The notes beneath the pieces are model-generated. The model saw only the letters and a program-made list of their open reading frames with translations. It searched no databases and had not been told where the DNA came from. The position numbers and the translations under genes are program-made. A DNA stretch of 64,000 bases from Squalus acanthias (Eukaryota). Numbering within the stretch: position 1 is the stretch's first letter; the number at the start of each line of letters is the position of its first letter. Of this stretch, positions 1 to 64,000 are shown one piece after another. The stretch spans positions 79,858,001-79,922,000 of the forward strand of contig CM059432.1 of NCBI GenBank assembly GCA_030390025.1, given 5' to 3'.

Positions 1-170
1 CCCATAAACTTTCTTAACTACCTGATCAACTTGCCCTGCCACCTTCAAGAACTTGTGAAAATGCACCCCCAGGTCCCTTTGCTCTTCCCCCACCCCCCAC
101 CTCAAAATAATACCATTTAGATTATACTGTCTCTCCATGTTTCTCCCAAAGTGCATCACTTCACACTTTA
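1..170 (-). mobile_element. CR1 LINE ORF2 fragment
   Basis: gtgcatcacttcacactt is the reverse complement of KCEVMH-coding sequence seen in the other CR1 copies. Confidence 0.65.
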
Positions 171-240
171 GATTAAAATTGGGGATGTGCAAGAGGCCAG
201 AAATGGAGGAGTGCAGAGATCTAAAAGGGTTGTAGGGCTT

Positions 241-1136
241 ATCAATTGTAAATGACTTAAGTGAAGGAATAGAGATGCATATATCCAAGTTTGCTGATGA
301 TTCTAAATTAGGTGGTACAATAAGTAGTGTAGATTGGAGCAGAAAGTTGCAAAGGGACATTGCTTGATTAAGTGAGTGGACAAAACTGATAAATGGAGCT
401 CAAAGTGGGGGTCATCCACTTTGAACCAAGAAAGATAGAGCACAGTATTTTCTAAATGATAAAAAGCTAGGAACTGTGGAGGAGCAGTGAGATTTAGCGG
501 TCCATCTACAGAAATCACAGCTAGTGGACAGGTACAAAAATAATTTAAAAGGCTAATGGAATGTTGGTCTTTATCTCACGGGGGCTGGAATATAAAGGGG
601 TGGAAGTTATGCTACAGTTGTGTAAAGCCCTAGTTAGACCGCATCTGGAGTACTATGTTCAGTTCTGGACACTGTACCTCAGGAAGGATGTGGCCTTGGA
701 GGGGGTGCAGTGCATATTCACCAGAATGATACCAGGGTAAAAAGGGTTAAATTATGAAGACGGTTTGCATAGACTAGGCTTGTATTTCCTTGCGTATAGA
801 AGATTAAGGGGTGATTCAAGATGATTAAAGGTATTGATAGGTAGATAGAAAGAAACTATTTCCTCTGGTGGGGGAGTCTAGAACAAGGGGACATGACCTT
901 AAAATTAGAGCTATATCATTCAGGGATGCTGTCACTGAGCACTTCACACAAAGGATAGTGGAAATCTGGGACTCAAAAAGCTGTTGAGGCTAGGTTAATT
1001 GAAAAATTCAAAACTGAGTGATAATTTTTTGTAAGGTAAGGGTATGAAGGGATATGGAGCAAAGATACAGATGATCAGTGATCTAATTGAATGGTGGAAC
1101 AGGCTCGAGGGGCTGAATGGCCTACTCCTGTTCCTA
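241..1136 (+). mobile_element. CR1 LINE 3' fragment (degenerate RT C-terminus and 3'UTR)
   Basis: SKFADD, RPHLEY motifs; 3' end ggctcgaggggctgaatggcctactcctgttccta. Confidence 0.88.
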
Positions 1137-1139
1137 GAA

Positions 1140-2000
1140 CTATAACCTCTTATGCCTGGTATCATTCTAGAGAATGTTTACTGTACCCTCTCCATTGCTT
1201 TTTAATGGGGTGCCTAGAACTGCACACCGTACTCCAACCGTGGCCTAACCAATATCTTGCACAAACTTAACACTTACTTGCTTTCAATGCCTTTATGCAT
1301 AAAATCCAGAAATCCATTTACCCTTTTTTTGATGGATAGATATCCATATACCTTTAGATCTGTTTCTCCACTCAATTAAGAATCTTACTATTTAGGGTAT
1401 ACTTCCTTTCCTTGTTATTTCTCCCAAAATGCGCTACGTTACATTTCTCTGCATTGAGCTGCATCCCCCACTTATGTACCCATTCTGCTAACCGATATAC
1501 TCCTGTAAACGCTTGTATTCTTTGCTACAACCACAAATTTGTCATCAGTAAATTTTGACATCATTCTTCCTGTGACCGTCCAAATATTTCTACAAATGGA
1601 ATACAAGAGGTCCTAGCACTACTCACATTCTGCCAATTTGAAAAATAGCCATTTACCCCAACTCTCTATTTTCTGTCCGCTAGCCATCTCACTATCCGTG
1701 TGCCTACATTCTTCAATAATACCATATGCCTTAATTTTCCTAACCAGTCTCTAATTCAATGTGTACCATGTTCTCTTATCTATACTCAGAAAATTCAATT
1801 AGTCAAACATGACCTGCCCTTTATGAATCCATGCTGACTGCTCCTAATTAGCCCATGCCTTTTAAGTGTTCACTAATTTTATCCCCTATGGACTTTAGAC
1901 GTTTACCCAGAACGAAGGTAAAACTAACTGACTTATTTCCTGGCTTATCCCTTGTCTCTTTGTTGAATAGGTTCTGTCACATATGCCACCCTCCAGTCCT
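1140..2000 (-). mobile_element. Old CR1 LINE ORF2 fragment
   Basis: Antisense ORF2 motifs such as ccgtactccaaccgtggcctaacc and atccatgctgact. Confidence 0.7.
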
Positions 2001-2085
2001 TTAGCACAATTCCCATTTCCAAATATTGGCTTATTACTTCCACTACTCTTCATGGTCTGGTGCTTGGGCTTGCGGGTATTAGGAA

Positions 2086-2171
2086 TGGCTGATCATTCCT
2101 TTGGGATCAATCTAATTATATGTTCAGTGGCTGGTCATTCTTTTGGGATTAATCTAATTATATGTTCAGTG
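2086..2171. repeat. 42-bp tandem duplication (2 copies)
   Basis: tggctgatcattcctttgggatcaatctaattatatgttcag repeated with 3 substitutions. Confidence 0.9.
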
Positions 2172-3394
2172 CCAGCCCCCAGGTTGGATTGAGCTTCCTG
2201 CCATGGGTTTTCTGTGGGGAAAATCTGATGCAGCTGCAACTCTTGCAGGAATATAGCTGCAATTTAAAGTTTATAACTGTTTTCTTTCTGCAGTACTAGT
2301 TGCTGAAGAATGGTGCTACAATTACAAAAACTCCCATTTACTGATGTAACTGTGGAGTTGCTTCATTAGATGGGGAAAAGAAGAGCTGCCCTGTTTAGAA
2401 CTGAACATCTGGACTGCGAGAAAAGGCACAGAGATGAGGTGGTGTCCAACGTTAAGCATCTGGGAGTTCAAGTTTTTTAGTATCAGGAACTCTTCCAAGG
2501 TTAAGGCAAAGTATTGCACATCCCAAAGGGTTTCCTCTCAATCTGTTGCATTTTGACTGAGCCCACATGCAAAGCACAGCCAACCCTAAAGTTCTTTCAT
2601 AACTTCACATGTGCCCACAATGCAGCAGAGTAAACTTTAATTGACATTTAAAACAAGAACTATTGTCACATTATCTCTAAAGGTGAAACCACAAAGCAAG
2701 CTTCCAACAAAATCTAGCTACAGTGCATATTTATTCATACAAATCTGCATTTGAGAGCTATTCAATTTTAAACCCTTGTGTTTTTGAAGAGCACATCCTG
2801 AATCCTTTGGTCAGGCAGGATTCTCTTAAAATGAAAGACTCATAACTGCTGCCTGCTATTGAGCATTCTACCTGTGCTGTTGATGAATGAGCATCTATGT
2901 TCAGAATGTTGCATCTCATACCCTCAATTTTCAGGTGGGCTATTTTCTTCTTGCCCCATTTCTGGTTAGCAGTGTGGTCAGTACTCTGACCATTCCTCTC
3001 TTTCTTCTAAGCTCAAAACACATTTTTTCCTCCCTTTCTCTTTTCCATAGTTTTAGATCCTGAGAAGGAATGGGTACTCATCGCCTTCTGTCTTTTCCTT
3101 CAGGCTTTTAAAACCCCATAATGGTGTCACTGCTTTGCCTCATTATCTTCTTTTACTCTTTTGGATCTTAGTGGACTATTCTTGACCTAACTTGATTTTT
3201 GACTTAAAAAAATTGATGATGCCAACAGTTATTATTTGGAGCACCTGGTTAGTGTGTCAGAGTATGCCAAGAAGAATTAGCATGAACCAGGCACTCCTTT
3301 TCTGCTCTTCGGCCCCTGTTCCCCTGGTGGCTCCCCAACTCCTACTGAAGTAGACCAAACCAGGGTTTCCTTCAAGAGGAGTAATCCCAGTCAT

Positions 3395-3560
3395 ATACAG
3401 TGGTGGGGACCAAAAATAATGGCTTCGGTCTTCCCAATATTTAATTGGAGAAAATTCCTGCTCATCCAGTACTGGATGTCAGATATGCAGTCTGACAATT
3501 TAGAGAAGTGGTGGTGAGGTGGAGCTGGGTGTCGTCAGTGTGCAGGTGGAAACTGACGCT
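3395..3560 (-). mobile_element. L2 LINE fragment
   Basis: Nearly the same sequence as 49260-49365 (ggcttcggtcttcccaatatttaattggagaaaa). Confidence 0.75.
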
Positions 3561-5019
3561 TATGTCAAAAGTGCTGAACATTAACCAGAATGCAATTATT
3601 GTTATTGTAAAAATTCACAATTTTTGAGAAGAACAGGCTCCTAACCTACGAGTTAAAATGAACAAGTTTCCTGAAAGATGAGGTCAGAAATGTTCAGTTT
3701 GATTGGCAAATATGTGGAACGGACTTGAGCAAAAGCTGTTGATGCTGTATGACTTAATCTTTGTCAAAAAGAGAGATGGATAAGCACATGGTTGGGATCA
3801 GCATCGGAGGTTCCTGTGATAAGTGTAACTGAGATGATCGAATGGTCCATAGGACATGATGATTCCTGTGTTTTGGGGTCAGGAAAGGGAATATTCTGGA
3901 GTACAGCAATGCTAGAACTGAATATTAGAGATGTGTAAACATTCCCAAGTTTTGTTTGAATACCAATGGGGATCAGGGAATACTTATGCAGAACTTTCCG
4001 CAGGAGATTAAACAATTGAAACAGAATCCATGATAGATTGCACTTAAACTGTGGAAGGATTAGCTGAACAGGCTTATCTCATTCAATTTCTCAAGTTCTA
4101 AAAATGGCACTGTATACTGTAATAGAAAGTATACTGCATCATTTTTAAACCTACCGTGTCAATTTCCATTTTGATGGTGGTTGAATCAGAATAGAGGGGA
4201 GTTACCAATAGGATGGTACAGCTGCAGGGTTCAGAAGGGTCACCTTACTGCTCTCCTGGTTTCCTATTTTGGATCACATGTCCAAGCATATATGAGCTGC
4301 TTTAACTAGCCCTCACTTCAAAAAAAAAAGTTTGCTTTTTGTGATTAGCCATTTGCTTTCGTCTTCCTTTGGGATCGTACCTTGAACAGCTTTGTAGTTA
4401 GTATTTCTTGAAATTTTACACTTTTTTAAAACAGCTTTTCCTTGAAGATCTTCAAGAACACCTGAAATTCAAAATGCAGTGCACTTATATAGTAATACTC
4501 AGCTGTATATCTTTGGAACTATCTCAATCTGCACAATACAGTATCATCCACCACAGGAAATGCATTATCTCTCACAGGGCATTGGACGACCTGGCAATAG
4601 ACTACAGCTGAGCGACTTGCTGACCAGTAAGTTGTATCTAGTAATATGCAGGTTAAGAACTCTTGGTTGCTTTGTGTTCTGACATTGCAGAGGTGTTTGT
4701 TAATGTTTCCTATGTTTAGTACTTCTAATGAAATCTTAAGCATGTTCTTTTAGATGGCTAGCATTTTAATGAAAGTGAGAGTTTACACCACCATTCTTTT
4801 TTCCTGTTATGGAAGTATATTTAAGTATCTGAACATTTTAGGTGGCAATAGCAATCATCACTTTAATCAGAATAGAACTTGGGTGTCATTAAAAATTCTC
4901 ATATTCATTGCAGTGGTGATGACTAGGCCCACTTATAGAATTATCAACCATATTAAATTTTGACATTACATATTAAGGCCAATCATGTATTAGGGATATA
5001 TTTTTGGCTTTTTAATTTT

Positions 5020-6097
5020 TTTATTCATTCATGGGAAGTGGGCGTCGCTGGCAAGGCCAGCTTTTTTTTAATCCCATCCCTAATTGCCCTTGAACTTGGT
5101 GGGAGATCCGCCTTCTTGAACCCCTGCAGTCTGTGTGGTACTCCCATAGTGCTGTTAGGTAAGGAGTTCCAGGATTTTGACCCAACGACGATGAAGGAAC
5201 AGTGATATATTTCCAAGTCAGGATGGTGTGTGACTTGGAGGGGAACTTGCAGGTGGTGGTGTTTCCATAAGCCTGTTGCCCTTGTCCTTCCTGGTGGTAG
5301 AGGTTGTGGGTTTGGGAGGTGCTGTTGAGTTGCTGCAGTGCATCTTGTAGATGGTATACATTGCAGCCACAGTACACCGGTGGTGGAGGGAGTGAATCTT
5401 TAAGGTGGTGGATGAGGTGCCGATCAAGCAAGCTGCTTTGTCCTGGATGGTGTCGAACTTCGAGTGTTGTTGGAGCTGCACTCATCCAGGCAAGTGGAGA
5501 ATATTCCATCACGCGCTCCGTCTTGTGCCTTGTAGATGGTGGAAAGGCTTCAGGGAGTCAGGAAGTGACTCATTCACTGCAGAATACCCAGCCTCTGACC
5601 TGCTTGTGTAGCCATAGTATTTATGTGGCTGGTTCTATTAAGTTTCTGGTCAATGGTGACTCCCAGGATGTTAATGGCAGAGGATTCAAATTGAATTGAA
5701 TGTCAAGGGGAGGTGGTTAGACACTTTATTGTTGGAGATAGTCATTGCCTGGCACTTATGTGGTATGAATATTACTTGCCACTTATCAGCCCAAGCCTGA
5801 ATGCTGTCCAGGTCTTGCTGCATGTGGGCACAGATTGCTTCATTATCTGAAGAATTGCAAATGGAACTGAACACTGTGCAAACATCCCCACTGCTGACCT
5901 TGTGATGGAGGGAAGGTCATTGATGAAGCAGCTGAAGATGTTTGGACCTAGGACACTGCCCTCAGGAACTCCTGCAGCAAGGTTCTGGGGCTGCAATGAT
6001 TGGCTTCCAACATCCCCAACCATCATCCTTTATGCTAGGTATGACTAGCCAGTGGAGAATTTTCCCCCTCGATTCCCACTGACTTCAATTTTAGTAG
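5020..6097 (-). mobile_element. CR1-group LINE, second family (Zenon-like), 3' fragment
   Basis: GVPEGSVLGP..FINDL, MEYSPLAWMSAAPTTL, DTIQDKAACLIG; same family as 44262-47395. Confidence 0.8.
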
Positions 6098-8690
6098 GGC
6101 TAATATGATTTTGTAAGTGCCCTGTTACCACTTCCTTAATAATGGATTCCAGCATTTTCCCAACAACTGAAGTCAGGCTAACTGTTCCCCTGTATTTCCT
6201 CGCAACATTATAAGCCTCCTCTTGTAATCTAATACTATCCTTAACTTCTTTAGTTAACCACAGGTGTATCACTTTTTCCGTAGAGCTTCTATTTCTCAAT
6301 GGAATGTATATTCGTTGAGAATTTTGGAATATTTCTTTAAATGTTGCAACTGCTTATCTACCATCATACCTTTTAATCTAATTTCCCAATCTACCTCAGC
6401 TAACTCGCCCCCTATGTAATTGGCTTTATTTAAGTTTAAGACTCTAGTTTCAGACCAATGCAATGTGAAATTCTATCATATTATGATCACTCTTCCCAGA
6501 GGATCCTTTACTATGAGATTACTAATTAAGCCTGTCTCATTACACAATACAAGATCTAAAATAGCCTTTTCCCTGGTTGGTTCGATGACTTATTGTTCTA
6601 GGAAACTGTCTCGAATGCATTCCATGAACTCGTCCTCCAGACTACCTTTGCCAATTTGATTTGTCCAGTCTATATGAAGATTAAAGTCCCCCATGGTTAT
6701 TGTATTACCTTTATTACAAGCTCCTGTTATTTGTTGATTAGTACTCTGTCCAAAGATATAGCTACTGTTTGGGGGCCTATAAACTACTCCCACATTGTTA
6801 TTTCTTATCTCCACCAATAATGATTCTACTTCATCTTCCGAGCCAAGATTTTTCTCACTACTGTTCTTATGTTATCCTTTATTAGGAGGGCTACCTCCCT
6901 CCTTTTCCATTTTGCTTGTCTTTTCTAAACATCAAGTACCCTGGAATATTTAGTTCCAAACCTTGGTCACCTTGCAACCATGTCTCTGTAATGGCTATTA
7001 GATCAAATTGCTGGATTTGTATTTGTATTCCTGGCCCCGAGCTCCACTCCCAAAACAAGCGCTCTACTCGGAGCTCCGACACGGCAAGAGAGCCCCAGCT
7101 GGGCAGAGGAAACGCTACAAGGACACCCTCAAAGCCTCCTTGAAAAAGTGCAACATCCCCACCGACACCTGGGAATCCCTGGCCCAAGACCGCACAAAGT
7201 GGAGGAGAAGCATCCGGGAAGGCGCCGAACACCTCGCGTCTCTTCGCCGGGAGCAAGCGGAGAACAAGCGCAAGCAGCGCAGCCCGCCCACCCCTTCAAC
7301 CACTGTCTGCCCCACCTGTGATAGAGACTGCAGGTCCCGCATTGAACTCATCAGTCACCTGAGAACTCATTTTTAATATGGAAGCAAGTCATCCTTGGTT
7401 CCGAGGGATTGCCTAAGATTAGATCAAAGCTATTTATCTCTATTTGTGCCAATGCTTTGTGCATTCAAATAAAGAGCCTTTAATTTTAACTTTTTACCAT
7501 TATTCCCTGCTTTCACCTTATTCGCTGATGCACTTTTACCGTTAAACTCTCTGTCCCTTCCTGTTACATTGTGCTTATCTTTACCCAATTCGCTACACTG
7601 CTTCTTTGCCTTGACTTTTCACTTTAGATTTCTAAATTTCCCCTCACCTTTTTAGTTTAAAGCCCCATCTACAGCACTAGTTATTTGATTCGCCAAGACA
7701 CTGGTCCCAGCCCGGTTTATGTGGAGCCCGTCCCAACGGAACAGCTCCCTCTTTCCCCAGCACTGGTGCCAGTGCCCCATGAATCGAATCCCCTTCCTCC
7801 CACACCACTCTTTGAGCCATGCATTTTACTCTCTGATCTGCTTGTCCCTATGCCAATTTGTGCGTGCCTCAGGTAACAATCCAGGAGATTATTACCTTTG
7901 AGGTTCTGCGTTTTAATTTGGATCCTAGCTCCTCAAACTCTCTCAGCAGAACCTCACTCCTAATTCTACCTATGTCGTTGGTTCCAACTTGGCCCACGAC
8001 AACTGGATTCTCCCCCTCCCACTCCTAATTCTTTTCCAGCCGCAAGGAGATATCCTTAACCCTGGCACCAGACAGGCAACACAGCCTTTGAAACTCCCAG
8101 TCGCGGCTGCAGAGAACAGTATCTATCCCCCTGACTATACTGTCCCCTACCACATTCCTTTTCGCTCCTCCCACTTGAATGGTCTCCTATCCACGGTGCC
8201 GTGGTCAGTTTGCTCATCGACCCTGCAGACTTTGCCCTCATCCACACAGGCAGCAAGAACCTCATACCTGTTGGATAAGGGCAAAGGGCCAAGGCCAAGG
8301 TTCCTCCAGCACTGCACCTGGGGACCCCTTATCCGAGTTGCAGTCACACCCTCCTGTTCCTGACCACTAACCAGACCTCTACCACTACCTAACCTAAAGG
8401 GTGTGACTGTCTCCTGGATCAAAGTGTCCAGATAACTCTCCCCCTCCCTGATGCCCCACAATGTCTGCACCTCGGACTCTAGCTCAACAATTCTGTGCTG
8501 AAGTTCCTTGAGATGCAGACACTTACTGCAGACGTGGTCGTCTGGGACCGTGATGCTCTGCACAAGCTCCCACATGCTGCAATTGCAGCACACCACCTGC
8601 ACTGCCATCCCTATATAATCTTGTTTTAGTTATTTAATTAATTAAAGTTTATGTATTTCTATAGGTTAGTTTTTAACTAATTACTAAATC
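6098..8690 (-). mobile_element. CR1 LINE with ORF1 and internally deleted ORF2; host of the RTE and Penelope insertions (5'UTR probably resumes at ~10166-10400)
   Basis: ORF1 N-terminus 8147-8608 (CCNCSMWE..C..C..L, PLSNRY) homologous to ORF1 at 58847; endonuclease motifs ITETWL, VVYRPP, GDFN at 6590-7000. Confidence 0.87.
7008..7417 (+). mobile_element. RTE-clade LINE 3' fragment with 11-bp TSD
   Basis: LPKQALYSEL..G.R..GQRKRYKDTLK..L...WESLAQDR..WR and C-terminal CPTC..HLRTH; TSD attagatcaaa at 6997-7007 and 7418-7428. Confidence 0.9.
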
Positions 8691-8782
8691 TAGTTTAAGT
8701 TATGATGTGGAGATGCCGGCGTTGGACTGGGGTGGACAAAAATGAGAAGTCGCACAACACCAGGTTATAGTCCAACAGATTT

Positions 8783-8833
8783 ATTTAATTTTACAAGCTT
8801 TCGGAACAGTTCGCTCCTTCGTCAGGTAAGTTA
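8783..8833 (-). ncRNA. Minimal hammerhead-ribozyme-like motif (left arm, mirror copy)
   Basis: Exact reverse complement of 10060-10110; CTGACGA at 8825-8819, GAAA at 8802-8799. Confidence 0.65.
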
Positions 8834-9411
8834 GCAGTGAGAGAATCTCCCAGAATTCACAATTTAAACACAGACAAAATATATTCAAATCTTTCCTACA
8901 TCAAAGAGCACAGCCAAGACAATGAGATGTGTCCCAGGGGGTCCAACGTGTCAAACCACCTGCTGGCTGCATATCCTGTCAATCTGTGTAGGTTCTTGTG
9001 TTAGTCTTTTTTTAAAAAAAACACCTGGGAAGACCGGCCATGATGTCAAGTCACGTTCTGTATCGTGACATGAACCCGATATCGCGATTGAGGCCATCCT
9101 CATGAGTGCGGAACTTGGCTATCAGTTTCTGCTCTATGATTTTGCGCTGTCGTGTATCTCGAAGGCCGCCTTGGAGAACGCTTACCCGCATATCCGAGGC
9201 TGAATGCCCCTGGCTGCTGAAGTGTTCCCCGACTGGGAGGCAACCCTCCTGCCTGGCGATTGTTGCGTGGTGTCCGTTCATACGTTGTCTCAGTGTCTGC
9301 ATGGTCTCGCCGATGTACCATGCTCTGGAGCATCCTTTACTGCAACGTATCAGGTAGACAACGTTGGCCGAGTCACATGAGTATGTACCGTGTACCTGGT
9401 GGGTAGTGTCC

Positions 9412-9842
9412 CACAACCCTGCCACGGCAACCTCTGCAAGACATGCCAAATCATGGACACAGATACCATCATCACACGTGAGGACACTACCCACCAGGTA
9501 CACGGTACATACTCATGTGACTCGGCCAACGTTGTCTACCTGATACGTTGCAGTAAAGGATGCTCCAGAGCATGGTACATCGGCGAGACCATGCAGACAC
9601 TGAGACAACGTATGAACGGACACCGCGCAACAATCGGCAGGCAGGAGGGTTGCCTCCCAGTCGGGGAACACTTCAGCAGCCAGGGGCATTCAGCCTCGGA
9701 TATGCGGGTAAGCGTTCTCCAAGGCGGCCTTCGAGATACACGACAGCGCAAAATCATAGAGCAGAAACTGATAGCCAAGTTCCGCACTCATGAGGATGGC
9801 CTCAATCGCGATATCGGGTTCATGTCACGATACAGAACGTGA
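9412..9842 (+). pseudogene. Penelope GIY-YIG endonuclease domain, open frame, 5'-truncated (no RT)
   Basis: QPCHGNLCKTC...CDSANVVYLIRCSKGCSRAWYIGETMQTLRQRMNGH...EQKLI.KF.T..DGLN; mirror copy on the minus strand at 9051-9411. Confidence 0.88.
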
Positions 9843-10059
9843 CTTGACATCATGGCCGGTCTTCCCAGGTGTTTTTTTTAAAAAAAGACTAACACAAGAA
9901 CCTACACAGATTGACAGGATATGCAGCCAGCAGGTGGTTTGACACGTTGGACCCCCTGGGACACATCTCATTGTCTTGGCTGTGCTCTTTGATGTAGGAA
10001 AGATTTGAATATATTTTGTCTGTGTTTAAATTGTGAATTCTGGGAGATTCTCTCACTGC

Positions 10060-10110
10060 TAACTTACCTGACGAAGGAGCGAACTGTTCCGAAAGCTTGT
10101 AAAATTAAAT
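10060..10110 (+). ncRNA. Minimal hammerhead-ribozyme-like motif in Penelope 3' region (right arm)
   Basis: CTGACGA (10068-10074), stem II GGAGCG/TGTTCC, GAAA (10091-10094), then palindromic AAGCTT in place of stem III. Confidence 0.65.
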
Positions 10111-10911
10111 AAATCTGTTGGACTATAACCTGGTGTTGTGCGACTTCTCATTTTAGTTTAAGTTACAGGCAGATGAAATTAAATATTTAAGTAACACAAA
10201 GCACTACAAATTTTGGAGGCAAAATACCCCTTTGCTCCAAATTTCCACTCGCTCCAAATTCCCAGCTTTAACACTCTGTTTAGAAGCACTCCGTTTATGA
10301 TCACTCTGTGCAGACCACTGTACTCCTTATTGTTCCAACTTTAAAAGAGGTTAATTTGATGTGGTGACTGACTGCAGCACAGACAAACCCTCGCAATTTT
10401 CTGCTAATTATGACAACTTTCAACTCTCTACTGCACACTTAAAAATGACATTTCACCCAAGAATTCCTTGAAGTAGTCTAGGAAACCTGCTAGATAAGGT
10501 TGCGTATTAACATTACCAACCCAATGCTTCAGTGCAGAGCCAATCTTTGGCAATGTGATGGTGCTTAGATGGAAATCTGCCTTTATACAATATTTAAAAA
10601 AAAAACTTTACATAGAGCCTATATTGGTCACCAACATATTTACTACATGACATATGGTGAATTGTCAGACTGCTAGAAAAACACTTTTATGCACACAAGT
10701 TCAGAGAGAAACATCAGTGCATACCCATTGACCTGCAAACTGACCCAGTTTTCCCTTTGCAGCATTGAGCAGGGGCAAATGCAAAAGGCTGAAAACCAGG
10801 TCTTTCACTGCATTTGTCCATGGCGAAGTGGGACTAGAGCAATTGAGCCATCATCACAAAAATTTGAAGAGAATCAATACAACTTCTTTATCACAGTATT
10901 ATCTCATTTAC

Positions 10912-11400
10912 GGTCAAGTGCACTCACTCTCACCTCACCTCTGGAATTCAGCTTTTTTGTTATTGGTGAGCAAGTGCCACTCGATAGCACGGTCAATGAC
11001 ATTTTCCATCACTTTGCTGAAGATTGAGAGTAGGCTGGATTGGATTTGTCCTGCTTTTTGTAGACAGGACATACCTGGGCAATTTTCCACTTTGTCGGGT
11101 AGATGCCAGTGTTTTAGCTGTTACTGAAACAGCTTGGTTAAGTGGGATGTTGTTGGGGCCCATAGCTTTTGCTGTATTCAGTGCACTGAGCCGTTTCTTA
11201 ATATCACGTGGAGTGAATCGAATTGGCTGAAGACCAGCTTCTGTGATGGTGGGGACCTCAGCAGGAGGCCAAGATGGATCATCCACTTGGTGCTTCTGGC
11301 TGAAGATGGTTGCAAATGCTTCAGCCTTGTCTTTTGCACTCGTGCTGGGCTCCGCCATCGTTGAGGATGGGGATGTTCATGGAACCTTCTCCTCCCGTTA
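10912..11400 (-). mobile_element. CR1-group (Zenon-like) LINE fragment with internal deletions
   Basis: AKDKAEAFATIF, AKAMGPNNIP; collinear with parts of 45410-46030. Confidence 0.8.
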
Positions 11401-11634
11401 ACAGCCCCTATTAGGTCTGTTACACATGTATACACATACATATTGAAAAGAGCATTAGAATTATGAACCCTTTTAGGTCCCACTGGAAATGTTCAAGCTA
11501 TTTCCTTAATCCCACAAAATAAAATGACAGCAAGTCAGATGAATTGTTGCTTCAGGTGGTAACTAAACTTTGGCTGCTTAAAATTCTGCAAACAAAAGAT
11601 CAGGATACTGGTAATCAAAGTGGGACTGCACTGG

Positions 11635-13033
11635 TAAAAGAGAGTTCAAAAACTTTATTGAGCTATGACCTGATTAGAATATGCCAGATGATAACCAATA
11701 TTGTACAGAAAGTTGTACATATTTTTACATAGAAAACTTTACATGTCTGTACCATATACATTTCAACCTTTGCCAAATATTTACTTTCTACATCCACAGT
11801 GACTAGGAATGCTTGGAACTCCGTTGTATCCATTTTTTTTTTATTAAAGCCCAGTTCACAGCTTCTTAATAATTAGGTTTCAGTATATTTCATCATCCCA
11901 AGCCCCAAAACAGATTCATTATTCAATATATTTAATTTAACATCAAATTTTATACATAGACAGCAGAACCTACATCAAACATGGAGACAGTTTTCTGTCA
12001 GTGCAGATGCACCTCAGATCAACCTGCAGTGATTCAAGTTCCAGTTGACAGGATCAATCCTTTTTTTTTTTATAACAGGCCCTAGTCTGTAATATACAGG
12101 TAGGGGAAAACTCATCTTTATTGACAGGGTAACCATTCCGCTAATTACATTATCGCAATGGCCTTAGTGCCTCTTTCCTCTAATAATTGTCCACACTTAA
12201 CTCCCCAGGTTCCAATACAACTGCATCAGCAACATTAAAGAAAATTAAAAAAAATTCACAAAGCCAAAAGCGAAAACAACCCAGTGCATACAATGAACAA
12301 TAAAATAGCTGTGACTGCAACAAATCAACATAAAATATTGAAATAAAAGAAACCCATTCTGGAAGAACTATATAGTGTTAATATTGTATTTTACAGATTT
12401 GTATCTCTGTACAACAGATTTCACAGAAGGATGGTCATTGTAACTTTAAAGGTCATGAGCTGTGCAAACAAAAAATAGTTACTGGACAATGTTCAACTGA
12501 TCTTTGCTAGTATCTGTAACAAATGCAGATTTAATTATACCTTCTAACCTGCCTGTAAGATGCTACAAGATTATATTTCCCTTACAGCACATATATTACT
12601 CACTGTGTCAATTCTTCTGCCCCAGAAGTTAAAACTACAGTACTCATTTAAATATTTTCTCCACTGTACAATATGCACTGCATCCTGTCCATGTTTGTGT
12701 TTGAGTCAGTGTTCTTCTCCATACTAAACTGCATTTCAAAGTGTGACCAAACCATGAAATGCTGATTCCATGCTCAGCACGTGACAGCACTCAGTCCTTA
12801 CCCTTGGATCCTTCAGATAATTAATTCAATCGAATAGAGCATTTTAAACTAAGATTACAGTTCACTCATCTGCATCTTTTAGGCAGGTTACAAACCAATA
12901 GAGTTAAAGCACCATCCTTTACAAAAAGATCAAGGAGGGATCGAGGCAGGAGGAGAGAGCCAAAGTAGGCAACTGCAGCCTGGTCCTTTTCGGATTTATA
13001 GACAGATTGCCTTAGCCAAGATCTCAGTCATCA
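11635..13033 (-). other. ARFGEF1: ARFGEF1 3'UTR (approximate extent)
   Basis: Repeat-free AT-rich tract after the stop codon; AATAAA on the minus strand at 12117-12122, 11840-11845 and 11654-11659. Confidence 0.7.
11654..11659 (-). terminator. Distal polyadenylation signal AATAAA
   Basis: tttatt on +; preceded on the minus strand by several TGTA motifs (tgtaaaaatatgtacaactttctgtacaat), the CFIm-type upstream element. Confidence 0.65.
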
Positions 13034-13198
13034 TTACTGCTTGGTGGATCCATGCTCTTGTTCTGAAGGATGAGATATTTTAAAGACTATACCAATGCGG
13101 AGATAAAATTTGCGTAGAACAGCTCTCAATTCAGGAATCAGATTAAATTGCATAATTTCACACAAAAGGGGGTAGTACTTTGACGCATGGGCCTTGAA
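13034..13198 (-). CDS. ARFGEF1: ARFGEF1 terminal coding exon to stop
   Basis: ttccag|TTCAAG...; [54 protein letters not shown]; the tail resembles recalled human BIG1 (ISQPPEQELGINKQ) rather than BIG2. Confidence 0.95.
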
Positions 13199-14350
13199 CT
13201 GGAAAAAAAACAAAGACAAAAGGATAGCTAATTAAAATATTGAAAAAAGCACCCATATCATTGCACAATATTTCTGCCCATATTTTAAACAGGTATAATC
13301 AATGTCCTTAGTGCTCCATCACAGCTGAATCTTCTGCCCTTGTTTTCCTTTTTAAATACAGCTTTCCCCAATGGAACCAAAGTCTGATGTACCAATACCT
13401 TGTGCTGATTCTAACTAACGTCAGCTGACACTAATCTTCTGACCCCCTCCCCCCCCACTACATTGGTTCCCAGTCTTAATGCATTTATATTTTGCACATT
13501 TCACCTGCATGGGTACTGTGAAAAGCATGAAATGTGGGGATTATACAGCCCATTGATTTCACATGACCTTCATAAACTGGCTTTGCAAAAACTCTGAGTC
13601 CAGTTCAGCAGGTAAGCATATACGGGGTGATATGTATGGATCTCAACAAGCTTCAGGTCAATGAGGATTACAAGACTGCTGTCAACAGATACTGGTGTAA
13701 TTCAGAAAAACAGGCATCGAGTATTTACTACTTAACACTCAGCTGTTTTACCTGGATATAAGAATAGTTAGGTATTAAGTAGCAACTTTTGCTATAAATA
13801 GGAACTCTCATGCTAAGCACAGTAAACTGCTTTAAGTTTGCACAATTTTTCTAAATGAAAGCCACCAATTTAGCACTATGTTATACATTACATTAAAAAT
13901 TATAGAGGTTGAGGTGTCTCCAAATCAGGGGCAGACCTGCCAGAGAATCCACATTCTCATGCTGTAGAGATTAGCCTTCAGGTGCTGCAGAGTTCCAGGG
14001 GCCCCTTGGTATAATGTTTGAATTGTTGTCCAAATGCTATAAATATTATTTAAAAATAACTAAGGTTTATTAATTCCCACATTAACCTTGGACGAGGGCT
14101 CAACCATCATCATAGTTATATCATATCCAGGGAATTAAACTTCAGGTTGACAAGTGAGTGAACCAAATTAGTCACTGGTGTTATTTATTCCAAAATGCTA
14201 ACTTAACCTTAGGACAATTAAAAAAAACACAAACACTATTGCTCGGTCATAATATTAGGTATCTTTCCTCATCAATGTCATTGCTATTGATCCACTTATT
14301 TAGTGGTGTGATAGGAATGATGGGCAATTTTCCACCAACTTTTCTTCAGT

Positions 14351-14520
14351 GGATAAACAGACAAGTTAACGTTTAGGGTACAGACCCTTTGTTGAAACAG
14401 TCCCCACCCAAAATGTTTCTACAATGATTTTGACAAAGAGTCTGCACCTAAGTGTGAATTTGTCTGTTCTCTCCACAGATGCTGCCTGACCTGCTGATTC
14501 TCAGTAGCTGCAGTTTTTGA
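14351..14520. mobile_element. Decayed inverted pair of Penelope 3' ends
   Basis: Left cagacaagttaacgtttagggtacagaccctttgttgaaac is inverse to right tttgacaaagagtctgcacc...tttgtctgttctctccacagatgctgcctgacctgctga. Confidence 0.65.
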
Positions 14521-16386
14521 TCCACCTTTCCTATGAAGAAACGCTTAGCCTCTGCTTAGCACGTCTTAAAGCAATTCAACACGTGGGGAATAAGGAGTAC
14601 AAATCTGCTTCCTGATCACGCTGTGGCATTAAAATGTTGTGCCACTAAATGGGCTTCACCTTCAACATTTATAGTGTTCAAGATTCAGCAAGTGATTTGC
14701 ATGACTGAATGTGAAAATGATCATTTCAAATTTAGTCTAGTCAAAGACAAAAGTGCAACATATAGTTTCTTTCATATTTTGAAACCAGTGAAACATCTGT
14801 TCAAACAAACAAATGCCTAGAAACTGGTGGAGTGATCCACCTTTGACTCTTTTCACATTAGTTGAGCTGAAGTAAGTATTTGGGAATGAATAAAACTATT
14901 GATTATTTTGGTTCATTTTCTTCCTCACTGGGGCTATTTGTTGACATGCCAATTACCTTACTGGATAACCAGATTGTAATCTTTGATTTAGAATTCTCAA
15001 AAGCCACCTAATCTTAACAGTTCCTGTATAATTTCAGCAAGTCAAGATCATCAATTTACATTTTACATAATTCTCCGCAGTGAACTGATGTTGGAAACAA
15101 AATTTATTAAACATGTCAATAGCTCACAGACAACTCCATTGCAGAGTAGCATTGAAAAAAATGCTTGTAAACATTTGCTGTGAAATACAGATTAACCATG
15201 CATATTAGCCAGAGCCACTAGTTTTTGGTGACTAAATAATACAAATTCCATTTCATTATGTAGGATTCTTGGATTATTTTCTGGTCCTTTAGTGATTGCG
15301 ATTCCATCTATTTTTTGAGAAAACTGCAAACAACTGGCTTTGGTCAAAGCTTAATGTCAGCGTAGAACATGGAAATCATAATACTTATTTCATGGAGTAA
15401 CAAAGACTTTCTCTGGTGCCTCTCCTCTAGCTCCATGATTTATAATTGTTCCTTTTAACAAAAGGAACAAGTAGATGGGATTGAAGTCTTTAAAATTATT
15501 GGAGATTAAAATAAAAGCTTGTAAATTTTGTAAAAGGAGAAAATCCTATCCCATTTTAAAATAAATTATCTTTCAATTTTTAACTCATGAGGAAGTCTGC
15601 CATGTGTTCTGAAGTCCGTGCTGTTGTGCTGAAATATCAGCCTTTTCCCCATGAAAAATGGTACCACTTCTCTTTTGCGCAAGTACTGAAAGGGGCTTGG
15701 TATCCATTTGGTCAGTTTATACTGTAGAACGACATTATAAACTTTCTGCAGTGATTTTTGGCACATTTTTGAAGTATTAAATCAGCCAGAATTCTCTGAA
15801 ACATTTTATAGCAGAGAGGAAGAGCACAAGCTGGCTTCAATAACATTATCTAAATGGCTTGAAGAGGGATGTTTAATTACATGTTGATTAAAAAAAAACT
15901 AAATGTTACAAGCAAAGTGCCCATAACAGAGCTCCAAATTTATTTAGGATACCTGGCAGTGTTTTCTGAACAAACTACGCCATTTAATATTGTAAATTTA
16001 ATAGTGTTTGAGACTGCACAGTAACAGGATGTGTTATCAAAATTTAGAAGGTCCCAGCTAAATGCATTTTTAAAGAAGTGTTTCACAGCGTTTACTTATG
16101 AAATTACTGCTTGCTATAATTTAGGCCTGTAGATTCTTTCAAAAGGAAACTAATAGCTTAAATTCAGAGCAAGATAGTTATGATGTGTGGTCAGAGTAAA
16201 TAAGAGAATCATAAAATAGATGGGGCTGATTGCAGTGCAAATATATATATACACACACATAAAAAAAGGCATAACTTGCATCTAACAATAATGTCCACCT
16301 TGTGACGAATCACTAAAGACTTAACATAAACAAAAGATTTTATTCTAATGCTTGCAGAAATAGGCTGTTTTAATTCTGATTCTTAC

Positions 16387-16504
16387 CCGTTCATCATTTA
16401 TTTTAAGGACTTTAGTTAAAAAAAGTAGTAGGAGATTGGTCCAGGCCTCCCGGTGACTTTCTGAGGTAAGTGTCAGGAAGTAGCTGAGAGCTTCACTGCA
16501 AACA
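16387..16504 (-). CDS. ARFGEF1: ARFGEF1 penultimate coding exon
   Basis: aaatag|TGTTTGC...GAACGG|gtaag; 118 nt; [39 protein letters not shown]. Confidence 0.96.
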
Positions 16505-16719
16505 CTATTTAAAGAAAATTGCTGGTATCAGTTACAATACACAAAATCAATACACTGTATTAAAAAATATACAACTCAGATGTAAACCCAAAACCCTTTT
16601 GGGGCATGTATTCTAGTTTGAATACCTTTGGTCAAATTAACCACAATTTTAAAAACAAAGGTATTGTTTTCCCCCCCTTCCTCTCTTCAAAGTTACCCCA
16701 TGCCACCTACTTTCAGCAT

Positions 16720-18840
16720 TTAATGTTCCATTTATTAACAGAGTCAATAACACCATGTGAAGACTAGCATTAGAAGGGATAACATCTTAGACATGATTTT
16801 CAGTAATGAGCTACAATTGATAGATGACCTAAAAGGTGGAGGAGTACCTTATTGATTCAGATCACTATCATAAGATTTCAAATATGGGGCTGCAGCAGGT
16901 TCAGGGTTAAAAGTATGCTGGTGCTACAATTTCAGAAGGCTCGATTTCTGGAAATGAAGAGACATCTAGTGGTGGTTAAAAAAGGGAGAGTGTGAACTAA
17001 ATGAGGATTATTGCAACACAGAAAGGAAAAGGGACAACTTCAAAAAAGTTCCCAAAAGGTTTTGAAGCCTTGTGAGAAGGAGGAGTGTGTATGATGAAAG
17101 AAAGCCACTATGGCTTTGTGGGGACTTGTACTCAAGAAAAAGTATTTCAAGGCTTAGAAAAGGAGTAATAGTTCTTCGGGTAGGAAAAAGTATAAAAAGC
17201 TGTTAGCATTAACAAAAAGAAATATTAGGCAAGCTAAAATGAATCAAGAAAGGAGGATAGTTGAACGTGACTAAAATAATTGGAAAGCATTTTTTGCTTA
17301 TGTTAGAAGTCTTAAGTCAAATAGAGAACATCTAGGACCGTTACAGGATGACTCGGGTAGAATTAGATAATGATAAGGGCATGGCAGAAGAGATAAGCAG
17401 AAACAATGGGCTGGATTTTCTCAATGGAGACGTGCTGGAGGCAGGACTTCTGGTTTCCGGGTTTCAGTCCTGCCCCCAGCGACGTCTGACCAACCCGCGC
17501 TATTTTCCCTTGATTGGCCTTGTTAAGCCCGCCCTGCGGGATTAGCCGGCCAATTAAGGGAAAGCTGGTGACAGATGATGTCAGCGTATGATGCTTCATC
17601 TGTCGAACAATCTCTGTTCTAAGGTGAGCCCTTGCACACAGGCTCACCAAGACCTCTCTCCTCAGCATAAAGCAGATGGCTGCTGCATCTGAGAATGCAG
17701 CAGCCACTCTGTCATCTCTGCCGTTGAGATGAGGCACCTCCGGATCCTCAAAAGTTTAAGCCTGTAGAAAGAAGCAAAGGTAAGGAAACTTTTTCCAACA
17801 CTTTACACTCACCTCTCATACTTACCTGTTCACACTTGCACCCATCACTCACCTGTACAGCTGACATTTCGACCCCTCTCACCCCCGCAGACCCACTGTT
17901 CGCCTCGCTGACCCAGGCGAGGTTCGCAGCCGTCAGGAAGCCCGCAATTGCAGGCTTAAAATGGGGAAAAGCCTCAAAACTGCCTGTTAAATACCTGTTA
18001 ACAGGCAGTTAATTGGCTCTTATCCCCTTCCTGCCTCGAGGAGACGGGTCCCTGCGCGACTCGGGGACCCGCCTCCCGGGAAGATGGCACGAAGGCGGGT
18101 TGGGAGCGGGGTCGGTACCTGCTCCCAGTTTCTGCCATTTTCCTGGCAGTCCCGCCTCCCCAGGGCTGGGAAAATTCCCCCCTTTATATCTGTTCTTAAC
18201 TGAGAGGGATGGACCTGCCCACTTGTAGAGTGGGTATAAAATAAAAGGGGTTGCTAAAACATCTCATGAGAAATGGCACAGACTAAATTAAAGGGGCTCA
18301 AGGTGGAAAAAGCACTATGAACAGATTTAATTTATCCTGGGATACTGAAGGAAATGGCTGAAGTTCTTGATGCCACAGTCAGCATTTTAATACTTCACTG
18401 AGTACTGGGAGATCCTGAATTGGAGGAAAGCGCAGGCAATGCCCTTATTTTAAAACAAGTATTAAAATCACAACCTGGCAAATATAGACTGCTGGGTTTA
18501 ACCTCAGTTATGGAGAAATAAATGGAGGGGATCATTAGCAATACTATTAATGATCACCTAGTATGCTCGAGTTTGATGGGGATACTTAACATGGCATCAG
18601 AAAGTAGAGGTCATGCTTGACAAATCTGACCCAGTTTTTTTCTTAAGAAGTTACCAGAACAGTAAATCAGGAAGATCCAGCAGATATCATCTACTTGGAT
18701 CTCCAAAAAACTTTCAATAAAGTGTTACATGAGGGACACTATGCTAAAATTAAGTCCCATAGATCCATTAGGGATATTGTGAGATGGATCCCAAATTGCC
18801 TGAAGAACACTAGGTAAATGGAGGGTTTTGGACTGGAGGA
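16720..18840 (+). mobile_element. Highly decayed CR1 ORF2, interrupted by the element at 17408-18182
   Basis: Residual motifs cctggcaaatatagact (PGNYRP), tcatgcttgacaaatctg (SCLTNL), atctacttggat (IYLD). Confidence 0.6.
17408..18182. mobile_element. Non-autonomous DNA transposon, PIF/Harbinger-like
   Basis: Termini gggctggatttt...aaaattcccccc; GC-rich; minus-strand remnant VAAAFSDA..RREVL recalls the Myb/SANT-like partner protein of Harbingers. Confidence 0.6.
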
Positions 18841-18844
18841 GGCT

Positions 18845-19135
18845 ACAGAGTCGTGAAGGGATTTAAACACGAAGATGAGAATTATAAATTGGAGAAGGAC
18901 CAGGAGCCAATGTAGGTCAGCAAGGACAGCAGTGATGAGTGAATGGGACTTGCTGCGAGATAGGATACGGGCAGCAGAGTTTTGGATGAACTTAAGTTTA
19001 CAAAGCATGGAGGGTGGGAGGCTGGCCAGGAGAGAACTGGAATAGTCGAGTCTGAAGGTGACAAAGGCATGGATGAGAGTCTCAACAGTCGATGGCTTGA
19101 ATAAAGAATTATAATGAGATGGAAAATCATACATT
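18845..19135 (-). mobile_element. L2 LINE fragment
   Basis: ETLIHAFVTFRLDYSSSLLASLP..KL..IQNSAARIL....HS..IT.VL.DLHWL, a typical L2 C-terminal RT region. Confidence 0.85.
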
Positions 19136-19632
19136 GATGTTTTGGGCAAGATGCAATAAGCCTGTGTGGTCACGACCGAAGTGCACCTGCACTGTGAAAG
19201 ATGGAGGTTTGCTCTGGGATGATGAAAACCGTCCTAGCAAAGAAATCATCCAAGGAAACATAAGGTTAAAGTAAAAAAAAGAAACTTGAAAGAACAGAAA
19301 ATTCTGAAAATGTACAGCAGATGATCAACATCTGAAAGAGAATTAATGAAGAGTTACACTAAAAACATTAAAATATCTTTCTCTTTCAGCAGCTGATCAA
19401 CCTAGTTACAATCTGACCAAAAATTGGGTCCAATAGTAATCATCCCCCAAACGAAAACCTCAAATAATGGAAATCTGAAAATTGCAAATGAAGAAGATAT
19501 GTGATCTTAAGGATATTAAAAACAAAACTACTCAGGGTTTGATGATGTTTCCCCCCTTTTAGTTCTCAGTGTTCTTTCATCAGAACCACAAGCTGCTGTG
19601 TTTTCCAACTAGTCACAGGAATTGCTACTTAC

Positions 19633-19771
19633 TTTAGTAATCGTTGCTGAACTTCCACCCAAGCATCACTACGATTTTTATCTGTGTACATACGGAATAA
19701 AATCCGCAGACCACAAGCAACGCTACTGGTCTCTTGTTTCAAAAGATTAGGCTTTGATTTGCCTTTGAAGC
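19633..19771 (-). CDS. ARFGEF1: ARFGEF1 coding exon
   Basis: atgcag|GCTTC...CTAAA|gtaagt; 139 nt; (G)[45 protein letters not shown](N). Confidence 0.96.
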
Positions 19772-20579
19772 CTGCATGGATAGAAAAAGAACACTCGTTA
19801 AAACAAAAATTCTGGATATGCCAATAAAAAATATATTCAGTCTAGAAAAGAATATAAATTATTTTCCATCTACAGTAATATATCAAATAACTTTTGTATT
19901 GTACCAATGGTCAACTTTTATTTTACAAAGGTTAGGTGCATTTACCACATTATAAAAATGATGGAAAGTACAATAAATAGGATTACAATTATAATCCTTA
20001 ATATATTACTTTCCATTCTGAAATAAATCATGATTTACTCATCAAACAATTTCTATAACAATGCTGATCCATACTCGTCAATCATATGTATATCTGTATG
20101 ATTAAACAAACAAAATATATTTTAAACTCTCCTAAGTACACAAGTTGGCAGAAAGAATGCAATGTGGAGAGAACAAGCAGCAAGTACGGGACAGAGACAC
20201 GCACGGACAGAGAAGGAGCAGATGGTGTGAATTTACAGGTAATTTTCGGGCGTTGTGTACTAAGTAAGGAGCCTCATCGATCAGAAGTAGGTACTGGAGA
20301 TTTAGACACATGTACCACATGGTTTTCTGACCATTTAATGATCAGAAAATTTCTGATACGGACTTCCCACCAGGAGCACAAAGTCGGAAAAAAGAGATTT
20401 TTCCCATTTACACCTCTTCTAGACCCATCTTTTGTTTCTTTACTTGCCCCATTACCATCTACTTTTGCCTGATACAATCATACCTTTTCTCATTTAATCT
20501 CTCCTGCCTTCCACCCCAGCATAGACCTTCACTTTTGTTCTTTCCTCTCCTCCCCTCCCCACTTGGTTAAAACATGCCA

Positions 20580-23500
20580 TCATAGAAATTTATGGCACAG
20601 GAGGCCATTCGACCCATTGTGTCTGTGCCGGCCGAAAAAGAGCTATCTAGCCTAATCCCACTTTCCAGCTCTTGGTCCATAGCCTTGTAGATTATGGCAC
20701 TTCAAGTGCATATCCAACTACTTTTTAAATGTGATGAGTGTTTCTGCCTTTACCACTCTTTCAGGCAGTGAGTTCCAGACCTCCACCACCTTCTGGGTGA
20801 AAAAAGTTCTCCTCAACTCCCCTCTAATCCTTCTATCAATTACTTTAAATCTATGCCCCCTGGTTATTGACCTCTGTGCTAGGGGAAATAGGTCCTTCCT
20901 ATCCACTCTATCTAGGCCCCTCATAATTTTATACATCTCAATCAAGTCTCCCCTCAGCTTCCTCTGTTCCAAAGAAAACAAGCCCAGCCTATCCAATCTT
21001 TCCTCATAGCTAAAATTCTCCAGTCCTGGCAACATCCTCGCAATTCACCTCTGTACCCTCTCTAGTGCAATCACATCTTTCCTGTAATGTGGTAACCAGA
21101 ACTGTACACAGTACACTAGCTGTGGCCTAACTAGTGTTTTATACAGTTCAAGCATAACCTCCCTGCTCTTATATTCTATGCCTCGGCTAATAAAGGAAAG
21201 TATCCCGCATACTTTCTTAACCACCTATCTACCTGTCCTGCTACCTTCAGGGATCTGTGGACATCTTCTACCGGCATGTAAACAGTAAGCGGGTAGTAAA
21301 AGGCAGCGTGGGGCCTATTAGAGATAAAGAAGGTGATATATGCTTAGGAGGTGCAGAGCAAGGCTAGAATACTCAATGAGTACTTTGTATCGGTGTTTAC
21401 TAAGGAGATGGATGCTGACACAATATTGGTAGAAGTGGAAAAGGTAGAAGCAATGGAAGGGGTGAAAATTGATACAGGATGTACTAGAAAGGCTGGGTAT
21501 GCTTAGAGTGGACAAGTCGCCTGGTCCAGATGGCTTGCATCCCAGGTTGCCAAGGGAATTGAGGGAGGGGATAGCAGAAGGGCTTGCCATAATTTTCCAA
21601 TCTTCCCTAGATGCAGGGGAGGTGCCTGAGGATTGGAAAGTGGCAAATGTGACACCATTGTTCAAGAAAGGGTGCAAGGACAATCCTAGTAACTACAGGC
21701 AGGTCAGTTTAACATCAGTGGAGGGTAAAGTTTTAGAAACAATAATCAAGGTAAAAATTAACAGGGAATTGGAGAGGTTTAAGCTTATTAAGGAGAACCA
21801 ACACGGGTTTGTAAAAGGCAGATTGTGTTTGACTAATTTAACTGAATTTTTTGATGAAGTAACAGAGAGGATTGATGAAGGGAATGCAATAGATGTTGTC
21901 TACATGGATTTTCGGAAAGCGTTTGACAAAGTACCACATAGAAGGCTGGTTAACAAAATTGAGGCTAATGGAATAGGTGGGTCAGTGGCAGCTTGGATAA
22001 GGAATTGGCTTAAGGACAGAAAACAGCGAGATGTGGTAAATGGCTACTTTTCAGACTGGAGGATGGTAGACAGTGGTGTTTCCAAAGGGTCAGTGCTGGG
22101 GCCACTGCTTTTTTGATATATATAAATGACCTGGATATTGGAATACAGAGTAGAATTTCTAAATTTGCCGATGACACCAAACTTGGGGGTGTGGCAAACA
22201 GTGATGATGATACCAATCCACTGCAACAGGACATAGAAAGGCTAGCAGAATGGGCAGACAAGTGGCAGATGGAATTTAATACAGAAAAGTGTGAGGTGAT
22301 GCATTTTGGCAGAAGGAACAGGGAGATACAATATACACTTAATGGCACAGTTTTAAAGAGTGTGCAGGGACAGAGGGACCTGGGAGTTAATGTGCATGGG
22401 TCCCTGAAGGTGGCAGGACATATTGAGAGAGTGGTCAACAAAGCATATGGGATCTTGGACTTCATAAATAGAGGAATTGAGTACAAAAGTAGAGAAGTTA
22501 TGCTGAACCTTCATAAAGCGCTGGTTAGGCCACAGCTGGAGTTTTGCGTCCAGTTCTGGTCATCACATTTCAGGAAGGATGTGAAGGCCCTTGAGGATGC
22601 AGAGGAGATTTAGCAGAATGGTTCTGGGGATGGGGGATCTTAGCTACAAGGACAGGTTGGAGAAGCTGGATTTGTTTTCATTAGAGCAAAGGCGGTTGAG
22701 GGGTGATTTGATAGAGGTGTACAAGATTATGACGGTTTGGATAGGCTAGACGGGGAAAGGTTGTTCCCACTAGTTGATGGTACAAGGACTAGGGGACACA
22801 GATTTAAGGTTTTGGGCAAGAGATACAAGGGGGAATGTGAGGAAAAACTTTTTTACGCAGCGAGTGGTGATGACCTGGAATTCGCTGCCGACGGAAGTGG
22901 TGGAAGCGGAGACACTCAATGTTTTCAAGGGGAGACTGGATAGGCACTTGAGGGAAATAAACTTGCAGGGCTACGGGGATAGAGAGGGGGAATGGGACTT
23001 ACTAGATTGCTCTACAGAGGGCTGGCACAGACTCGATGGGCCGAATGGCCTCCTTCTGTGCCGTTATGACTCTATGACTATGACATGCACTCCAAGGTCC
23101 CTCTGTTCCTCTACATTTCTGATTATCCTACCATTTATTGTGTATTCCCTTGCCTTGTTCGCCCTCCCCAAACGCATTACCTCATACTTCTTCGGATTGA
23201 ATTCCATTTGCCACTTTTCTGCCCACCTGACCAGTCCTTTGATATCTTCCTGCAGTCTACAGCTTTCTTCCTCACTATCAATCACATGGCCAATTTTTGT
23301 ATCATCTGCAAACTTCTTAATCATGCCCCCTACATTGAAGTCTAAATCATTGATGTATACCATAAAAAGCAAGGGACCTAGTACTGAGCCCTGCGGAACC
23401 CCAATGGAAACAGCTTTCCAGTCACAAAAACATCTGTCGACCATTACCCTTTGCTTCCTGCCACTGAACCAATTTTGGATCCAACTTGCCACTTTCTCTT

Positions 23501-23703
23501 GGATCCCATGGGCTTTTACTTTTCTGACCAGTCTGACATGAGGCACCTTGTCAAAAGCCTTGCTAAAATCCATGTAGACCACATCAAACGCACTACCCTC
23601 ATCAACCCTCCTTGTTACCTCCTCAAAAAATTCAATTAAGTTAGTCAGACACGATCTTCCCTTAACAAATCCATGCTGACTGTCCTTGATTAATCCATGC
23701 CTT
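20580..23703 (-). mobile_element. CR1 LINE 3' half (20580-21264 and 23082-23703)
   Basis: VYMDFSKAFDKVPH, GVPQGSVLGP, KFADDTK (23064-23582) and YEERLDRLGLFSLE...FFTQKVV..WNSLP (20718-21035). Confidence 0.9.
21265..23081 (+). mobile_element. CR1 LINE, 5'-truncated, nested in the minus-strand CR1
   Basis: KSPGPDG, NYR.VSLTS, DFRKAFDKV, YINDL, KFADD; tail atgactctatgactat; short duplication gacat at 21260-21264 and 23082-23086. Confidence 0.9.
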
Positions 23704-23732
23704 TATCTCTATTTGTGTTATATCTCTTTTTC

Positions 23733-23772
23733 CAGTTCTGACGAAAGGTCATCGACCTGAAACGTTAACTCT
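23733..23772 (+). ncRNA. Minimal hammerhead-ribozyme-like motif (Penelope family 2, intact core)
   Basis: cagtt CTGACGA a AGGTC-atc-GACCT GAAA cgtt aact: core boxes, 5-bp stem II, palindromic AACGTT, stem I agtt/aact. Confidence 0.72.
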
Positions 23773-24319
23773 GTTTCTCTCTCCACAGATGCTGCCTGAC
23801 CTGCTGAGTATTTCCAGCATTTTCTGTTTTTTGTTCAGATTTCCAGCATCCGCAGTATTTTGCTTTTGGAAAATACACCTTTGTTGTCACTCCAGGGTAT
23901 CTACCACTGTTTCAATGATGCACTGCAGCATTCAAGAGATAGTTTTATTCAGGTTTTTGCTGGCAGTGCTCATCATACAGATGCCAATTTTCAGTATACT
24001 CAACATTTCTGCCGTGTGATACTGCAGCATAATTATTGCAAGGTTACCGTCTTCAGATTACTACAAGATATGGTGTATCCACATTTGGCACGCAGTGGCA
24101 GCATAAAGCATTCCTAGGATAGGTAATAACATAAGCAGATTAATATGTAGTTTCCTTTACATTGCCTCAACAATAGGTCTTAACCCAAACCTTAAGAGTA
24201 TGCCCTATGCACCAGTGTGAATCTTCACAGAACTGCCGTTCTTGCAGTCTCTCTTGAATGACTGTCTATTTCTAAACAGTTGTGTGTGGGAACTCATAAC
24301 AAAAGGAACTGAATTGAGG

Positions 24320-27300
24320 TATTCAAAGAAGAATTCAGCTTAATACAGGACCAGCATATATCCCTAAGGAACAAGAGCACTACTTACCAAATAAAACAAC
24401 CATGGTTGATAAAAGAAGCGAGTGATAACATACAACTAAAGGAAAGAGCATACAAAAGGGCCAAGAATAGTGTAGATCCAGGGGACTGGGAGAAATATAA
24501 AGAACAGCAAAAGAAGACAACAAAAATAGCAAGAGCTGCAAAAAGAGAATACAAAAAGAAACTTGCGAGAGAGATCAAGATTAACACAAAAGTTTTTACA
24601 ATTATATTAGAAGAAAATGGGTAGTCCAGAGTAATGTGGGCCCTTTACAACAAATGGGGGTAATATTGCAAATGAAAATAAGGAAATGGCAGACTTGTTG
24701 AATAATTACTTTGAGTCAGTCTTCATAGTAGAGGAAGAGGATAATATACCTGACAGTCCAGGGAAACTAATACTGAATCAAGAACTGGAACTCACTAAAG
24801 TTGATAAAAGCAAGAATTTTTTTTCATAGAAAAAATTGCACTAAAAACTGAAAAATTACACAGGACCTGATGGTTTCCACCCCAGGGTTTTAAAGGAAGT
24901 AGGTGAGGAAATTGCAGATGGTTTAGCCATAATCTTCCAAAGCACACTCAATTCAGGAACTGTCTCTTTAGTTTGGAATATTGCAAATGTAGCTCCATTA
25001 TTTAAGAAAGGTGAGAGAGAGAAACCAGGAAATTATAGACCTGTTAGTCCAACATCTGTTGTGGGGAAGTTATTGGAATCTATAATTAAGGATAGAGTGA
25101 CTGAGCACTTGAGAAATTTCAGCTGATTAGAGAGAGCCAACATGGATTTGCAAAGGATAGGTCGTGTCAAACGAACCTAAAAGCACATGGGATTGGGGGG
25201 AAAGGTACCGACTTGGATCGAGAACTGGTTGGCAGACAGGAAGTAAAAAGTTGGAATAAATGGGTCTTTTTCCAAGTGGCAGGCAGTGACTAGTGGGGTA
25301 CCGCAGGGATCGGTGCTAGGACCCCAGCTATTCACAATATATATAAATGATCTAGACGAGGGAACTAGATGTAATATCTCCAAGTTTGCAGACGACACAA
25401 AGCTGGGTGGGCGTGTGTGCTGTGAGGAGGATGCAGAGAAACTCCAGTATGATTTGGACAGGTTGGGTGATTGGGCAGATGCATGGCAGATGCAGTATAA
25501 TGTGATAAATGCGAGGTTATCCACTTTGGTGGCAAAAACAGGAAGACAGATTATTATCTGAACGGCAATAGATTGGGAAAAGAGGAAGTGCAACGAGACC
25601 TGGGTGTCCTTATGCATCAGTCGCTGAAGGTAATCATGCAGGTGCAGCAGGCGGCTAAGGCGGCAAATGGTATGTTGGCCTTCATAGCGAGAGGATTCAA
25701 GTACAGGAGCAAGGATGTCTTGCTGCAGTTGTACAGGGTCTTGGTGCGACCACACCTCGAGTACTGTGTGCAGTTTTGGTCGCCTTATCTGAGGATGTTC
25801 TTGCCATGGAAGGAGTGCAGCAAAGATTCACCAGACTGATACCTGGGATGGCAGGAATGAATTATGAAGAGAGATTGGGTCGATTAGGCTTTTATTTGCT
25901 AGAGTTTAGAAGAATGAGAGGGGATCTCATTGAAACTTATAAAATTCTAACAGGACTAGACAGACTAGATGCAGAAAGGATGTTCCCGATGGCAGGGGAG
26001 TCCAGAACCAGGGGTCACAGTCTAAGGATAAAGGGTAAGCCATTTAAGACTGAGATGAGGAGGAATTTCTTCACCCAGAGAGTGGTGAACCTGTGGAATT
26101 CTCTACCACAGAAGGCAGTTGAGGCCAATTCATTAAATATATTCAAGAAGGAGTTAGATATATTTCTTAAGGCTAAGGGGATCAAGGGGTATGGGGAGAA
26201 AGCAGGGACAGGGTACTGAATTTGGACAATCAGCCATGACCTCATTAAATGGCGGAACAGGCTCGAGGGGCCGAATGGCCTAATCCTGCTCCTATCTTCT
26301 ATGTTTCTATGTTAATTACATTTTTTGAGGAAGTAACTAAAGTAATAGACAAGGGAATGCATATGGTTATATTTATAATGACTTCCAGAAGGCATTCGAT
26401 ACGGTTCCACATAAAAGACTGTTAGCTAAAATTAAAGCTCATGGAATTTTAAGGCAAATTATTGACCTGGTTAGGAGATTGGTTAGGTGGTAGAAGACAG
26501 AGAGTAGGGGTAATGGGTATGTACTCGAATTGGAAGGAAGTGATTAGTGGTGTCCCTCAAGGGTCTGTGCTGGGGCCTTAACTATTCACTATATTCATTA
26601 ATGATAACACAATAGAGAGCCATATATCCACAGTTTGGAGTTATAGTAAGTAGTGTAAGATGGGAGCATAAAATTACAAAGAGACATGGATAGATTAAAT
26701 GATTGGGCAAAACTGTGGCAGATGGATTTCAACACAGGCAAGTATGAAGTCATCAATTTTGGACCAAAAAAGGATAGATCCAAGTATTTTTTAAATGGTG
26801 AAACGCTCGGAACAGTGGAGGTTCAAAGAGATTTAGGGGTCCCTGTACACAGATCACTAAAATGTATGTCAGGTATAAAAAATAATCAAAAAGGCTAATG
26901 GAATGTTAGCAATAATAACTAGAGGGCTAGAATATAAAGGGGAGGACGTTTTGCTACAGCTATACAAAGTCCTGGTTAGACCACATCTGGAGTACTGTGT
27001 ACAGTTCTGAGCACCGCACCTTAGAAAGGATATATTGGCCTTGGCAGGAATACAGCGCAGACTCAGCAGAATGTTACCAGGGCTCCAAGGGTTAGATTAT
27101 GAAGAGAGATTATATAAACTAGGTTTCTATTCCCTGGAATATTGAAGGTTAAGGGGTGATTTAATTGAGATAGGATTTTGAACGGATTAAGATAGGGTGG
27201 AGAGAAACTTTTTCCACTGGTGGGGAAGTCCAAGACAAGGGAACATAACTTTAAAATCAGAGCCAGGCCATTCTGGAAAGAACTTAGGAAACACTTCTTG

Positions 27301-27487
27301 ACGCAAAGGGTGGTAGAAGTGTGGCACTCTCTCCCACAAAAAGCTGCAGATGCTACCTTAATTAATAATTTTAATTCTGGAGATCAATAAATTTTTGCTA
27401 GCCAAGGATATTAAGGGATATGGAGCCAAGGCTATGATCTCACTGAATGGGGCTCAAGGGGCTGAATGGCCTACTCCTGTTCCTATG
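24320..27487 (+). mobile_element. Older CR1 ORF2 remnant, host of 25180-26312
   Basis: QPWL, GPDGFHPRVLKE, PGNYRPVS motifs; the SCxTNL|I.FFEE motif is split at 25179/26313. Confidence 0.85.
25180..26312 (+). mobile_element. Young CR1 3' fragment, same subfamily as 58375-62847
   Basis: Near-identical to ~61716-62847; same C-terminus ...GYGEKAGTGY*; tail cttctatgtttctatgt. Confidence 0.9.
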
Positions 27488-29284
27488 AGACTCCTCAAAT
27501 TTGTTTCCAAATTGGGCACTTACAGTAGAGATATTCAGTTTATTAGTCTAGATTGCATTCTAACCAAGCTTCCAGAGGTAAAACAACAGTGCACTAAACT
27601 GCTGTACCACCTAGTCCCATACATTTATTCTCTTCTAAAATTTTTAAACATTATTGGGAAACTAATTTAGAACAACAACTACTGTGACTGACGGTATGTG
27701 AGCTGAATTAACATGCAGAGTTGAATGACATTCATTAAAGCACTGAGTTACTTTTTGGATCTAGGGGTAATTCAGTTTCTTCACATTGTTGGAGACAGTA
27801 ACACCAGTTCAGTGTTCAATTCACACTTATTTATAAAATCAATCTATATTATTAAAAACCTCATCTCTATATGAATGTATATGAATGTATATCTAGTGTT
27901 AAGCAAACAGATTGCAGAATCGCAAATCAACAAGATTGCAGAACCAATCAAATTTCACAGAACACTGTCCCTTTGACCAATCATATCCCAAAACCAATTA
28001 TATCCCAGAACTATATAACGAGGGACCAATTAAATCCCTGAATCGTTCTGCAATGTCACTGCTAAATGGTCAATTTTGTGACTGAACTATTCAAATTATA
28101 GGAAAAAACTTCTGTGGCACAGAATCACAACAGGTAAAAATAAAAACATTCAAGACAAAATTAAAACTATCCATTCCATCTTCCAATCAGTCCAACAATT
28201 CCCCTCCCCCCCCCACCACCACGTACAGTCCAAGGTACCCCATTGGGCCTTGCTGACTGCCTGAACCCTGGGTACACCCTTCCTTGGTAGTAGATAGTAA
28301 CAAAGCTGCTCACAACTCTGTACTCAATGGACCAGCCCAAACAAGGACCACTGTGAAGAATACGCATGCAGATCCCAGATATCCCAGAACTGTGTTGCTC
28401 TTTGCTCCGCACGGAATGCTTCCTGCTGATTTCTCTGGCCTAAATCTTTCATGCTCCCTGTTCAGTCTAAGCCTTTCCCTTGCTTCCAACCTCCCTCTTG
28501 CCTGGATGTATCCAGAGATGTTCTCCAATTGAATTGCATCTGAAGTTTGGCACAGTGTGCTAAATGCTACATTCACCCTGTCCCTCACAGGATAGTCAAG
28601 GAAACGAGGTAAACACTGGTGCCTGCAGATGCTTCAGAGTTCTTTTGATACTGTTCTCTCTGCTCTGCATGAAAGTAATCTAGAACAATGACATGGGAGA
28701 TCCACCAATTATTCATTTAATAAAGACAGAAAGATGATTACAAGATCACCTATTAAAGTGAACTAACTATGCTCACATTGGGTTAGTGTTTGCAAATATT
28801 AAAAATTGTAACTAACATTGTAGACCCTAAATTTTCACAATGAGTGGATAAGCTGAAGGAATGGTCTTGTTGCATGAACTTTGCAAAGAAAATCTACCAT
28901 TTCAATAATAATTTTTTTTTGTTCAACCATACTGAGTTTTCAAAGCATCCAGTAATGGCAAAGCAGATGATTATCACTACAACTTTCATTAAAAGTCTCC
29001 AAAAGAGACGGTGGCAGGAGGAGATTACAGGCAATAGCATAACGAAATGATCAACATGACATTTTAAGAAGCAGCTTGTCCTGTATTATCAAAGAGGACA
29101 ATCCATGGTGAGCTAATTATTTTTGAATATAATACTGTTTATTTCATTGAAGAACTTTATTCTTCACCTGAAAGCTGTAGTACATGATTCCCACTTTAGA
29201 AAATGTCAGTAAGAATAAATATTTTGTAAAAATTGTTGTATGCACTGTGCTGGTGCAACCTTTGATGTTACTGAACAGGATGAC

Positions 29285-30448
29285 TTTGGTCCGTCACATC
29301 AGTTCTGACAATGCCACTTTCCATACTCGTGCTTCCGATAGGTCTTCCTTTTTCCTCAACTGAGGATTCCCCTCTACCATGGTTGACATAGCCCTCGAAT
29401 GTGTTCATTCCATTTCCCGCACTTCTGCTCTCACTCCTTCCCCTCCCTCCCAGAACCACAATAGAGTTCCCCTTGTCCTCACCTTTCACCCCATCAGCCT
29501 CCACATTCAACGGATCATCCTCCGCCATTTACGCCACCTCCAGCATGATCCCACCACCAAACACATCTTCGCCTCACCTTTCAGCATTCCGAAGGAACCA
29601 TTCCCTCTGCGACACCCTGGTCCACTCCTCAATCACCCCCAACACCCCCTCCCCTTCCCACGGCACCTTCCCGTGCAAGCTCAGGAGATGCAACAACTGC
29701 CCTTTTACCTTCTCCCTTCCCACCGTCCAGGGCCCAAAACACTCCTTCCAGGTGAAACAGCGATTTTCTTGTACTTCTTGCAACTTAGTATACTATATTC
29801 GCTGCTCACGATGTGGTCTTCTCTACATTGGAGAGACCAAACGCAGATTGGGTGACCGCTTTGCAGAACACCTCCGTTCAGTCCGCAAGCGTGACCCCAA
29901 GCTTCCAGTCGCCTGTCACTTTAATTCTCTGCTCCACGCCCACTCTGACCTCGGCCTCTTACACTGTTCCAATGAAGCTCAACGTAAGCTCAAGGAACAG
30001 CACTTCATCTTTCGATTAGGTACTTTACAGCCTTCTGGACTCAACATCGAGTTCAACAATTTAGACCATAACCTCTGCCCCTATTTTTTCAGATGGCAGC
30101 TGTTGATGATTCTGCCATTCCCATTTACACCTCTTCTAGACCCATCTTTTGTTTCTTTACTTGTCCCATTACCATCTCCTTTTGCTTTGTACAATCATAC
30201 CTTTTGTCATTTAATCTCTCCTACCTTCCATCCCATCACAGATCTTCCCTTTTGTTCTTTCATCCCCTCCTCCCTTTCCCTGCCCCTGCACTTGTTTAAA
30301 ATCGGTTACATCTCTAACATTTTCCAGTTCTGACAAACGGTCATCGACCTGAAACGTTAACTCTATTTCTCTCTCCACAGATGCTGAGTATTCCCAGCAT
30401 TTTCTGTTTTTAGTTCAGATTTCCAGTATCCGCAGAATTTTGCTTTAG
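29285..30448 (+). mobile_element. Penelope-like element (family 2): RT-linker remnant, GIY-YIG domain, 3' region
   Basis: GTFPCKLRRCNNC..FSCTSCNLVYYIRCSRCGLLYIGETKRRLGDRFAEH...EQHFIFRLGTLQPSGLN; mutated hammerhead-like motif at ~30329-30360. Confidence 0.9.
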
Positions 30449-31202
30449 CATGACTTTGGTGTTGCGGAAGGCAACCTAATGTATAGTCTGACCCCTGGTT
30501 ACAGTTTCCCCCCATATGCAAGATATTATAGACCCTTGAATTTTATTTGTTCAGCTATTCTGCCCTCTTTTCCTAATTCTCTGCGATGTTCTATGTACAT
30601 GTAAAAGAGGAGTGTGGGAGATCGGCTTCCAAGACATCAATTCTGTGCAGAAAACCAGGGCCAGGAGGATTTCAAGAGCAGCGTCCACTTTCTCTCTAGT
30701 TTTCCCTTCCTTCCTGTAGGAATGCACCATTCTTCCATTCAGCATCTCTTCACATGACTAAAACTGGATAATTAACAGTGTGGAGGATCGTAGGTGTCAA
30801 TCTACATTGTACCACTCCAATGCATCGAGCCTTAGGCTCCAATATTAGAAACACTTTTCTATTGCTTTTAATGAGACAAAGTTAACATTGATCTATACAA
30901 GCAAGGATTGCCACATTACAAAATCTAGGATATGGTTTAACATTATGTTTGCTTGCACTTCTCATCTACAAAACCTTACTCCCCGTTAACTTTTCCCAAT
31001 ATAAATTACAATATCCAAATTTATAATGGAAAGTGCCTATGTAAACTTATACTGTAATTACACTCTCCTGCCAGCAGTAGCACTGTAGAGCCTCTCCCAA
31101 CTCCTCAACCTATACTGCAGAGAAAGTCCTACACTCCAACCAATTTTAATTCTTTGTATCCCAAATTGTTCCAAGTTTTACTATTTAATTATAAATAATA
31201 AT

Positions 31203-32289
31203 AGCCCGGATTTTGCGGTCAGTGTTGAAGGGACGGCACTCGCCGCTGACCTCGAAAAAAGCTACCAAGAATGATTTATCAGGCTCTAGACAGTAGATTT
31301 CCTAATTTACGACGTCACTTTGAATTTGGCGCCATCTATAGGGGATCTGTGGCAACAGGGCAAGCAGCAGGCAGGCTGATCAGCCAATCGGATTGAAGAA
31401 GTCTCAGACATCAAGCAGAAAGTAAAAAGCAGGGAATATAATTCACATTTAAATCATTGTACAGAAAGCGAAATAAGATTGGGACATACACGAGATTAAG
31501 GGAGAGGCTTCAATATCATAAAACAATCTTTAAAAAAATAAAATGAAAATTAATTCTTATTTTAAAATCTGCAATTTTTAAATGTTCTTCTGAGGGAATG
31601 ACACTCCACACTTCTAAAATTAGTTCTTCAAGGCCAGAGAGGTTGTTCAGCAGTATTACAGTATGCCGTTAAAAACTCAGTTACTCCTGATTGAACAAGG
31701 CTCAACACTTTCATATTGGGCCTTTTGCTATACCCATTTACACCTCGTCTAGGCCTATCTTTTGTTTCTTTACTTGTCCCATTACCATCGCTTTTGCTTT
31801 GTACAATCATGTCTTTTAATCTCTCCTAACTTCCACCCCATCACAGACCTTCCTTTTTATTCTTTCCTCCCCTCACCTTTCCCTGCCCCTGCACTTGCTT
31901 AAAATCTGTTACATCGCTAACTTTTTCCAGTTCCGACGAAAGGTCATCGACCTGAAACGTTAACTGTTTCTCTCTCCACAGATGCTGCCTGACCTGCTGA
32001 GTATTTCCAGCATTTTCTGGTTTTATTTCAATGTTTTCATTGTTCTTTTACAGCAAAAATAGCACATAAATAGTTGAAGCTCATGTAAAATCAGTGATTC
32101 TGTGTTGATTCCATCTGTAAAGACTGCAACAGTGCACCCTGTGGAGGAGCAGGGTATCTCTGACAGCAACTTCTGGATTTCCGCGTTTAACTGCTCATGT
32201 GTGGACGCCAGAAATTGCTGTCAGTTTTACACAGTAATGATGGCAAGCGCTGACAGTTTCACCACCATTACAACCGCAAATTCCGGCCC
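31203..32289. mobile_element. Harbinger-like MITE containing a Penelope family-2 3' fragment (~31731-32030)
   Basis: TIRs agcccggattttgcggt / accgcaaattccggccc; the nested part matches 30118-30420. Confidence 0.7.
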
Positions 32290-33099
32290 ATAATAAAATC
32301 AAAGTATTGCACAAAATAAGGGCAGAATGGACGACTTTAAAATGGGAACTAAATTATATTTGTACACCCTGGTCCAATTATCCCCCACTCTCTAACCCCC
32401 ACTTCATTTGAAGATTACACTGTCTTGACTCCCCATAGGCAAATAAATAATAATTAGTTATTATATTGTCCACAAATCTTACTGCCTGTTGTCGTAATTT
32501 TTGGTCAAGCTTGTGTATCAAAATGTCCCATTGTAAATTGCTAGGTGAACATTTCCCATTCAATTTTGCTATGTCAAATGTCATTATATAGTTGCAGGCT
32601 CTGGTCACTAGGTTTATATGGAGCAAGTTTCTGAAGTCTCTCCCCCAAATCTGTCACAACCTTGTATAAATAAAACATATTCATCAACTGAGTGGGCAAT
32701 TTACTAATATTTATACATGATACAAAATATATACAACATATAAAATATATTTATACACATTAGTTTGAGGTAATAGCGTTATTTACATAAACTGATGGAT
32801 AAATTATTTAGCTAGAATCGAGCTCGATTTACTATTTGCAGTTAGAGTGTAATCATATCACCTTTACTGAAAAAAAATTCTTATTGTAGTCAACACCTTT
32901 AATCTGTTTCTGTAAATAAAAGTGCTGCTCATTTCAAATTTGAAACAATAGCCTTGAGTAATATGCCAAGATGATATCTCGAACAACTGACAAATTAATA
33001 TTTTGAATTTCTCTATTTGTATCAAGAAAACCCTAAAAGCAATTTTGTTACTGCTAGAAAAACTACTACTTTTTAAAATCATTAAACTTTTATATTGAG

Positions 33100-33430
33100 T
33101 AAAGAAAGAGAAACTGTTTCCAATGGCTGAAGGGTCGATAACCAGAGGGCACAGATTTAAAGTGATTGGCAAAAGAACCAGAGGTGACGAGGAAAAACTT
33201 CTTTACGCAATGAGTGGTTAGGATTTGGAAAGCACTGCCCGCTAGGGTGGTGGAAACAGATTCAATAGTAGTTTTCAAAAGGAAATTGGATAAATAGTTG
33301 AAGGAGAAAAATTGTAGGGATATGGGGAAAGAGCAGGGGTGTGGGACTAATTGGATTGCTCTTCAAAAGAGCCGCCGCAGACTCAATGGGCCGAATGGCC
33401 TCCTGTGCAGTACTATTCTGTGATTCTATG
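33100..33430 (+). mobile_element. CR1 3' end fragment
   Basis: TRGHRFKVIGKR, FFTQ, 3'UTR aatgggccgaatggcctcc and tail attctgtgattctat. Confidence 0.82.
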
Positions 33431-34799
33431 TCCTCGCTGGCCCAAGCTGGCTCCCTGTAATTCAATTTATTAAATATAAATTCATCGTTCTCATCTTCAA
33501 ATCCCTTCGCAGCCTTGCCCCACTCCTTCTGTACTATTCTATGATTCTATACTCCATAAAAGCGTAATTGTGTGGTAACTACAAGTAGTACAATGCTCTG
33601 ACCTTACCTACCAGTAAATTATTTTTTCTGGTCAGAGGAGTTTTCTCCAGTCCTAACAGGACTAGAAACAAATCAATGGGTTGACCAGTAGGGAATATAT
33701 TAGATGTCATCTTTCCATTTGCGAGACAGCTCCTAACTCAGTTAGAAACTGGTCAATATCAAGGTTGACATAAGTTTTAAGGTATATATTTATAAGGTTG
33801 TGCATTAATGTAGAACAACACACATGCTGCAGATTGTTACTAGGCAACTGAGCTCAAATGACATCAGAAATTGCAAAATCAGGTTTGAGCAGATAATTGT
33901 TATCTTAATCTAGAATTAAGGCAACTGCTTGTAAATCACCACCACAGAATATTTTTTAAATAACTGGGAAATCTCCATGGCATTGCTCATGTTGAGTGAG
34001 GACACACTGGTGTAAATTTTCATCTTTGCCTGAGAACTCCCCCAGCACACCTGCTTGACGTAGGGTCATGGACAATAGATCCACCATGGCCTCCCTGATA
34101 GGTATTTAAAGGTTCAATCAAATGGGGCAAGATCCACCCCATTCCCCCTTCAGCGTAAATGTGACTTATGCCCTATCCAGTCCCTGGAATTTTGGGACCA
34201 TAATATATGCAGTTTGATGGATTGATTTGTTATTCTATTTTCTCTCTCAAATTTCAAGACATTATTATTTGAATCCCCAGGATGTACTTTGCCCTTAACA
34301 TACCCTCCAGCTTGTGCTATTCTACAAAACACACACTGGTTGACTTGTATGGCATTTCTTTAAGTTTTTTGGTAATCGTTGGGTGTCATAGTGGGCAACA
34401 ATAATTGGCAGATTCACATGGCTACAATTGCAATCACTTTTAAATTGCATATTATAGAGAAATAGCAAACACTGCATATATAATATACGTTTACACAAAG
34501 CATCTTCTCATCACTACAATTAGAATTGAAAGCGATTGAAATTAATATCACAAGGAATTGTAGAGTAAAACCAGCATCTTACCACTATTATACCACATCA
34601 TTGTGCAAATATACTGTGCCAGAGACGCTGATGAGCGTACTTCTTTTCAAACATTTGGCATTATCGATTGCTTCCAACATGAATTTTCATGACTGTAGTT
34701 ATGATGTAAGTCAATTTCTCAGGCCATTTCTACTGTTCCTGTGGTGGTGGTAATGTACGGCTAATTTCATGACAACGTTATTAGAGAAACATTACACAC

Positions 34800-34968
34800 C
34801 TGCTTTCCATAGTGCAGTCCTCTGTTCATTGTTAGAATTAAAGGACTTAGCAAATCGATGAGACTCGAGTAGGCAGTCCAGAAGTTTGAAAAGCTGTTTT
34901 GAAGTTAGGTAGTGATACATTCCCTGGTCTTGTTTTTCAACATGTACATCAGTGTCTATTGCATCTCT
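34800..34968 (-). CDS. ARFGEF1: ARFGEF1 coding exon
   Basis: ttgcag|AGAGAT...AAAGCAG|gtgtgt; 169 nt; [56 protein letters not shown]. Confidence 0.96.
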
Positions 34969-36115
34969 CTGCAAATGGTAAAGGAAAGCATTGAATTTGC
35001 TTATTCTCATTATCAGTTCTGAACTTACACGTTAACACAACACTTCCTAAGTCTTTGAACAGCAACACAAAGTAAGATTGAGATGTCCCAATGAGTGGAG
35101 TGTTCATAACCTCCACTATACACCACTAAGTCACACCACAGAACTAGGAACTAGAGCCCCTATTTTCTGAAAGTGGCAAAAATACAGTCTAGCTGTACTA
35201 GCAGCCAATGGGCAGGCCATGCCGAATTTCCAGATCAGGCGCTCTCCCCCCATTTCCTAATTTGAATAGGTTAATGGCACATGAAATCCTTACCTAGAAT
35301 GCTTGGCTTGTAGCACACTTGGCTGCAGAGTACAAAATTCAATGAGCCAGCAGCTCTTAAACAGCTACAGCTTGCTCCAGGGTAAGTTGTGGTGGTGACA
35401 TAAAAGTTGACTAATTATTAACAACGTGGGCAACACTGTTACCTTTGATGCTGAAGGGTTGGAGGTACGGTTGCAGGAGGTATACCAAAGAAATAAATAA
35501 GAACTTCCATTTATAAACCATATTTCACATCATCAGGACGTCCCAAAGTGCTTCACAGCTAATGAAGTATGCTTCATCGATAATGGATACTGATGTGTAG
35601 AATTATATTTCTATTGCTAGATTCCATCTGACTATGAGTGCAAACCCTTGCTGTTCATGTAGGCCATGAGATTGAAATAAGGAACCCTGATGCCCACATG
35701 GCTGTCGTCTACAATGCCTTGCACTCGAGGGAACCCTGCCACCTGGTGAAAGCTCCAAGCCCTGTACAGCTGATGCCTCCCTTCCCTATTGAAAGGGAAG
35801 AAGGTGTTGACCTAGCAAACAGAATTGGTCACTTGTTTGATTCTAGCGTGCACTGTGGCACATATCCCCAGTGGTGGCTTGGAAGGATCAGGTTGCTCAA
35901 AAGTTAAAGCTGTGGTAACCTACACTTCTATAGGAACAGCTATCCCTGTTCCACATGTCTGCAGGTCATCCTGCAGCAGATGGTGCAACTCTATGATAAT
36001 TTGGTTTGTGAAGTGGTGGCAGTGAAAACCGGTCCCCTCGGACACATCCAGGTAAATATGGAGGTATGTATAAATGGAGGCCTAGGAGTAATGACAGGTG
36101 CGGATAAAACACCTC

Positions 36116-36992
36116 GGGGGAGAAATTCAGTATCGCCCCATTTGGGGCGCAATTATCGGCCGGGCGCAAAGATTAGCGCCTGGCGCTAATTACCGCCTCC
36201 GACTGCAAACTTGACTTTTATCGCCCCTGGAGGTGATTGGAGCGCTAAATCAGGCGCTACACATCTGTCTTAAGGCGCAAAGGCCGAGGAGCGAGGCGCT
36301 AACTCAGAGCGCTGGCGAAGCTCATGTGATGTCAGTCAGCAATGGAACACAGACACAATGGCGCCGGCCAGTTCTTAAAGGGGAGGGTTGATCTTGCTTT
36401 CCATCCACATCCTGCTCATTGCAGCCTTGAATCTCGGCCTGGAGAGACCTGTACATCAAATCTGCTGGAAAGAACAATGGAAAGAACCAGGGAAAGAGCT
36501 CAGAGTGCAGCCCCCACAGTCTCTTATAAACCGATACAAGGAAGGGCAAATCAAAATGAACCTGCAAAGTGCTGCTCAGTACCCAAAACTCCTTCACACA
36601 GCGTTGAATCCCTCCAGAAGTCTCTCTCTCTCTCTCTCTCTCTCTCAGAATGCATGGTTCAAAAATGTCCAACAAAAAAAGGCAGGAAGCAGTCGCCTTT
36701 AAATAGCGCTCCCCCAGTCCCTTCCTGACTGCAAAACGCTCCCATCAACCTGTCATTGCTAGTGGCAGGCGGTAAGGCAGGGGGCGCCACTCAATATCCG
36801 CTCCGGGGCGCTGCGCACTCGACTGACGTCATGATCTGCCGGCGCAGGAGATCGTGGCAGTAGTGTTTAGCGCCGCCGCAAAATGTCTAGTTAATTTCGC
36901 GAGCGGCGCAAGCATCGCCGCGCCCGGGCGCTAGTTGCTTTGCGCCCCATTAAGGCGCTAACGGGAGGCGCAACCAACTGAATTTTTCCCCC
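36116..36992. mobile_element. Harbinger-like non-autonomous transposon, GGGG-terminal family, copy 1
   Basis: TIRs gggggagaaattcagt / actgaatttttccccc; ~3-bp TSD (ctc or tcg); homologous over its full length to 42872-43765. Confidence 0.78.
36620..36646. repeat. (TC)n microsatellite inside the MITE
   Basis: About 13 TC units; shorter and interrupted in copy 2. Confidence 0.9.
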
Positions 36993-39167
36993 TCGTCTTT
37001 GCACCTGAAATTGTTGACTCCTTGTGAATACCCCATCCTCAAAATGCAACATGTATGGAACCCCTAAAGGAAAACCAACACTCGCCACTTTGTACTGTGT
37101 GATTTAAATGTCAGCAGCAAATAAGAATAATGAAGATAAATATCGGCAGAAAAAAAAAATCTAAAAATGGTGGACTAACCTGAAAAACATAACACAGAGA
37201 ACAAAAAAATTACCAGCAACTGAAACTGTCTTCGCCCTTTAGAAAGCCTACTTAACCAAGCCAAGTCCCTAGACTCCCCTTATGGGCAAGGTGTACACTA
37301 TGAGCATGGTGCACATTGTGGGCCAAGTCTTATCCAAAGTTGCGAGATTTGGTATGGAGCATATATAATTATTTAAATGAGCTTGCTGTGGAGTCCATTT
37401 TCACCTCAAATCGGCCGCTGAATATTATCTAGTGTGAATTGGGCACACTAAGTTGCATTTCTGATTTTGCGAACTGCACATAATGTGAGACTGTGCCAGT
37501 AGCGAGAAGTCTCAGGATATGGGGCTTACAACAGAAGTCAACCTAATAGGGGCGATTCTGTGCTGTTAGCAGGGAAGCCACATTCACAGAGATGTAGATG
37601 GGGCTACAACATCACAGGTCCATTTCTCCAGCCTGTGATGCTTGGCAGCATGACTTCTTGCTGGAGGCACTCGGTTGTGAAATTGCCCCATCTGTAAAAG
37701 CTGTAGTTTTTGATCATAATTCCGCCTAAAAAAAATGTCCAAAGAACCAAAATACAATTAAGTCTGGTGAATAACAATTTAATGATAAATTACAAAATGG
37801 GAACTGCAGCTCTCACCATAAGTTTACATTTATAATTTTTTATATTTTTAATTTTTCATAAGCGTGCCAATAGGAATTGGATTGGCTACTAACCCCAACA
37901 GAGAGGGGTTAAATTAAGATTAACAGATAGTCACATAATCAGAAAAAAAAGACACCACACATTTCTAAATGCTATTTTCAATGCACGTTTTTAAAACTCA
38001 AGTTCCTCACATCATCAAACAACTGAGGAACCAGTCAAGCTGAACTGTGGTAACCTTAAATTATAACAGGTGATTTATAACAGGCAAAGCCACACCAGCT
38101 AGAAATGTATATTTGCTAAATCGTCACTATAAAATAGTATTGGTAGAGTGGAATTGCTTGCATAATATATTTACAAAGGTTAGTAACATTTTGCCAAGAA
38201 TAATTTCCCTTACCAGTTACTTAATAAAATTATTCTGGTTTTAAATGAGTTCTTAGACATTATTACAGGATACTTCCCTATCAGTGACACCTCCTAGAAC
38301 ACACAAAACAAATTTCTTCACCTTGCAGTGACAACATATCAAACATTGTAAATCTAAACTCCACAATTTATCACTTTTTATTTCATCCTATTTCTCCTTT
38401 AACAATTGGCACCTTTCATTTTAAGGTTCACTCCTTCAGCACTTCTGGTAGAAAAGCTAAATGTTTCATGGATGACCCATGTGTAGCATACCTCTCTCTC
38501 CAGCTATATTCGATCCCATATTAATATTTAGTTGCTTGAAGTTAGAACTGTACCCTGGAAACATGTAATATCTTATATATAGCTGTCCCTTTCTACCTCT
38601 CCCAGATTATATTTTTAAAGTGGTATAAAAATAAGACGCATTTGCAGGCAAGTGTAACAAGGAGAAAAGTTCCACAAATCTGATTATGGTGCTTGCTAGA
38701 TGCACTAGAAGACTTGGGAAAAATTGTAACGGGGTTCTAAGGAGTAAGTTAGAGATTTCCCATTGCCTAATGGTTTCTCCATCAACTTTGGTTCAGCAAT
38801 TGATGATTACTTATACAATTGAACAATGGACAGTGTCCCAGCTGGCAAAACAGTCCTGCAGCTTTCCTCCTCTTCCCAAATGCGTGAAGTGTCACCCCTG
38901 GTATTTTGTATGGTATATTTGGATTTATGCAACATATTAAGGTGTAAAATGCAGTAGCTCTTAATATTCAGGAACAACAAAAGTATAACTCGGAAGTCAG
39001 GTCAGCCATCTAACAAGCTGATGTTCTCCTGAGTTATACTTCTGGTCTTGTAGTAGTTCATAATCTTGCCATAGACATGCAATTTAGAATTAAGTGCTAG
39101 CAGTGATGCTACTCTAGTCATAATCTTATGAAGAACTGATAACTCAATCACACCTTTTCAAATGTTG

Positions 39168-39541
39168 TAGTGTCAGCCATGGCTCAGTGGGTAGCACTCT
39201 TGCCTCTAAGTCAGAAAGCTGTGGGTTCTTGTCCCGTCCCAGCGACTCGAGCACAAAAATCTAGGCTGACACTCCAGTGCAGTGCTGAGGGAGTACTGCA
39301 CTGTCAGAGGTGCCATCTTTTGGATGAGACGTTAAACCAAGGCCCCATCTGCTCTCTCAGGTGGACGTAAAAGATCCTATGGCACTATTTCGAAGAAGAG
39401 CAGGGGAGTTATCCCCAGTGTCCTGGCCAATATTTATTCCTCAACCAACATCACAAACAGATTATCTGGTCATTATCACATTGCTATTTGTGGGAGCTTG
39501 CTGTGCGCAAATTGTCTACTGCATTTCCTATATTACAACAG
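39168..39541 (+). mobile_element. tRNA-derived Deu-domain SINE (SacSINE1/AmnSINE1-related)
   Basis: A box TGGCTCAGTGG, B-box-like GGTTCTTGTCC, then core gatgagacgttaaacc..ggcccc..caggtggacgtaaaagatcc.atggcactatttcgaagaagagcagggg as recalled for the Deu domain. Confidence 0.8.
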
Positions 39542-39959
39542 TCTTGGATCAAGTTGAAGATTTGGAAAATAAACAAAAGCTGCCTGGTGTCAAAATGTTT
39601 TTTGGGTATGCTGCTACAATAATCCTGCGTTTGAAAGGTTATGTAATGGTAACAGGTTGTCTGATCAGAATTAGGATAACAAATCTAATCAGAATTAGGA
39701 TTTTAAATGATAGTTTAGAAAAAATATACTAACAGAATGTTGTTACAGTATTGGAAATAAAAATTCATACTTTCAGATTATACAATTTCCACAAAAGTGA
39801 AACATTAAACTATAGTGTTGCTTTAAAACCAGTAGGTACGAACAAGATAATTTTTCACAAATGCTGAAATTCTTTACATGCTTTTCTGTAGGGTAGTTAC
39901 TATGAAATTTCCAATCACCTTTCCACTGATTAAAAAACCTCTCATTTTACAAATAGTTA

Positions 39960-40193
<234 letters not shown>

Positions 40194-40479
40194 TCAATTA
40201 TAAATGCTGGCTATATGGATTATTTAACAAGTGAACTGTCAGATATTATGTAAGTATATATCTCTGTAATATAAGGCTTAACTCAACATAAATTGTGTGA
40301 TAATGTGCAATCTTTTGTTTAAAATAGCTGCAGCTGCACGCTGACGTAAATCAACTGTTATACAAAAAAGAAGCTGCTTTCGTTTATTAACTTCAGGGGC
40401 ATGCAGATTTAGTCACTGCTACCTTTTCAAAGTTTTCTTCTTCCTTAACCTACTTCTACTAAAGGCCATGATTCATGCT

Positions 40480-40800
40480 GTGGTACGTTTCCACATGCAT
40501 TGGCAGTCCTCTGGTTCCTCACCCTTTTGCCCATTCCTCAAGTATGAGTCCAAACAGCTGGGCAGTGAATACTATCAGGTTATTTATCATTGAGGGGTGG
40601 GAAGTAACACAGACAAGCTTGATCTTGTCCTTGCCAAAATCCTACATATTCTATTCCAGCAGGGGTCAAAATGGATAGCCCATTAGTAGCCAATCAGTCT
40701 GGGATGCTGAGGCTATGCGCACTGAGCCTATACATCCGGCCCAGCTGAGATTCACCAACTCAGCACACCTTCCTGGTCTGTGGTGTGCAGTACCACACGC
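40480..40800 (-). mobile_element. Decayed tRNA-type SINE (second family)
   Basis: Reverse complement similar to 52580-52940 (cagaccaggaagg..tgctgagttg..tctcagct). Confidence 0.5.
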
Positions 40801-41371
40801 ACAATGCATCTAGTACGAGGGGAAGCACCTCTTGTGTTCAATATTGCTGTTGGACAAATAGTGTAAGAACTTAATTCATGGAACTCCTTTGCATTACAGG
40901 GGAAAGCTGCGCATAATTTCTAGTGAATAGTGCAGGCTTTGCGATTACAATTCAATATAGACCTATGGAACATACTATTCATCCATATGGGGTAAAATAA
41001 AATTAACTGTAAGCCACCATATCAAAATTCGTATAGCTTCAATGGAGAAAAACTATCTCTTTAGTTACATAAACAAACTGCAATAATTATTTTATATAGA
41101 TGCATATTCAGGGACTTCTTTTTGTTAAAATAGATTCCTATTTTGGGGATGGGGGGAATGCATCTGGGGAAAGAGAAGTTAAATGGAAGGAAAATTAACC
41201 CAGGTCAATTACATGCATATCCTAACAGCAAGTTATATCACATACTGCCACAGGTTTGGGTGTAGGTTGATTCCAAGGAATGTTTTGTGACATAGTTAGA
41301 GAAGTATTATTTTTTAAATTGGGTAAGGAATCCAACATGTAAAACCCTTATTACATTGTTAGACAAACATT

Positions 41372-41905
41372 GGCCCGTATTTTCCGGTGCCTACGGGTGT
41401 GTACACGCCCGTAAGTTCCGGGTTTGCGCGTGCGCGAAAACCTGGAACTTGCGATCTGTCAAGAATCGTAAGGCCTGCTTTTACCAGCGTAAGAGTTTAA
41501 ATGAATATAAAAACAAATTTTTTTCAATTATTTAAACATTAAAACACCTGTAAAATAAGTTAAGGTTATTTTTAGCCCCTTTAAAACATTTAGGCTTATT
41601 TTTCAAAAAATTTAATTTGTTTTAAATGGTTAATTAATTTTAAATATATAATTTTTAAAAATTAGGTATGTAAATGTGTTTTTTTATGTGATCCCCATTT
41701 TTTCATTGTTTGGGCCAGCCCACGTGATCCCAGGGACACTTGCGAACCGCCTGCACCCCTGGGGTACGTGGGCCTCTATGCATGTCTACGCATAGAGGCC
41801 CAGGAGCACGAGTCCCCGTGGTTCCAGGACCATCTGGTAGGTGTGTAGATTGTTTGCCGTTCGGAGGCATCGCCTGCGGAAAGCCTCCGACCGCAAATTT
41901 GGGCC
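41372..41905. mobile_element. Harbinger-like MITE, GGCCC-terminal family
   Basis: TIRs ggcccgtattttccgg / ccgcaaatttgggcc; flanks att/aat; AT-rich centre; ends 36 bp from the exon at 41942. Confidence 0.72.
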
Positions 41906-41941
41906 AATTGTTTCTTTTAACTTCACTTGCCAACAACTTAC

Positions 41942-42098
41942 TCGACGGTGTCTTAGCTTTAGCAGCATCATCACTGGCATTGGATCCGAGACTAAACTGG
42001 CTCTGGCGCCAGTCTAAAGGATACCTCTCTGCACTGGTCACAGACTGTTGGTCATCACCCTTACTCAGGATGTCCACTGACTTCTGAGAAACAGCATC
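41942..42098 (-). CDS. ARFGEF1: ARFGEF1 coding exon (variable linker)
   Basis: ttctag|GATGCT...CCGTCGA|gtaagt; 157 nt; DAVSQKSVDILSKGDDQQSVTSAERYPLDWRQSQFSLGSNASDDAAKAKTPS; SQKSVDI motif as in BIG1. Confidence 0.9.
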
Positions 42099-42438
42099 CT
42101 AGAAAAGCAAATAAGCAAACAATTTCAAATAAAATTGGATTTCTATATTAAAGAATTTCAAACTGCAATTTATTATACATTTGTGAATTTTTATTTTCAC
42201 AGTTTTATTTCATGCCATGCACAACTATACTTCCCAGGTCTAAATATAAGTGTTGCTACTACCTGCAGTGCTCCAATTATTTTATTAGTAACAAATCAGC
42301 AACGAAACTGCAGATTGTTTCTCTGAAACAACTGCCAGTGGTCTTACTGAAAACGGAACGATTTAGTATAGAGTCTTGCACTCTCATGGAAGAACTCCAA
42401 TAACGCCGATCACCTGTGGAATGCTCTCTATGTATAAT

Positions 42439-44124
42439 GGGCCAGAATTTGCGGTGGTATGATGGCGTACACTCAGAGTACGCTGTCACACCGCCTTTGA
42501 AACTGACCGCAAGTTCTGGATTTCCATATGCTCTAAATTTCAAACTTGCGGTCTGTCAAGTTCTGACAGTGCACCGGTTCCACTGCACGTTTCAGCTGCC
42601 CATTGCAATCAATGTGGTGGCACAGAGTTGGGCTAATTGCCCACCCACTGCCCACTAATGACATAATTTTTTTTACGTTTTACGGCTGGTGCAAACAGGC
42701 GCAGGAGCGTAAGGGGGGGGAGGGGGGGAGGGGAGGGGGGGGGGGAAGGAGGGGAGGGATAAGAGAAATTTGCAATTTCAGGGCCATAACATAAAATTGA
42801 ACACGTAAAAGAACCTACCAGGCAGCTGTAAAGGCTTGGTTTGAGGGATGATTTTTTTAAAAAAAATCTTGGGGGGGGAAATTAGGTCGCGCCCCATTTG
42901 GGGCGCAAATATCGTCTGGACGCAAATATTAGCGCCTGGCGCTAATTATCGGCACTGACTGGAAACTTCACTTTTACCGCCCCGGGAGGTGAGTGGAGCG
43001 CTAAATCAGGCGCTGCATACCTGTCTTAAGGCGCAAAGGCCAAGGAGTGAGGTGCTAACTCAGAGCGCTGGCGAAGCTCATGTAATGTCAGTCAGCAATG
43101 GAACACACACACAATGGCACGGGCCAGTTCTTAAAGGGGATGGTTAATCTTGCTTTCCATCCACATCCTGTTCATTGCAGCCTTGAATCTTGGCCTGGAG
43201 AGACTTGCACATCAAATGTGCTGGAAAGAACAATGGAGAGTACCAGGCAAAGAGCTCAGAGTGCAGCTCCCACAGTCTCTGCTAAATCGATACAAGGAAT
43301 GGCAAATCAAAATGAACCTGCAAAGTGCTGCTCAGTACCCAAAACTCCTTCACACAACGTTGAATCTCTCCAGAAGTCTCTCCCTCTCTCTCTCAGAATG
43401 CGTAGTTCAAAAATGCCACCAACAATAAAAGACAGGAAGAGGCCCCCTTTAAATAGCGCCCCCCCCCAGCCCCACAGCGATTGATAGCGTTCCAGTCTTC
43501 CGGTCGTTGGATGCGCCAGGCGGTAAGGCAGGGGGCGCCACTCAATTTCCGCTCCGGGGCGCCACAAGGGCGTTGCACCATGGAATGACGTCACAATCTG
43601 CGCGCGCAGGTGGTCGCAGCGGTAAGTTTTAGCGCCGCCGCACAATCTCTAGTTAAGTTCCCGAGCGGCGCAAACATCGCTGCGCCCGGGCGTTAGCGGC
43701 TTTGCGCCCCATTAGCGCCCTCTTAAGGCGCTAACGGGAGGCGCAACCAACTGAATTTTTACCCCTTGGAGTCTTCCAGTAAATAACTGTAGTCACGCCA
43801 AAGTATTCCCTGTGCTTTTTAAAGCCAAGTACTGCACTTGTCAAATAAATATTCACACCGTTTAATTTAAAATTCAATTGATGTCGGGCATCGGCGATTT
43901 ATATTTCCTGATTGGCATAGTGACAGGAGCACTGCCCCACGTGATCCCAGGTACGCTTACGCACACGGTGCACCCCTGGGATCCATGGGCCACTACGCTG
44001 CGCACAACTCTGCAACGTTTCAAAACAAGTTTTCGTTTGGGGCCTCGCACCAGGTAAGTGTGGATTACATTCGGAGGTCGGCGGCATACTCCTTAGTTAC
44101 GCCTCCGACTGCAATTTCAGGGCC
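42439..44124. mobile_element. Harbinger-like MITE (GGCCC family), host of 42872-43765
   Basis: gggccagaatttgcggt ... actgcaatttcagggcc; right part similar to 41715-41905. Confidence 0.6.
42872..43765. mobile_element. Harbinger-like non-autonomous transposon, GGGG-terminal family, copy 2
   Basis: TIRs gggggggaaatt / aatttttacccc; 3-bp TSD ttg at 42869-42871 and 43766-43768. Confidence 0.8.
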
Positions 44125-44261
44125 ATTAACTATTATATATTACATTCAGTACATGAGGTGCATATTTCAATCAATGCTCATAAGTACCTGCAGTACCTGT
44201 TACTCCTTATTCAAAGTAAGGGCTTAAACACTTTTTTTTCAAATTCATTTTTCACAAATAT

Positions 44262-47200
44262 TTTTTATTCATTCATGGGATGTGGGTGTCGCTGGCAAGG
44301 CCAGCATTTATTGCTCATCCTTAATTGCCCTCGAGAAGGCAGGTGGTGAGCCACCTTCTTGAATCGCTACAGTCCTCAAGGTGAAGGTACTCCCACAGTG
44401 CTGTTGGGGAGGGTGTTCCAGGATTTTGACCCAACGACAGTGAAGGAACAGCGATATATTTCCAAGTCAGGATGGTGTGTGACTTGGAGGGGAACTTGGG
44501 GTGGTGTTCCCAGGCACCTGCTGCCCTTGTCCTTCTAGGTGGTAGAGGTTGCGGGTTTGGGAGGTGCTGTCGAAGAAGCCTTGGCGAGTTGCTATAGTGC
44601 ATCTTGTAGATGGTACACACTGCAGCCATGGTACGCCGGTGGTGGAGGGAGTGAATGTTTAAGGTGGTGGATGAGGTGCCAATCAAGCGGGCTGCTTTGT
44701 TCTGAATGGTGTCGAGCTTCTTGAGTGTTGTTGGAGCTGCACTCATCCAGGAAAGTGGAGAGTATTCCATCACACTCATGACTTGTGCCTTGTAGATGGT
44801 GGAAAGACTTTGGGGAGTCAGGAGCCGAGTCACTCGTCGCAGAATACCTAGCCTCTGAACTGCTCTTGTAGCCACAGTATTTTTGCGGCTGGTCCAGTTA
44901 AGTTTCTGGTCAATGGTGACCCCCAGGATGTTGATGGTGGGGTTTCGGCGATGGTAATCCTGTTGAATGTCAAGGGGAGGTGGCTAGACTCTCTCTTCTT
45001 GGAGATGGTCATTGCCTGGCACTTCAGTGGCACAAATGTTACCTGCCACTCACCAGCCCAAGCCTGAATGTTGTCCCGGTCTTGCTGCATGAGGGCACGG
45101 ACTGCTTCATTATCAGAGGAGTTGCGAATGGAACTGAACATGGGGTAATCATCAGCGAACATCCCCACTTCTAGCCTTATGATGGAGGGAAGGTCATTGA
45201 TGAAGCAGCTGAAGATGGTTGGGCCTAGGACACTGCCCTGAGGAACTCCTGCAGCGATATCCTGGGTTGAGATGATTGGCCTCCAACAACCACAACCATC
45301 TTCCTTTGTGCTAGGTATGACTCCAGCCAGTGGAGATTTCCTCGATTCCCATTGACTTCAATTTTACTAGGGCTCCTTGATGCTACACTCGTCAAATGCT
45401 GCCTTGATGTCAAGGGCAGTCACTCTCACCTCACCTCTGGAATTCAGCTCTTTTGTCCATGTTTGGACCAAGGCCGTAATGAGGTCTGGAGCAGAGTGGT
45501 CCTGGCGGAATCCAAACTGGGCATCATTGAGCAGGTTATTGGTAAGCAGGTTATTGGTGAGCACTGTCGACGACACCTTCTATCATTTTTCTGATGATTG
45601 AGAGTAGGCTGATGGGGTGGTAATTGGCTGGATTGGATTTGTCCTGCTATTTTGTGGACAGGACATACCTGGGCAATTTTCCACTTTGTCGGGTAGATGC
45701 CAGTGTTGTAGCTGTACTGGAACAGCTTGGCTAGAGGTGCGGCTATTCCTGGAGCAGAAGTCTTCAGCATTATAGCCGGGATGTTGTCAGTGCCCATAGC
45801 TTTTCCTGTATCCAGTGCGCTCAGCCATTTCTTGATATCATGTGGAGCGAATCGAATTGGCTGAAGACTGGCTTCTGTGATGGTGGGGACCTCAGGAGGA
45901 GGCAGAGATGGATCATCCATTCAGCACTTCTGGATGAAGATGGTTGTAAATGCTTCAGATTTGTCTTTGGCACTCGCTGGGCTCTGCCATCATTGAGGAT
46001 GGGGATGTTCATGGAGCCTCCTCCTCCCGTTAGTTGTTTAATTGTCTACTACCATTTATGACTGGATGTGGCAGAACTGCAGAGCATTGATCTGATCCAT
46101 TGGTTGTGGGATTGCTTAGCTCTGTCTACAGCATGCTGCTACCGCTGTTTAGCATGCGTGTAGTCCTGTGTTGTAGCTTCACCAGGTTGCCTCCTCATTT
46201 TTAGGTAAGCCTGGTGCTGCTCCTGGCATGCTCTTCTACATTCCTCATTGAACCAGGGTTGGTCCCCTGACATAATGGTAGAGTGAAGGATATGCCAGGC
46301 CAGGAGGTTACAGATTGTGGTGGTATACAATTCTGCTGCTGCTGATGGCCCACAGCGCCTCATGGATGCCCAGTTTTGAACTGCTAGATCTGTTCTGAAT
46401 CTAACCCATTTAGCACGGTGGTAGAGCCACACAACATGGTGGCGGGTGTCCTCAGTGTGAAGACGAGACTCCCAAGGACTGTGCAGTGGTCACTCCTACC
46501 AATACGGTCATGGACAGATGCATCTGTGACAGGTAGATTGGTGAGGACGAGGTCAAGTAGGTTTTTCCCTTGTGTTGGTTCTTTCACCATCTGCCGCAGG
46601 CCCAGACTGGCAGCTATGTCCTTCAGGACTCAGCCAGCTTGGTCAGTAGTGGTGCTATCAAGCCCCTCTTGGTGATGGACATTGAAGTCCCCCACCCAGA
46701 GTATATTCTGTGTCCTTGTTACCCTCAGTACTTCTTTCAAGTGGTGTTCAACATGAAGGAGTACAGATTCATCAGCTAAGTGAGGGCGGTAGGTGGTAAT
46801 CAGCAGGAGATTTCCTTGCCCATGCTTGACCTGATGCCATGAGTCTTCATGGGGTCCGGAGTTAATGTTGAGGACTCCCAGGGCCACTCCTTCCCGACTG
46901 CATACCATTGTGCCGCCACCTCTGGTGGGTCTGTCTTGCCGGTGAGACAGGACATACCATGGGATAGTGATGGAGGATTCTGGGACGTTGGCTGAAAGGT
47001 ATAATTCTGTTGTGTATGACTATGTCAGGCTGTTACTTGACGAGTCTGTGGGACAGCTCTCCCAATTTTGGCACAAGTCCCCAGATGTTAGTGAGGAGAA
47101 TTTTGCAGGGTTGACTGGGCTGGGTGTGCCTTTGCCATGTCCGAATCCGGTGCCTAGGTCGTTGCCGGGTGGTCCGTCCGGTTTTATTCTTATTGTTTTT

Positions 47201-47395
47201 CCTAGCGGTTTGACACAACTGAGTGGCTTGCTAGGCCATTTCTAGAGGGCAGTTAAGAGTCAACCCCATTGCTGTGGGTTTGACTGACATGTAGTCCAGA
47301 CCGGGTAAGGGCGGCAGATTTCCTTGCCTGAAGGACAGTAGTGAACCCAAATGGGTTTTTACGACAATCCGGTAGTTTCAGGGTCACCATCACTA
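44262..47395 (-). mobile_element. CR1-group (Zenon-like) LINE, near-complete but frameshifted ORF2
   Basis: APE motifs (LTNIWGL, TTYRP, VGDFNVH, LDLVLT, SDH) and RT motifs (QFGFR, ALDIKAAFD, MFADD, YKAQV.SVMEY). Confidence 0.85.
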
Positions 47396-48551
47396 ACTTT
47401 CCCCCCCAGATTTTTTAATTAACTAAATTTAAATTCCACAGCTGCTGGGGTGGGCATTTTAATGCCTTCATTAGAGTTTTACTTGAAGGTCTCAGCCTCT
47501 CTGAAAAGCCTGTGCTTGGACTTGATATTTTTGCCTGGAACTGTGACACTGATCCGAATTTGGATTGTACAGCCTGAACATGTGCAATTAACCTAATTTC
47601 CCAGAATGCATCAGTACCAGGCAGTCAACGCTATTGATGGGATATTTTTCTCTAGCTTCTAGATTAAAAGTTTTCCAAAATGATTTGAAGAAAAGCCAGA
47701 AGACAAATTATCAACTTTGTTCAGATAAAGTTTATGTTGATTTTTTTTTCCATGACAGAAAAGCTGTGTGTGAGAGAGAGAAACAACAGTGCTCTGATTA
47801 TGCACCTTTAGCTTTCTCGCGTTCTCAACTTTAGAAAGTGTATTAAGGTGAGATGGAGAGGAGAAAGGTCAGAGAAAAGGACATGAGAGAGAGAGGGAAA
47901 CACACACATGGGTCATAATGTGTTTTTATTAAATGTTACTTCAATTATTTTTCTTAAAAAGTTGAATTTTGAAGCCAACTAATTATTTCTAGCTGTATTT
48001 TGGTGACACAGGTTAATGATAATTGCTTCCACGTGTAAGATAAAGATTTGAATTTCTAACACACGAGAGGGAGAAAAGCAGACGGGCAGTTTCCTTTCTC
48101 ATTCTAATTTGTTTTCATTTTTCAAAGTTGCATTTTGAAAGAAAGCAGAGCTTCTAAGTGGAAACAGAGAAGTGGAGGGGAAGAGGGAAATAGGTTAAGG
48201 GCGAAGGGGCCTCTGGCCTATTGTAACCTGCCCTTAGAGGGAACGAGTAAGGGTAAGGTGGAGAGTGAATAGAAGGTTAAGGGTGAGATGAGTGACAATG
48301 GAGTAAAGTTCAGCAACAAATTATGGCAATGCTGAGGAGTTGCAGAGTCAAATGTCCTGTCCCATCAACGGTATTACTCTCTCACTTAAAAATGACTCAC
48401 TGATTTCAACATCACTTGAATGGCATAAGTGAATTACTGTACTGTAAATCAGTATCTCTTCTATTACCATATACAGATATTTGGAAGTTTCACAGTAGTA
48501 CTTCCAAGATACGAGTAAAAAACTCAGTTTCAAGGTAATCTATTTTTAAAA

Positions 48552-49830
48552 ACTTTTATTTATATAGCGCCTTTAATGTCTCAAGGCGTTTCACAGGAGC
48601 ATTATCAAACTAAATTTGACACCAAGCTACATAAGGAGATATTAAGACAGGGAAGAAGTAGGTTTCAAGGAGCATCTTAAAGGAGGAAAGAGAGGTAGAG
48701 AGGCGGAGAGGTCTAGGGAGGGAATTCTAGAGCTTAGGGCTTTGGCAGCTGAAGGCATGGCTGCCAACAGTGGAGTGATTAAAAGTAGGGATGCTCAAGA
48801 GGCCAGATTTGGATGAGCGCAGATATCTCAGAGGGTTGTAGGGCTGGAGGAGGTTACAGAGATAGGGAGGGACAAGGCCATAGAGGGATTCGAAAACAAG
48901 GATGAGAATTTAAAAAATAGAGGCATTGCTTAACCGGGAGCCAATGTCGGTCAGCGAGCACAGGGGTGATGGGTGAACGGGTCTTGGATGACCTCAAGTT
49001 TACGGAGGGGGGAGGCTGGCCAGGAATATGTTGGAATAGTCAAGTCCAGAGGTAACAAAGGCATGGATGAGGGTTTCAGCAGATGAGCTGAGGCAGGGAC
49101 GGAGTCGGGCGATATTACGGAGGTGGAAATAGGCGGTCTTAGTGATGGCGCTGATATGTGGTTGGAAGCTCATCTCGGGGTCAAATATGAACAGTCTGGT
49201 TCAGCCTCAGGCAGTTGCCAGGGAGAGGGATGGAGTTGGTGGCTAGGGAATGAAGTTTGTGGCGGGGACCGAAAACAATGGCTTCGGTCTTCCCAATATT
49301 TAATTGGAGAAAATCTCTGCTCATCCAGTACTGAATGTTGGACAAGCAGTCTGACCATTTAGAGACAGTGGAGGGACGGTGCGAGAGCGGGAAGAGAAGC
49401 CAGTGCAGGTGATTCTCTGGCTACGACTGGATAGATAATAGAACCATGCGAGTGCAGTCTCACCCAGCTGGAAGACAGTGGAGAGGCGTTGAAGGAGGAT
49501 GGTGTGGTCAATCGTGTCAAAGGCTGCAGACAGGTCGAGAAGGACGAGGAAGAATAGTTTACCATTGTCACAGTCACATTGGAAGTCATTTGTGACTTTG
49601 ATAAGAGCCGTTTCAGTACTGTGGCACGGGCGGAAACGTGATTGGAGGGATTCAAACATGGAGTTCCAGGAAAGATGGGCGACAGCACATTCAAGGACTA
49701 TGGAGAGGAAAGGGAGGTTTGAGATGGGGGCGGTAGTTTGTAAGGACAGAGGGGTCATGGGTTTGTTTTTTGAGAGGGGTGATGATGGCAGATTTGAAGG
49801 AGAGGGGGACAGACCCTGAGGAGAGAGAAC
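48552..49830 (-). mobile_element. L2 LINE 3' portion
   Basis: PISNLPFLS, FRPCHSTETALIKV.ND, LLDLSAAFDTIDH; 3' end ...aaaggcgctatataataaa on the minus strand. Confidence 0.88.
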
Positions 49831-50018
49831 CGTATTTAATATATAAATATATTAATAAAAATATTTAATATGAAATTAAATTGACTAACATAACATAGCT
49901 GTCAAAATTCAAAGATGGATTTTAAGACTACACTGATATTTATTAAACTGGTCTACAGCAACATTCCTTTTGAAAGCTGAAGCCAATATGCTAATTGGGG
50001 AAATAATGAAATGCATAC

Positions 50019-50091
50019 CAACTGTTTTTCTCCAGCATCATTTTGTAATGAAGAGTCACCTTCAGAGTGTAAGGGTCGCCATGATAATAAC
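50019..50091 (-). CDS. ARFGEF1: ARFGEF1 short coding exon (not in ORF track)
   Basis: ttttag|GTTATTATCATGG...CAGTTG|gtatgc; 73 nt; LLSWRPLHSEGDSSLQNDAGEKQL resembles human LLTWRP...EKPL; converts phase 2 to phase 0 as required. Confidence 0.9.
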
Positions 50092-50674
50092 CTAAAATAC
50101 ACAAATTATAGCAACATTAATTCTGTTGCAACTGAAAAAATAATTTTAAACAGTGCTACCACGACAAAAATAGATTCTATTAAAATAGTCCTCAGACAGT
50201 AAGTCATGCAATACAAACTGTCATTTTTAGCTTTCTATTCAAACTAGTGGTACATCATTTAAAACTATAATTCAGAATTTAGACAAAACATCAAATCTGA
50301 AAGATGAAATATACCAATTTTCACAAATGAATCATAATGCATTAATATTTGTACGGCTATGCTGCAGCAAAATTCATTAATGTTAGTGCCTGTAGACAGG
50401 TTATAATTTCTGCCAAATTACAATCCTACAAGTGAAATGCAGATATGATCTGCTGTCATTTAACATCTCCATCAAATTCAATGAATTATATGACCAAGCT
50501 GGAGACAGAGTACCACTAAAATTTCATATTACATAATACATTATTTACAAACAGTAACTTTGATCAGCAATGAGATGTCCTATTACAAGGATAAAATGCA
50601 ATATTGTCAGTTCAGTGGGTAAATATGGTGTGACATTGAGCCATACAGACAAAGATCATCCGAGGTCTCATCAC

Positions 50675-50815
50675 GTAGGAACATAGAAACATGAGTAGGC
50701 CATTTAGCCCCTCGAGCCGGTTCCGCCATTCAATAAGATCATGGCTGATCTGTGACCTAACTCCATATACATACCTTTGCCCCATATCCCTTAATACCTT
50801 TGGTTAGCAAAAAAT
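50675..50815 (-). mobile_element. CR1 3' end fragment
   Basis: agtaggccatttagcccctcgagcc...gatcatggctgatc...ccatatcccttaat. Confidence 0.75.
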
Positions 50816-50854
50816 CTATATACAAACATAGGAACAGGAGTAGGCCATTTACTG

Positions 50855-51083
50855 AAATAAAAACAGAAAATACTAGAAATACTCAGCAGGTCAGGTAGCA
50901 TCTGTAGAGAGAGATAAACAGATTTAGCCTTTCAGGTCGATGACCTTTCGGTTCGGACGATAGGTCATCGACCTAAAACGTTAACTCTGTTTCTCTCTCC
51001 ACAGACGCTGCCTGACCTGTTGAGTATTTCCAGCATTTTCTGTTTTTATTTCAGATTTCCAGCAGCTGCGGTATTTTGCTTTT
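50855..51083. mobile_element. Miniature fold-back Penelope (family 2) with 15-bp TSD
   Basis: Inverted arms ~50852-50950 and ~50957-51054, tail on the right only; TSD gtaggccatttactg at 50840-50854 and 51084-51098. Confidence 0.85.
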
Positions 51084-51561
51084 GTAGGCCATTTACTGGT
51101 TGTGAGCCAGCTAATCAGCCAAGGTGGCAGTATGAACACTACAAAAACATTCCCAGATTAGAAAGGGGAAAACAAAACAAAATTTAAGTACTGAAAATAG
51201 GTTTCAAAAGCTTTATTTGAAGTATATTAACCTCATGCATGCAACCTCTGCTCCATCCAACTGATTTTCTCCCACACCACACCCATCCTATATCTGAGGG
51301 AGGACAACTATCTCTCATGCCAATAATAATGTCCACAGATGGCAGCTAAGAGGCACAATAGAATAGCCTGGTGGAAATTATCTTTTTGATTCAGTCTCTT
51401 CCTGTGCGGCAACACCGCTCTATGGTTTCTAGCTGCAGTTCAACCTGTGTCCCAACACTCCATGATACTCTGTGTTGCTGCTCTAATGTAGTGCAGCACC
51501 TAGGATTCATCAGTTTTATACTACTCAGATTGCGCAATTTGGATTAAATCAGGAAATAAAT

Positions 51562-52296
51562 GGCCCGGAATTTGCGTTCGGGATGACGGCGATTATTCCG
51601 CCTTTGAAACTGACCGCAACTTCGGGATTTGGCCCATGCGGAAATCCTGAAGTTGGCAGTCTGTCAATGACAGCTGTACCCCTCTTCCTCCAGAGCTGGC
51701 AATTTGTGTAATCTGCCAAATCAGGGAAACTGACGAAAACTTTGGCTCTTCTGCTGTAAGCACTGTTAAATTCCCCAGTAAAAGTTAGACCCAAAGGGAT
51801 TTGGTGTAACTGCGGTTTTGACAGTGTTATTACTGCTAAACAAATGTTAAGGGCCTGGAAAACTAATTTTAATTTTGTGCAGTGTGAAATTTGTCCATTT
51901 TAATAAAAATTTAAATTTTTAAGCAACTTTTCAAAAAATGTTTTAATTTTTTTTTTAAGTTTGTCCATCTCTATTGTCGGTTTGCCTTTTCCCCATGTGA
52001 AAGCCCCAATCTTTGTTTTGCTCTTTCTAACATTTTTAAAAAGTTAGAATTTTAAGAGTTTACTCACTTCCTTGGTCGCGGTCTGTGAGAATTCTACGTT
52101 TTGATTGGCTGCTTAGACAGCCTGCTGACATCACAGCAGTTCGCATAAGGGGATCCCCACCATAATTCGTTGATTTGAATTGATTGTCAGAAAACCCGAA
52201 GTTCTGAACACACTGATCGCGAGATCCTTGTGCGAAGCGTACTTCAGGGCCAGCAGCGAACGCCTTCACTTCGCTGCTGACCACGAATTCCGGGCC
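51562..52296. mobile_element. Harbinger-like MITE (GGCCC family) with exact 3-bp TSD
   Basis: aat|ggcccggaatt ... aattccgggcc|aat. Confidence 0.82.
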
Positions 52297-52579
52297 AATG
52301 TACGCATTGCAAATTTACTGCAAGGTCAAATGCCAACTGTGTGAGACTTCATGGCCTATTTCTGACAAATCAATGAGCTCAGTTGACCATATTGCAAGCA
52401 GTAGTTATCAAATCCAATGAGCAGCAGTATTCTGCTAAATTCCAACAAAGCAAACTCTTTTTCTTGTATTGGCTCACTTCATATGATATTGCCCTTTATA
52501 AACCTACCTCCATGATTTAAATCAATCGCCATAGTTGGGTTGTACTTCAAACTTATATAAGAAAGAATAAATCTTTTAT

Positions 52580-52940
52580 CCAATGAGTAGCTGAACTATA
52601 CAGACCAAGAAGATACCGGGTTCAATCCCCAGCCTATGCCGAGTGATCTGATCTTAGCTAGTTGGGGGTAGTGGTCGTATAATTGGTCTTAGCAACTCTG
52701 GGTTAGGAACAGGAAAACTGGCTCATGATTTCTATCCAGTGATCATTACTGAAGCGTACTGATGTCAATGTTGGGCGAGAACAAGATCAGGTTTGGTTGA
52801 GAGGCAACCGTGATTGAATAACCTGCCAACACTTACTGTTGACCTCAGGGATGAATATCCGCTAATTGGCTAATGGACACTGGTGCCCATGGAACCATAC
52901 CCAGCCATGGCGTCTATTCATTCAGGAGAAGAGGGAAAGG
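52580..52940 (+). mobile_element. tRNA-type SINE (second family), decayed
   Basis: B box GGTTCAATCCC at ~52619-52629; related fragments at 40480-40800 and ~50610-50665. Confidence 0.55.
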
Positions 52941-53196
52941 GAGTAAACCAGTGAGAAAAAATAAAATCTGTAAAATCAAACATTTAATGTTTTAACCATT
53001 CAAAGACTGCACCAGCATATTTTCTTTTACTAACACATTACTGGAACTTTATAATGTACTAGGACCTTCAAGCAGTGATACAAAGTAGTTTAGAAAATAT
53101 ATTATTGAATTTTAAAGGATTAATATAAATCCCATTACACAGGATGTATTGTTAGGAAAGTTAAAAGTTTTTTTTCCCCATTAAAGAGGTTTCTTA

Positions 53197-53352
<156 letters not shown>

Positions 53353-54049
53353 TTATCAATAGAATGATTGAAAAAAATTATGAAACTTTTTAACAATTTA
53401 TGTATGGTTGCATTCATACCACAGCTATAGCACAGGTGCAAAGCATTTTTACTGTCACCAGAGCAAAGCACAGCAACCCTCCTCCAGGAAGTTTCATTTT
53501 GCTTCACTCCAGAGTTAGGTCAGGTATTGACTCTGGATTTACACTACTGCTTCAGCATTGGTGCAAGTGATAACATTCTGGAGTGACAGTGCAGTTGTAG
53601 TGTAAATTCAGGCTTCAACGTAAGCATTTCTTTTTCAGACCACACGCCACCATATACCTTCCCTCCAGCCAAGATGGTACAAAGGTTTAGCCCCAAACTT
53701 TTTCTTAAACTGTGTTAATGTCGATCTTTGATCAGCCAGAATGAAGTGAAATTTGAGTAACAGAAGATCAGCTTCTTCACGCCATCACTAGGAAGAACAA
53801 CTGCTTTGGTGTTGATTTTAAGTGACAGACAGTTCTCCAAACCTATTTTTGGTTGACTTTTTAAGTCTGCAGTTGTACAGCCACTTTAGTTTCAATTCAA
53901 AGCAGTTATAAGAACATAAGAAATAGGAGCAGGAGTAGGCCAATCGGCCCCTCGAGCCTGCTCCGCCATTCAATAAGATCATGGCTGATCTGATCCTAAC
54001 CGCCAATCTACTATCTATCACAGAACCATCTCCTGCATCTAACAGAATT

Positions 54050-54990
54050 GCACACACGAAATAGGAGCAGAATCAGGCTACACAGTCCCTGGGCCCGCTC
54101 CACTACCCACAGGGCCATGACCGATCCGAACCTAGACTCATGTCCAAATTCCTGCCCGCTCCCCGTAACCCTTAATGCCCTTTACTTCTAGGAAACTGTC
54201 TATTTCTGTTTTAAATTTAATTAATGTTGTAGCTTCTACAGCTTTTTGTGGCAGCATATTCCATGGACCTACCACCCTCTGAGTGAAGTAGTTCCTCCTC
54301 ATCTCAGTTTTGAAAGAGCAGCCCCTTATTCTAAGACTATGTCCCCTAGTTCTCGTCTCACCCGTCATCGGGAACATCCTCCCCGCATCCACCCGATCCA
54401 ACCCCTTCACAATCTTATATGTTTCAATAAGATCGCCTCTCATTCTTCTGAACTCCAATGAGTAGAGTCCCAATCTACCCAACCTCTCCTCATATGACCA
54501 CCCCCTCATCCCCGGGATTAACCGAGTGAACCTTTTTTGCACTGCCTCGAGAGCAAGGATGTCTTTCCTTAAGTAAGGACACCAAAACTGTATGCAGTAT
54601 TCCAGGTGCGGTCTCACCAATACCTTGTACAACTGAAGCAATACCTCCCTATTTTTATATTCTATCCCCCTAGCAATGAAAGCCAACATTCCATTTGCCT
54701 TCTTAATCACTTGCTGCACCTGCATACTAACCTTTTGAGTTTCGTGCACCAGGACCCCCAGATCCCTTTGCACTTCAGTACTCTCCAGTTTCTTGCCATT
54801 AAGATAATAAATTGCTCTAGGATTTTTCCTGCCAAAGTGCATCACCTCACACTTTCCAGTGTTGTATTCCATCTGCCAAATCTCTGCCCACTTACTTAGC
54901 CTGTCTATGTCCCCTTGCAGGTTTTTTATGTCCTCCTCACTCACTACTTTCCCTCCCATCTTTGTATCATCTGCAAATTTTGATATGTTA
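54050..54990 (-). mobile_element. Young CR1 3' fragment with uninterrupted RT C-terminal frame; a separate CR1 3'UTR piece lies at 53908-54000
   Basis: ORF 54138-55001: ISKFADDTK...RPHLEYC...KGYGERAGIWT*. Confidence 0.9.
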
Positions 54991-55660
54991 TGGGTCTGCA
55001 TCTATATAAAAGTGCATTATAACTTGAAAGTCAGATCGATCTGACTCCTGTGCACATGAAAGCTGAGTTGCACGAGATCCTCTCCAGAAGACCAGCTCTC
55101 ACTGCTTGGACTTTACACTGTGTAGCTTAAAACTTAAGTCTGATGGGAAGTCAGGTTTAAAAAGTGCTTAGGTAGCTCAATACATCCTTTAATGTTATGA
55201 AAATACAGATGATGTTACCCAACTTCCCCAACACACAAAAAATGCTGCTGGTGAAATGGAGACTCTGTGCAAGCACATACAAAGAGTTTTCTCCTGGAAG
55301 GTAAAGTGTGAGGCACAGCTTGTGGTACAACTCTGGAACTTGCTTGCATACTTTACAGCTACTAGTCTCAGACCATTAGGGTAGTGTAACTGCAGCCTAA
55401 GGTATCAGGTCATTTATAAGAAGTACAGATGTTCAGACGTACTTTAGTTATTATTCCAAATTGAAAGAGGCAAGTTTCCCCATGTATAACTACAATAATC
55501 TATTATACTAGGGGTCATGCACAATTCTTATAATAGAAACTCAGAAAATCTTACTGCTACATGTATCCTTTATTAAAAAAGATAATTACTTTTTTACAAG
55601 AAAGATAGCAAAAGCTGTACTACTTGCACGCTTGTGTATACTTTTCTCTGTTATTCTTAC

Positions 55661-55796
55661 CTTGCTGCACACACCAGTATAACTGTGCAAATATATCATC
55701 CAGAAGGACATCATTGAGTACTTCAAAGTACTGAGTGAATACATCACAGATAGCATAAAGTGCATGGTTACAAGTGGTGGTCATCCACTCAGCTTT
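55661..55796 (-). CDS. ARFGEF1: ARFGEF1 coding exon
   Basis: tcag|AAAGCT...CAGCAAG|gtaag; 136 nt; [45 protein letters not shown]; phases fit both neighbours. Confidence 0.96.
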
Positions 55797-56296
55797 CTGA
55801 AAAATAAAAAATGTTCTTGTGTTATTATCCCAAACTCTTACTAGGTCCCCCTAAACCTATTGTAAATTACTACTTACGTTGTATAGTACCTGCCCATTAT
55901 GATTGCCTCCATAAATCATGTAATTGTAAATTTGAACATTAGTTTTAACCTATATCAAGTGAGTCCAATGGTTGATATTTTCCAACTTTTGGATTAACAG
56001 ATGATGTAGTGGGAATCCGATATAAATTTTAAATAAGCAGATTACCTTGCAGAAGGGGTATTAGTAGTCTTGGGCTATCTAATGTAGTATGGCAGAAGAT
56101 ACAGATTTTAGATTGTAAGGGACACAGAATAGGTCGTGAAGAAAGACTTCCAAATTGAGAAAGTGTTAAGAGTGAGACTTAAGCTATACCAGATATAAGC
56201 AAATGTCTAAATGCATCACTTGCATGCAAGAGTTAAGTCTCTATGGACAGAAGTAAAGTTGGGAGAGACCAGACCTTGGGAGAAGGAAGAAATACT

Positions 56297-57354
56297 ACTG
56301 CAACGAATTTGCGGTCAGCGGCGAAGCAAAGACATTCTCCGCTGGCCCTGAAGAAAGCGATCTCTATAGCGAGATGTTCGGCTTTTCCGCCGTTCAATTG
56401 AGATCAGTGCAGTTTAGTGGGAAGTCCATAACGCGAGCTGGTGTGATGTCAACAAGCTGTCTAAGCAGCCAATCACAATGCAGAATTCTCAGACAGGAAA
56501 CCAGGAAGTGAAGGAGTTCCTTTTATTCTAACCTTTTAAAAATGTTAAAGAGCAAAACAAAGATTGGGGCTCTCACATGGGGAAAAAAGTAAACCTGAAA
56601 TAAAGATGAACAAATTAAAAAAAATTAAAAGTAGTTTTTCAGAGACATAACGTTTGTTTAGCAGTCAATACGCTGTTAAAACCCTAGTTGCACCTAATCC
56701 AACAAGGTCTAACATTTTTAATGGAGTATTTAACAGTGATAGTACAGGAAACTCTTTATTAACCGGCACCCAAATATCCGGAAATCTCTCTTAACCGGCA
56801 AAATTCTTGAGTAGGTAACCGGGGTTTTCCTTCATCTCTCGTTTAAGCTTAACTTTAAAAAAAAAAACCCAGGCGTTTGCCTTGTATCGGAGCGTGTAGA
56901 TTGGGAGGGGAATGTGCAGCCCGGGTAGGCAGCGGACACGACAGATGGTCAGCTGGCAGTCCCCGGGGAGACGGAGCTCCGAATGCAGGCGCATGTCAAT
57001 GTGTACGGGGCTCTCGTACGTTGGTAGATATAACTCTCCGTTATCCGGACTTTTTGATAAACCGGCACCACGCCGGTCCCAGTCGGTGCCGGTTAATAAA
57101 GAGTTTCCTGTACCATGGAAAAGCCGAAGTTTTCATCAGTTTGACTGATTCCCCTGATTACACTGATTGCCGGCTATGGGGGTGGGGGTCCCACAGCGCA
57201 GCCAGTGTCGGAGCAGTGAATGACTGACCGCAACTTCGGGATTTCTGCGTTAGGATGCGCATGCGATAAATCCTGAAGTTGTGGTCAGTTTCAAAGGTGA
57301 AATGATAGCGAACGCTGTTAGTTCGCTGTTATTATCCACTGCAAATTACGGGCC
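56297..57354. mobile_element. Harbinger-like MITE (GGCCC family), inverted relative to 51562-52296; host of 56745-57110
   Basis: gaatttgcggtcagc ... gcaaattacgggcc; internal segments are reverse complements of the 51562 copy. Confidence 0.7.
56745..57110. mobile_element. Tc1/mariner-superfamily (pogo/Tigger-like) MITE
   Basis: Perfect 26-bp TIR caggaaactctttattaaccggcacc; TA duplication at 56743-56744 and 57111-57112. Confidence 0.88.
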
Positions 57355-58846
57355 ATTGTTCTGATGTTCGAGGTGAACAGAAGCATCCCAGAGGACTCAG
57401 AAGAACGAGGTTGTATAAGATCAAAGAATCATTGTTAATACTGCAAGTTTATCACCAATAAACAGAACTAAATAAGTTTAAACACAACCTGTAGACTTGT
57501 TATTTCAAGGTGTTAACTTGCCAGCTATACAAGGAATCTAACAATAAACTAACCCAGCCAACTTTGCTGATCAACTTGTAATAAGTAGAGCCCAGCTGGT
57601 GCTGAGTTACTGTAAGACACTTGAACTGCCATTTGTTAAAAACATCTGCTTAAGTACCTTGCACACTTCTAATATTTAGTATTAAAATACTGTTACTTGG
57701 TTATGAATGTTTAAAAAAATGTCAGTGCATGATTTCATGGTCTGCCGACTTCTTTTATGATTTGGCAAGAAAATATTAAATAATTCAGCTACCATAAGTA
57801 GCTACTATATGTCCTAATAGGGTGGTTGGTTTGCACAAATGTTAATGCAAAAGGGTTCAGGCAAGCTAAATTTTTGGCATCTAATAATCCCTAGACATGG
57901 AAGGTAAATATGCAGACGGTTCTTTGATTAGAAGGTGAAGGGGTTCATCTGGTGCCTTTTTAACCAAGATAACTTTGAAGGTATATGGATTTAAACAGTT
58001 TGGAATGGAGAAATCACAGTGAACAAATATACAGACCTTTAAAGATAAGAGAGAAGGTAGAAAAGCTCAAATATGCAAATGAGATTCTAGATTAAAGCAA
58101 GTAAGAGATTTTGTATTTGTACAAGACATTGGTTAGGCCACAGTATTGCATGCAGTTCTAAGCACTCCATTACAGGAAAGATATTACAGCTATGGAAACA
58201 GTACAGCAAAGTTTCACTTGAATGAAACCAGGATTGAGAAACTATTGTTCACAAGCAATGGGAAGGTTAAGGAATAACTAATAGGGGTTTTCAGAATTCT
58301 GAAAGGCTTTAGGAGGGTTAATAATAAAGGATTATTTCTTCTTCCTGGCTGAATGGTAACAAAGGCGACATCTGCCCCGAGAGGCCAGTGTCGGGAGTGG
58401 AGAGCGCAGCAGCACAGTAACTGTTTAAACTCACTTTCGCGGGCTTTTTTCCCCCCCCAGAGGCCAGTGTCGGGAGCAGAGAGAGCAGCAGCACAGTGAG
58501 TAGTTAAACTCACTTTCGCGGGCTTTTTTTCAAGAGGCTTACCAATCTCACAGACCGGCGGCGGCGTTCCAGAGCCACGTCACAATTCAAAAAGTGACGC
58601 GGACAAGAGGAAGCAGCTGATTGGGTGAGTACGGCCAGGTGAGTATTTATACTACTCTGTAGTTTGACAGTTAAGGTTAATAGTTTCTAAAGTTTAGTAG
58701 GTCCTAATTTTTGTGGTTATACTTTCTAAGGTCTCTGTTGTGTAGCAGGGAGTGCTAGTATACAAGGGCCCTTGAGTATATCATTTAATTGTAGTCTAAT
58801 TTGTGGTACTGATTTGAGTTAATTTAAATTAATTAAAGGATAAGTC

Positions 58847-59798
58847 ATGGCAGCACAGCTCAGCCCCGTGGCATGCTCCTCCTGCACTATGTGGGAAATC
58901 AGGGACACTTCCTGTGTCCCTGTTAACCATGTGTGCGGGAAGTATATCCAGCTGCAGCTACTGGCAGACCGCATTGCGGTACTGGAGCTGCGAATGGATG
59001 CATACTGGAGCATTCGCGATGCTGAGGACATCGTGGATAGCACGTTTAGGGAGTTGGTCACACCGCAGGTAAAGGCTGCACAGGCAGGAAGGGAATGGGT
59101 GACCACCAGGCAGAGTAGTAGGCGCAGGCAGGTAGTGCAGGGGTCCCCTGTGGACATCCCCCTCTCAAACAGATATACCACTTTGGATATTGTTGAGGGA
59201 GATGGCTTATCGGGGGAAGGCAGCAGCAACCAACTTCCTGGCACCATGGGTGGTTCTGCTGCACAGGACGGGAGGAAAAAGAGCGGGAGAGCTATAGTGA
59301 TAGGGGATTCTATTTTAAGGGGAATAGATAGGCGTTTCTGCGGCCGCAAACGAGACTCCAGGATGGTATGTTGCCTCCCTGGTGCAAGGGTCAAGGATGT
59401 CTCGGAGCGGCTGCAGCACATTCTGGAGGGGGAGGGTGAACAGCCAGTTGTCGTGGTGCATATAGGTACCAACGATATAGGTAAAAAACGGGATGAGGTC
59501 CTAAAAGCTGAATATAGGGAGTTAGGAGGTAAATTAAAAAATAGGACCTCAAAAGGTAGTAATCTCAGGATTGCTACCGGTGCCACGTGCTAGTCAGAGT
59601 AGAAATAGAAGGATATTTCAGATGAATACGTGGCTAGCGGAATGGTGCAAGGGGGAGGGATTCAAATTCCTGGGACATTGGAACCGGTTCTGGGGGAGGT
59701 GGAACCAGTACAAACTGGACGGTTTGCACCTGGGCAGGACCGGGACCAATGTCCATGGGGGAGTGTTTGCTAGTGCTGTTGGGGAGGGTTTAAACTAA
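58847..59798 (+). pseudogene. CR1 ORF1 (Cys-rich N-terminus plus SGNH/GDSL esterase-like domain), one frameshift near 59550
   Basis: CSSCTMWE; IVIGDSILRG, CLPGA, VHIGTND; DGLHL in the second frame. Confidence 0.88.
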
Positions 59799-59981
59799 AA
59801 TGGCAGGGGGTTGGGAACCTGTGCAGGGAAACAGAGGAAAGGGAAGCAAGGATAGAAGCAAAAGACAGGAAGGAGAAAAGCAAAAGTGGAAGGCAGAGAA
59901 ATCAAGGGTGTAAATCAAACAGGGCTACAGTAAATAATAATTCTAAAAGGACTAAGTGTTAAAAAAACAAGACTGAAGGCT

Positions 59982-62756
59982 TTGTGTCTTAATGCGAGGA
60001 GCATTCGTAATAAGGTGGATGAATTAGCTGCGCAAATAGATGTAAACGGATGTGATATAATTGGGATTACGGAGACATGGCTCCAGGGTGACCAAGGCTG
60101 GGAATTCAACATCCAGGGGTATTCAATATTCAGGAAGGACAGACAAAAAGGAAAAGGAGGTGGGGTAGCATTGCTGGTTAAAGAGGAGATTAACACAATA
60201 GTAAGGAAGGATATTAGCTCTGATGATGTGGAATCTGTATGGGTAGAGCTGAGAAATACCAAGGGGCAGAAAACGTTAGTGGGAGTTGTATATAGACCCC
60301 CAAACAGTAATGCTGAGGTTGGGGATGGCATTAAACAGGAAATTAGAGACGCGTGCAATAAGGGCACTGCAGTTATCATGGGTGACTTTAATCTACATAT
60401 AGATTGGGCTAACCAAATTAGTAACAATACTGTGGAGGAGGAATTCCTAGAGTGTATACGGGATGGTTTCCTGGACCAATATGTCGAGGAACCAACTAGA
60501 GATCAGGCCATCTTAGACTGGGTATTATGTAATGAGAAAGGATTAATTAGCAATCTTGTTGTGCGAGGCCCCTTGGGGAGGAGCGATCATAATATGATAG
60601 AATTCTTCATTACGATGGAGAGTGAAGTAGTTGACTCAGAGATTAGAGTCCTGAATTTAAATAAAAGGAAACTACGATGGTATGAGGCGTGAGTTGGCTA
60701 GGGTGAATTGGGGAGCGTTACTTAAAGGGTTGACGGTGGATAGGCAATGGCAAACATTTAAAGATCGCATGGATGAACTACAGAATTTGTTCATCCCTGT
60801 TTGGCATAAAAAAAACCAAAAAAGGTGACTCAACCATGGCTAACAAGGGAAATTAGGGATAGCATAAGATCCAAGGAGAGGACATATCAATTGGCCAGAA
60901 AAAGCAGCAAACCTGAGGATTGGGAGCAGTTTAGGATTCAGCAAAGGAGGACAAAGGGATTAATTAAGAGGGGGAAAATAGAATATGAGAGCAAGCTTGC
61001 AGGGAACATAAAAACTGACTGTAAAAGCTTCTATAGATATGTGAAGAGAAAAAGATTGGTGAAGTCAAGCGTAGGTCCCTTGCAGTCAGAATCAGGGGAA
61101 TTTATAATGGGGAACAAAGAAATGGCAGACCAATTAAATACATACTTTGGTTCTGTCTTCACAAAGGAGGACACAAAAAACCTCCCAGAGATGTCGGGGA
61201 ACAGAGGGTCTAATGAGAGGGAGGAACTGAATGAAATCAGTATTTGTAGGGAAATGGTGTTAGGGAAATTGATGGGATTGAAGGCCGATAAATCCCCAGG
61301 GCCTGATAATCTACATCCTAGGGTACTTAAGGAAGTGGCCCTAGAAATAGTAGATGCATTGCTGGTAATCTTTCAAAATTCTATAGACTCTGGAACAGTT
61401 CCCATGGATTGGAGGGTAGCTAATGTAACCCCACTATTTAAAAAAGGAGGTAGAGAAAAAAGCCTGACATTGGTAGTGGGCAAAATGCTACAGTCCATTA
61501 TAAAAGATGTAATAGCGGAGCACTTGGAAAACAGTGACAGGATCGGACAAAGTCAACATGGATTTACAAAAGGGAAATCATGCCTGACTAATCTACTGGA
61601 ATTTTTTGAGGATGCAACTGGTAGAATAGATAAGGGAGAAACAGTGGATGTGGTGTATTTGGACTTTCAGAAGGCTTTCGATAAGGTCCCGCATAAGAGA
61701 TTAGCGGGCAAAGTTAAAGCACATGGGACTGGGGGTGAGGTATTGATTTGGATAGAGAACTGGTTGGCAGACAGGAAGCAAAGAGTTGGAATAAACGGGT
61801 CTTTTTCCGAGTGGCAGGCAGTGACTACTTGCGTACCACAGGGATCAGCGCTAGGACCCCAGCTATTCACAATATATATTAATGATCTAGACGCGGGAAC
61901 TAGATGTAATATCTCTAAGTTTGCAGACGACATAAAGCTGGGTGGGCGTGTGTGCTGTGAAGAGGATGCAGAGAAAATCCAGTATGATTTGGACAGTTTG
62001 GGTGATTGGGCTGATGCATGGCAGATGCAGTATAATGTGGATAAATGCGAGGTTATCCACTTTGGTGGCAAAAGCAGGAAGACAGATTATCTGAACGGCA
62101 ATAGATTGGGAAAAGGGGAAGTGCAACGAGATCTGGGAGTCCTTGTGCACCAGTCGCTGAAGGTAAGCATGCAGGTGCAGCAGGCGGTTAAGAAGGCAAA
62201 TGGTATGTTGGCCTTCATAGCGAGAGGATTCGAGTACAGGAGCAAGGATGTCTTGCTGCAGTTGTACAAGGCCTTCGTGAGACCACACCTTGAGTATTGT
62301 GTGCAGTTTTGGTCACCTTATCTGAGGAAGGATGTTCTTGCCATGGAGGGAGTGCAGCGAAGATTTACTAGACTGATACCTGGGATGGCAGGAATGACGT
62401 ATGAAGAGAGATTGGGTCGATTAGGCTTATATTCGTTAGAGTTTCGAAGAATGAGAGGGGATCTCATTGAAACTTATAAAATTCTAACAGGACTAGACAG
62501 ACTAGATGCAGGAAGGATGTTCCCAATGGCGGGCGAGTCCAGAACCAGAGGTCACAGTCTAAGGATAAGGGGTAAGCCATTTAGGACTGAGATGAGGAGG
62601 AATTTCTTCACCCAGAGAGTGGTGAACCTGTGGAATTCTCTACCACAGAAGGCAGTTGAGGCCAATTCATTAAATATATTCAAGAAGGAGTTAGATATAT
62701 TTCTTAAGGCTAAAGGGATTAAGGGATATGGGGAGAAAGCAGGGACAGGGTACTGA
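59982..62756 (+). pseudogene. CR1 ORF2 (APE endonuclease plus RT), disrupted
   Basis: CLNARS, ITETWL, GDFN, SDH; frameshifts between 60660 and 60825; the NYRPV motif is missing near 61460; DFQKAFD, YINDL, KFADD. Confidence 0.92.
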
Positions 62757-62849
62757 ATTTGGATGATCAGCCATGATCTCATTAAATGGCAGAGCAGGCT
62801 CAAGAGGTCGAATGGCCTACTCCTGCTCCTATCTTCTATGCTTCTATAT

Positions 62850-63412
62850 TGACAGGGCCAGAAGGGGGCGGGGGGAGGAGGAGTTTTGGACAGGAAACCA
62901 AGAGTTTCAACTCCACAGCGTGTGTATTTTTTTTTTGACAGGATTCCTCGCCTGGAAGTCAGGCCGATCGACAGGCTTGGCTTCCAGTCGGGTGAGGAGC
63001 ATTCTGAAGCAGGCCGCAGCTGCAGGCAAGGAGCCTGCAGGCTCCGATCCCTGATCGGCGGGGAGGGGTGGGGGAGGAGACTGATCCCAGGGAAGCAGGT
63101 AAGCTTGGGGGCGGGGCGGGAAAAGCACTCCTGCTCCTCTTGGCCCACAAACAGTGCTGTAAGGGCACTAACCTATTCCCTGAGGCCTGGGAAACCCAGC
63201 CAGCCAGGGTTAAACCTGTAAGACAGGTTAAATGTGAGACTCCCAGCCTCATAATATTTAAATAGGCCAACTTGCCTCCTGGGAGCAGGTTGGCTGCCCA
63301 CCCCCTGGCCCGCCTCCGTTAAACTTGGAAGTGGGCAGGTTGGAGTCGGGTTTGAGATTTTTACATCTCACCTGACCCCAACTCACCCGTTTTTGGGGGT
63401 TAAAATTACCCC
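62850..63412. mobile_element. Probable Harbinger-like MITE remnant
   Basis: GC-rich, ends aaaattacccc like the 17408 and 42872 termini; no clear left TIR. Confidence 0.45.
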
Positions 63413-63744
63413 TATAGACCCAGAAGTATTACTAAAAGAATGAAAGGTAAATTAGAAGATCTTTTTCAAACAGTTATTAGAACATGGAATTCTTTACCAT
63501 AAGTGGCTACTGAGGTAGAGACTACAACATCATTTAAAATGATCTGAATAAGTATTTGAAAAAGAATATAAAAGCATATAGGAAACGAGCCAGGGTATAG
63601 CATTAGAGTAGATAGCTCCAATTGATGAGCTAGCATCAACGTAGATGAGATGCGTTGAATAGCTTCTTTCTGTACTGTAAGCTCTAATGATTCATGCTTA
63701 CGAATAAAGAGGATTACACTTAAAGAGTAACTGCATCTACTTAC

Positions 63745-63874
63745 CTCAGTCTGTTGTTCTGGAAGTTTCATATTGTCAAAGATTCTGAAAACAATCCTAA
63801 ACAGATCTTGCCACCAATGCTTCTCAAAAGTATGACCATAAGTTTTCATTATTTCAAACATCACAGTTAATCCC
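63745..63874 (-). CDS. ARFGEF1: ARFGEF1/BIG1 internal coding exon (first in window)
   Basis: acacag|GGGATTA...ACTGAG|gtaagt; 130 nt; encodes (R)[43 protein letters not shown], matching the recalled BIG1/BIG2 C-terminal region. Confidence 0.96.
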
Positions 63875-64000
63875 CTGTGTCAGGATAAAAAAAATATCAC
63901 ATCATGCTGATCCTGCATATTTCTAAAAGATATGCTTACATCTGTGTATCAGAGACTTAATTAGAATTACTTTTCATTTACGGAAGTGAAGTTAGCTGTG

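What the first reader, a model, noticed from the sequence alone, without database searches (positions are those of the whole stretch)
8691..10165. 1.45-kb fold-back Penelope insertion: 673-bp near-perfect palindrome, intact TSD, one-sided tail
Seen: arms 8739-9411 and 9482-10154 mirror each other (coordinate sum 18893) with only two mismatches visible (GHHATIA vs GHRATIG). The 70-bp centre is extra 5' coding sequence of the + copy. A 12-bp TSD (tagtttaagtta) brackets everything, so this was one insertion event. A 36-nt extension (8703-8738) exists only on the minus copy. Known: Penelope-like elements occur in tandem or inverted pLTR arrangements with short 3' tails. Inference: the tail-less arm is the longer one, which simple fold-back of the tail-primed cDNA would not produce. 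Twin priming on a partially tandem RNA would explain it. Palindromes this long and perfect are unstable and rare, suggesting a very young insertion from a possibly active family.
Basis: partly seen in the sequence, partly recalled or inferred. Interest (0 to 1): 0.72.

Follow-up and report, generated by a model that had tools for sequence, protein, structure and literature searches.

The report
Head-to-head Penelope insertion, one-sided tail
A Penelope-type jumping gene sits here as two back-to-back partial copies inside one duplicated target site, a layout already described for its class, and it likely arose because both cut ends of the chromosome started copying the element's RNA.

Summary
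It is a 5'-truncated, head-to-head insertion of a Neptune/Nematis-type Penelope-like element (PLE), probably in a cartilaginous fish (89% identity to a shark RT+endonuclease protein).

The layout is the published norm for PLEs (PMC8557442, PMC3846280). It is not rare here:
- five other inversion joints of the family appear in public contigs;
- a second, 88%-identical inverted PLE pair with TSD and one-sided tail lies at 50840-51098;
- this scan already holds 296 notes matching these words, in at least 27 genomes.

Tail-less ends cluster at one site family-wide, matching the second RT start site shown in vitro (PMC11167929). Most likely both nicked strands primed cDNA, one at each start site, and the two cDNAs were joined. 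The copy is young in sequence terms, possibly about 10^6 generations at a shark mutation rate. Polymorphism and activity are untested.

The parts
8691..8702 (.). Left copy of the 12-bp target-site duplication; weakly dyad-symmetric (8 of 12 bases, 12 of 12 purine/pyrimidine)
   Evidence: 7.1% of AT-matched window 12-mers are as symmetric; 0.9% with the post-hoc purine/pyrimidine criterion
8703..8738 (-). 36-nt PLE tail, minus copy only; the stretch between the two inferred RT start sites
   Evidence: family contigs continue past 10154 with these letters; 30-40 bp tail in PMC8557442
8716..8763 (-). Predicted RNA stem-loop; the tail-less end falls in its terminal loop and the tail end 13 nt 3' of the stem (weak support)
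   Evidence: -13.4 kcal/mol, z -1.61, 15 of 200 shuffles fold as well
8739..9411 (-). Left arm: 5'-truncated minus copy (end of the GIY-YIG frame plus 3' UTR/pLTR); private CpG transition at 9268
   Evidence: (family letter C in 99.6% of X1 depth)
8791..8829 (-). Minimal hammerhead ribozyme motif, minus copy (mirror of 10064-10102)
   Evidence: motif scan and fold; no Rfam hit
9412..9481 (+). 70-nt unpaired centre: extra 5' coding sequence of the plus copy, encoding the CX4CxxC linker. The inversion joint 9411|9412 has no exact microhomology
   Evidence: (loose ends on either side of the joint)
9412..9842 (+). Uninterrupted C-terminal fragment of the PLE ORF: CX4CxxC linker, GIY-YIG endonuclease with CCHH motif, stop at 9840-9842
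   Evidence: Pfam GIY-YIG E 6.3e-05, 23.6 bits vs cut-off 22.6; 124 of 140 identical to P0001
9482..10154 (+). Right arm: 5'-truncated plus copy, tail-less, ending at the family's shared end site; private C>G change at 9637
   Evidence: P0001 has Ala at this codon like the left arm
10064..10102 (+). Minimal hammerhead motif: stem I 10064-67/10099-102, core from 10068, stem II 10076-90, palindromic helix-III remnant; would need a dimer
   Evidence: architecture as in PMC4209133; cleavage not tested
10154..10165 (.). Right copy of the 12-bp TSD (first base shared with the arm)
7900..8690 (-). Left flank: an older multicopy repeat, probably a LINE 5' region; the repeated sequence appears to continue right of the TSD (10166-10219), so the PLE landed inside it
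   Evidence: depth well above single copy on both sides; a CR1-like ORF1 is my recalled resemblance only, Pfam gave no passing hit

Best explanation
This is a single insertion of two 5'-truncated copies of a Neptune/Nematis-type Penelope-like retrotransposon joined head to head inside one 12-bp target duplication, likely made by two-ended target-primed reverse transcription. Inferred steps: the element's GIY-YIG/RT protein, probably a dimer, nicks both strands 12 nt apart; each free 3' end primes antisense cDNA on element RNA from one source. The top strand starts at the outer start site (tail included) and the bottom strand at the inner site 36 nt upstream (no tail). They stop after 709 and 743 nt, are joined 3' end to 3' end by a template jump or end joining without exact microhomology, and each strand is then filled in on the other. 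The templates would be one RNA unit read twice or two RNAs; no two-unit tandem RNA is needed. Afterwards each arm acquired one change. Shown: the anatomy, the fixed family end site, the shared source. Inferred: nicking, priming order, joining.
For: Both outer ends are element 3' ends facing out from one TSD. Tail-less ends cluster at 10150-10157 with many different flanks: X1 71 contigs at 10150 and 103 at 10154; X5 60, 12, 72 and 23 at 10150, 10153, 10154 and 10157; agreement 0.39-0.46. A purified PLE protein nicks and extends both strands, starts at two sites that bound the tail, and is predicted to be a dimer (PMC11167929, parts 1-2 of 4 read). Both arms share letters that are minority in the family, at 8806 (other letter 93% of X1 depth), 9013 (78%) and 9191 (96%), so they have one source. 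The second inverted PLE (50840-51098) also has one tailed and one tail-less end, with the loop on the other arm, which two-ended priming allows. Other inversion joints fall at different places. The target is weakly symmetric.
Against: The in vitro data are for a Poseidon-clade element, not a Neptune-type one, and that paper did not show joined two-ended products in the parts read. One locus cannot tell one RNA from two. The 10154 loose-end group mixes tail continuations with real junctions, only 24 of 183 loose-end rows were shown, and only 43 nt of the element were laid there. The arms stop within 70 nt (here) and 7 nt (second element) of each other, which fold-back explains more simply than independent truncation. 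Target symmetry is weak (7% by chance) and absent on the called TSD of the second element (0 of 15; 8 of 15 after a 1-nt shift).
Confidence: 0.6

Rival explanations
1. One reading: twin priming on one partially tandem RNA, one primer at the tail of the downstream unit and the other at the pLTR end of the upstream unit.
For: It gives this geometry and a common source for both arms. PLE transcripts with several units are proposed (PMC11167929). Head-to-tail joints exist in the family (9357>8708; 10154>10117 and 10153>10122).
Against: It needs two units each carrying more than 700 nt of the 3' region, and no such master could be sought (no genome held). The tail-less end is explained by a known start site. 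The second element has the loop on the tailed arm.
Confidence: 0.14
2. Self-priming or fold-back (the model in print, PMC3846280): one cDNA or an antisense template folds back and copies itself, and the tail comes from endonuclease resolution or a switch to a second template.
For: It explains near-equal arm lengths and shared variants. The second element has a 7-nt loop on the tailed arm, which fits fold-back. Both parent strands have a 5-of-6 near-match around the joint (read).
Against: Here the loop is antisense on the tail-less strand, so a fold-back copy would run into target DNA and could not produce the tail. There is no exact microhomology at 9411|9412, and the joined form lacks the middle base of the near-match.
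Confidence: 0.12
3. A pre-existing head-to-head source copy was transcribed through and re-inserted whole, starting at the inner site.
For: Some family inversion joints have contig depth of about 108-109 against single-copy depth of about 24-25, which could mean re-copied joints.
Against: The copy would have to end exactly at the tail end with no source flank carried over. Contig depth is not copy number. The depth of this copy's own joint was not displayed.
Confidence: 0.08
4. Two separate insertions at the same site, or older arms homogenised by gene conversion.
For: The family is extremely abundant (summed depth above 10^6 in X1). Conversion between inverted arms is established knowledge (recalled).
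Against: There is a single TSD with no target remnant at the centre. Both arms carry private changes. 61 CpGs survive in the arms (CpG o/e 0.77-0.80 vs 0.38 for the window).
Confidence: 0.03
5. Assembly or chimeric-read artefact.
For: No bridging contig was among the rows shown.
Against: A fold-back chimera would mirror the flank and give neither a TSD nor a one-sided tail. Each arm has its own mutation. The flanks are different sequences, with matching repeat depth on both sides in 3 of 4 runs (X5 1862/1954, X6 33.4/32.6, X17 3.9/3.5; X1 5116/2923). Similar joints occur in short-read contigs.
Confidence: 0.03

Closest known systems
Canonical endonuclease-bearing PLE insertion unit with inverted 5'-truncated copy and tail (Craig et al. 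2021, PMC8557442, passages read; Adineta vaga Pen2/Pen2a, PMC3846280, passages and Discussion read)
   Same: Head-to-head inverted copies, a single TSD, a 30-40 bp tail at one end only, frequent 5' truncation.
   Different: Both arms are truncated inside the endonuclease domain, with no RT and no direct pLTR partner. The TSD is 12 bp against 8-10 bp in the rotifer examples. There is no native palindrome at the joint.
Neptune/Nematis clades of PLEs
   Same: C-terminal GIY-YIG with CCHH motif, an upstream CX2-5CxxC linker (here CX4CxxC), and a minimal hammerhead in the terminal repeat.
   Different: The RT is absent from the window, so Neptune vs Nematis was not placed on a tree. The target is not a microsatellite.
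PAc (Poseidon of Anolis carolinensis; Frangieh et al. 2024, PMC11167929, parts 1-2 of 4 read)
   Same: Two fixed end sites bounding the tail, an AT-rich target, a hammerhead upstream, and a stem-loop predicted at the start sites (weak here).
   Different: A different clade (no linker zinc finger). In PAc the tail lies inside the ORF start; I found no ATG-led frame across the tail here, and the region downstream of the tail is not in the window.
L1 twin priming (recalled; only a search listing seen)
   Same: Both target 3' ends prime cDNA and give an inversion inside one TSD.
   Different: L1 inverts the sequence upstream of the first cDNA without duplicating it; here the same 673 nt are present twice.
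Shark PLE proteins P0001/P0002 (named by the source as Heptranchias perlo)
   Same: 89-90% identity over the endonuclease region; P0001 also carries RVT_1.
   Different: Protein records only; their genomic layout could not be fetched.

Membership tests
Endonuclease-bearing Penelope-like elements | C-terminal GIY-YIG endonuclease | tested here: met
   Pfam PF01541 above cut-off on the plus copy; stop follows at 9840-9842
Endonuclease-bearing Penelope-like elements | CCHH motif with two Cys between GIY and YIG | tested here: met
   translation; definition
Endonuclease-bearing Penelope-like elements | Telomerase-related RT in the same ORF | tested here: inconclusive
   No RT in the window (tblastn); the 89%-identical P0001 has RVT_1 upstream; no tree built
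Endonuclease-bearing Penelope-like elements | 30-40 bp optional tail at one end | tested here: met
   36 nt, minus copy only; family contigs with and without it
Endonuclease-bearing Penelope-like elements | Inverted 5'-truncated copy adjacent at the 5' end, with TSD | tested here: met
Endonuclease-bearing Penelope-like elements | Minimal hammerhead in the terminal repeat | tested here: met
   Motif and stems found, matching PMC4209133; Rfam gave 0 hits; activity untested
Endonuclease-bearing Penelope-like elements | Full-length copy in partial tandem forming direct pLTRs | not testable with these tools
   No genome held; only short head-to-tail joints seen
Neptune/Nematis clades | CX2-5CxxC linker upstream of GIY-YIG | tested here: met
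   CX4CxxC encoded in 9412-9481 (definition)
Neptune/Nematis clades | RT phylogeny | not tested
Penelope/Poseidon clade | Absence of the CX2-5CxxC linker | tested here: not met
   The linker is present
L1-type twin-priming inversion | Inverted part is non-duplicated upstream sequence | tested here: not met
   673 nt are duplicated; definition recalled
TIR DNA transposon / MITE | Inverted repeats at both termini flush with the TSD; DDE transposase | tested here: not met
   The left arm is 36 nt inside the TSD and the coding part is GIY-YIG

The most novel reading that the evidence does not exclude
One dimer reads one RNA unit twice. The subunit on the bottom strand starts at the inner site and leads; the subunit on the top strand starts 36 nt behind at the tail, displaces the leading cDNA, then jumps onto its 3' end. 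That would make the one-sided tail obligatory, keep arm lengths correlated and let the element finish both strands itself: a retrotransposition route with no separate second-strand priming, unlike L1 or R2. This copy has the predicted polarity (tail-less arm longer). The second element in the window has the opposite polarity by 7 nt, so the polarity cannot be strict across families.
Probability: 0.25. Interest if true: 0.6.

Novelty: new member of a known kind. Interest (0 to 1): 0.27.

Why it matters
How PLEs make their inverted, one-side-tailed insertions is still open. Craig et al. call the features of the cycle undefined, and the self-priming model of 2013 predates the 2024 biochemistry. 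This copy is a clean case that simple fold-back cannot explain and two-ended priming can. The value lies in the family, which has very many copies and would allow a decisive genome-wide count; one locus adds little. The layout is published, and this scan has logged it many times.

Tried and rejected
- No whole genome is held, so no copy table or master search was possible.
- Rfam: 0 hits at E<=1. A free fold of 10040-10154 is no better than shuffles (z 0.30).
- Metagenome scans: 0 pattern hits and 1 distant locus of 89 candidates (31% identity), not used.
- Filled/empty state at the orthologous site is undecided. X1 and X5 (organism A) hold the unique right flank at depth about 25 and X6 holds 151 nt without a difference, but no listed piece bridges the junction (32 of 11146 pieces shown). 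In the left flank, the longest X1 pieces shown differ at 11-16 letters.
- The X6 contig that looks like an empty site matches 10 of 12 left-flank letters and lies in repeated DNA, so it is not counted as the empty allele.
- Depth ratios of tail to body were too noisy to use.
- Pfam did not name the flanking repeat (0 of 4 fragments; one sub-threshold DUF hit).
- Target symmetry is weak or absent. No TSD was found around two other family-2 ends.
- Paper searches for a published two-ended model of PLE inversions listed none beyond the papers cited. The library lacks most subscription papers, including the Evgen'ev and Arkhipova reviews of 2005 and 2006, which I did not see. No supplements or figures were read, and Fig. 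2 of PMC8557442 may show which end carries the tail.

Full report
OBSERVATION. A base-by-base mirror walk confirms arms 8739-9411 and 9482-10154 (673 bp, sum 18893) with two mismatches, a 70-nt centre 9412-9481, a 12-bp direct repeat at 8691-8702 and 10154-10165, and 36 nt (8703-8738) found only on the minus copy. The TSD is beyond chance (1 of 5000 shuffles and 2 of 5000 random window pairs reach 12 bp). The feature is a spaced inverted repeat, not a perfect palindrome.

IDENTITY. The plus copy encodes an uninterrupted GIY-YIG endonuclease C-terminus (Pfam E 6.3e-05). It is 124 of 140 identical to a 643-aa protein that its source names as from the shark Heptranchias perlo and that also has an RT domain. 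Shark proteins fill the top eight of 36 hits, so the host is probably a cartilaginous fish (inference). The CCHH motif and a CX4CxxC linker are present; per PMC8557442 the linker marks Neptune/Nematis and excludes Penelope/Poseidon. Each arm carries a minimal hammerhead motif (10064-10102 and mirror) of the type described in PMC4209133; Rfam does not detect it. Both copies are 5'-truncated, their 3' ends face outwards, and they meet at 9411|9412. Contigs of all four laid runs show the normal element sequence on either side of that joint, and the joint has no exact microhomology to either parent strand.

FAMILY CONTEXT. The family is very abundant: summed contig depth is about 10^6 in X1, against about 25 in the unique flank; this is not a copy number. 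One search showed 15 of 32 joint rows and 12 of 17 rows with letters between. Among them are five distinct antisense-to-sense joints at other positions (X1 9205>9440 and 8799>upstream of 9412; X5 9316>9421, 8787>9450, 9190>9426) and one opposite-strand joint of unclear polarity. Only 70 nt of sense sequence were laid, so no frequency can be given. In one search, loose ends pile up at 10150-10157 with long, mutually unlike continuations (X1 71 and 103 contigs; X5 60, 12, 72, 23; 24 of 183 rows shown; the 10154 group includes tail continuations). The tail-less end is therefore a fixed family site. Both arms share letters that are minority in the family at 8806, 9013 and 9191, so they come from one source. 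Position 9268 is private to the left arm (a CpG transition) and 9637 to the right.

A SECOND CASE IN THE WINDOW. A different, older PLE family has a head-to-head pair at 50855-51083 inside a 15-bp TSD (50840-50854, 51084-51098). Its arms match at 83 of 94 columns, it has a 29-nt tail on the plus arm only, and the 7-nt loop is on the tailed arm. So the one-sided tail recurs (2 of 2), 'tail-less arm longer' does not (1 of 2), and such repeats can persist.

WHAT IS KNOWN. [quoted passage not shown] PMC3846280 (passages and Discussion) describes inverted pLTRs with 8-10 bp TSDs, calls head-to-head the most frequent arrangement and proposes self-priming. PMC11167929 (parts 1-2 of 4) shows a PLE protein nicking and extending both strands, starting at two sites that bound the tail, and predicts a dimer. 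The scan's own index holds 296 findings matching these words in at least 27 genomes, several in this genome. These are unchecked AI notes that agree with the reading I had entered; they are not independent support.

MECHANISM. Read from each TSD 3' end inwards, both strands are antisense cDNA starting at a family end site: the top strand at the tail end, the bottom strand at the inner site. The loop is antisense on the bottom, tail-less strand. The most economical account is two-ended priming from a staggered double nick, followed by joining of the two cDNA ends and mutual fill-in (0.6). Fold-back with a template switch or resolution step (0.12) is favoured by the near-equal arm lengths. Re-copying of an existing inverted source (0.08) is kept alive by some joints at about four times single-copy depth. 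Weak supporting hints: the TSD is 8 of 12 self-complementary (7% by chance; not seen on the called TSD of the second element), and the inner site lies in the loop of a predicted hairpin (z -1.6).

AGE. The arms differ by 0.3% and keep 61 CpGs (o/e about 0.8 vs 0.38 for the window), so the copy is young in sequence terms. At 7e-10 per base per generation (epaulette shark, PMC10587355, passages), two changes in 1346 bp give 1.2-2.1 million generations (range 0.14-7.7 million). The figure is lower if one change is an RT error, and the rate is borrowed from another species. Instability does not force a younger age: in yeast, widening an Alu spacer from 12 to 100 bp cuts recombination 300-fold (PMC10164571, passages). 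The orthologous flank is present in organism A and partly in organism B, but no displayed contig shows whether the site is filled or empty. Activity is untested.

VERDICT. A real, clean example of the standard inverted PLE insertion: a new member of a known kind. It is modestly useful as a case against fold-back and for two-ended priming. Interest 0.27.

Noticed in passing
window 50840-51098: Second head-to-head PLE insertion of an older family: 15-bp TSD, arms of about 95 bp (88% alike) starting at the hammerhead core, 29-nt tail on the plus arm only, 7-nt loop on the tailed arm; 3 nt shared between TSD and tail-less end.
   Followed up: yes
window 29300-30446, 31723-32030, 23717-23868, 20401-20553: Further copies of that older PLE family; 29569-30069 encodes a degraded GIY-YIG region 32% identical to P0001. 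The 31723-32030 copy appears to end tail-less.
   Followed up: partly
joints 8799>upstream of 9412 (X1, depth 107.6) and 9316>9421 (X5, depth 109): Family inversion joints at about four times single-copy depth; they may be re-copied or duplicated junctions, or a contig artefact. Two joints (8787, 8799) lie within the hammerhead region.
   Followed up: no
joints 10154>10117 and 10153>10122: Element 3' ends joined back into the AT-rich part of the element's own terminal repeat, in both X1 and X5: head-to-tail self-insertions.
   Followed up: no
window 10435-10587: X1 and X5 both hold a second version differing at 14 of 153 bases and skipping 10588-10631: a deeply diverged allele or a paralogue. 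Both runs also differ from the window at 10537.
   Followed up: no
window 56739-57116: 32-bp inverted termini (97% alike) about 380 bp apart, nested in a repeat that also occurs at 51589-52290; looks like a small TIR element.
   Followed up: no
window 60810-62756 and 25180-26313: 648-codon open frame, with a 93%-identical partial copy; probably a younger LINE ORF2 (not scanned).
   Followed up: no
one search hits P0010, P0012, P0017, P0023, P0031: Annotated shark host proteins (a cytochrome P450, septin 5a, XRCC5 and others) carry 71-88%-identical pieces of this endonuclease region: exonised element or gene-model artefacts.
   Followed up: no
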